From: a virus
Lineage: Duplodnaviria; Heunggongvirae; Uroviricota; Caudoviricetes; Peduoviridae
Strand: one strand, 5' to 3'
IMG/VR virus record: IMGVR_UViG_2541047727_000009
DNA length: 31,660 nucleotides
In this document: piece by piece, positions 1-31,660 of the stretch
Layout: each line of letters begins with the position of its first letter
Numbering within the stretch: position 1 is the stretch's first letter
Position numbers and translations under genes: made by a program
Notes under the pieces: generated by a model
Seen by the model: only the letters and a program-made list of their open reading frames with translations
Told to the model about the DNA's origin: nothing
Database searches by the model: none

Positions 1-219
1 TCACATCCACATAATTTGCTGCCCTGACGGCAACGGGTGCGGCCTTACGGCGTGGACTTCTCCCGGCTTCACGATGTATCTCTGTACCGACTCATAGGTG
101 ATGAACGTGGCGCTGCAATTCACGTTCTGACACTGGTGATAACGCTCTTTTGTCGTGTCAGTGATATAGCGACTTGTACGCGCATGTGCGGCATGCTGGC
201 ATAAAGGACAATGAAACAT
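1..219 (-). CDS. ogr: Ogr-type zinc-finger late-gene transcriptional activator (72 aa from internal ATG; ORF track extends to 282)
   Basis: Product MFHCPLCQHAAHARTSRY...CQNVNC has the C-x2-C...C-x4-C zinc-finger pattern of P2 Ogr/Delta; sits downstream of D as in P2; ATG at 219 gives the 72-aa length of P2 Ogr; stop is the first 3 nt of the window. Confidence 0.85.
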   Translation of the reverse strand: MFHCPLCQHAAHARTSRYITDTTKERYHQCQNVNCSATFITYESVQRYIVKPGEVHAVRPHPLPSGQQIMWM

Positions 220-300
220 CGCGAGCACCTCTTCCGGTTTTGTTGATGGTGCCATTTTAGTTAATTTATCCTTATAAAACAAACAGATAAAATAAAAACA

Positions 301-1464
301 TCACTCATCATCTTCTGTTTCATACTCCACATCAGAAAGCCTGACCTCAAGCTCTAAGGACGTCGTGAAGCCGCTATTATTCAGAAAATGTGTTACCTTA
401 GTGATTGTCCAGTCCTGCTCGTCTATGACGCGCTTAAAGCCTGACACTTTGACCGGCGTTTCCGTGTAAATATCTGCCCGACCGGTAGCCAGGCTGATGG
501 AGAACTCCGCTACGCCCCGTTGCAGTTTATCCCACTTCGCCTGAGCAGCGCGCATGGCCTGTGCTTTCGTGGCATATACCGTGGTCAGGGCAAAAACGTT
601 GTCAGCCTCACCGGCTATGTATTCACCTTCGCGCGCTTCCGGTACTTTTGGCGCTTTCTTCTGCCTGACCGGTTTCGCTTTCGGGTGCTCCAGTGCGCGC
701 AGGTGTTTTTCTTTCTTTTTGCGTTTCAGTTTTACCTTCTGCTTTTGTGGTTTCGGGTCTTTGGTGTGTAACCACTTTGCCGTTACGCCGGTATAGGCTC
801 CACGGTCAGCAATCGCAAAATGATGACGGTCACCGTCACTGCGGGTGATGGTAATCTGCGGGATTTTTTTACCGCTGGCCGTCACCCCCTGCCCCGCTTT
901 GAGAAACAACAGTTTTCCCATTTTTACCGACACCTCACCGCCGTTGCGTTCTGCAAGACGGGTCAGGAATTTCGCATCAGACTCCTGCGACTGGTCGATG
1001 TGCGGGATTTTAATTCCGGCCAGTGACGGCGCGACACTGGCTTCCAGCCTGTTACGGGAGGCTATTGCCTCAACAATCGCACCGAGCGTGGTGTCATGCC
1101 AGGAGCCTTCACGGCGGGAATTGAGCGTGCCACGAAAATCTGCACTCCGGGCGCGGATGGTGACCACATCCGGCGCGCCCCGGTGTTCAACCTCATCAAC
1201 GGTAAATTTCCCTTTGCATACCAGGGCAAAACCTTTCCAGCCGATATACACCGTCAGGACAGCGCCACGAACAGGCAGCCCGACCTGCCCGTCGGCATCG
1301 TTCAGTTCAATATCAAGCTGGTCAGCCTCAAAGCCCCGGTTATCCGTCAGGGTCATGCTCATCAGACGGTCGCTGATATTGCCGGTAATATCCCTGCTGT
1401 CGAGCATCAGCATGTAATCCGGCGTCAGCGTACTGCCTGCATCAAATGTCAGCGCATCCAGCAT
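301..1464 (-). CDS. D: tail protein D (late control gene D), 387 aa
   Basis: 387-aa ORF with ATG start, directly downstream of U with 1-nt TAATG overlap; length and position equal P2 gpD. Confidence 0.9.
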   Translation of the reverse strand: MLDALTFDAGSTLTPDYMLMLDSRDITGNISDRLMSMTLTDNRGFEADQLDIELNDADGQVGLPVRGAVLTVYIGWKGFALVCKGKFTVDEVEHRGAPDVVTIRARSADFRGTLNSRREGSWHDTTLGAIVEAIASRNRLEASVAPSLAGIKIPHIDQSQESDAKFLTRLAERNGGEVSVKMGKLLFLKAGQGVTASGKKIPQITITRSDGDRHHFAIADRGAYTGVTAKWLHTKDPKPQKQKVKLKRKKKEKHLRALEHPKAKPVRQKKAPKVPEAREGEYIAGEADNVFALTTVYATKAQAMRAAQAKWDKLQRGVAEFSISLATGRADIYTETPVKVSGFKRVIDEQDWTITKVTHFLNNSGFTTSLELEVRLSDVEYETEDDE

Positions 1465-1943
1465 TATCCCGCCCCCGTCATACCCGTGAATTTAGTCGCC
1501 ATACTGCCGGCCTTACCGATGAGCGACTCCGCCTGTTTACCGATATCGCCATAAAGCGCGGCCAGTGATTCATCAACGCGGGTGAGCGACAGCGTAAAAT
1601 CAATTTTCCGGGGTGTGCCGTCTGCAAAGAAAATACTCCCTGTTTCACTCACCCTGCTGATGACATACATACCGTAAATCATGCCGGTGCCATCCAGCAA
1701 CGGCCACGCCCGGCCTTCCTCTGCCATCAGTCTGAGCGTGGTCATCGTCAGCTTGCCGCCGGTCAGTTCGGGATAAAGCACACCGGCAAGCGTGATGTTT
1801 TCCTCGCCCACACCGAGAAACTGAAAGGCATCCCGTTTACCGATACGGGAATTTGACGGCCAGCGATAATCTGATTCACGCTGCATGGTCTGGTGTGGCA
1901 GCGTCTGGCGCATAAAAACAAACATACCTAACGCGAGCATCAT
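1464..1943 (-). CDS. U: tail protein U, 159 aa
   Basis: 159-aa ORF between tape measure and D; same size and order as P2 gpU. Confidence 0.9.
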   Translation of the reverse strand: MMLALGMFVFMRQTLPHQTMQRESDYRWPSNSRIGKRDAFQFLGVGEENITLAGVLYPELTGGKLTMTTLRLMAEEGRAWPLLDGTGMIYGMYVISRVSETGSIFFADGTPRKIDFTLSLTRVDESLAALYGDIGKQAESLIGKAGSMATKFTGMTGAG

Positions 1944-1957
1944 TTTTCGTCACCTCC

Positions 1958-4405
1958 TTAACCGTCATGCATCATGCTGGCACGGGCGCGCGCACGTTTA
2001 TCCCGCTCGTATTTTTCGAGCGCATCCTGTAACTGGCGGTCGAGCTGAGTCCCCGGCGCAGTACCGCCCGTCAGACTGATGTGATATTCGTTTTTACTCT
2101 GGTCCACATAAGAGCGGCCAGCCGGTGCCGTAACCGGCTGATAAGCCTGATAGCCTGCATAAGAGCTGGTCGCCGGAATATAACCACCGGTGCCATACGT
2201 GGCGGCATGAGTTCTGGCGGCGGTCTGGTCAAGCGTGCCTGACTCTTTGTTGATAACACCGAGTTTTTCCAGTACCCAGTCAATACCGCTGCGCAGTTTG
2301 TTGAACGCATTAAGCGGCAGCATCAACGCGTCAGCCAGTGCCTGCCCGAACATGACGCCCGTATCACGGCAACGGTTCAGGGTGTCCCGAGTGGCTTTGA
2401 CCGGGGCAATCAGGTTTTTAAACCACTGCCACGCGGCCTGTAACTTTTCGCCCAGCCAGTCAAACACCGGCTTAAGTGGCGTGAACAGTTCCCCCACCGG
2501 CGCAAATGCCGCTTTCAGCCCTTCAACCACACCGCCAAAGAATGCGCTGACAGGCTCCCAGTATTTACGGATAAGTAACGCCCCGGCGACAATGGCGGCC
2601 ACCACGGCCACAACCGGCCAGCTAATCGCCCCGATGGCCGTCATAACAACACTGCCAACCGTCGTGAAGATTGCTCCCATTGCGCCTGCTGCCGCGATGA
2701 TGGCATTGATGCCGGTGATAACCGGCCAGGCTACGAGGCCAATGGCACCGATGACACCAATCAGCGCCAGTGCACCACCGACAATGATGCCGATGGTTGA
2801 CGCCAGTGATTTGTTTTTCTGTATCCAGCCGTCGAGTTTTAACACATACTTTGTGGCCGTCTGCGTGAGCTTACGCAGTGCGCCTTCCTGCTGGTCAAAC
2901 AGGTCAGTCCCCACCGCCTCATAAGCGGACTGAAACTCCTTAAAGTCACCGCCGAGGTTGTCCTGCATGATATTTACCAGCTCGGCGGTCTTCCCGTCTG
3001 AGGCTTTAAACGCAGCGGTCAGTTTGTCCAGCTTTCCGGTTGAGGCGGCAGTCATCAGCACGGCGGCGGCTGAGCTGGCCTCCTCCCCGAAAATAGTTTT
3101 CATGTATTCAGCCTGCTGGGCAGTACCGAGCCGGTTTTTCTCAAAACTGGCCTGCATTTCTTTCAGAATGGTAAATACTGGTCGAGTATTCCCTTTACTG
3201 TCTGAGGTTTTCACGCCAAGCTCTTTCAGTGCATCCCATGCTTTTCCCGTCGGTGCCTGCAGGCGGCTTAACACGGCACGGCTTCCCGTCCCCGCCATTG
3301 AACCGGTAATTTTTGCATCATGCAGCGCCCCGACCATTGCGGCGGTTTCTTCAATGCTGACACCAGCATTTTTTGCCACAGGTGCGGCATAGGTCAGCGC
3401 ATCGCTCATGCCATCAAAATCGGCGGCGGTTTTGTTCATCGTCATGGAGAGAACATCCCCGATATGAGCGACCTTATCGTTTGAAAGCTGAAAGGCGGAT
3501 TTCATCCCCATCAGCAGGGCGGCGTTTTCTTCCATCGTGCGACGGTTCGCCAGCGCCATATTCAGCGTGACCGGCGTTGCCGCCTGAATGGCATCAACAT
3601 CCCCACCGGCTTTCGCAATAATAATCTGCGCACCGGCTGCATCATCTGCCGAGGCTGCGGTATTGTCGCCGAGCTGGCGCGCCTGCTTGCGTAGTGCAGC
3701 CATTTCGGCGGAGTCTTTTGCCACACCGAGCACAGCCTGCAATTCTGAGTTTTTCTGCGCAAACTCATAACCGGGCATCAGCAACTTAACTCCGGCCATC
3801 GTTCCCGCAGCAGCAATCCCCACACCGGCAGCGCCCACTGAGGCCATATTTCCGGCCAGTTCCTTTCCGGCCTGATAACGCTGTTTTACTGCGTTAAGTT
3901 TTGCCTGTTGTGCACTGACACGCGCCAGCGCGTCACGCTGACGGTTAAGCTGTGCGGTGGTTTCACTGATACGGTTTTTCAGTCCCTGCTCATCATGTGC
4001 AAGATTGCGGGTATTAATTCCCACAGCGGCCAGTTCCCGCTGCTGGCGTTTAACGGAATCTGTCAGGCGGTTATATTTCGCCTGTAAGTCCTCCGCCGCA
4101 CGCTTTGCGGATTCCAGCACTTTCGCCTGAGCACGGGTCGGACGTTCAGTGTTTTTAAACTGTGTGGCAAGGGCTTCGGCTTCCTGCCGTGCCTTTTCAA
4201 GTGCATGACCAGTCACGGCAAGCTGTGCGCTGGTCTTGCGAAATCCCTCAATACGGGATGCGTGACCGTTCAGCTCGCGCAGTGATTTTTGTGTTTCCCG
4301 GATATCCCCCGACAGCGACTTACTCGCTGTGCGGATGGATTTAAACGGGCGGGATGCCTGGTCAACAGCCCTGAGCAATACCTGTAATTTTACATTGTTA
4401 CTCAT
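1958..4405 (-). CDS. T: tail tape measure protein T, 815 aa
   Basis: 815-aa Ala/Gly-rich ORF with coiled-coil N-terminus and hydrophobic glycine-rich central segment typical of tape measure proteins; start ATG overlaps the E' stop codon. Confidence 0.9.
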   Translation of the reverse strand: MSNNVKLQVLLRAVDQASRPFKSIRTASKSLSGDIRETQKSLRELNGHASRIEGFRKTSAQLAVTGHALEKARQEAEALATQFKNTERPTRAQAKVLESAKRAAEDLQAKYNRLTDSVKRQQRELAAVGINTRNLAHDEQGLKNRISETTAQLNRQRDALARVSAQQAKLNAVKQRYQAGKELAGNMASVGAAGVGIAAAGTMAGVKLLMPGYEFAQKNSELQAVLGVAKDSAEMAALRKQARQLGDNTAASADDAAGAQIIIAKAGGDVDAIQAATPVTLNMALANRRTMEENAALLMGMKSAFQLSNDKVAHIGDVLSMTMNKTAADFDGMSDALTYAAPVAKNAGVSIEETAAMVGALHDAKITGSMAGTGSRAVLSRLQAPTGKAWDALKELGVKTSDSKGNTRPVFTILKEMQASFEKNRLGTAQQAEYMKTIFGEEASSAAAVLMTAASTGKLDKLTAAFKASDGKTAELVNIMQDNLGGDFKEFQSAYEAVGTDLFDQQEGALRKLTQTATKYVLKLDGWIQKNKSLASTIGIIVGGALALIGVIGAIGLVAWPVITGINAIIAAAGAMGAIFTTVGSVVMTAIGAISWPVVAVVAAIVAGALLIRKYWEPVSAFFGGVVEGLKAAFAPVGELFTPLKPVFDWLGEKLQAAWQWFKNLIAPVKATRDTLNRCRDTGVMFGQALADALMLPLNAFNKLRSGIDWVLEKLGVINKESGTLDQTAARTHAATYGTGGYIPATSSYAGYQAYQPVTAPAGRSYVDQSKNEYHISLTGGTAPGTQLDRQLQDALEKYERDKRARARASMMHDG

Positions 4406-4825
4406 TCGTGTTTCCGCTTCGCCGGAGCGCCTTTTCGCGCCATGTGATGAGTTCGGTCAGGCTCATGGGATACAGTTCTGATGGCGGCCAGTGAAATATC
4501 ACTGCCACATCCGCCATCAGGTCATCGACCGAGAGATTTTTCGGGAACGTTACTGCACCGAGTTCGGCGACAAAAAACCGACCACCTTACCGGCCAGCGC
4601 CACAAGGTCAGGCAGTTCCAGCGCGGCGACTTCCTGCTCGGTCAGCATCGGTGCCGTCATGCGCGGCAGCACCTTAATCAGTGCATCGACTTCGGAGTTC
4701 GCGACCGCAGCCAGACTGACACCGCGCAGCGTCCCGGCATTAGGTTTCATCAGCGTGACCTGTTCGATAACCTGCTCACCACGCTTGACCGGATTGTCCA
4801 GGGTAATCACATTTTCTTTGTTCAT
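4398..4825 (-). CDS. E': E+E' tail chaperone fusion made by programmed -1 frameshift (142 aa)
   Basis: Minus-strand mRNA reads GGT TTT TTG at 4579-4571 (T6G slippery heptamer); the -1 frame from there is open for 57 codons and ends TAA at 4400-4398, overlapping the T start ATG (AATGAGTAA). 85 + 57 = 142 aa. Confidence 0.7.
4550..4825 (-). CDS. E: tail assembly chaperone E, 91 aa
   Basis: 91-aa ORF upstream of T, downstream of FII; 3' end contains the T6G slippery run. Confidence 0.85.
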   Translation of the reverse strand: MNKENVITLDNPVKRGEQVIEQVTLMKPNAGTLRGVSLAAVANSEVDALIKVLPRMTAPMLTEQEVAALELPDLVALAGKVVGFLSPNSVQ

Positions 4826-4853
4826 GGTTTTCTCACTTCTGAATCGGGGTTAA

Positions 4854-4874
4854 CCGGTCAGCCAGGCTGACCGG
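4854..4874. repeat. perfect 21-bp palindrome CCGGTCAGCC-A-GGCTGACCGG between FII and E
   Basis: Read directly from sequence; 10-bp arms, single central base; no T-run follows on the coding strand. Confidence 0.5.
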
Positions 4875-4881
4875 ATGAAAA

Positions 4882-5400
4882 TCACAGGCCGATATTGCGG
4901 CGGTGTTGCTCCAGCCGGTCGACGCCGTTCACCTTCTCAATCATGTTGATGGTGTCGATTTCGACCAGCTCCTTACCGTCCATCGTCAGCCGGAAATAGG
5001 TGCAGACCACGGAGATTTTCGACTCGGTGTCTTCTCCCTGTTTGCCCTCGCCGGTGTCGATTTCTTTCTGACGTCCACGCATGACCACCTCGACGGCCAC
5101 CGTTTCGCCGGTATCGTCGCGCTGGTAAGAGCCTGCAAAACGAATCGGTACGGAATCCACACCGGTTGCGGCGTAAAGCTCCCAGATAACCGAATCCGGG
5201 AAGCCACCGAGCGACCACTCCATTGACAGCGCATCTTCATCAAGGCCGAGGTCTACCGGTGCGCTGCCGTTCATCCCCGCACCGCGATAGTTTTCGAGCT
5301 TACGGGTCAGTTTTGGCAGCGTGACGGACTTCGCGACGCCCTGATAGCTGTAGCCGTTCAGAAAGACGTTCATTAACTTGAGTTTGCGCGGCATTGCCAT
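4882..5400 (-). CDS. FII: tail tube protein FII, 172 aa
   Basis: 172-aa ORF directly downstream of the sheath gene; size and order equal P2 FII. Confidence 0.9.
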   Translation of the reverse strand: MAMPRKLKLMNVFLNGYSYQGVAKSVTLPKLTRKLENYRGAGMNGSAPVDLGLDEDALSMEWSLGGFPDSVIWELYAATGVDSVPIRFAGSYQRDDTGETVAVEVVMRGRQKEIDTGEGKQGEDTESKISVVCTYFRLTMDGKELVEIDTINMIEKVNGVDRLEQHRRNIGL

Positions 5401-5412
5401 CGGTCAGGCTCC

Positions 5413-6603
5413 TTAATTGCTGTTAACCGAGGTGACCAGATTTGCCAGGTATTTATCGGTAATACGCTGGCGCAGGGTCAGGTTTTCAAGAGGAGGCACC
5501 GGTGTATAGTCGTAGTCGATATACAGTTTTCCGGCCTTGAGGGTTTCCGCATCGTTGGATTCTTCGCTGAACCAGCAGGTCGCATCCACGATATAGCCGT
5601 TTGTTTTCAGCTCACGGAATTTGGCATTGATGCCGTCAACGATGTCGCGAATCAGCGTTGCGGTGATGGGCTTGTCCACCGCCCACATGTGCGCCTCAGC
5701 CATCGTGTCGGCCAGCACCTGCGCGGTGCGGGTGTAGTTTTCAAAGAGGAACAGCGGGTCATCGGAGCAGGTACGGTTACCCCAGAAGCGGAAACCGTCG
5801 CGGCGAATCAGCGTTGTGACGCCTGACTCGTTAAGCAGGTCAGCATCGGTGCCGGACTCCTGCAAATCCCAGAATACAGATGCGCTGATGCCGGTAACAC
5901 CGTTCACCCCGACATTGGACAGCGTTTTATGCCAGCCCTGCTCCTGGTCGATTTTAGCGCGCAGACCCAGCGCACGGGCGGTGGCATACGCGGTGGCGGT
6001 GGTACTGCTGACCGTATCCCATGCGAGGAAATCCGGCCAGATGACCATCAGCTCACGCTGGCTGAAATTCTGGCGGTAGGCTTTCACCTCGGAAATGGTC
6101 TTACAGCCCCATGCGCTGATATACCCAAAAGCGCGCAGCTTCTGACAGACTGATGCCAGTGCAACAGCCACCTCTTTGGTGTCCAGTCCCGGCACACCAA
6201 GAATACGCGGTTTAACACCGGTTACCGACTCCGCCGCCAGCAGGGCTTTCAGTCCGGTGTACTGACCGTTTTCGTCAGTGGTGCCGATGATATTGGAAAC
6301 GGTCTGCGCGAGTTTCGTTTCTTCGTCTTCGCCGGTGCCGTCTTCCACACGCACGACAACGGTGACCGGTTTTGACTGGTCGGCGATGGCCTGCAACGAT
6401 GCCGCCAGCGTGCCTTTTTTACCGGCCTTTGCAATTGCGCTCTGCACATTGGTAATCAGCACCGGTTTATTGAGGGGAAAGGTTTCCGCATCCGCATCGC
6501 TGGCCGTGCAGACCATGCCGGCAATGGCCGTGGATACGGTGGAAATGACGCGGGTGCCGTCGTTAATCTCCAGCACCTGCACGCCGTGATGATAGTCACT
6601 CAT
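5413..6603 (-). CDS. FI: contractile tail sheath protein FI, 396 aa
   Basis: 396-aa ORF, first gene of the F-E-T-U-D block; size equals P2 FI. Confidence 0.9.
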   Translation of the reverse strand: MSDYHHGVQVLEINDGTRVISTVSTAIAGMVCTASDADAETFPLNKPVLITNVQSAIAKAGKKGTLAASLQAIADQSKPVTVVVRVEDGTGEDEETKLAQTVSNIIGTTDENGQYTGLKALLAAESVTGVKPRILGVPGLDTKEVAVALASVCQKLRAFGYISAWGCKTISEVKAYRQNFSQRELMVIWPDFLAWDTVSSTTATAYATARALGLRAKIDQEQGWHKTLSNVGVNGVTGISASVFWDLQESGTDADLLNESGVTTLIRRDGFRFWGNRTCSDDPLFLFENYTRTAQVLADTMAEAHMWAVDKPITATLIRDIVDGINAKFRELKTNGYIVDATCWFSEESNDAETLKAGKLYIDYDYTPVPPLENLTLRQRITDKYLANLVTSVNSN

Positions 6604-6735
6604 CCGTTTAACTCCGTGGTTAATGGGTGAGTGGTATTTTCAGTTGTGCCGGAGATGTCAGGCTATTTGTCCCGGTTGGCTAATCGACAGCACAACCACC
6701 GGTAAAGAAAAGACGGGCAATCAGCCCGCCTGTGT
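6604..6735 (-). promoter_or_regulatory. G-FI intergenic region: weak hairpin plus T-run after G, and expected Ogr-dependent late promoter for FI; no cargo gene at the P2 Z/fun position
   Basis: 132-bp gap; minus strand has CGGGC-N5-GCCCG followed by TCTTTTCTTT just after the G stop; exact promoter elements not identified. Confidence 0.35.
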
Positions 6736-7263
6736 TTATTGCGGTATTTCCGGCCATTCAGGATTTGCAGGATCCACACGGCTGACCAGAACACTGTAGC
6801 GTTCCCATGCTTCCAGTCGGCTACGCTCCTCATCTGTTGCCATGTTCAGCCTGACAGCGCGCTCCAGTGGCTGAATAACGCTTTCCGCTTCGGAAAGTAA
6901 CGCGGCCTTTTGTGATTCTGCCAGTTGCTGCTGTTCGTCTGCCGTATAAATCCGCTTAATCACAGCACCATCCTTAAACATCCATTTACCTGAGTCATCA
7001 GCACGTCGGTTGGCGGTAATATCAGGAACCTCGACAACGCTAAAACCTTCAGGGTTAAGCGTTGAAGCATCTCTGGTGATGCCGACAATTATATTATTCT
7101 CGTCGTAAACAATCTTTATCGTGTCTTCCTGAAAATTACTTACTTCCTCATACCAGTTTTTTCCCTCTTCGGACCATAACCAGATAACATCAAAATTTTT
7201 TGTCAGTTGATATTGGGCAACAGTTTTTGGATTACCCGCAGTAATATTTTTTAAATGCTGCAT
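6736..7263 (-). CDS. G: tail fibre assembly chaperone G, 175 aa
   Basis: 175-aa ORF immediately downstream of the tail fibre gene; size and position equal P2 gpG; AT-rich like the distal part of H. Confidence 0.85.
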
Positions 7264-7266
7264 AAA

Positions 7267-9996
7267 TTACACCTGTGCGACGTTATACCATGTGCCATTG
7301 ATGTATTTTTGTATTGGTCTGAATACTGCCGGGTCATCACCATCGACTTCACCGACAATACCAAGCCCCGTGATTACATGGCCTGATTTTTCATACATCA
7401 CGCCTTTTTGCATGGTCTGAACAACACGTGTGCCAAGTCTGACATCTCTCACATAGCGGGAATCAAAGTTACCGTAATCCGAGGGATTAACACGCCCCGT
7501 AATATTTATGGTTTTATTACTTTGAATACTTCCCGAGACAAAGCGCATAACATGGACGCTATTAGCATAAACATCCAGATTACCATCACCATTTTGTTTA
7601 AAGCCCGTGTCATTATCACCCAAAACAATCGAATTACCGCCAAGAGCACTGGATGTTCCTATACCCAGTGCACCATTCAATTGACCACCAGATAACGGCA
7701 GTGCACCGACATCTCCCGCTGTAGGTTTTCGCGTTGTAGTATAAAACTCAGACCAGTCAGCCTCGAATCCGTAACCGTCACGAGCAGAACGATAAAAAAT
7801 ACCGCCGTTCTTATAATTAACGCGGAACTGGGCGGCGGGGCAACTTCCTTCACCGATATTAAAATGAAGAATTAACGTTGATGCCCCACCAGTAGTTGCG
7901 TTATAGGCTCCGCTACTCCAGTTCCATCCAACGGCTTTATCATTCGCAACGGTGTCTCCTGTTTTTCCTGAAGCAAATGCACCAATATTTTTCGGCGTCA
8001 GGTTAATATCTGATGTTCCATCAAACGAAACGTTATTAATTTTACGGGCTGTTTTCAGCTTTGTTGCTGTCGCCGCATTGCCGGACAGTTCACCAGAAAG
8101 GCCAGCACTGAATGTCTGTTTCGCGCCCCATGTCTGGGCTTCGTCAATGATTGGTACTCGTCTTGCTGTAATCGTGCGACTTCCCGGATTTCCTGAAATA
8201 CGCACCATAAAAAAGCGGTAGTTGGCCTTACTTACAGTGCTGCGCCATACATGCATTGAGCGCCCCGTACCGGAATCATCACTCGGACCAACTGCGATGT
8301 TTATCAGGTTGCCATCAATGACGCCCCAGTCCATACCGTCGGGAATGTTGGTCATATTATCAAGCCGAACGGTTATCAGACTGCCCGGCACAAAATCGTA
8401 TGTCTGCCAGTCCAGGCTGGTGAGTTTTGCCACTGCGCCACCGATACCCAACTCTAACGGCAAAGAGTTTGAGTTATAAATCTGTCGCCACTCCCCCCAC
8501 GCGTTAAATGAGCCACCAAGAAAAACTCGCTCATATAAACGGTCTTTTGTAGCTGCGCTGGTTCCTGTGGTCGTGTAACGTTGCAAAACATAGACACCAT
8601 CCTTGCGCCTGATGACTTCCAGAAAACCAGACTGCCCCTGGATTGGGGTGTGGGTCGCTTTGCCTGTCACACTGTAAATACCCGGAGACATCAAATCATC
8701 CAGGTCATCCTCATAGAAGGTACTACTGGTCTGATAACCAATTTGGATCCAGTCTTCCCACTGTGGATTTTCTGCATCCCATTTGGCTGTCAGGCCGCGA
8801 ATATACATAGTCCCGTTACGGGTTGTATAACGCTGCGTGCGTCCATATAGCCCACCTTCGAAAATTTCCAGAATGCCCTGCGCGTCTCCTCCCTGCTCAG
8901 GGTAATGTCGTTCAAAAGAAGCTATTGCTGAACTGCTGTTTCTCCATAGACCTAAATGTTCTGCGCCACCGAGAGAGTTAAGGTCAATGGTCGTACTTAG
9001 AGCACGCGTTACAGCCTGAACATGGCGCCATGCTCCCCATGGTCCATCATTACCATTCCATGTTCCAATGAGTTTGCGGATATACAAATTTCCGTCACGT
9101 GTGGTATAGCGTTGCGTGCCTGCAAAATTGCCGCCAGCAAAAACCTCAAGCACACCGACAGCATTATCTTCCGGGAAATTTTTCTCCAGTGTTGCGTTGG
9201 TGGACGTTGCTTTAGACCAGATACCTGAATAAGCCTTAACAGGACCAAATGTATTCAGGTCGGCATCAACAGGCATTTCGCCGTTGTTTTTCATAAACGT
9301 CAGGCTGGTAACGCCAACATTGTCCAGAAAAGCTGATTTATCCTGGATATCTGCACCGTTCTGATTTTTCGCCAGACGTGAATTTGCGTTGTCATTTGCT
9401 GCCTTGACCGCTTTTGGCGTTGCCGCCAGCTTTTCACTGGTGCTGTTTGTTGCACTGCTTAACTGAGTAAAACCTTTTTCTGTCAGCGTGGCGTCAGGAT
9501 GGCGGCGGGACTGCTCATGCTCTGCGATTTTGTCATCGACGTAATCCTGCGTCGCCATCACCGTGCTGGCATCAATACTCAGCTCAACGGACGCCACGTT
9601 GCTGAGAATAATAACCATGCGGCAGGTCTGCGCACGTCCGGAGCCTTCAGCCAGTTCTGGCTTATAGCTTTCTGCCATGTTGGATACCGCAATCAGTGTT
9701 CCGGCATCGTCATACAGACCAAGCTCACGCATCCAGAAGCCGCCCACTTCGGGCGGTACAACCAGTTCAGCCACGATATAGTTTTTATTCTTGTTATCCA
9801 CGCTGACTTTATTCAGAGCGTGACGCCAGACCTCATGCACCAGTTTCGTCTGACCGGCATCCGGCACCGGCAATTTGCCATTACCGTCACCCACGGCCAT
9901 TGCAGACAGGTTTACTTTTTTCCCGCCGGGGACAGTGGCGGCTGCCAGCTTTGCGGCTCCGGCAGTAGTGATAACGGTTTTAAATTTCGTGCTCAT
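7267..9996 (-). CDS. H: tail fibre protein H, 909 aa (extended, mosaic distal region)
   Basis: 909-aa ORF after I; three tandem ~45-aa repeats each containing QRYTTR(D/N)G..YIR; distal half lower in GC than proximal half. Confidence 0.9.
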   Translation of the reverse strand: MSTKFKTVITTAGAAKLAAATVPGGKKVNLSAMAVGDGNGKLPVPDAGQTKLVHEVWRHALNKVSVDNKNKNYIVAELVVPPEVGGFWMRELGLYDDAGTLIAVSNMAESYKPELAEGSGRAQTCRMVIILSNVASVELSIDASTVMATQDYVDDKIAEHEQSRRHPDATLTEKGFTQLSSATNSTSEKLAATPKAVKAANDNANSRLAKNQNGADIQDKSAFLDNVGVTSLTFMKNNGEMPVDADLNTFGPVKAYSGIWSKATSTNATLEKNFPEDNAVGVLEVFAGGNFAGTQRYTTRDGNLYIRKLIGTWNGNDGPWGAWRHVQAVTRALSTTIDLNSLGGAEHLGLWRNSSSAIASFERHYPEQGGDAQGILEIFEGGLYGRTQRYTTRNGTMYIRGLTAKWDAENPQWEDWIQIGYQTSSTFYEDDLDDLMSPGIYSVTGKATHTPIQGQSGFLEVIRRKDGVYVLQRYTTTGTSAATKDRLYERVFLGGSFNAWGEWRQIYNSNSLPLELGIGGAVAKLTSLDWQTYDFVPGSLITVRLDNMTNIPDGMDWGVIDGNLINIAVGPSDDSGTGRSMHVWRSTVSKANYRFFMVRISGNPGSRTITARRVPIIDEAQTWGAKQTFSAGLSGELSGNAATATKLKTARKINNVSFDGTSDINLTPKNIGAFASGKTGDTVANDKAVGWNWSSGAYNATTGGASTLILHFNIGEGSCPAAQFRVNYKNGGIFYRSARDGYGFEADWSEFYTTTRKPTAGDVGALPLSGGQLNGALGIGTSSALGGNSIVLGDNDTGFKQNGDGNLDVYANSVHVMRFVSGSIQSNKTINITGRVNPSDYGNFDSRYVRDVRLGTRVVQTMQKGVMYEKSGHVITGLGIVGEVDGDDPAVFRPIQKYINGTWYNVAQV

Positions 9997-10006
9997 TGTT
10001 TCTCAC

Positions 10007-10537
10007 TTATCCGGGATAAACAGTAATAACATCACCATCACAGACCACACCGCCTGTATACAGATAGCCGGGAATGTCCTGGATAATGTTCAGACCGATA
10101 AGGTGGCGACTTGCGGGTTTGGCATCGGCAATCAGCCGTTCCATTTCCAGATACATCTCCTCCGTGATACCGCTTTCCAGCACACCGATATCAAGGCGAA
10201 AGGTTCCGGGCGGGTCGTTTGTCTCCCACCATTCCTTTACGTTAATGAGATAGCCGAGCGGCTCCACCACACGCCGGATTGCGCCTATAGTGCCTTTATG
10301 ACAGTGGATGAAATACGCATCGCGGATAACGGCGCGTTTTGTCGCTTCCGGCCACTTTTCATCCCACCTGTCGACCGAAAACGCCCACGCCAGCCACGGC
10401 AGCAGATTTGCCGGACAGGTGTCCGGGTTCCACAGCTCACGAATACTGACCGGCGTTTTTTCAATTTCCGCACAGGCTTTTGCGGCGGCAACTTCAAGCG
10501 GTGATGAGCCGGTCGGCAGCAGTCGCGAATCACTCAT
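10007..10537 (-). CDS. I: baseplate assembly protein I, 176 aa
   Basis: 176-aa ORF overlapping the J stop by 8 nt; order V-W-J-I-H as in P2. Confidence 0.85.
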   Translation of the reverse strand: MSDSRLLPTGSSPLEVAAAKACAEIEKTPVSIRELWNPDTCPANLLPWLAWAFSVDRWDEKWPEATKRAVIRDAYFIHCHKGTIGAIRRVVEPLGYLINVKEWWETNDPPGTFRLDIGVLESGITEEMYLEMERLIADAKPASRHLIGLNIIQDIPGYLYTGGVVCDGDVITVYPG

Positions 10538-11438
10538 CCGAGCCTCCGGTCACGACGCTGTATTCGGTACAGAAAGACGCCTGCGTACTGTTGAGCACGA
10601 TGTCGGCCAGTGGTGCAGCCAGTTCGACACGCTGCACGCCTTCCACATGCAAAGCGGCATAAATGGCAGACAGACGGATGTCGCGCCCCAGCCGGTGCTG
10701 TGCCGTGATATACGCTTCCAGTTTTTTCACGGCGGCAGCGCGGATGGGTTCGCTTTCGGGACCAGGGTAAAGGTAAAGCGTGGCGTTTATCTGGTATTCA
10801 ACGATGGCGGCAGACTGCACGGTCACGCGGTCGGCCACCGGCCTGACGTCCTCGCCATTAAGGGCGTTACGCACCACAGCCAGCAGGTCTTCGGATGCGA
10901 CACCGTTATTTTCACGGGACAGCACAGAGATGGTGACGCAGGCCGGAGACGGACTGGTGACAGAGATATCCGCGACACGCCCGTCGGCACTGCGACCATG
11001 ATACTGATAGGCTCCCACCGACCCGGCGACGCTTAAGCCCTCAAACGCCTGCTGAATACGCAGACGATAATCGGTATCAGATTCCATCACTGCCGGTGTC
11101 GGCGGGATAGTCGAATCATCTGCCGGGGTGATAGTCAGACGCGTGGTGTTGTAATTGGCACCAATCACATCAAGGTCATTACCGGCGGCACAAGCCAGCA
11201 TTACCGCCCGTGCGGCCTCATTCACACGCTGACGCCAGATAAGCTCACGATAAGCATTTTCCTCCAGCAGTTTGACGAGAGGCTCAGATTCCAGCGTCAG
11301 GGTACGGGCGACCGCCTCCTGCTGGTCTTCCGGGTAAAGGGAAATCAGTGTCGCCTTGCGTTCGGCAAGAATGGTTTCAAAGTCCAGCTCCTCAACCACA
11401 TCCGGTGCGGGTAGCTGGTTCAGGTCGATAATCGGCAT
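10530..11438 (-). CDS. J: baseplate protein J, 302 aa
   Basis: 302-aa ORF; size and order equal P2 gpJ. Confidence 0.9.
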   Translation of the reverse strand: MPIIDLNQLPAPDVVEELDFETILAERKATLISLYPEDQQEAVARTLTLESEPLVKLLEENAYRELIWRQRVNEAARAVMLACAAGNDLDVIGANYNTTRLTITPADDSTIPPTPAVMESDTDYRLRIQQAFEGLSVAGSVGAYQYHGRSADGRVADISVTSPSPACVTISVLSRENNGVASEDLLAVVRNALNGEDVRPVADRVTVQSAAIVEYQINATLYLYPGPESEPIRAAAVKKLEAYITAQHRLGRDIRLSAIYAALHVEGVQRVELAAPLADIVLNSTQASFCTEYSVVTGGSDE

Positions 11439-11442
11439 GGTT

Positions 11443-11790
11443 TCAACTCACAGGGATGGTTAACGAAAGTGGCTGGCCGGTGTCGTTGTGCTGGCCGGTT
11501 AACGTAACTGTCATTCGCCCGTCAAAACTGCGCTCAGTGGTGACGGATGACAGGGTGACGCGGGGTTCCCATTTCAGCACTGCCATGTAACAGGCGACCT
11601 TAATCTGCAACTCAAGTGCCGGGGTCTGCGGCTGGTCAATCATTGACGCCAGCAACGAGCCGTAATCACGACGCATCACCCGTGAGCCGACCGGTGTGCG
11701 CAGGATATCGCCGATACTCTGGCTGATATGCTCAAGGTCAGTGACAGTCAGGCCATCACTGCGATTCATTCCGAGATAACGTGCTGTCAT
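11443..11790 (-). CDS. W: baseplate protein W, 115 aa
   Basis: 115-aa ORF between V and J; start ATG overlaps the V stop (ATGA-type coupling). Confidence 0.85.
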   Translation of the reverse strand: MTARYLGMNRSDGLTVTDLEHISQSIGDILRTPVGSRVMRRDYGSLLASMIDQPQTPALELQIKVACYMAVLKWEPRVTLSSVTTERSFDGRMTVTLTGQHNDTGQPLSLTIPVS

Positions 11791-12422
11791 AGAGGACTCC
11801 CGGTTGTGCCGCCGCTGTCGCCGGGGTGTTTATGGGTATGCAGTACCTTACCGTTTGATGAGAGTTCACCGCCGGTGTGTTCAATGTTGCCGCGCATCGT
11901 CCCGCCCTTCTGCACTTCCAGCGTGCCGGTAATCAGCTTGTTTGTGCAGACCACCTCCGGTGTGTCCAGGGTGACGCGGGTTGATGCTTTCACCATGACC
12001 ACCGGTACCGTGGCTGTAACAGAATCAGAAGCCGTCACGCTGGCCGTTTTAATTCCGCTTACCGTGAGTGCACTGGTTTCAGGTTCATACTCAATCACCG
12101 CCCCGTCAGGGAAACGGATATGCAGGGCATCCGCCGACGCAGACGGCGCGGGGTTATCGCCGGAATAAATCCCCGGCAGAACGAACGCCGTGTCGAGTTC
12201 ACCGCCCACGGCCAGAATCAGCACCTGTTCCCCCACGGAAGGTGCCCACCATGTGCGCGAACGTCCGGCGCGATGGGTCAGCCACTGAAGCCAGTCGGTG
12301 CACATGCCGCCGGTCTGCACACGGCAGCGACCGGCATTAAGGTCGGTTTCGACGATAATGCCGGAGCGGATCATGTTGCGCAGTGCGCGCGCGAGTTCCT
12401 GAATATTTGCGAGAGTGTTCAT
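11787..12422 (-). CDS. V: baseplate spike protein V, 211 aa
   Basis: 211-aa ORF, first gene after the S-V intergenic gap; size equals P2 gpV. Confidence 0.85.
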   Translation of the reverse strand: MNTLANIQELARALRNMIRSGIIVETDLNAGRCRVQTGGMCTDWLQWLTHRAGRSRTWWAPSVGEQVLILAVGGELDTAFVLPGIYSGDNPAPSASADALHIRFPDGAVIEYEPETSALTVSGIKTASVTASDSVTATVPVVMVKASTRVTLDTPEVVCTNKLITGTLEVQKGGTMRGNIEHTGGELSSNGKVLHTHKHPGDSGGTTGSPL

Positions 12423-12488
12423 AACGGGAAGGATGCCGCCGGGTCATACCGGCGGCAATGTGACGATGAGGTGTCGGGAATGGCACAA
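12423..12488 (-). promoter_or_regulatory. S-V intergenic region, expected late promoter for the V-W-J-I-H-G operon, with a GC hairpin
   Basis: 66-bp gap containing GCCGCCGG-N6-CCGGCGGC inverted repeat; P2 has a late promoter upstream of V; -10 and activator dyad not resolved. Confidence 0.3.
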
Positions 12489-12941
12489 CTAACGGTCGAG
12501 ATGAGCCAGGATAATCTCTTCAATCATCTGCACATCCTCACCGGTAAAGCCGAGCAGAGGACGCGCCGGATAATCAATTTTCTTACCGTCTTTCCGGGTT
12601 TCTTCCGACAGACCGAACTGATGCACACTGGCGATTTTCGGTGACTTTCCGCCGTAAAACTCCATTGATGCCTGTTCCGGGCTGGCGTGGATATGCAAAA
12701 AACGACTGGTGATAAGTTTCGCAAACATTTTTCGCTTAACACGACCGGTCTTTTTTCTGGCGCTCTGCTGCTGGCGTGGCGCGTAGGGTGTACCGTCCGG
12801 GGCTTTCTGGGCCATCACCCGACGCTGCTGACTCTGCCGCAGACGTTTCGCCAGTTCGGCACTCAGTCGCCGACGCCCTGACGGTGACAGCGACTCAATC
12901 AGTCCGGTCAGCCGGTCTTCAAAACGCTTAAACTCATTCAT
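12489..12941 (-). CDS. S: tail completion protein S, 150 aa
   Basis: 150-aa ORF overlapping the R stop by 8 nt; size and order equal P2 gpS. Confidence 0.85.
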   Translation of the reverse strand: MNEFKRFEDRLTGLIESLSPSGRRRLSAELAKRLRQSQQRRVMAQKAPDGTPYAPRQQQSARKKTGRVKRKMFAKLITSRFLHIHASPEQASMEFYGGKSPKIASVHQFGLSEETRKDGKKIDYPARPLLGFTGEDVQMIEEIILAHLDR

Positions 12942-13401
12942 CCCACTTGCTCACCAGTTCGCCATTGATATAAAGCTTCATCGGGCGGGTGACCGGCTCC
13001 GGCGGCGTGGGTTCCGGGATATTCTTCACATGCAGCGCGCCGTCCACCTCACTGACCAGCGTGCGTTCGGTCAGCATCAGGCTGATGCTGATATCAAAGC
13101 TGCTGTCATTGTTGATGTCTGCATAAAACGTGAAGCCCTTTTTCTGGCCTTCGTCGGTGGTCATGATGTCGGGCTGATTTTCCCGCAGCCACGCCAGCAC
13201 CGGCACGATGAGCAGGTCAAAATCACCGGTAAAGTCGGTCACAATGACATTGAGCGTGTAACGCTTTTCGAATGACAGCGACGTCGCCAGTGTGGAGGCA
13301 ATACTCCCGTTATCCACGAATATCCGCAGCATATCGGGGTTAGTTTTCAGCACCGTGACGGCATCAGTCAGCGCCCTGCGCAGGCTGTCGGGTTTGAGCA
13401 T
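12934..13401 (-). CDS. R: tail completion protein R, 155 aa
   Basis: 155-aa ORF following the lysis cassette; size equals P2 gpR. Confidence 0.85.
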   Translation of the reverse strand: MLKPDSLRRALTDAVTVLKTNPDMLRIFVDNGSIASTLATSLSFEKRYTLNVIVTDFTGDFDLLIVPVLAWLRENQPDIMTTDEGQKKGFTFYADINNDSSFDISISLMLTERTLVSEVDGALHVKNIPEPTPPEPVTRPMKLYINGELVSKWDE

Positions 13402-13654
13402 CGTTTTCGTCCTGACAGTGTTTAATCATTTTTACCTGGCTGGCACAGCGTGCCAGCGCGTTCTCAAGCTGCCGGATATCAGCACTTAAATCGCCGTTCG
13501 TCTCCGGGTCACTGCCCGGCATCGGGCAAAGGCTCACTTTCGGGCAGGCGTTGTGGACAATCACTGGCGTCTGCACAGGCTGTGCGCTGGTGCAACCGGC
13601 GCACAGCATCAGGCAGGTCAGCACCGTACCAGCGGCGAAAATCTTCGTTTTCAT
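13364..13654 (-). CDS. lysC: LysC, outer-membrane lipoprotein spanin (Rz1-like), 96 aa, overlapping lysB and R in another frame
   Basis: Internal ATG at 13654 preceded by GAGG; product MKTKIFAAGTVLTCLMLCAGC has signal peptide plus lipobox Cys; overlaps the lysB 3' end out of frame and runs into R. Confidence 0.7.
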   Translation of the reverse strand: MKTKIFAAGTVLTCLMLCAGCTSAQPVQTPVIVHNACPKVSLCPMPGSDPETNGDLSADIRQLENALARCASQVKMIKHCQDENDAQTRQPAQGAD

Positions 13655-13934
13655 TGAGTAACCTCGTGATGGTTTTCTCGCGCTGTGCTTCACGCTTCGC
13701 GGCGTTTTCCAGTTCCTGACGCAGTGCAACCTGCGCCAGCTCGTTTTTGTCTGCCCTGGTGATGGCAACATGAAGCTGATTTTTCAGCATGGTGATGGTC
13801 GACTGCTGCCCGCTGGCGACGTTGTTCGCCCTGTCCAGCGAGGCGCGCAGGCTGGCGTTTTCATGCTTCGCCAGAAACAGCCCCGCCACCGCCAGCGATA
13901 ACAACACGACCAGCACAATCATCAGCTTTGACAT
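13509..13934 (-). CDS. lysB: LysB, inner-membrane spanin (Rz-like), 141 aa
   Basis: 141-aa ORF with N-terminal TM helix (MSKLMIVLVVLLSLAVAGLFLA) and charged coiled-coil periplasmic part; start overlaps the lysA stop. Confidence 0.8.
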   Translation of the reverse strand: MSKLMIVLVVLLSLAVAGLFLAKHENASLRASLDRANNVASGQQSTITMLKNQLHVAITRADKNELAQVALRQELENAAKREAQREKTITRLLNENEDFRRWYGADLPDAVRRLHQRTACADASDCPQRLPESEPLPDAGQ

Positions 13935-14347
13935 AATTCCCGCCCCTCAAGACGCTGACGACAGGCTTTACGTATCAGCCGGAAAAACACCGACGCCACG
14001 AGGTAAATCAGCGCAGTAAAAATCCACCCGGCAGCGACCAGCGAGATAAACGTCGCCACCATCACCACCAGAGCCGCCGCCCGTCTGCGCCACGGCACCG
14101 GCTGCAAAAACAGCGACGTGACAATCTTCACGGCCAGCGATTCCGGCGGCAGCTCCCGTCCGTAGCGTTCCAGTACATACTCAGTGGCATACACACCGAC
14201 ACCACCGGCAACCACACAGATAACCGTCGCCAGAATCGCCCAGGTGGCGACAAAACTGACGGCCACGCTCTGCGGGTAAATCAGGGACAGTGCCGGCATC
14301 AGCGCCAGCGACACGTTCAGCATCAGTGAAAGGGATAATTTCTTCAT
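13922..14347 (-). CDS. lysA: LysA, lysis-timing membrane protein, 141 aa
   Basis: 141-aa ORF with several hydrophobic helices, between endolysin K and lysB as in P2. Confidence 0.8.
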   Translation of the reverse strand: MKKLSLSLMLNVSLALMPALSLIYPQSVAVSFVATWAILATVICVVAGGVGVYATEYVLERYGRELPPESLAVKIVTSLFLQPVPWRRRAAALVVMVATFISLVAAGWIFTALIYLVASVFFRLIRKACRQRLEGRELCQS

Positions 14348-14361
14348 GGTGTTTACTCCGT

Positions 14362-14859
14362 TTAAGCCGGTACGCCGCCAGCGGTACGCCAGACGGTGAC
14401 CAGTTTTTCCAGTGAATGCTCACGCTGACCGTAACCGGCACCCGGCAGGGACGCCCAGATATTGCGACAGCGTGAAATGGCGCGCTCAATACGTCCCGCC
14501 CGGATGTCATCCAGTGCACCGCGTTCGCGGATCAACTGAATGGCGAGTCTGTCCTGTGACAACGGACTGAAATCCGCCAGGGCAAGCTGTTTGCGGTAAT
14601 GCGGCCAGAACAGGTAAAGCTGCTGATAGCGACCGGAGGCCGTGGATTTTTCACCGCGACGGTTAAACACCTTCGCCGGTCGGCCATGCGCGAACGGGTG
14701 GTCACTGTAGTCGGTGAAAATTTCCGGCTTCCCGTCCAGTCCGGTGACTATCACGTCATAGCCCCGGTTTTTCGTCAGCGGATGATTCGCCGTCCCTTCG
14801 GACACGGCCAGCATGTCGAGAAAGGCGGCGATATTCTGATGCGTGTTAATTACCGGCAT
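14362..14859 (-). CDS. K: endolysin (lysozyme) K, 165 aa
   Basis: 165-aa ORF between holin Y and lysA; start overlaps the Y stop (TAATG). Confidence 0.9.
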   Translation of the reverse strand: MPVINTHQNIAAFLDMLAVSEGTANHPLTKNRGYDVIVTGLDGKPEIFTDYSDHPFAHGRPAKVFNRRGEKSTASGRYQQLYLFWPHYRKQLALADFSPLSQDRLAIQLIRERGALDDIRAGRIERAISRCRNIWASLPGAGYGQREHSLEKLVTVWRTAGGVPA

Positions 14860-15140
14860 TACTGTTTCCCCCTGCCCTTAAAGCGGCGCTGAATGGCAAT
14901 CTCAATCACCTGATAACCGGCGATACCCAGCATGGAGCCGATGCCGCACACCGCAGGCAGTGACAGGTCAGGAAACTGCACCAGAACAACACCGGCAACC
15001 ATCGAGACAAAACCACCGAGCAACATGCGCCCGATAAACAGACGCGGGGTGATGGGTTCACCACCGGCAAGCACCTTGCCGACAACAATCAGCACCCCAA
15101 TCATGAAAAGCGACAGGACGCTTTTTTCTTCTGCTGTCAT
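14859..15140 (-). CDS. Y: holin Y, 93 aa
   Basis: 93-aa ORF with hydrophobic TM segments and charged C-terminus (RRFKGRGKQ); immediately after X. Confidence 0.85.
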   Translation of the reverse strand: MTAEEKSVLSLFMIGVLIVVGKVLAGGEPITPRLFIGRMLLGGFVSMVAGVVLVQFPDLSLPAVCGIGSMLGIAGYQVIEIAIQRRFKGRGKQ

Positions 15141-15143
15141 GCG

Positions 15144-15347
15144 TTACTCCCACAGATTGACAGTTTCAGCCACGGGCGCGGTCTGAACGTCGGGCAGTTC
15201 GACGGCGGTGCCGTGCGGCAGCACCGCACCCAGTTCAGCCAGTCCCGGATTTGCGGCGAGCACGGTCTCAACCACGCCCTCAGTGCGCCCGTAATACCGG
15301 ACACAGATGGCGTCGAGCGTGTCGCCCTGTAGCGCAAAGGTCTTCAT
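15144..15347 (-). CDS. X: tail protein X (LysM-like), 67 aa from internal ATG
   Basis: ATG at 15347 overlaps the L stop (TGATG); gives a 67-aa product MKTFALQGDTLDAICVRYYG...; ORF track extension to 15416 rejected. Confidence 0.8.
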   Translation of the reverse strand: MKTFALQGDTLDAICVRYYGRTEGVVETVLAANPGLAELGAVLPHGTAVELPDVQTAPVAETVNLWE

Positions 15348-15856
15348 CAGATTTGACTCACGATGCAGCGCGGCTTGTCCTGGATACGCGCCACCGCCCA
15401 GCGCATATCCCGCCACAGCTCATCAATGGTGCTGTCTATGCTGTCGGCCTTTTTGTCGCCTTTCGCACTGGCATCCACGCCGCGATAACGCTCATAAAGC
15501 GACGCGGTCGCCATCGCACACACGGCGCGCTCGTAGTAAAAAACTTTGATACTTTCACCGTCGATGTCGTCCGCCGGAACGTCCGCCAGACGCGTAAAAC
15601 CGGCGGCAATTTTCTGTTCGCGGTACTCGTACAGCTCCGCATTTGTTTCCGCCATGCCTGACTTGATGGCCTCACGCAGACGGGCGGGGGCGACGGTCTG
15701 CTCAAGGCGCATACGTTCCCGGACGCGCTTCGGGTCGATATCGGGAAAAAAGAACGTGTTTTTAATCACCGGCTCGTCGCCTGCCGGTTGCGGGATGACC
15801 ACCGTACCCTCACCGGACACGGGAGCCTCCTTTCGCGGAATAATCAGCGTCATCAT
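15347..15856 (-). CDS. L: capsid completion protein L, 169 aa from internal ATG
   Basis: ORF-track entry begins with GTG at 15916; ATG at 15856 gives the 169-aa size of P2 gpL; downstream of M. Confidence 0.8.
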   Translation of the reverse strand: MMTLIIPRKEAPVSGEGTVVIPQPAGDEPVIKNTFFFPDIDPKRVRERMRLEQTVAPARLREAIKSGMAETNAELYEYREQKIAAGFTRLADVPADDIDGESIKVFYYERAVCAMATASLYERYRGVDASAKGDKKADSIDSTIDELWRDMRWAVARIQDKPRCIVSQI

Positions 15857-15955
15857 GACTACCTCTGAAAAGTCGGGCGGTGGACGCCGGTGCAGTGTCA
15901 GGTGATTCACCCTCACTGACCGGCGTGCCGCCCTGGCGCGGGGCGCATTCGGTTG

Positions 15956-16699
15956 TTAACTGGCTTTCTTTTTCGGGCGTCCACGTTTTGCCGGGGTCAC
16001 GCTCCGGGTCTTACGCGTGGCACGGGTGGCCGCTTTGGGTTGCGGCTCCGGCTTCGGTTTCAGCTCCCGCTCCAGTCGTTCAATCTCTTTTTTGACGCCT
16101 GCCTGACAGTCGAGCTGTGTCGCACGTTGCAGGTGCGCCAGCGCACCTGCGGCATCACCAGCGTCACGCAGAAACAGACCGGTGATTTTGTGCAGCTTTG
16201 CGCGCACTTCATCAGGCATGTCAGCCGTGGCGGTCAGTTCGAGGGTGTCCGTCAGCAGGCGGGTATCCACAGACTCACCGGCAGCGTGAGCGCGCATGGC
16301 CGCGAGCGCGACCTCCTCGGTGAACATGTACGGCGGGGTACGGCGGTGTTTACCCGGCATGGTCAGACCGTATTTCAGGGCATAACGGGCAATCTCCAGC
16401 GCACCGGCAATATCGCCGGTATCCAGACGCCACAGCATGACCGTCATCAGAATGTCATCCTGTGCGCCTTTGCCCTGCTCCAGCACGCCGTTCACCCACG
16501 GCAACCAGAACGGCAGCAGTTCGCGTTTTTTTGCGGCCTTCAGCTCTTTTGAATAAATCGCTTTCAGTGTGCGCTGGTCTGCGGCGAGCTTAACCAGCAT
16601 CTGCTCATAGACAGTTGCATGTCGCAGCGGGGCGGCTTCCCGCTGCGCGGTCATCGCTGCCGAGACCCGCATCATGTGGCGCTGTGCGGGACTCGTCAT
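15956..16699 (-). CDS. M: terminase small (endonuclease) subunit M, 247 aa
   Basis: 247-aa ORF between N and L; basic Lys/Arg-rich C-terminal tail; size equals P2 gpM. Confidence 0.85.
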   Translation of the reverse strand: MTSPAQRHMMRVSAAMTAQREAAPLRHATVYEQMLVKLAADQRTLKAIYSKELKAAKKRELLPFWLPWVNGVLEQGKGAQDDILMTVMLWRLDTGDIAGALEIARYALKYGLTMPGKHRRTPPYMFTEEVALAAMRAHAAGESVDTRLLTDTLELTATADMPDEVRAKLHKITGLFLRDAGDAAGALAHLQRATQLDCQAGVKKEIERLERELKPKPEPQPKAATRATRKTRSVTPAKRGRPKKKAS

Positions 16700-16702
16700 C
16701 GG

Positions 16703-17776
16703 TTACGCTCCCGGCTCTGCGGTCGCCCTGGCCGGTGTGGAGAAATCACCGACCTTAATTTTTTCCACCAGACAACCGGCGGCGTAGTCTTCCACCACGT
16801 AATCAATGTTCATTGACTCGTAGTTCTCCACGCGGTCGAGTTTCGGGTTTTCCACAATCACGCGGCGATGGCTGTCATCCATGTAGTAGATGGACAGGTT
16901 TTCCAGCTTCGTGATGAGCATCGCATCCGCCGGGAAGTACGGGACGCGTACCGCCGGCAGGTTACCGATGCGTTTCTGGCTGATGATGACGTCAGCGGCC
17001 AGCATTTCGCTGTTGTCCTGCTCCTTGTTGACGATGGGGAAATACTTGTCCGCCAGTAGCTGACGTCCCACAATCACCACAAGGTCAGGGTCTTCCTGAT
17101 ACCACGGCTCAATCAGGTTGTTGGTCGCATCCATCACCAGTGCATCAAGGCTGGCATAATCACCGCCCTTACCCACGCGGATAACCTCAGAGGTGGTGCG
17201 GCCTTCCTCGTCAGTGACCTTGCTCATCACGCGCGCCGGGGCTTCATTGCGGTATTTCTGCAGCCAGCCGACCGCCACATCCTGCAGCATCGGATTGCTG
17301 CTGCGGTCAGAGGTTTCGGCACGCTTCACGCCGTTAAAACCGGCCATGATGAAATCAAGGGACTGGCGTTTGATAATGGCGTTACGGATACGGAGCTGGA
17401 AATCCTGATAACGCGCCCACAGGTCCAGCGTTTTGTAGCGGATATAAAAATCGAAGTTAATCTGGTCGCATTCGTACTTGTTTGACGCCAGCTTCGAGAA
17501 GTCCTTCGGCTGACGCTCGGTGCCACCGGCGGTGTCGGTGGTGCTGGCGATGGAGCCGGTGACACCAATACCAATTTTTTCCCCTTTCATTTCGCTGACC
17601 GGCACAATGTTGATGCGGGTCAGAAAATCAGAGGACTCCTGCATGGTGTTCATCAGGGTCTGGGTGACCGACGGTTCAACGGTGAATTTTTTCGACACAT
17701 CACCGGCGTCGATGCCGTTCAGTTCGGCAACACGGGACAGATAGGCATTAAATTTAAAGCGGGTTTCCTGGCGCAT
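16703..17776 (-). CDS. N: major capsid protein N, 357 aa
   Basis: 357-aa ORF downstream of scaffold O; size and order equal P2 gpN. Confidence 0.9.
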   Translation of the reverse strand: MRQETRFKFNAYLSRVAELNGIDAGDVSKKFTVEPSVTQTLMNTMQESSDFLTRINIVPVSEMKGEKIGIGVTGSIASTTDTAGGTERQPKDFSKLASNKYECDQINFDFYIRYKTLDLWARYQDFQLRIRNAIIKRQSLDFIMAGFNGVKRAETSDRSSNPMLQDVAVGWLQKYRNEAPARVMSKVTDEEGRTTSEVIRVGKGGDYASLDALVMDATNNLIEPWYQEDPDLVVIVGRQLLADKYFPIVNKEQDNSEMLAADVIISQKRIGNLPAVRVPYFPADAMLITKLENLSIYYMDDSHRRVIVENPKLDRVENYESMNIDYVVEDYAAGCLVEKIKVGDFSTPARATAEPGA

Positions 17777-17834
17777 AGTTTTTCCTGAAATTAAGGGTTA
17801 ATCGTGAAGGTTTTCCCGGACTGACTGACGCCGG

Positions 17835-18689
17835 TCAGCAGTTCGTCATCAGGGCGTCACCGCCACCGCCGGTGGCCTTGCTGCGGCGCTGCTGGGTCAG
17901 ACTTTCGGTGTGGTCGAGGCTGTTTTTCAGGCGGGTGAATGCCTGGCTGGTTTCATCCGCCCTGTCAGTCACATCCTGCTTAAGTGCGGAAAAGGCGGTT
18001 TCCATCTCAGCGAGGCGCTGCTCAGTGGCGCTCAGTTTTTCCTGCACATGTTCAGCAACAGCGGTCACCGCTTCATGCACGTCATTCAGACGGGCGTCAT
18101 CGCTGGCCTGTTTGCGGCCAAAAATGGATTTCACCTTTTCGGTCAGGGCGGTGAACACGGTTTCAGGCAGGTCTTCAAATTCCAGCTCAACAGGCGTTGC
18201 CACTGAAATCAGGTTTTCAGGGCTTAATTTGAAGCGGTTCAGGGGGTTGTGTTTTGCCGTGCGGCAGAATTCCAGGTATTCCGTGCCGAGGCTTGCCGGG
18301 TCATCGGTGACGGCCAGCCCCACCAGATAACATTTGCCGGTGTTGGCAAAGTTCGGCTGAATTTCCATTGAGGTGTAGACCTTCTGCGCGGCCTTGTTCA
18401 TCGCGATAAGGTCATCGGTCGGGGTGATTTTCGCAAACAGCGCCCATTTGCCTTTCAGCGCCGAATCATCGTCAATCTTTTCGGCCTTCAGTTCGACCAC
18501 ATCGCCATAACGCTTAAAAATACCGTCAGGCAGGATGCCGCGCAGATGTTCCAGGTTAATGCGGCAACCATAGACTCGCGGGTCAAAGGTTTCGGCCATT
18601 TCCTGAATATCCTGCGCACTGATGACACGCCCGTCACAGGTGTCACCCTCAACGCCGATACGAAAGAATTTTGAGACTTTTTTTGCCAT
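17835..18689 (-). CDS. O: capsid scaffold protein O, 284 aa from internal ATG
   Basis: ATG at 18689 (MAKKVSKFFRIGVEG...) gives 284 aa; first gene of the O-N-M-L operon, divergent from P. Confidence 0.85.
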   Translation of the reverse strand: MAKKVSKFFRIGVEGDTCDGRVISAQDIQEMAETFDPRVYGCRINLEHLRGILPDGIFKRYGDVVELKAEKIDDDSALKGKWALFAKITPTDDLIAMNKAAQKVYTSMEIQPNFANTGKCYLVGLAVTDDPASLGTEYLEFCRTAKHNPLNRFKLSPENLISVATPVELEFEDLPETVFTALTEKVKSIFGRKQASDDARLNDVHEAVTAVAEHVQEKLSATEQRLAEMETAFSALKQDVTDRADETSQAFTRLKNSLDHTESLTQQRRSKATGGGGDALMTNC

Positions 18690-18862
18690 TGTCAGGAGTC
18701 CTGAATAGTGATTAGAGGAGTCACATGTCGGCATCAGTTTCCCGACGATGCGCATCCTCCGCCATCAGTCCCGGATGGCTTATCACTGACACAACAGCAC
18801 CTTAGCGAATCGCGGGGCGCGACTCAGTAGCCTTGCCGTGTATTCATCACGGCGAGGTATTC
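18690..18862. promoter_or_regulatory. divergent O / P late promoter region (Ogr-dependent in P2)
   Basis: 173-bp gap between divergent O and P starts; P2 places two of its four late promoters here; individual elements not resolved. Confidence 0.45.
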
Positions 18863-20635
18863 ATGACCATCACCACAGACACCACTCTTTTACACGACCC
18901 GCGTCGTCAGGCGGCGCTGCTGTACTGGCAGGGATTTTCCGTGCCGCAGATTGCCGCCATGTTGCAGATGAAACGCCCGACGGTGCAGAGCTGGAAACAG
19001 CGCGACGGCTGGGACAGCGTTGCCCCCATCAGCCGTGTCGAAATGAGTCTGGAAGCGCGGCTGACCCAGCTCATCATCAAACCGCAGAAAACCGGCGGTG
19101 ACTTCAAGGAAATTGACCTGCTCGGACGCCAGATTGAACGACTGGCACGGGTCAACCGCTACAGCCAGACCGGCAACGAGGCAGACCTTAATCCGAACGT
19201 CGCTAACCGCAACAAAGGCGGGCGGCGCAAACCGAAAAAGAATTTTTTCAGTGACGAGGCCATCGAAAAGCTGGAGCAGATTTTCTTTGAGCAGTCTTTC
19301 GAATATCAGTTGCACTGGTATCGCGCCGGGCTTGAGCACCGCATCCGCGATATCCTGAAATCCCGCCAGATTGGCGCGACGTTTTATTTTTCCCGCGAGG
19401 CGCTGCTGCGCGCCCTGAAAACCGGTCATAACCAGATTTTTCTGTCGGCCAGTAAAACGCAGGCGTATGTGTTCCGCGAATACATCATCGCCTTTGCCCG
19501 TCTGGTTGACGTTGACCTGACCGGTGACCCGATTGTCCTGGGCAATAACGGCGCAAAACTGATTTTTCTCGGCACCAACTCCAACACCGCACAGAGCCAT
19601 AACGGCGACCTGTACGTCGACGAGATTTTCTGGATCCCGAATTTTCAGGTACTGCGTAAGGTGGCATCAGGTATGGCCTCACAGAGTCACCTGCGTTCGA
19701 CCTATTTCTCCACCCCGTCCACGCTGGCGCACGACGCCTACCCGTTCTGGTCAGGTGAACTGTTCAACCGGGGACGCGCCAGCGCCGCCGAACGCGTGGA
19801 AATCGACGTCAGTCATAACGCCCTTGCCGGTGGGCTTCTCTGTGCGGACGGCCAGTGGCGGCAGATTGTCACCATTGAGGACGCCCTGAAAGGTGGCTGC
19901 ACGCTGTTCGACATTGAACAGCTCAAACGCGAAAACAGCGCCGACGATTTTAAAAACCTGTTCATGTGTGAATTTGTTGACGACAAGGCGTCGGTGTTCC
20001 CGTTCGAGGAGCTGCAACGCTGCATGGTCGACACGCTGGAAGAATGGGAAGACTATGCGCCGTTTGCCGCCAATCCGTTCGGCTCCCGCCCGGTCTGGAT
20101 TGGTTACGACCCGTCACACCGTGGCGACAGCGCCGGATGCGTGGTACTGGCACCGCCGGTGGTGGCCGGTGGCAAATTCAGAATACTTGAGCGTCACCAG
20201 TGGAAAGGCATGGACTTTGCCACTCAGGCGGAATCCATCCGCAAACTCACCGAAAAATACAACGTCGAATACATCGGTATTGATGCCACCGGCCTCGGTG
20301 TCGGCGTGTTCCAGCTCGTGCGCTCGTTCTATCCCGCCGCGCGCGATATCCGCTACACGCCGGAAATGAAAACCGCAATGGTGCTCAAGGCAAAAGACGT
20401 CATCCGCCGTGGCTGTCTGGAATATGACGTCAGCGCCACCGACATCACCAGCTCGTTTATGGCTATCCGCAAGACCATGACCAGCAGCGGACGCAGCGCC
20501 ACTTATGAGGCCAGCCGCAGCGAGGAAGCCAGCCACGCCGACCTCGCCTGGGCGACCATGCACGCCCTGTTAAATGAGCCACTCACCGCCGGTATCAGCA
20601 CCCCGCTGACATCCACCATTCTGGAGTTTTACTGA
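18863..20635 (+). CDS. P: terminase large (ATPase) subunit P, 590 aa from internal ATG
   Basis: ATG at 18863 preceded by GAGGT; 590 aa; stop overlaps the Q start (ATGA). Confidence 0.9.
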   Translation: MTITTDTTLLHDPRRQAALLYWQGFSVPQIAAMLQMKRPTVQSWKQRDGWDSVAPISRVEMSLEARLTQLIIKPQKTGGDFKEIDLLGRQIERLARVNRYSQTGNEADLNPNVANRNKGGRRKPKKNFFSDEAIEKLEQIFFEQSFEYQLHWYRAGLEHRIRDILKSRQIGATFYFSREALLRALKTGHNQIFLSASKTQAYVFREYIIAFARLVDVDLTGDPIVLGNNGAKLIFLGTNSNTAQSHNGDLYVDEIFWIPNFQVLRKVASGMASQSHLRSTYFSTPSTLAHDAYPFWSGELFNRGRASAAERVEIDVSHNALAGGLLCADGQWRQIVTIEDALKGGCTLFDIEQLKRENSADDFKNLFMCEFVDDKASVFPFEELQRCMVDTLEEWEDYAPFAANPFGSRPVWIGYDPSHRGDSAGCVVLAPPVVAGGKFRILERHQWKGMDFATQAESIRKLTEKYNVEYIGIDATGLGVGVFQLVRSFYPAARDIRYTPEMKTAMVLKAKDVIRRGCLEYDVSATDITSSFMAIRKTMTSSGRSATYEASRSEEASHADLAWATMHALLNEPLTAGISTPLTSTILEFY

Positions 20636-21669
20636 TGAGCAAGAAAAAAGGGAAAACACCGCAACCTGCGGCAAAAAAAATGACCGCCAGCGCCCCGAAA
20701 ATGGAGGCATTCACCTTTGGTGAGCCGGTGCCGGTACTCGACCGCCGTGACATTCTGGATTACGTCGAGTGCATCAGTAACGGCAGATGGTATGAGCCGC
20801 CGGTCAGCTTTACCGGTCTGGCGAAAAGCCTGCGTGCTGCCGTGCATCACAGCTCACCGATTTACGTTAAACGCAATATTCTGGCCTCGACATTTATCCC
20901 GCATCCGTGGCTTTCGCAACAGGATTTCAGCCGCTTTGTGCTGGATTTTCTGGTGTTCGGTAATGCGTTTCTGGAAAAGCGTTACAGCACCACCGGTAAG
21001 ATCATCAGACTGGAAACCTCACCGGCAAAATATACCCGCCGTGGCGTGGAGGAGGATGTTTACTGGTGGGTGCCGTCCTTCAACGAGCCGACACCTTTCG
21101 CGCCCGGTTCCGTGTTTCACCTGCTGGAGCCGGATATTAATCAGGAGCTGTACGGTCTGCCGGAATATCTCAGCGCCCTTAATTCTGCCTGGCTGAATGA
21201 GTCGGCCACGCTGTTCCGCCGCAAGTATTACGAAAACGGCGCTCATGCCGGATATATCATGTACGTCACTGATGCCGTGCAGGATCGCAACGATATCGAA
21301 ATGCTCCGCGAAAACATGGTGAAGTCGAAAGGCCGCAACAACTTTAAAAACCTGTTTCTCTATGCCCCACAGGGGAAAGCCGACGGCATTAAAATTATCC
21401 CCCTCAGTGAAGTGGCGACGAAGGACGATTTTTTTAATATCAAAAAAGCCAGCGCCGCTGACCTGCTGGATGCGCACCGCATCCCCTTTCAGTTGATGGG
21501 CGGCAAGCCGGAGAACGTCGGGTCACTGGGAGATATTGAGAAAGTGGCAAAGGTCTTTGTCCGCAATGAACTTATCCCGTTACAGGACAGGATCCGCGAG
21601 ATAAACGGCTGGCTCGGTCAGGAGGTCATCCGCTTTAAAAACTACTCACTGGACACTGACAACGGCTGA
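20635..21669 (+). CDS. Q: portal protein Q, 344 aa
   Basis: 344-aa ORF translationally coupled to P; last structural gene before cos as in P2. Confidence 0.9.
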   Translation: MSKKKGKTPQPAAKKMTASAPKMEAFTFGEPVPVLDRRDILDYVECISNGRWYEPPVSFTGLAKSLRAAVHHSSPIYVKRNILASTFIPHPWLSQQDFSRFVLDFLVFGNAFLEKRYSTTGKIIRLETSPAKYTRRGVEEDVYWWVPSFNEPTPFAPGSVFHLLEPDINQELYGLPEYLSALNSAWLNESATLFRRKYYENGAHAGYIMYVTDAVQDRNDIEMLRENMVKSKGRNNFKNLFLYAPQGKADGIKIIPLSEVATKDDFFNIKKASAADLLDAHRIPFQLMGGKPENVGSLGDIEKVAKVFVRNELIPLQDRIREINGWLGQEVIRFKNYSLDTDNG

Positions 21670-21674
21670 ACATC

Positions 21675-21696
21675 GCCGCCTGCGGGCGGCTTTTTT
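21675..21696 (+). terminator. rho-independent terminator after Q
   Basis: GCCGCC-TGCG-GGCGGC hairpin followed by TTTTTT, 5 nt after the Q stop. Confidence 0.6.
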
Positions 21697-21839
21697 ACAC
21701 CCCCGTCATCACGGCCTCACACGCTCACCACCGCACAAAACACCCCGCAGACACACCAACGCCCCGGCAGGCCGACTAAATGCCATCACGACGCGCTCAG
21801 ACGCTGAAAAAATAAAATCAGCACCACCGCCAGCGCGCA

Positions 21840-21858
21840 GTGCTTTCCCCGCCTCGCC
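21840..21858. other. cos site: 19-nt cohesive-end sequence (reverse complement GGCGAGGCGGGGAAAGCAC)
   Basis: Plus strand GTGCTTTCCCCGCCTCGCC; its complement matches the P2 cohesive end as I recall it; sits ~170 bp beyond the Q stop, as in P2. Confidence 0.75.
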
Positions 21859-21915
21859 CGCCCGCTTCATGGGGCGGTTTTAATGCAGTTGCACGAACAA
21901 TCCAGATTCGCGCCA

Positions 21916-21939
21916 GCTCTGACAATATACTGTCAGAGC
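21916..21939. repeat. perfect 9-bp inverted repeat GCTCTGACA-N6-TGTCAGAGC next to cos
   Basis: Read directly from sequence; no flanking T-run, so not a canonical terminator. Confidence 0.5.
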
Positions 21940-22533
21940 AAGCACGTCTGACGCATGCAAAAAAATGCATCTTTTGTATGCAATGCAGAAATCAAACAAA
22001 TTTGAGTATAAATTAACGATGAGCCCTATGATTTTTAACTTCATCCCTAGCAGTTAACAGCAAATTAAAAGTCTTTATCTGCCTGATACTGCCCTGAACA
22101 GTAGTAACAACGATACTCAACATCACCATCATCCATTGGCCAAATGCTCATTTCGCTGCTGGGAGCCTGCGCACCACAACAATCGCAAGCAACATCAATA
22201 TCATCACTATCTTCATTCTGACAAAAAGTGCATTTGTAACCCGTAGAAGACTCATCAGAGGGAATCATTGTGTCGTTAGAACACTCAGGACATTCATAAA
22301 CTTTCCAATCGACCAATTCATAAAATTTATGCCTAACCCCATAAAAAGCTTCAGCCTCTCTTTCTTCAACTTCTTTCTTGGCTTCAGAGAGCCTATGAGA
22401 GTATTCATCAGCTAAAGTTTGAAATATCTGTAAGTTATCTGCACCGACTTCATCTTCAAGATTAAAAAGATCGAAGATATCAATAAACTCAGCTACCCCC
22501 CGGACTAGGCGTCCAATACACAAGCGCGCGTCT

Positions 22534-22537
22534 TTAG
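22534..22537. repeat. IS5 target-site duplication TTAG (left copy; right copy at 23733-23736)
   Basis: Identical 4-bp TTAG directly flanks both IS5 termini; fits the IS5 YTAR target preference. Confidence 0.7.
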
Positions 22538-23732
<1,195 letters not shown>

Positions 23733-24264
23733 TTAGGAGTAAGTCTGAATTGATAATGCTCAATATCATTTCTTAAATTCTTTATCCAAGCTATATCATT
23801 ACAAAAATCAATATCTACAAAATCAACCCCAGTTATGCCACATTTCTCACACTTAGCAAAGTTTAGTGCCTGATCTAAGGTTATCGTATATGGCCTAGAT
23901 TTCCCTTCAATGAACCTTCCTAAATCAACGCCATCCTCGATAATTTTATTATATGCGTCTAAAAGACTGATTGATTCTCGCTTTGCTCTTGTAGCTATTT
24001 GTTTATAGCAATCGGAATACAGTAAATTTTCATCTACTGTAACAATATATAACTTCAACACCAGCTCAAGAAAATGTGACAAATGCAAGATAGCAAATTT
24101 ATATTGCCGCAATTCTCCTCTCTGCCCTAACTCATACTTTGCTAAAGCTTCATTAAAACTATCAATAGCATTCTCTTGTAAATCCAGTTGATATTCCATT
24201 ACATCACCTAAAAATTTCATATTTATATGAGTGCAGAAAACCATTCAGCACTCATTGCTTATAA

Positions 24265-24996
24265 TCAATTATCTAATATTGATACAACCTCTCCCGTTCG
24301 TATGTCGACGCGCGCAGCTATAGTCTGCTTAACCACTCCACCATAAGCATTAGTACCGCGAAACGTAGTTTTCACAATAGCGTACGGGTCTTTATTCAAA
24401 ACCAGATGATATACCGTTGACACATGTTTATAAGATGAATCATCGTTCATATTATCTTTAATTAGTTTTTCCAATGGACGATAAGAACCATCCCAACCAC
24501 TAAAATTACTCTGAAATGTATCAAGATTGATTTTATTGTTTAGTGAATTCGGGTCATTTTCATAATCATTAAAGCACCACCCAAGAACATCACCGAGTTT
24601 CAACTCATCATCTTTGGTAAATGTATACTCACTCATGCAGGCATAAAACGCATCTGACGCGGTGGCTGGAACTTCCTTAAAATCAATGTAACTATTCACA
24701 ATATCGTGTCGTGTTTTCTTTGACTCGTTCCGATATTCCTTGAGTGTTTTTTCCCCATATTCGAATGTTTTTTGGACTTTGTGTTCTGCAACGGTTGATG
24801 TTTCAGTTTTATCAACTGGCTGGCTTTTTTCTGTTGGATAGAGTATTGAACCAATTATGCTCAATACAAAACCTCCTCCGAGATAAACCGCACTTGCACG
24901 TTTGCGGTTTGGCATTCGCACCAGTGATGGCTTGATTAACCCGATGAAGAAAGCAACGAAAAAAGCGAGTGATAGAAAAGCGATTATAGTATCCAT
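24265..24996 (-). CDS. hypothetical membrane-anchored protein (two N-terminal TM helices plus ~180-aa hydrophilic domain), 243 aa from internal ATG
   Basis: ATG at 24996 preceded by AGGA; hydrophobic stretches IIAFLSLAFFVAFFIGLI and VYLGGGFVLSIIGSILY; stop lies 65 nt upstream of the HEPN-like gene start, same strand; AT-rich. Confidence 0.65.
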   Translation of the reverse strand: MDTIIAFLSLAFFVAFFIGLIKPSLVRMPNRKRASAVYLGGGFVLSIIGSILYPTEKSQPVDKTETSTVAEHKVQKTFEYGEKTLKEYRNESKKTRHDIVNSYIDFKEVPATASDAFYACMSEYTFTKDDELKLGDVLGWCFNDYENDPNSLNNKINLDTFQSNFSGWDGSYRPLEKLIKDNMNDDSSYKHVSTVYHLVLNKDPYAIVKTTFRGTNAYGGVVKQTIAARVDIRTGEVVSILDN

Positions 24997-25425
24997 AGCT
25001 ATCCTTTTTGCATCATCCACATAAAAAATCGACCTCATGTTAGCAACAGGATGCTTACTTTTGAATATTTGTAAGTTGTTAGCTCTCCAACCTAACTCCT
25101 TTCAACCGTTAAAAACCGGCACCAACGCAGTAAAAATATGTCTGTCAACTAACGCCTCGCTTCGCTCGTTGTTCAACCCCGCCAGCCCTGAAAACAAGTT
25201 TCACGACTGGCGGCGTTCTCTATCGTCTGCGTGGTGGTGGCGCAACTCTGGACTGACCGATATAGTTAAGCCGCCCGTAATTATCCCGGACTATTTCGGC
25301 ACACCCGACCAGCTCATCGGGCGTCAGATTTTCGTTGACCATAATCCGCTGTAAACGCTGAACAATAGCCATCAGCCTGATATTTTTAGTTTTATGGTGC
25401 GGTATCTCGCTTGGTATTCTGTGCA

Positions 25426-25881
25426 TTATCCAAGCCACCCGTTTTGCTGTGCACGCTCCATCTGTTCATCTGAATAGTTCCATGCTCCATCCGTGGCAAC
25501 CATTGCCCCGCCAGACATCCCCGTCTCTGGTTCATACATAACAGCAAGGCCGAGCTGATGCATAATTTCATGATTAATTCTGAATACCAGACCACGCTCA
25601 CTAAGTTCTTTCCAGTTCACAATCTCATATGCGCCTGTATTAAGCAGCTCAATACTTAGCAAGACATAATCTTCCAGCCAGTCTGACAGGTCAGTAACAT
25701 CTGTTATCCGGGCTTCAACCTTTCGCCCCGTATACACACCCTGCACCCATTCATGCAAAATCAACGTGTCCCCGTGCTCATAATTACGGTCATTTTTCCT
25801 AAACTCTGCGCGTTTCTTTCCTTCCAGCACAAGGTCGAAATATTTTGCGTGCAGCTTTACCTCGTGAATTTTTGCCATCAT
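25426..25881 (-). CDS. ASCH/PUA-like (DUF3850-like) protein with C-terminal HExxH motif, 151 aa, translationally coupled to gene A
   Basis: ATG at 25881 overlaps the A stop (ATGATG) with GGAG 8 nt upstream; N-terminus KIHEVKLHAKYFDLVLEGKKRAEFRKNDRNYEHGDTLILHEW resembles ASCH-fold domains as I remember them; C-terminal INHEIMHQLGL carries HExxH. Confidence 0.65.
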   Translation of the reverse strand: MMAKIHEVKLHAKYFDLVLEGKKRAEFRKNDRNYEHGDTLILHEWVQGVYTGRKVEARITDVTDLSDWLEDYVLLSIELLNTGAYEIVNWKELSERGLVFRINHEIMHQLGLAVMYEPETGMSGGAMVATDGAWNYSDEQMERAQQNGWLG

Positions 25882-28163
25882 GTCCACTCCATTACTGTTG
25901 AGAATCCCGGCCACTCATCAGCGACCGGATACGTGAATTTTTTCCCGTCATAATTTACGGTTGCCCCACGCGCCAGCGCCTCAAGCTCCCATCGCTGCGG
26001 CCTGATACCGTTCTGAGCAAGGTCAACGCGGATACGGGTGATTTGCAATCGTTCCGGCCGGGTCAGTCTGGCCGATGGTGCAATTTCATGCGGTTTTAAC
26101 GGGCTTCCGTTTCTTTGCTGACGATTTGGCGTTCCCAGCCCGTGTTTTAATGCGCCCCTGAGCGCCTTCACGACCTCCGGCTCATTCCATTCGATAACAC
26201 CGTCATCAACCAGATTAAGCACTGCTGCGGCGTGCTCAGAAGGTGTGGGAGCCGGTAACGAAGTATCACCACCGGTGACCTTTCCACAGTTATTGACAGG
26301 ACTCCGAGGCGCGGCGATGCCGCTTTTTAAAGTCAAAGGCTCAACGACCGGAACTTTCGGCACAATGCGCCAGTCCGTCGTTCTGGTGATATGAATATGA
26401 CGCGCGCCGAGATGCGGCGCGTAAATGCCGACCACTCTCTCGACTTCTTCCTCGTACTCGTTAACGTCATCCGACGGGCTACGGGCAACCCTGACAGTCT
26501 GACAATCGCGCGGGACATTTGCCCCACCCTGCGCGCTGATATACAACGCAAAATCACCACTGTCTGCAGCAGCGCGAGCAGCCTCGACGCGTTCGTCAAA
26601 CTCATCAGCAATACTGACGCCGCGAGGCAATTTGCGTAGTTCACGGTAAGCCCCCATTGTCGGCAGGCCAACCGTTTTAAATTGCGGGATGCGCCACGTT
26701 GACGCCCATGCGGTAACAGCCGCCGCTGTGTCTTTCAGCGGTCTGCCGGTATCGTTATCGAGCTGACCATCCAGTGCATAGCCGTCGATGTTTTTTGAAA
26801 TGTATTTCGCGATATATCCCGCAGCACCGCCCCGGTTAAGGTGTTTTGCCTGAAAACGGTTTCGCGCGGCTCCTCTTTCGTCGCCATCCTCTTTGAGCGC
26901 ATAGCGACGCATGATTTCGATAATCTGGTTGCGCTGGCGTGGATTACAAAAAAGCATCATATGCCAGTGCGGCGTTCCGTCGTGGTGTGGCTCGACGACA
27001 CGCAAACCGTAGGCCTGTAAATCATTATCCTTGAATGCCGTGCGCATCAGGCTCCAGATACGGCAGAGATAACGCTGCGCATCCTTTGGATTAAATGCCT
27101 CATCGTTCCAGCCGTGATTAAGCTGAACGGTTTTACTTTCGCCTTTTCCGACCTGACGTGTCGGGTGATACTTTGACGGCGCGGTCAGCGTGATAAACAT
27201 CCCCACATCACCCTCTGCGGCGGCGTAACGCTCAATACCGGCAATGGTGTTCATCAGCTCCATCCGGCGAATTTCAGGATTAGAAATACTGCCCATCACC
27301 TTACTGATAAGGTCGATGCGCTCGCCGGTTTCCCTGTTTTCAAGGTCACACGATTTAAGAAATTCCAGATTTGCCTGGCGGCGCGCACGCACATCACGAA
27401 TGGCATGTTTACTGGCATAAGGAGAACGGTCTTTATTGACCTCCCCGACAGCAATCAGTAACGCCTCATGCCAGCGCATACGCTGGCCTTTAAGCTGATG
27501 AGTCCACCACTCATCGTTAAACAGGCGGGCAATGGCAGAATATGCCTGCCTCGTGGTCATCTGTCCTTTACGGTATTTTTTCCAGTAGAGCGGGGAAATA
27601 TTGAAAGCACGTGCAGCGCCAGCAACATGACCATAGAGGTGAGCCTGCGCCTCATCCGTAAACAGCGATTCTTTTTCGCCATGTGCATCAACCCAGGCAT
27701 CGCAGAGTTCCTCATACATCATGAAAAGCTGCGATGAGATACGGGCAGCAAACTTTTTCAGCTCCTTGTCATTCATTCCTGGCAGGCGCGCATAGTGGTC
27801 ACGCTCTGCCAGAAACAGCAACGACGCGTCGGTGTTCATTTCATGGCGCTGATTCACACGCTCAATGCGCGGCCATAAACGACGCTGAAAAGTGGATGTG
27901 AGGAAATAAAACCCGTGCACCGGGCTTTTATTGCGCCGGATGTAGTCATAGCGTGAAGTAAACAGCGAGCGCAAAAAGTAAGGCAGGCGGTTAATCGTGG
28001 ATAAAACACCTTGCACCTGACGCATCTCGTCACGTGTAAGGGGTCTTTCGCGCCCGACAGCCTCGCGTGGCGCGTTCCATGCATAAGCACCGGTAAACGC
28101 CTTACCGGTGCCTGCGGCAAATGCTGACGGAGGGACAAAACGCCCGGAGGCTTTAACGGCCAT
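25878..28163 (-). CDS. A: replication initiation protein A (rolling-circle initiator), 761 aa from internal ATG
   Basis: Large ORF downstream of B and four small orfs; ATG at 28163 gives 761 aa (P2 gpA size); ORF-track start at 28205 is an alternative. Confidence 0.85.
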   Translation of the reverse strand: MAVKASGRFVPPSAFAAGTGKAFTGAYAWNAPREAVGRERPLTRDEMRQVQGVLSTINRLPYFLRSLFTSRYDYIRRNKSPVHGFYFLTSTFQRRLWPRIERVNQRHEMNTDASLLFLAERDHYARLPGMNDKELKKFAARISSQLFMMYEELCDAWVDAHGEKESLFTDEAQAHLYGHVAGAARAFNISPLYWKKYRKGQMTTRQAYSAIARLFNDEWWTHQLKGQRMRWHEALLIAVGEVNKDRSPYASKHAIRDVRARRQANLEFLKSCDLENRETGERIDLISKVMGSISNPEIRRMELMNTIAGIERYAAAEGDVGMFITLTAPSKYHPTRQVGKGESKTVQLNHGWNDEAFNPKDAQRYLCRIWSLMRTAFKDNDLQAYGLRVVEPHHDGTPHWHMMLFCNPRQRNQIIEIMRRYALKEDGDERGAARNRFQAKHLNRGGAAGYIAKYISKNIDGYALDGQLDNDTGRPLKDTAAAVTAWASTWRIPQFKTVGLPTMGAYRELRKLPRGVSIADEFDERVEAARAAADSGDFALYISAQGGANVPRDCQTVRVARSPSDDVNEYEEEVERVVGIYAPHLGARHIHITRTTDWRIVPKVPVVEPLTLKSGIAAPRSPVNNCGKVTGGDTSLPAPTPSEHAAAVLNLVDDGVIEWNEPEVVKALRGALKHGLGTPNRQQRNGSPLKPHEIAPSARLTRPERLQITRIRVDLAQNGIRPQRWELEALARGATVNYDGKKFTYPVADEWPGFSTVMEWT

Positions 28164-28428
28164 ATGAGCCAAAAGCCTCTGAACAACGCCTGCTGAGTTG
28201 CTCAACCTGCGCGTTTAAATCAGCAAAAGACTTTGCGCTTCCGGTCAGAATATCGTGATGCATCAGGCCGGAAACGAGCTGGCTTAATTTCGGATAATAA
28301 CCAACCACCGCCAGCCATTCCTGACCGGCGTTTTTACCGCTTTCCGCTCTCTTTTTCTCGTGGAGAATAAACTGAAAGCTGTCACTGGTAACGACATAAC
28401 GTTCGCCAATTTCAATACGAATACTCAT
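28153..28428 (-). CDS. hypothetical protein, 91 aa (position of P2 orf83)
   Basis: ATG-initiated ORF overlapping the A start by 11 nt, within the B-to-A early operon. Confidence 0.6.
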   Translation of the reverse strand: MSIRIEIGERYVVTSDSFQFILHEKKRAESGKNAGQEWLAVVGYYPKLSQLVSGLMHHDILTGSAKSFADLNAQVEQLSRRCSEAFGSYGR

Positions 28429-28649
28429 GCCGTTCTCCGGTAATGTTTGTTTTTTGCTTCAAAGACTGACTGGCAGGAAACACAACGCGTGGCTGACGGA
28501 TAAGCCGCACGACGGGCAGCAGGTATTGGCGCGTCACACTCTTCGCAAACCAGCGCAGAAGCACCGCAATGTTTTACCCTTGCCGCGTTAATCTGACGCT
28601 CCAGTAATTCAGCCTGTTGTTCCTGAATAAAATCCACGTTGTCCGGCAT
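28425..28649 (-). CDS. TraR/DksA-type C4 zinc-finger protein, 74 aa (position of P2 orf82)
   Basis: CEECDAPIP...CVSCQ four-cysteine motif typical of the TraR/DksA family; ATG start; overlaps neighbours by 4 nt and 1 nt. Confidence 0.7.
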   Translation of the reverse strand: MPDNVDFIQEQQAELLERQINAARVKHCGASALVCEECDAPIPAARRAAYPSATRCVSCQSVFEAKNKHYRRTA

Positions 28650-28951
28650 TACCAGCTCCTTTTGTCGTTAAGTTTTTTAAATTCATCAGCGCAATAGCTG
28701 GCAATTTCTGTCGTTAATTTCGTCAGTTCATCCACGGAGGAGATTTGCTTGTGAAATACAGCGCGTTTAACAAGTAAATTGACCACATCAGACAGGATAT
28801 TTAATTCATTCTGATAAATCGCGATAACAGACTCAGTTATTTCGCGTTTTTCTTTATCAAGACCAAGTTGAATAAGAGATAGATCGCCATTTTTCATAAC
28901 GGTGATTTTTAAGGCGTTATTCAGTAATACAACTGAACGAGAACAGGACAT
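28649..28951 (-). CDS. hypothetical protein, 100 aa from ATG at 28951 (position of P2 orf81)
   Basis: ORF-track first codon is TTG at 28954; next codon is ATG and overlaps the upstream stop (ATGA). Confidence 0.55.
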   Translation of the reverse strand: MSCSRSVVLLNNALKITVMKNGDLSLIQLGLDKEKREITESVIAIYQNELNILSDVVNLLVKRAVFHKQISSVDELTKLTTEIASYCADEFKKLNDKRSW

Positions 28952-29175
28952 CAAAGCACCTCCCCGCGAGACAATCCGATATTGTGAAATTTTTCCGACT
29001 CCTGACTGAGCAGCTCGACTATCTCTACGCGGGATAACTCCGCCTTTGTGATGTGTCGAATCATGGCGTCAAGATGAGAAGAAAAGCGCGTCGCTGCATC
29101 GGCCTGTGCTTCGGTTCTGGCCTGTTGCAGCAGTAATGCGTATTTACCGCACTGATTTTCAGAAACTGTATGCAT
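28951..29175 (-). CDS. hypothetical protein, 74 aa from ATG at 29175 (position of P2 orf80)
   Basis: ORF-track start at 29208 is TTG; internal ATG at 29175 has GGAG 7 nt upstream. Confidence 0.5.
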
Positions 29176-29238
29176 GACTTTCTCCAGGCAAAAAGAAGCC
29201 CCGCACAATTAAGTGCGTTAAAAACTCTGGTTAATTAC

Positions 29239-29739
29239 TTAATGCAGATATTGCTCTGGTTTTACCGACGTCAGAATTGTCGGTGCATACTCAAACAGGC
29301 TGAATAATTCACGTAATGCACGGAATAAAGCATCACGCCAGTAACATGATTCTTCATTAATTCGCCAGTATGGCTGGTTGAATTCTTTTTCAGTCAATCC
29401 GGCATGCATAAATAAAGTACGACGCTGACTGACTGTTAAAAAACTAATATATGCATACTCACTTGCGCCAACCTGACGGCGTTTTGAGAATGCCCCACGC
29501 AATTCATCAATTGCACAAACCAGCCGTTCACGTTCGACGTCGTTCATTTCTTCAAAACGCATCGTTGCGTGACGTTGTTTTAACTGCGCATGAAAGCAAA
29601 CTGTTAGCCGTTCGCGCTCCATCATCTGATTATAATAATCACATGTATCCTGCCAGCGAGGGACGGCCAGATGCTTACCAATTATCCGGCGCATAGCTGC
29701 TGGCTGTTTTTCAACGAGATTGAGCGTCATCACTGTCAT
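29239..29739 (-). CDS. B: replication protein B, 166 aa (alternative start 29745)
   Basis: ORF at the position of P2 gene B; ATG at 29739 overlaps the stop of the upstream small orf (ATGA). Confidence 0.8.
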   Translation of the reverse strand: MTVMTLNLVEKQPAAMRRIIGKHLAVPRWQDTCDYYNQMMERERLTVCFHAQLKQRHATMRFEEMNDVERERLVCAIDELRGAFSKRRQVGASEYAYISFLTVSQRRTLFMHAGLTEKEFNQPYWRINEESCYWRDALFRALRELFSLFEYAPTILTSVKPEQYLH

Positions 29740-29933
29740 TTCCATACCCTCCGGCTTTTCAGAAAGGTCAGAGCCTTTTTTAACGGACTCTGTTTTTTGG
29801 TGCGGATAATGATTCCCTTACGCCCCTTACCGTGGGTGATGGTGAAGTCAATCGCCCTGGGGCTTTCGTTACGCAGTAACTGCGCAATACAACGCGGCTC
29901 ATTCATAATCACAACCCCATCCACAAAAGCCAT
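29736..29933 (-). CDS. small hypothetical protein, 65 aa (position of P2 orf78)
   Basis: ATG-initiated ORF between cox and B, overlapping the cox 3' end by 25 nt. Confidence 0.5.
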   Translation of the reverse strand: MAFVDGVVIMNEPRCIAQLLRNESPRAIDFTITHGKGRKGIIIRTKKQSPLKKALTFLKSRRVWK

Positions 29934-30181
29934 GCATCACGCTGTTCAACCGGTCGGTTATAAAACGCCTCACGTACAGCGCGATTAAACTCTGGAATGA
30001 AAACCCATTTCTCACCGGCGCGGGCCTTCGGCTTATTTGGATCTCGAAGCTCGATAACCGGTAGCTTGTTAGCCTTTATCATTTCTGTAACTGCGGTTTT
30101 TGGTTTACCCAATAAATCTGCAAACTTTTCCGCATGTACCGCATCAAGCGGGTACTTAATCACATAATCATTAACTTCCAT
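29909..30181 (-). CDS. cox: Cox-like excisionase / early-operon regulator, 90 aa
   Basis: First gene of the leftward early operon, divergent from C; 90 aa (P2 Cox is 91 aa). Confidence 0.75.
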   Translation of the reverse strand: MEVNDYVIKYPLDAVHAEKFADLLGKPKTAVTEMIKANKLPVIELRDPNKPKARAGEKWVFIPEFNRAVREAFYNRPVEQRDAWLLWMGL

Positions 30182-30316
30182 CTATGTTACCCTCATAGGA
30201 TCCAGCCCCTTAAAAACCGCTTGGAACCGTTTAAGCGGCGCTGGACTCACGCCCGAAAAGGTTCTGGATTAATGACCTTTTCGGGGAATATAGTCATTAA
30301 GTCAGGACTATGTCAA
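30182..30316. promoter_or_regulatory. immunity switch region between divergent cox and C (expected Pe/Pc promoters and operators)
   Basis: 135-bp gap with inverted repeats CCGCTT-N10-AAGCGG (30217-30238) and CCCGAAAAGGT-N12-ACCTTTTCGGG (30252-30285). Confidence 0.5.
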
Positions 30317-30610
30317 ATGAATATCGCACAGAAATTAAGAGCAATAAGACAATCGGAAGGGCTAACTCAAGCAAAATTCAGTGAAATCAGCGGCATAGCG
30401 TTAGGAACGCTAAAGAATTACGAAGGAGGCCATCAAGACCCTGGCATCCAAGTTGTGTTGCAGGTCACCAATGCACCTCAGTTCCAAAAATACACACTAT
30501 GGCTCATGACAGATAAAACAGCGCCGGAAGCGGGACAAATCGCACCGGCTCTCGCGCACAGTGGGCCAGAGTCAACAGAATCCAACCACTCCGCGAAAAG
30601 GATTGGCTAA
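30317..30610 (+). CDS. C: immunity repressor C, 97 aa from internal ATG
   Basis: ATG at 30317 (MNIAQKLRAIRQSEGLTQAKFSEISG... with helix-turn-helix-like N-terminus); immediately upstream of int and divergent from cox. Confidence 0.7.
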   Translation: MNIAQKLRAIRQSEGLTQAKFSEISGIALGTLKNYEGGHQDPGIQVVLQVTNAPQFQKYTLWLMTDKTAPEAGQIAPALAHSGPESTESNHSAKRIG

Positions 30611-30679
30611 CTCTATATAAAAATTACATTTTCACCATTTGCCACCAAGATGGTGAATACAGCGCCGGAGGGCTTTCTT

Positions 30680-31660
30680 ATGGCAATTAAGAAGCTCGAT
30701 GATGGTCGCTATGAAGTGGACATTAGACCTCGCGGTCGCGACGGAAAACGCATCCGCAGGAAATTTGAAAGAAAAGCTGAAGCACTAGCATTTGAGCGAT
30801 ACACAATCGCCAATGCCAGTCAGAAAGAATGGGGAGGCCAGCGAGCAGACCGCCGAACTTTGACAGAATTGCTCGACATCTGGTGGAAATACCACGGGCA
30901 AAACCACGAGCATGGGACAAAAGAGTTTAATCATCTGCTCAAAACCATCAGCGGCATAGGTGATATACCAGTGAGTCGGATGAACAAAAGGGCTTTGATG
31001 GATTATCGCTCCATGCGACTACGTGATGGCATCAGTGCTGCAACGATAAACCGCGACATGTACCGATTATCCGGCATGTTCACAAAATTAATTCAATTGG
31101 ATGAATTTTCCGGGCAACACCCAATTCACGGACTGCCGCCACTGACGGAGGCTAACCCTGAAATGACGTTCCTGGAAAAAGCAGAAATCGAAAAACTGCT
31201 AAATGTTTTGACTGGTGATGACTTACTTGTCGCGCTTTTATGTCTGAGCACTGGAGGAAGGTGGACGGAAGTTGCCACACTAAAACCAGCACAGATTACA
31301 AGTTGCAGGGTTACCTTCCTGAAAACCAAAAACGGTAAAAAGCGAACAGTGCCGATTTCTGAGGAACTGGAGAAAAAAGTTAAAGAGGAGGCCAGCGCCA
31401 AATTGTTCAAGGTAGATTATGAGAAGTTTTGCGGGATTTTACGCAGAGTGAAACCTGATATACCTCCCAATCAGGCAACCCACATTCTGCGGCATACATT
31501 CGCAAGCCATTTCATGATGAATGGGGGCAACATAATTGCACTGCAACAGATTCTGGGGCATGCGAGCATTCAGCAGACAATGACCTATGCGCACCTTGCG
31601 CCTGACTACCTGCAGAACGCCGTCGCTCTGAATCCACTAAAAGGCGGAGTGACGTTATAA
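30680..31660 (+). CDS. int: tyrosine integrase, 326 aa
   Basis: ATG at 30680 preceded by GGAGG; C-terminus has the tyrosine-recombinase signature HILRHTFASHF...LGH...Y; stop codon is the last 3 nt of the window. Confidence 0.9.
   Translation: MAIKKLDDGRYEVDIRPRGRDGKRIRRKFERKAEALAFERYTIANASQKEWGGQRADRRTLTELLDIWWKYHGQNHEHGTKEFNHLLKTISGIGDIPVSRMNKRALMDYRSMRLRDGISAATINRDMYRLSGMFTKLIQLDEFSGQHPIHGLPPLTEANPEMTFLEKAEIEKLLNVLTGDDLLVALLCLSTGGRWTEVATLKPAQITSCRVTFLKTKNGKKRTVPISEELEKKVKEEASAKLFKVDYEKFCGILRRVKPDIPPNQATHILRHTFASHFMMNGGNIIALQQILGHASIQQTMTYAHLAPDYLQNAVALNPLKGGVTL

Follow-up and report, generated by a model that had tools for sequence, protein, structure and literature searches.

The tail-fibre protein H of Yersinia phage L-413C (NC_004745, 913 aa) is presented in PMC7460101, citing Garcia 2008, as a mosaic in four regions, with a P2-like N-terminal part of 207 aa, a non-P2 middle and a P2-like C-terminal part of ~137 aa; the same source gives GpH as the receptor-binding protein of this phage. 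On Y. pestis, L-413C and P2 vir1 need one common critical LPS-core residue, the terminal GlcNAc, and on strain CO92 Pgm- their titres were 5e11 and 2e7 PFU/ml, respectively, the main difference being the stock titre (PMC3182234). Exchange of the hypervariable region HR2 alters host range in phage P88, and host-range sites of a P2-like fibre map to this C-terminal region (PMC5285337). L-413C is a plague-diagnostic phage.

The window analysed here, a stretch of 31,660 nucleotides, carries a gene of the same type. H is a real gene, a 909-aa ORF on the minus strand (7267..9996) that codes for an L-413C-type mosaic tail fibre, with homology to H of L-413C, H of phage 899 and the corresponding gene of E. 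coli GN04171. The sequence-only reading had called the fibre extended, which is correct because P2 H has only 669 aa. H adjoins a P2-type gene I (10007-10537; Pfam Tail_P2_I 2e-55) and is followed, 4 nt past its stop codon, by the start of gene G (6736..7263, minus strand), a 175-aa tail-fibre assembly chaperone of the Tfa type (Pfam Caudo_TAP (PF02413) 2.8e-35; phrog_136 2.4e-80). A terminator-like hairpin with a T-run lies directly 3' of G (6711..6731, minus strand) and closes the V-W-J-I-H-G operon, just as an annotated terminator ends the equivalent operon 3' of G in P2. The order I-H-G, terminator and then FI is that of a P2-type late operon and agrees with the annotated relative GN04171. 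An NCBIfam scan of H gave no match, while Pfam returned Phage_tail_fib (3.1e-57), as for a P2-type fibre. Judged from its sequence, H is the tail-fibre gene of a P2-like (Peduovirus) E. coli prophage and an ordinary one of its kind.

H is colinear with L-413C H, with 82% amino acid identity over 909/913 aa and 6 gap positions, and the two share gene position and module order, including three knobs and a fourth domain. Their identity is 100% over aa 1-236 and 99% over aa 626-909, both flanks being 98-100% identical in nucleotides, and L-413C G is 95% identical to the G of the window. In contrast, the knob cassette of L-413C is another allele, in which knobs K1, K2 and K3 and the fourth domain (D4) show 46%, 82%, 40% and 70% identity, respectively. 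Since nucleotide identity in this cassette is 0.39-0.81, its synonymous sites are saturated. The cassette allele of the window matches that of phage 899 and Yersinia phage GMG73 (96.5-96.6% of nucleotides); H as a whole is 97.8% identical in amino acids to H of phage 899 and 99.9% identical in nucleotides to GN04171. The gene is present at a coverage of at least 80% in 28 phage records and in 171/5426 complete E. coli genomes. Variation within this set of relatives is concentrated in the knobs and in 31 aa of the tip, the knobs being as variable as the tip; the tip of L-413C is 99-100% identical to the one studied here. The layout of H is thus that of the L-413C type, with P2-like N-terminal 207 aa, a mosaic middle and a P2-like C-terminal part of ~137 aa.

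In BLASTP, H could be aligned with P2 H (NC_001895) only at aa 1-207 (84% identity) and at aa 768-909 (52%, with a 56-aa gap), the latter corresponding to P2 H aa 472-669. Instead of a full-length colinear alignment with no composition break, which would speak against an exchanged module, we found two aligned blocks and stepwise changes in composition, and the fibre is therefore a recombinational mosaic. The N-terminal block begins with the baseplate-attachment domain Phage_tail_fib (PF12571; aa 1-151, 9544..9996, minus strand) and is 98-100% identical among L-413C-type fibres over aa 1-207. A Phage_fiber_2 repeat at aa 170-211 (9364..9489, minus strand; Pfam 1.1e-20), which also matches Mu S, is the first of the conserved linker boxes and lies at the N-side breakpoint relative to P2; this breakpoint falls at aa ~203-207, and DNA similarity to P2 stops at position 9391 of the window. 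In place of P2 H aa 208-471, where a Gp34_trimer-like segment accompanies a second Phage_fiber_2 repeat, H has a 560-aa block (aa 208-767) in which three knobs are followed by a fourth domain, then a linker box and a Mu S'-like domain. No knob domain was detected in P2 H with the unit HMM described below, and the P2 tip carries 56 residues that this H lacks. H is set apart from P2 by a moderately AT-shifted middle (aa 208-767) and by the 56-aa tip indel.

The knobs account for the triple tandem repeat of ~45 aa proposed in the sequence-only reading. An HMM of the repeat unit, built from 17 sequences that include the three units of the window, finds three contiguous copies in H at about aa 236-327, 330-419 and 421-508. 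We delimit them as K1 (aa 236-328, 9013..9291; 4e-40), K2 (aa 329-418, 8743..9012; 8e-41) and K3 (aa 419-508, 8473..8742; 2.7e-26), all on the minus strand, with 46-97%, 69-100% and 40-100% identity among relatives, respectively. The motif LE[VI] starts at aa 283, 376 and 459 and QRYTT at aa 295, 388 and 472; the repeat period is therefore 93 and 84 aa and not ~45. Three copies are real, but the unit is a contiguous domain of 84-93 aa, and the 45-aa motif covers no more than its conserved C-terminal half. The full shared motif holds for K1 and K2; K3, the most diverged copy, retains only G.LEV...QRYTT...LY.R...W..W. AF2 models all three as similar beta units (pLDDT 76-86 for K1), and their predicted fold agrees with the knob domain of R-type pyocin fibres. 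When the unit profile was searched against the PDB with hmmsearch, it matched Pseudomonas phage Pa193 gp47 (9B45, 2.2e-4) as well as 6CL5 (3.8e-3), 6CT8 (6.4e-3) and 6CL6 (8.9e-3), with nearly the whole unit aligned each time; the knobs of the pyocin R1/R2 fibres (PDB 6CL5, 6CL6, 6CU2) and of Pa193 gp47 are merely ~10-20% identical to those of H. The repeats are best modelled as pyocin-knob-type domains, a case that leans on profile, fold and motif order agreeing, as E-values against pyocin knobs are modest (4e-3 to 9e-3). In pyocin fibres a lectin-like foot comes after two knobs, whereas in H about 400 aa of other modules come after three. The three repeats are thus common bead-like knob domains of the shaft type, not a demonstrated receptor-binding module, and not a new feature.

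The cassette extends beyond the knobs. H aa 226-634 are 54% identical to aa 105-517 of T2-like gp37 (409 aa), a stretch that covers three knobs and the fourth domain, and the box GNAATATKLKTARKI...FDG..DI.LTP is common to H and gp37 of T2-like Tequatrovirus (e.g. ECML-134), the distal long-tail-fibre subunit. In this 1024-aa protein the cassette lies near the proximal (knee) end, and the tip is a different one, with a gp38 adhesin. The fourth domain (aa 509-625, 8122..8472, minus strand) is co-inherited with the knobs in T2-like gp37. We considered it as a further knob and rejected this, because hhalign against the knob profile gave a probability of 0.2, so that it is not detectably a knob. 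It was modelled by AF2 at low confidence within aa 210-673 and with a pLDDT of 42.7 alone (10 sequences); searched on its own for homologues, the domain gave near-identical fragments only. The conserved linker box that follows (GNAATATKLKTARKINNVSFDGTSDINLTP; aa 626-669, 7990..8121, minus strand) is 100% conserved among relatives and marks the C-side breakpoint of the cassette, at which nucleotide identity to L-413C rises from 0.70 to 0.98. The same box (66% over 44 aa) stands N-terminal to the cassette in T2-like gp37, but C-terminal to it in H.

The distal modules resemble phage Mu. The fibre repeat of Mu S (aa 110-176 in 5YVQ/8JU3) matches H aa 167-233, and a gp37_C domain at aa 670-767 (7696..7989, minus strand; Pfam 4.5e-5) corresponds to the variable part of Mu S', which is about 80% identical to H over aa 670-766 (8JU3 residues 321-417, 168 bits). 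The distal tip (aa 768-909, 7270..7695, minus strand) is P2 H- and Mu S-like, with a GDNDTGFKQNGDG box and a chaperone-binding C-terminus; H aa 833-908 are related to the Tfa-binding C-terminus of Mu S (aa 425-503 in 5YVQ), and the tip also matches S16 gp37 (6F45). G belongs to one Tfa family with the Mu chaperones U and U'. The equivalent of P88 HR2, aligned to P88 H aa 716-746, is aa 861-891 (7324..7416, minus strand). Among L-413C-type fibres this segment is either 97-100% or 16% identical; where it is 16% identical, G shows 68-69% identity in its N-half and 81-84% in its C-half. This co-variation goes in the direction expected of a chaperone with a variable N-domain matched to the fibre tip and a conserved C-domain, but it comes from two relatives only, and both halves change. 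An invertible switch of the Mu G, P1 C or P88 type was also considered. Mu has an invertible segment and P88 an invertase with inverted alternative fibre-end and chaperone elements; here the N-terminal anchor is P2-type, neither an invertible segment nor an invertase or alternative fibre end is present, the gap between G and FI is just 133 bp, and a search of 6600-10100 gave no significant inverted repeats. This arrangement was therefore rejected.

The distal half of H and G had been described as lower in GC. The drop is real, but it is stepwise, with no single break at the distal half: GC is 0.533 over aa 1-207, 0.485 in the knobs, 0.469 over aa 626-767 and 0.434 over aa 768-909 of H, then 0.393 over aa 1-95 and 0.519 over aa 96-175 of G. 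For the tip together with the N-half of G, GC3 is 0.363, compared to 0.639 in neighbouring late genes (z=-8.9). Such a trough, the lack of full-length colinearity with P2 H, and a tip with 56 aa missing and 11/31 HR2 positions different from P2 would fit a recent foreign import of a receptor-binding module made up of the AT-rich distal half and G, giving a host range different from that of P2. However, P2 has a matching trough at the matching place (tip 0.436, G aa 1-95 0.379), so that the trough does not separate this phage from P2. The AT-rich distal part and G moreover come closer to P2 than the rest does: the two G proteins share 91% identity, P2 H is matched at ~80% by the last 76 aa of H, and DNA identity to P2 over positions 7473-6736 is 85.5%, about equal to that of the flanking genes I and J (86.1%). 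In addition, a host range different from that of P2 is a weakly backed prediction, and L-413C, with an essentially identical tip, requires the same LPS GlcNAc as P2 vir1 (PMC3182234). Comparison with P2 therefore places any import before the split of this lineage from P2, and it largely refutes the idea of a recent one, which we consider improbable. Horizontal exchange stands insofar as the fibre is mosaic; the low-GC tip and chaperone are a unit that P2 has too, with domains that also occur in tail fibres of Mu and T-even-type phages.

Two further readings concern the knobs. That their repetition is a chance or compositional resemblance, with no true internal duplication, is hardly credible. 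It could draw on the K2-K3 score of 40 (z=2.5 against 500 shuffles, alone not significant) and on a DNA-level repeat search over 6600-10100 that gave just short chance matches, the latter indicating that the duplication is old. It is refuted by the scores of K1-K2 (177, z=28.5) and K1-K3 (54, z=5.7), by three full-length HMM copies in the independent T2-like gp37 (2e-35, 6e-35 and 5e-16), by the similar models of all three units, and by the occurrence of the domain in 1283 representatives of the searched sequence library, often in arrays of 2-7 copies. Less easily dismissed, although still unlikely, is a role of the cassette as a receptor-binding module, primary or auxiliary, that binds surface glycans laterally and whose swaps act as host-range switches. 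K1 and K3 are exchanged for 40-55% identical alleles between H genes with 98-100% identical flanks, cassette GC3 (0.467) is unlike that of the rest of the late genes, and, according to a review of R-pyocins, saccharide-binding fibres commonly carry knob-like domains and Knob2 may aid binding (PMC11871291). Yet other proteins carry this cassette in combination with several unrelated distal ends (Gp34_trimer, gp37_C, Collar + Phage_fiber); in T2-like gp37 it sits about 500 aa from the receptor-binding tip; experimentally mapped host-range sites of a P2-like fibre are in HR2 (PMC5285337); and a monomer model cannot reveal a binding site. It is conceivable, but doubtful, that the cassette (aa 236-625) is a second specificity determinant swapped independently of the tip, with O-antigen or core glycans possibly bound laterally. 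If so, two modules that are shuffled separately, the knobs and the tip with G, would determine host range in L-413C-type P2 phages, and not the tip alone.

We favour the reading that H is a side tail fibre from a P2-like (Peduovirus) E. coli prophage and has the long mosaic form known first from L-413C, and give this reading, with the module order and mechanism that follow, a probability of about 0.85. The P2-type N-terminal domain (aa 1-160) would anchor a fibre that, by homology, is probably a trimer to the baseplate. After the Phage_fiber_2 repeat come a 390-aa shaft cassette of three pyocin-knob-type domains and the fourth domain (aa 236-625), the linker box, the Mu S'-like gp37_C domain and the P2/Mu S-type tip. 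The mechanism of Tfa chaperones was reportedly studied by North et al. 2019 on Mu S and U (PDB 5YVQ). By the same homology, G would use its variable N-terminal half to bind the C-terminal tip and would start trimerisation from the C-terminus. The tip, chiefly aa 861-891, may then recognise LPS core sugars, and the knobs would mostly serve to lengthen the shaft as rigid beads. The mosaic would have arisen via recombination at conserved boxes, and the low-GC tip and N-half of G would be an old co-transferred unit. Among near-identical H genes the knobs are more variable than a purely structural spacer would suggest, which counts against this explanation.

This type of gene and its mosaicism, as well as the knob domain and the low-GC unit of tip and chaperone, are documented or already annotated in public records and hence known, which leaves little discovery value; the map does correct the idea that a low-GC distal part separates this phage from P2. 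Breakpoints and modules may be of use for the engineering of P2 or pyocin fibres, with linker boxes at aa 170-211, 626-669 and about 785-812. It is mildly interesting that near-identical fibres differ as much in their knobs as in their tip.

The intact 909-aa ORF at 7267-9996 on the minus strand lies between a Tail_P2_I gene (I, 10007-10537) and a Caudo_TAP chaperone gene (G, 6736-7263, minus strand), both recognized by Pfam matches, within the gene order ogr-D-U-T-E-FII-FI / G-H-I-J-W-V-S-R. An annotated P2-like prophage of E. coli GN04171 has the same order, with 99.9% identity over H and G. The window ORF is gene H of a Peduovirus prophage and encodes the side tail fibre. It is indeed extended, at 909 aa compared to 669 aa for P2 H. 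Since this type of gene is already known and common, H is of low interest in itself. In GN04171, the nearest genome, an IS21-like ISEc12 element lies inside tail gene R (L003, 26235-29288), while R is uninterrupted in the window (12934-13401, 155 aa). Two long, unsupported antisense ORFs (9499-10026 and 9875-10504, both plus strand; 175 and 209 aa) overlap gene I and the 5' portion of H and are probably by-products of GC-rich coding sequence.

The sequence-only reading had described three tandem repeats of ~45 aa in H. The three copies are real, but the unit is ~90 aa: the LE(V/I) element of the motif falls at aa 283, 376 and 459 and its QRYTT element at aa 295, 388 and 472, giving periods of 93 and 84 aa, and what was described as a 45-aa repeat corresponds to the conserved C-terminal half of the longer unit. 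We refer to the units as knobs K1 (aa 236-328), K2 (aa 329-418) and K3 (aa 419-508); shuffle tests gave z=28.5 for K1-K2, 5.7 for K1-K3 and 2.5 for K2-K3. When units from H and 22 relatives were aligned, they shared the motif order DLN..G.W...P...G.LEV...QRYTT...Y.R...W..W. An HMM derived from this alignment found exactly three contiguous copies in H (aa 236-327, 330-419 and 421-508). It also found three each in H of Yersinia phage L-413C and in an independent protein, gp37 of T2-like phage ECML-134, and none in H of P2 or P88. A repeat search at the DNA level found nothing repeated within H, and the duplication of the unit is therefore ancient.

Compared with all PDB sequences, the unit profile had only phage and pyocin fibres as top matches: Pa193 gp47 (9B45, 2.2e-4), R1 pyocin fibre (6CL5, 3.8e-3) and R2-type pyocin (6CT8/6CU2, 6.4e-3; 6CL6, 8.9e-3). 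These alignments span nearly the whole unit and fall onto the pyocin Knob region. An AF2 model of H aa 210-673, confident (pLDDT 70-86) over the three units only, matched 6CL5_A in a Foldseek search of the PDB (E=1e-5, prob 1.0) and, among viral structure models, tail fibres from many phage groups. Close relatives of H already bear the NCBI name 'pyocin knob domain-containing protein'. A search of 1.84 billion library representatives yielded 1283 proteins that match the unit (E<=1e-3), and 2-7 copies per protein were common. The triple repeat of H is thus nothing out of the ordinary: a widespread domain of fibres, arrayed in tandem. In other proteins, the distal modules that follow the knob cassette (K1-K3 plus a fourth domain, D4, aa 509-625) differ, being Gp34_trimer, gp37_C or Collar + Phage_fiber.

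Beyond the knobs, H is a mosaic. Residues 1-207 are 84% identical to P2 H, and aa 167-233 match the Mu S fibre repeat. Residues 226-634 correspond to aa 105-517 of a T2-like gp37 (54% identity), and aa 628-671 to gp37 aa 63-106 (66%), with the box GNAATATKLKTARKI..FDG..DI.LTP. These are followed by a segment (aa 670-766) ~80% identical to the variable part of Mu S' (8JU3) and by the tip (aa 768-909), which is 52% identical to P2 H aa 472-669, where P2 has a specific 56-aa insert. The last 76 aa are ~80% identical to P2 H and are related as well to the C-terminus of Mu S (5YVQ); G is 91% identical to P2 G. Similarity to P2 DNA is found at 10700-9391, 7648-7559 and 7473-6736.

Lower GC in distal H and in G, also noted earlier, was borne out. 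GC is 0.533 over H aa 1-207 (0.559 in P2), 0.485 over the knobs (aa 236-508), 0.519 over D4, 0.469 over aa 626-767 and 0.434 over the tip (0.436 in P2); in G it is 0.393 over aa 1-95 (0.379 in P2) and 0.519 over aa 96-175 (0.506 in P2), with neighbouring genes I, J and FI at 0.54-0.58. GC3 is 0.363 for the tip and N-terminal half of G versus 0.639 for neighbouring late genes (z=-8.9), and 0.467 for the knob cassette (z=-7.1). Across ~21 kb of structural genes, GC falls below 0.45 only in the tip/G trough and in a single 400-nt window (0.445) with which the sequence opens. The drop over the tip and G is real and marks foreign ancestry. However, the trough is common to P2 and the window phage and therefore is not what sets them apart: the sequence-only reading was right that H is mosaic, but named the wrong module as distinguishing it from P2.

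The H of L-413C (NC_004745, 913 aa) is colinear with the window H over the whole protein (82%). Scored in 90-nt windows, nucleotide identity starts at 0.92-1.00 (as far as aa ~240), drops to 0.39-0.81 between aa 241 and 630, and recovers to 0.96-1.00 over the remainder of H (aa 631 onwards), continuing at 0.83-1.00 through G. The window H therefore differs from that of L-413C, the best characterised of its relatives, by a replaced knob cassette, and the breakpoints fall at conserved boxes. According to the summary in PMC7460101, Garcia et al. 2008 described L-413C H as a four-region mosaic.

We then compared seven L-413C-type H/G pairs, each with the window. H aa 1-207, the linker box (aa 626-669) and the S'-like domain are 98-100% identical, whereas K1 ranges over 46-97%, K2 over 69-100%, K3 over 40-100% and D4 over 70-98%. 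The knobs thus vary strongly among fibres that are identical elsewhere, which leaves a modest chance of a role for them in host recognition. HR2, a host-range segment named in P88 H (aa 716-746) and aligned with window aa 861-891, is 97-100% identical in five of the seven relatives and 16% in the other two (L011, NC_070906; L012, LR595885), making two tip classes among L-413C-type fibres. G of these two is 74-76% identical overall (N-half 68-69%, C-half 81-84%). These sequence comparisons suggest that the HR2 tip segment and its chaperone G are exchanged together.

From family knowledge, the N-terminal domain of H would anchor a homotrimer to the baseplate, the knobs would be trimeric beads lengthening the shaft, and the tip would bind LPS core. 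G may bind the fibre C-terminus and nucleate trimer folding from that end, as in the Mu S/U model reportedly due to North et al. 2019 (PDB 5YVQ), in which a chaperone on the fibre C-terminus starts trimer folding. For GpH of L-413C, binding to cells of Y. pestis has been shown (PMC7460101). L-413C and P2 vir1 alike depend on the terminal GlcNAc in the outer core of Y. pestis LPS (PMC3182234). Stocks of L-413C and P2 vir1 had very different titres on Y. pestis CO92 Pgm- (5e11 versus 2e7 PFU/ml), and lysis of Y. pestis at 37 C by P2 vir1 had been shown earlier (PMC3182234). In P88, swapping HR2 alters host range (PMC5285337). Relative to P2, the window tip is a P2-family allele with 11 of 31 HR2 positions different and 56 aa fewer; the tip of L-413C is essentially the same. 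Phages with the window H type have E. coli (899, uropathogenic strain) and Y. pestis EV76 as isolation hosts. The window phage may plausibly differ from P2 in host range in a quantitative way; there is no indication that it uses another class of receptor.

P88 carries a Mu/P1-style switch downstream of G (L007, 25416-27564), comprising a DNA invertase, an inverted alternative fibre end and a chaperone. The window prophage has no such inversion system, with just 133 bp between G and FI. This interval (6604-6735), the P2 'Z/fun' cargo hotspot, is empty apart from a terminator-like hairpin and the FI upstream region; the site is occupied by fun(Z) in P2, by an unknown ORF in L-413C and by two hypothetical ORFs in phage 899.

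Next to the portal gene is an island of very low GC (21850-25040; 0.33-0.44). One 257-aa ORF in it (24265-25038, minus strand) had no Pfam or PADLOC match. An IS5-family transposase ORF (22684-23700, minus strand; DDE_Tnp_1 5e-35, DUF772 4e-21) is flanked by two ORFs with matches to PDC-S64, a candidate defence protein in PADLOC: one (23705-24244, 7e-15) to its N-part, the other (22065-22523, 1e-4) to its C-part. The arrangement looks like a candidate defence gene at the P2 old/tin hotspot that was interrupted by an IS.

Follow-up and report, generated by a model that had tools for sequence, protein, structure and literature searches.

The open reading frame on the minus strand at positions 25426..25881 of the Peduoviridae sequence analysed here (31,660 nt, referred to below as the window) is, as judged by sequence comparison, the intact form of P2 orf91, an accessory gene that ends the early operon of P2-like phages. 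Its product (151 amino acids, followed by the stop codon) consists of an N-terminal DUF3850/ASCH PUA-like domain (residues 5-77, 25651..25869) and a C-terminal DUF7415 domain (residues 86-146, 25444..25626), and we refer to the full-length orthologue of P2 orf91 encoded in the window as the ASCH-DUF7415 protein. The protein, its ASCH annotation, the DUF7415 domain and the position of the gene are already known from public databases and from the supplement of a hotspot survey (PMC9122126); since there is a RefSeq entry, a Pfam model for each of the two domains and a listing in that survey, the finding as such matters little.

The reading frame is tightly linked to replication gene A, the rolling-circle replication endonuclease gene (25878..28163, minus strand), which lies directly upstream in the same early operon. 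Gene A lies inside the stretch with 97.5% DNA identity to P2, and its counterpart in a 99%-identical locus (L001) is annotated by RefSeq as a ‘replication endonuclease’ of 2286 nt. The junction between the two genes (25876..25890, minus strand), read directly from the sequence, is GGAGTGGACATGATGG in the 5' to 3' direction. The gene A stop codon TGA occupies 25880..25878, and the first ATG of the downstream gene (25881..25879) forms a 4-nt ATGA overlap with it; the second ATG (25878..25876), which is the start chosen by RefSeq, overlaps gene A by 1 nt. A GGAG sequence at 25890..25887 is found 5 nt 5' of the first ATG. The initial annotation had described exactly this arrangement, an ATGATG across the A stop with GGAG upstream, which is correct on the minus strand, and the stop/start overlap supports the tight linkage to gene A that it proposed. 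On the downstream side, the ATG of a conserved partner gene, a 68-aa ORF (25220..25426, minus strand; RefSeq WP_004099444; phrog_11386, E=9.7e-38), overlaps the TAA stop as TAATG. Thus, through the TGA/ATG and TAATG overlaps, the reading frames of gene A, the ASCH-DUF7415 gene and the 68-aa ORF are chained one to the next. A promoter and terminator scan, in which counts were at the level of shuffled sequence, showed no terminator between these three genes, and Rfam and tRNA scans of the whole window were empty. From its second ATG onward the protein is identical to RefSeq WP_004099442, and the DNA is 100% identical in E. coli GN04171, where the gene is annotated as ‘DUF3850 domain-containing protein’. 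A single PHROG of unknown function, phrog_1812, matches across the whole protein (E=1.5e-82).

The relation to P2 is defined by a homology breakpoint within the gene. In a blastn comparison of P2 with the window, 97.5% identity extends through the early operon down to 25658, in codon 75 of the ASCH-DUF7415 gene, and resumes at 21840..21887, which is cos; the intervening segment of the window (21888..25657) is replaced in P2 by its own orf91 tail, tin and old. P2 Orf91 (NP_046796, ‘DUF3850 domain-containing protein’) is encoded by the same gene in the same position with the same 4-nt overlap with A, an overlap that is also found in the P2_4A7b annotation. Its 75 N-terminal residues are identical to those encoded in the window at 72 positions (96%), but after codon 75 it continues into an unrelated tail of 34 residues and has no DUF7415 domain, whereas the gene in the window is intact. 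The domain is missing from P2 Orf91 since the tin/old segment starts within the gene. Full-length copies are the more frequent: of 5426 complete E. coli genomes, 346 have the whole gene, whereas in 34 the matches are partial only (for instance, to nt 1-224). The initial annotation had placed the gene where P2 has orf91 and called it larger, which is correct but understated, as orf91 is a shortened version of this very gene. Since P2 carries only codons 1-75 joined to an unrelated tail, the C-terminal half is dispensable in P2 and the gene probably non-essential. Our literature searches on orf91, and on ASCH domains in prophage or anti-defence contexts, found no functional data.

The location of the gene raises the question of whether it is part of the phage backbone or cargo of the gpA-gpQ hotspot, that is, a variable defence gene expressed from the prophage as a lysogenic-conversion function outside the lytic replication operon. 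The gene does lie inside the interval that defines the P2 hotspot, and it is tabulated there: the survey lists WP_004099442 as ‘DUF3850/ASCH’, the first gene in loci with three or more distinct sets of genes downstream, and also tabulates the exact arrangement of the locus in the window, with its IS5-type transposase (PMC9122126 supplement). Moreover, relative to P2, the half of the gene that encodes DUF7415 falls in the replaced segment. Nonetheless, the gene shares its strand with A, which it overlaps, whereas the bona fide defence genes of P2, tin and old, run the other way from a promoter of their own, and a PADLOC scan of the protein gave no match to a defence family at E values up to 0.01. 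Its GC content (47-50%) is near that of the backbone (52-57%), while the downstream cargo is AT-rich (34-40% GC). The gene is also conserved where the genes downstream of it vary: P2-like prophages of Enterobacter have gpA followed by genes for an ASCH-DUF7415 protein (55% identical) and a homologue of the 68-aa protein (61% identical) and differ in the genes beyond, although in these orthologues the gene begins 15 nt after A rather than overlapping it. We therefore reject the defence cargo reading and consider it very unlikely to be right. Based on the overlap with A, the GC content, the kept gene order and the changing cargo, the gene is better described as a conserved backbone gene that borders the hotspot, with the P2 boundary cutting through it. 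Indeed, as the tin/old segment starts inside orf91, the orf91 of the P2 reference is a truncated allele, and the gpA-proximal boundary of the hotspot would be better drawn after or within this gene than at gpA.

The assignment of the N-terminal half to the ASCH/PUA-like superfamily, made in the initial annotation, is borne out by three kinds of evidence: Pfam scores, similarity to a solved structure and an intact signature motif. The protein scores well above the Pfam cut-offs for both DUF3850 (PF12961; 64.8 bits versus 22.9, E=8.4e-18) and ASCH (PF04266; 41.8 bits versus 21.2, E=1.8e-10). In PDB searches, residues 4-79 match 3IUW, a DUF3850 structure solved by structural genomics, over 76 residues (E=1.4e-13; profile 2.5e-16). 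The only other match, using either the full-length protein or the ASCH domain as query, was a marginal one to 1XNE in the PDB profile search (E=0.11), and the C-terminal half was left unaligned. The AlphaFold2 (AF2) model has strands at residues 5-11, 25-28, 39-46, 49-64 and 72-79 and a helix at 12-19. The ASCH octapeptide, defined as GxKxx[E/T/S]xR (bioRxiv 10.64898/2026.02.27.708502), is present as GKKRAEFR at residues 21-28 (25798..25821, minus strand), in the form GxKxxExR with G21, K23, E26 and R28. The Lys, Glu and Arg of the octapeptide are retained in 36 of the 39 DUF3850 relatives that we retrieved, while in 3 the Glu is replaced by Leu; this replacement, which occurs in three orthologue lineages, counts against universal catalysis.

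What this domain might do is suggested by other domains of the PUA superfamily, which recognise a modified base that has been flipped into a pocket (PMC11037411). The ASCH activities with experimental support concern N4-acylcytidine and RNA. According to a 2026 preprint (bioRxiv 10.64898/2026.02.27.708502), ac4C is stripped from tRNA by 19 ASCH proteins, several of them of the ‘GKER’ type, and the Lys and Glu/Thr of the octapeptide are essential; no DUF3850 protein is among the ASCH proteins with ac4C activity described in the accessible part of that preprint. The octapeptide of the window-encoded protein is of the ‘GKER’ type, and its Lys and Glu occupy the positions shown to be essential in TthASCH, which is one of the characterised ASCH enzymes along with YqfB, EOLA1 and TRIP4-ASCH, but its identity to these enzymes is too low to be picked up by sequence search, and DUF7415 is an additional C-terminal domain that sets it apart from them. 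Related proteins are the phage ParB-CTPase-DUF3850 fusions (phrog_986, ‘RNA-binding protein’), which have a homologous DUF3850 (E=1.7e-42) and, like the ASCH-DUF7415 protein, are enriched in phages and prophages. These fusions differ in their partner and linkage: they carry an N-terminal ParB-CTPase and are linked to parA, whereas the protein studied here carries a C-terminal DUF7415 and is linked to gpA.

The C-terminal half is a distinct domain, which matches the Pfam model DUF7415 (PF24187) at residues 87-129 with 54.0 bits against a cut-off of 27 (E=1.9e-14); an NCBIfam scan of the protein gave no match, and a literature search for DUF7415 found no papers. The two halves of the protein each match PHROGs that hold just one of the two domains. 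The full-length AF2 model, built from a 44-sequence alignment, likewise consists of two domains, with a mean pLDDT of 84 and a low pTM of 0.51, and residues 81-151 modelled alone (71 residues) gave a pLDDT of 93.2 and a pTM of 0.77. In the model, DUF7415 is arranged as a helix (90-95), a second helix (98-110) that carries N103 to H108, a beta-hairpin and a final helix. Comparison of this model with the PDB using Foldseek returned only noise (best E=2.9, TM 0.37), and the matches among the BFVD viral models were DUF7415 phage proteins only (TM 0.7-0.84), including a 64-aa fragment, Wphi Gp92, that is 86% identical to the DUF7415 domain of the window-encoded protein. These fold searches indicate that DUF7415 resembles no known fold and leave a zincin fold unsupported.

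To assess conservation, we used residues 81-151 as the query in a HMMER search, which yielded 195 representative clusters at E ≤ 0.001; all retrieved proteins were realigned to the HMM with no preselection for any motif and were thinned until 42 domains were left, all pairs of which fall below 60% identity. Across these 42 domains, N103 and G111 are 100% conserved, G97 is conserved in 98%, H108 and S123 each in 95%, and P109 and D131 each in 86%. The family motif can be written as G-L-h-x-(R/K)-I-N-x-(E)-(I/V)-(L/M)-H-P-(L/I)-G-L-A ... G-x-S-x-G ... D-G-x-W-x-Y, and the residues that we treat as family-invariant (N103, G97, H108, G111, S123 and D131) are all present in the ASCH-DUF7415 protein. 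DUF7415 proteins of T4-, T5- and P2-like phages (phrog_3954, phrog_2502, phrog_33705) are predicted to adopt the same fold and share the invariants N103, H108, G111 and S123, but most members of the family are standalone or have other fusion partners. The strict conservation of N103, H108, S123 and D131 is no less compatible with a ligand-binding or catalytic site than with a passive adaptor. The matches of some T5-like proteins to DUF7415 fall in two stretches, and we considered a pseudo-dimer; this was rejected, since the first stretch is too degenerate.

The feature of DUF7415 that first draws the eye is an HExxH string, HEIMH (H104-E105-I-M-H108; residues 104-108, 25558..25572, minus strand). 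The initial annotation was right that the string is present, and proposed that it could form a small metal-binding or peptidase-like module, with a downstream Glu (E117) completing the site; in this reading, the protein would hold a small zinc site or a minimal metallopeptidase, targeted by the ASCH domain. The string does lie in a structured and conserved region, on the well-modelled helix 98-110 (pLDDT 93), H108 is 95% conserved as noted above, and 32 of the 42 domains have an acidic residue at position 105. The motif itself, however, is not what is conserved. Within HEIMH, H108 is the sole residue kept family-wide, beside the neighbouring N103. Position 104 is His in just 9 of 42 domains (21%), and elsewhere is Lys (12), Arg (8), Asn (4) or also Thr; position 105 is Glu in 27 (64%), with Lys in 6 and Asp in 5; and position 117 varies among Asp, Asn and Glu. 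Moreover, when this protein is shuffled, 2% of the resulting sequences contain an HExxH string, a rate at which a phage-sized window should have about one such string in its genes by chance. The likeness to zincin metallopeptidases is confined to a five-residue string on a helix; unlike in zincins, homologues conserve neither the motif nor a third ligand, the domain shows no fold similarity to a zincin or any other solved structure, and no peptidase family in Pfam or NCBIfam matches the protein. The HExxH spelling is peculiar to the P2-type subfamily, and we regard it as coincidental within that one subfamily. The metallopeptidase idea is largely refuted by these conservation data, and we now consider it exceedingly improbable.

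A different indication of function comes from the genomic company of DUF7415. The domain occurs in 802 phage records, and many of its carriers are standalone proteins of 60-130 aa encoded in the early or nucleotide-metabolism regions of virulent phages. In the roughly 10 loci that we inspected by hand, DUF7415 genes recur beside genes for replication, DNA methylation and nucleotide metabolism. In a Lelliottia P2-like prophage (L004), the DUF7415 gene comes right after a Toprim primase-type replication gene, with a 1-nt overlap, and precedes a Dam methylase gene; in a second locus (L020), it directly follows a gene for a Toprim-type replication protein; in a 186-like prophage (L006), it lies between a gene for a DksA-type zinc finger and Dam plus gpA; in another locus (L008), it follows a C5 methylase gene; and in phiO18P, it is one gene past a GPA-type rep gene. 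A Jiaodavirus carries DUF7415 between nrdD and nrdG, KP15 carries it near a Nudix hydrolase gene, and a T5-like phage has two adjacent DUF7415 genes between nrdD/Sir2/HAD and the gene for an origin-binding protein. The exception is phiCTX, in which DUF7415 lies between L and X, genes of the late operon, away from replication genes. Fusion partners point in a similar direction: among 135 representative proteins, DUF7415 is joined to dATP/dGTP pyrophosphohydrolase (3 proteins), to thymidylate kinase, to an Rv2179c-like 3'-5' exoribonuclease and to DUF3850. In one protein (P0158), DUF7415 precedes DUF3850, the reverse of the order in the window; the existence of both orders suggests that ASCH and DUF7415 were joined at least twice, independently. 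A further protein (P0064) has an N-terminus homologous to the 68-aa neighbour (E=1e-8) that is fused via a ClpX-type zinc finger to DUF7415, which suggests a functional link between the 68-aa protein and DUF7415. DUF7415 thus appears to be a strongly conserved, phage-only domain that recurs with replication and nucleotide-metabolism genes.

The presence of methylase genes in these neighbourhoods bears on a reading in which the protein senses methylated DNA (6mA, or 4mC/5mC) through its PUA-like domain and, with gpA, couples methylation state to replication. ASCH domains were predicted to be 6mA readers (Iyer 2016, cited in PMC11037411), DUF7415 genes adjoin Dam-type methylase genes in L004 and L006 and a C5 methylase gene in L008, arrangements of ‘DUF3850/ASCH + DNA_methylase’ occur in the gpA-gpQ interval, and DUF3850 and methyltransferases alternate as partners in the phage ParB fusions. 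On the other hand, the 6mA prediction for ASCH is experimentally unconfirmed (PMC11037411), the supported activities are those on N4-acylcytidine and RNA, and in the window no phage methylase adjoins the ASCH-DUF7415 gene. We consider a methylated-DNA reader rather improbable.

The abundance of small early DUF7415 proteins may also be read as a sign of an anti-defence or host-takeover factor, in which ASCH or DUF7415 would capture or degrade a modified nucleotide or a host immune signal, or a host defence protein would be inhibited by DUF7415. Such a role would explain the standalone early proteins in virulent T4-like and T5-like phages, and it would be in keeping with the 802 phage records, with the fusion of DUF7415 to MazG-like pyrophosphohydrolases and with the location of the gene at the border of the P2 defence hotspot; the paper on ParB-DUF3850 proteins speculates on roles of this kind for phage DUF3850 fusions. 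However, the protein matches no known anti-defence protein, the company of DUF7415 is that of replication and nucleotide genes rather than known anti-defence clusters, and P2, which lacks the DUF7415 half, is still a successful phage. This possibility seems to us unlikely, if worth keeping in mind.

The reading that we prefer is that of a non-essential early accessory protein, in which an ASCH domain that binds a base or nucleotide is joined to a DUF7415 adaptor, and we judge this general picture to have about an even chance of being correct; any particular substrate is far less probable than that. The product would consist of two independently folding modules. By homology, the pocket of the N-terminal DUF3850/ASCH PUA-like beta-barrel would take a flipped-out base or nucleotide, probably of the N4-modified cytosine type, from RNA, from single-stranded DNA or from the free pool, and the barrel may bind that base or deacylate it. 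From the neighbourhoods and fusions, we infer that DUF7415, a phage-restricted small alpha/beta module, may be a shared adaptor or ligand-binding part, which would tie nucleotide- and nucleic-acid-processing enzymes to the replication and nucleotide-metabolism machinery of the phage. The co-translated 68-aa protein possibly acts together with DUF7415.

The comparisons presented here have several consequences for how this gene is viewed. An eye-catching HExxH motif fails the test of conservation. The reports of ASCH proteins as ac4C erasers offer a concrete and cheap assay for P2 orf91, which is a 25-year-old orphan gene. A bolder reading is that of a phage-encoded eraser of modified cytosine, in which the invariant Asn, His, Ser and Asp of DUF7415 would form the core of a new domain that binds a ligand or acts as a catalyst; we regard this as a long shot. 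If it were true, N4-acylated or otherwise modified cytosine would be removed from host tRNA or from the nucleotide pool, and production of the protein together with the replication initiator would condition the cell, or its dNTP pool, for phage DNA synthesis. DUF7415 would then be a domain with which phages equip enzymes that act in nucleotide and base metabolism.

Comparison with phage P2 places the edge of the variable hotspot between the gpA and gpQ genes within the target gene itself (ORF 25426..25881, minus strand). P2 homology stops at position 25658, which corresponds to codon 75 of the target gene, and the next match is found only at cos (21840..21887); thus, the tin/old boundary lies inside the target gene, rather than at the end of gene A. 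The reference P2 orf91 (5317..5646 of the P2 locus) is a 3'-truncated allele.

The target gene is followed by a 68-aa ORF (25220..25426, minus strand; phrog_11386), the start of which overlaps the target, beginning at the final base of its stop codon (TAATG). This ORF had no match in Pfam, and a homologue with 61% identity occupies the same position in Enterobacter prophages. We also found that P0064, a collected relative of the target C-terminal domain with the arrangement ClpX-zinc-finger-DUF7415, has an N-terminus homologous to a segment of the 68-aa ORF. The product of the 68-aa ORF is probably a functional partner of the target protein.

The block at about 22000..25200 has a GC content of 34-40%, compared to 52-57% for the phage backbone, and such an AT-rich composition typifies hotspot cargo gained by horizontal transfer. 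This block includes a 257-aa ORF (24265..25038, minus strand; 243 aa in the RefSeq version) that matches phrog_3403, a family without an assigned function. The window also carries a 1195-bp IS5 element (22538..23732) with inverted ends GGAAGGTGCGAA..., flanked by a TTAG target duplication (22534-22537 and 23733-23736). Two ORFs, of 179 aa (23705..24244) and 152 aa (22065..22523; both minus strand), border the element; they cover positions 1-157 and 160-311 of phrog_20824, respectively, and are the halves of a single 311-aa gene split by IS5 in the window, the intact counterpart of which is present in E. coli GN04171 (WP_004099450). The N-terminal half matches the PADLOC candidate defence model PDC-S64 (E=7e-15), and the match of the C-terminal half to this model is weak (1e-4). 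The split gene is a candidate P2-hotspot defence gene, inactivated by the IS.

In P0158, a 191-aa metagenomic representative, DUF7415 (residues 4-44) precedes DUF3850 (residues 94-166), the reverse of the domain order in the target, which indicates that the two domains were joined by independent fusions. A 64-aa protein annotated in phage Wphi, 'Gp92' (BFVD Q7Y4B6), shares 86% identity with part of the target DUF7415 domain; the gene may have a different split or truncation in Wphi.

At three inspected loci, from a P2-like prophage of Lelliottia (L004, 5001..5444), a 186-like prophage (L006, 5001..5408) and an unclassified phage (L008, 2807..3502), the DUF7415 gene overlaps or adjoins a DNA methyltransferase gene (Dam-type D12 in two cases, C5 in one). 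Replication genes of two unrelated types, encoding a GPA nuclease and a Toprim primase, also overlap or adjoin DUF7415 at these loci. DUF7415, a methylase and a replication gene may constitute a recurring neighbourhood.
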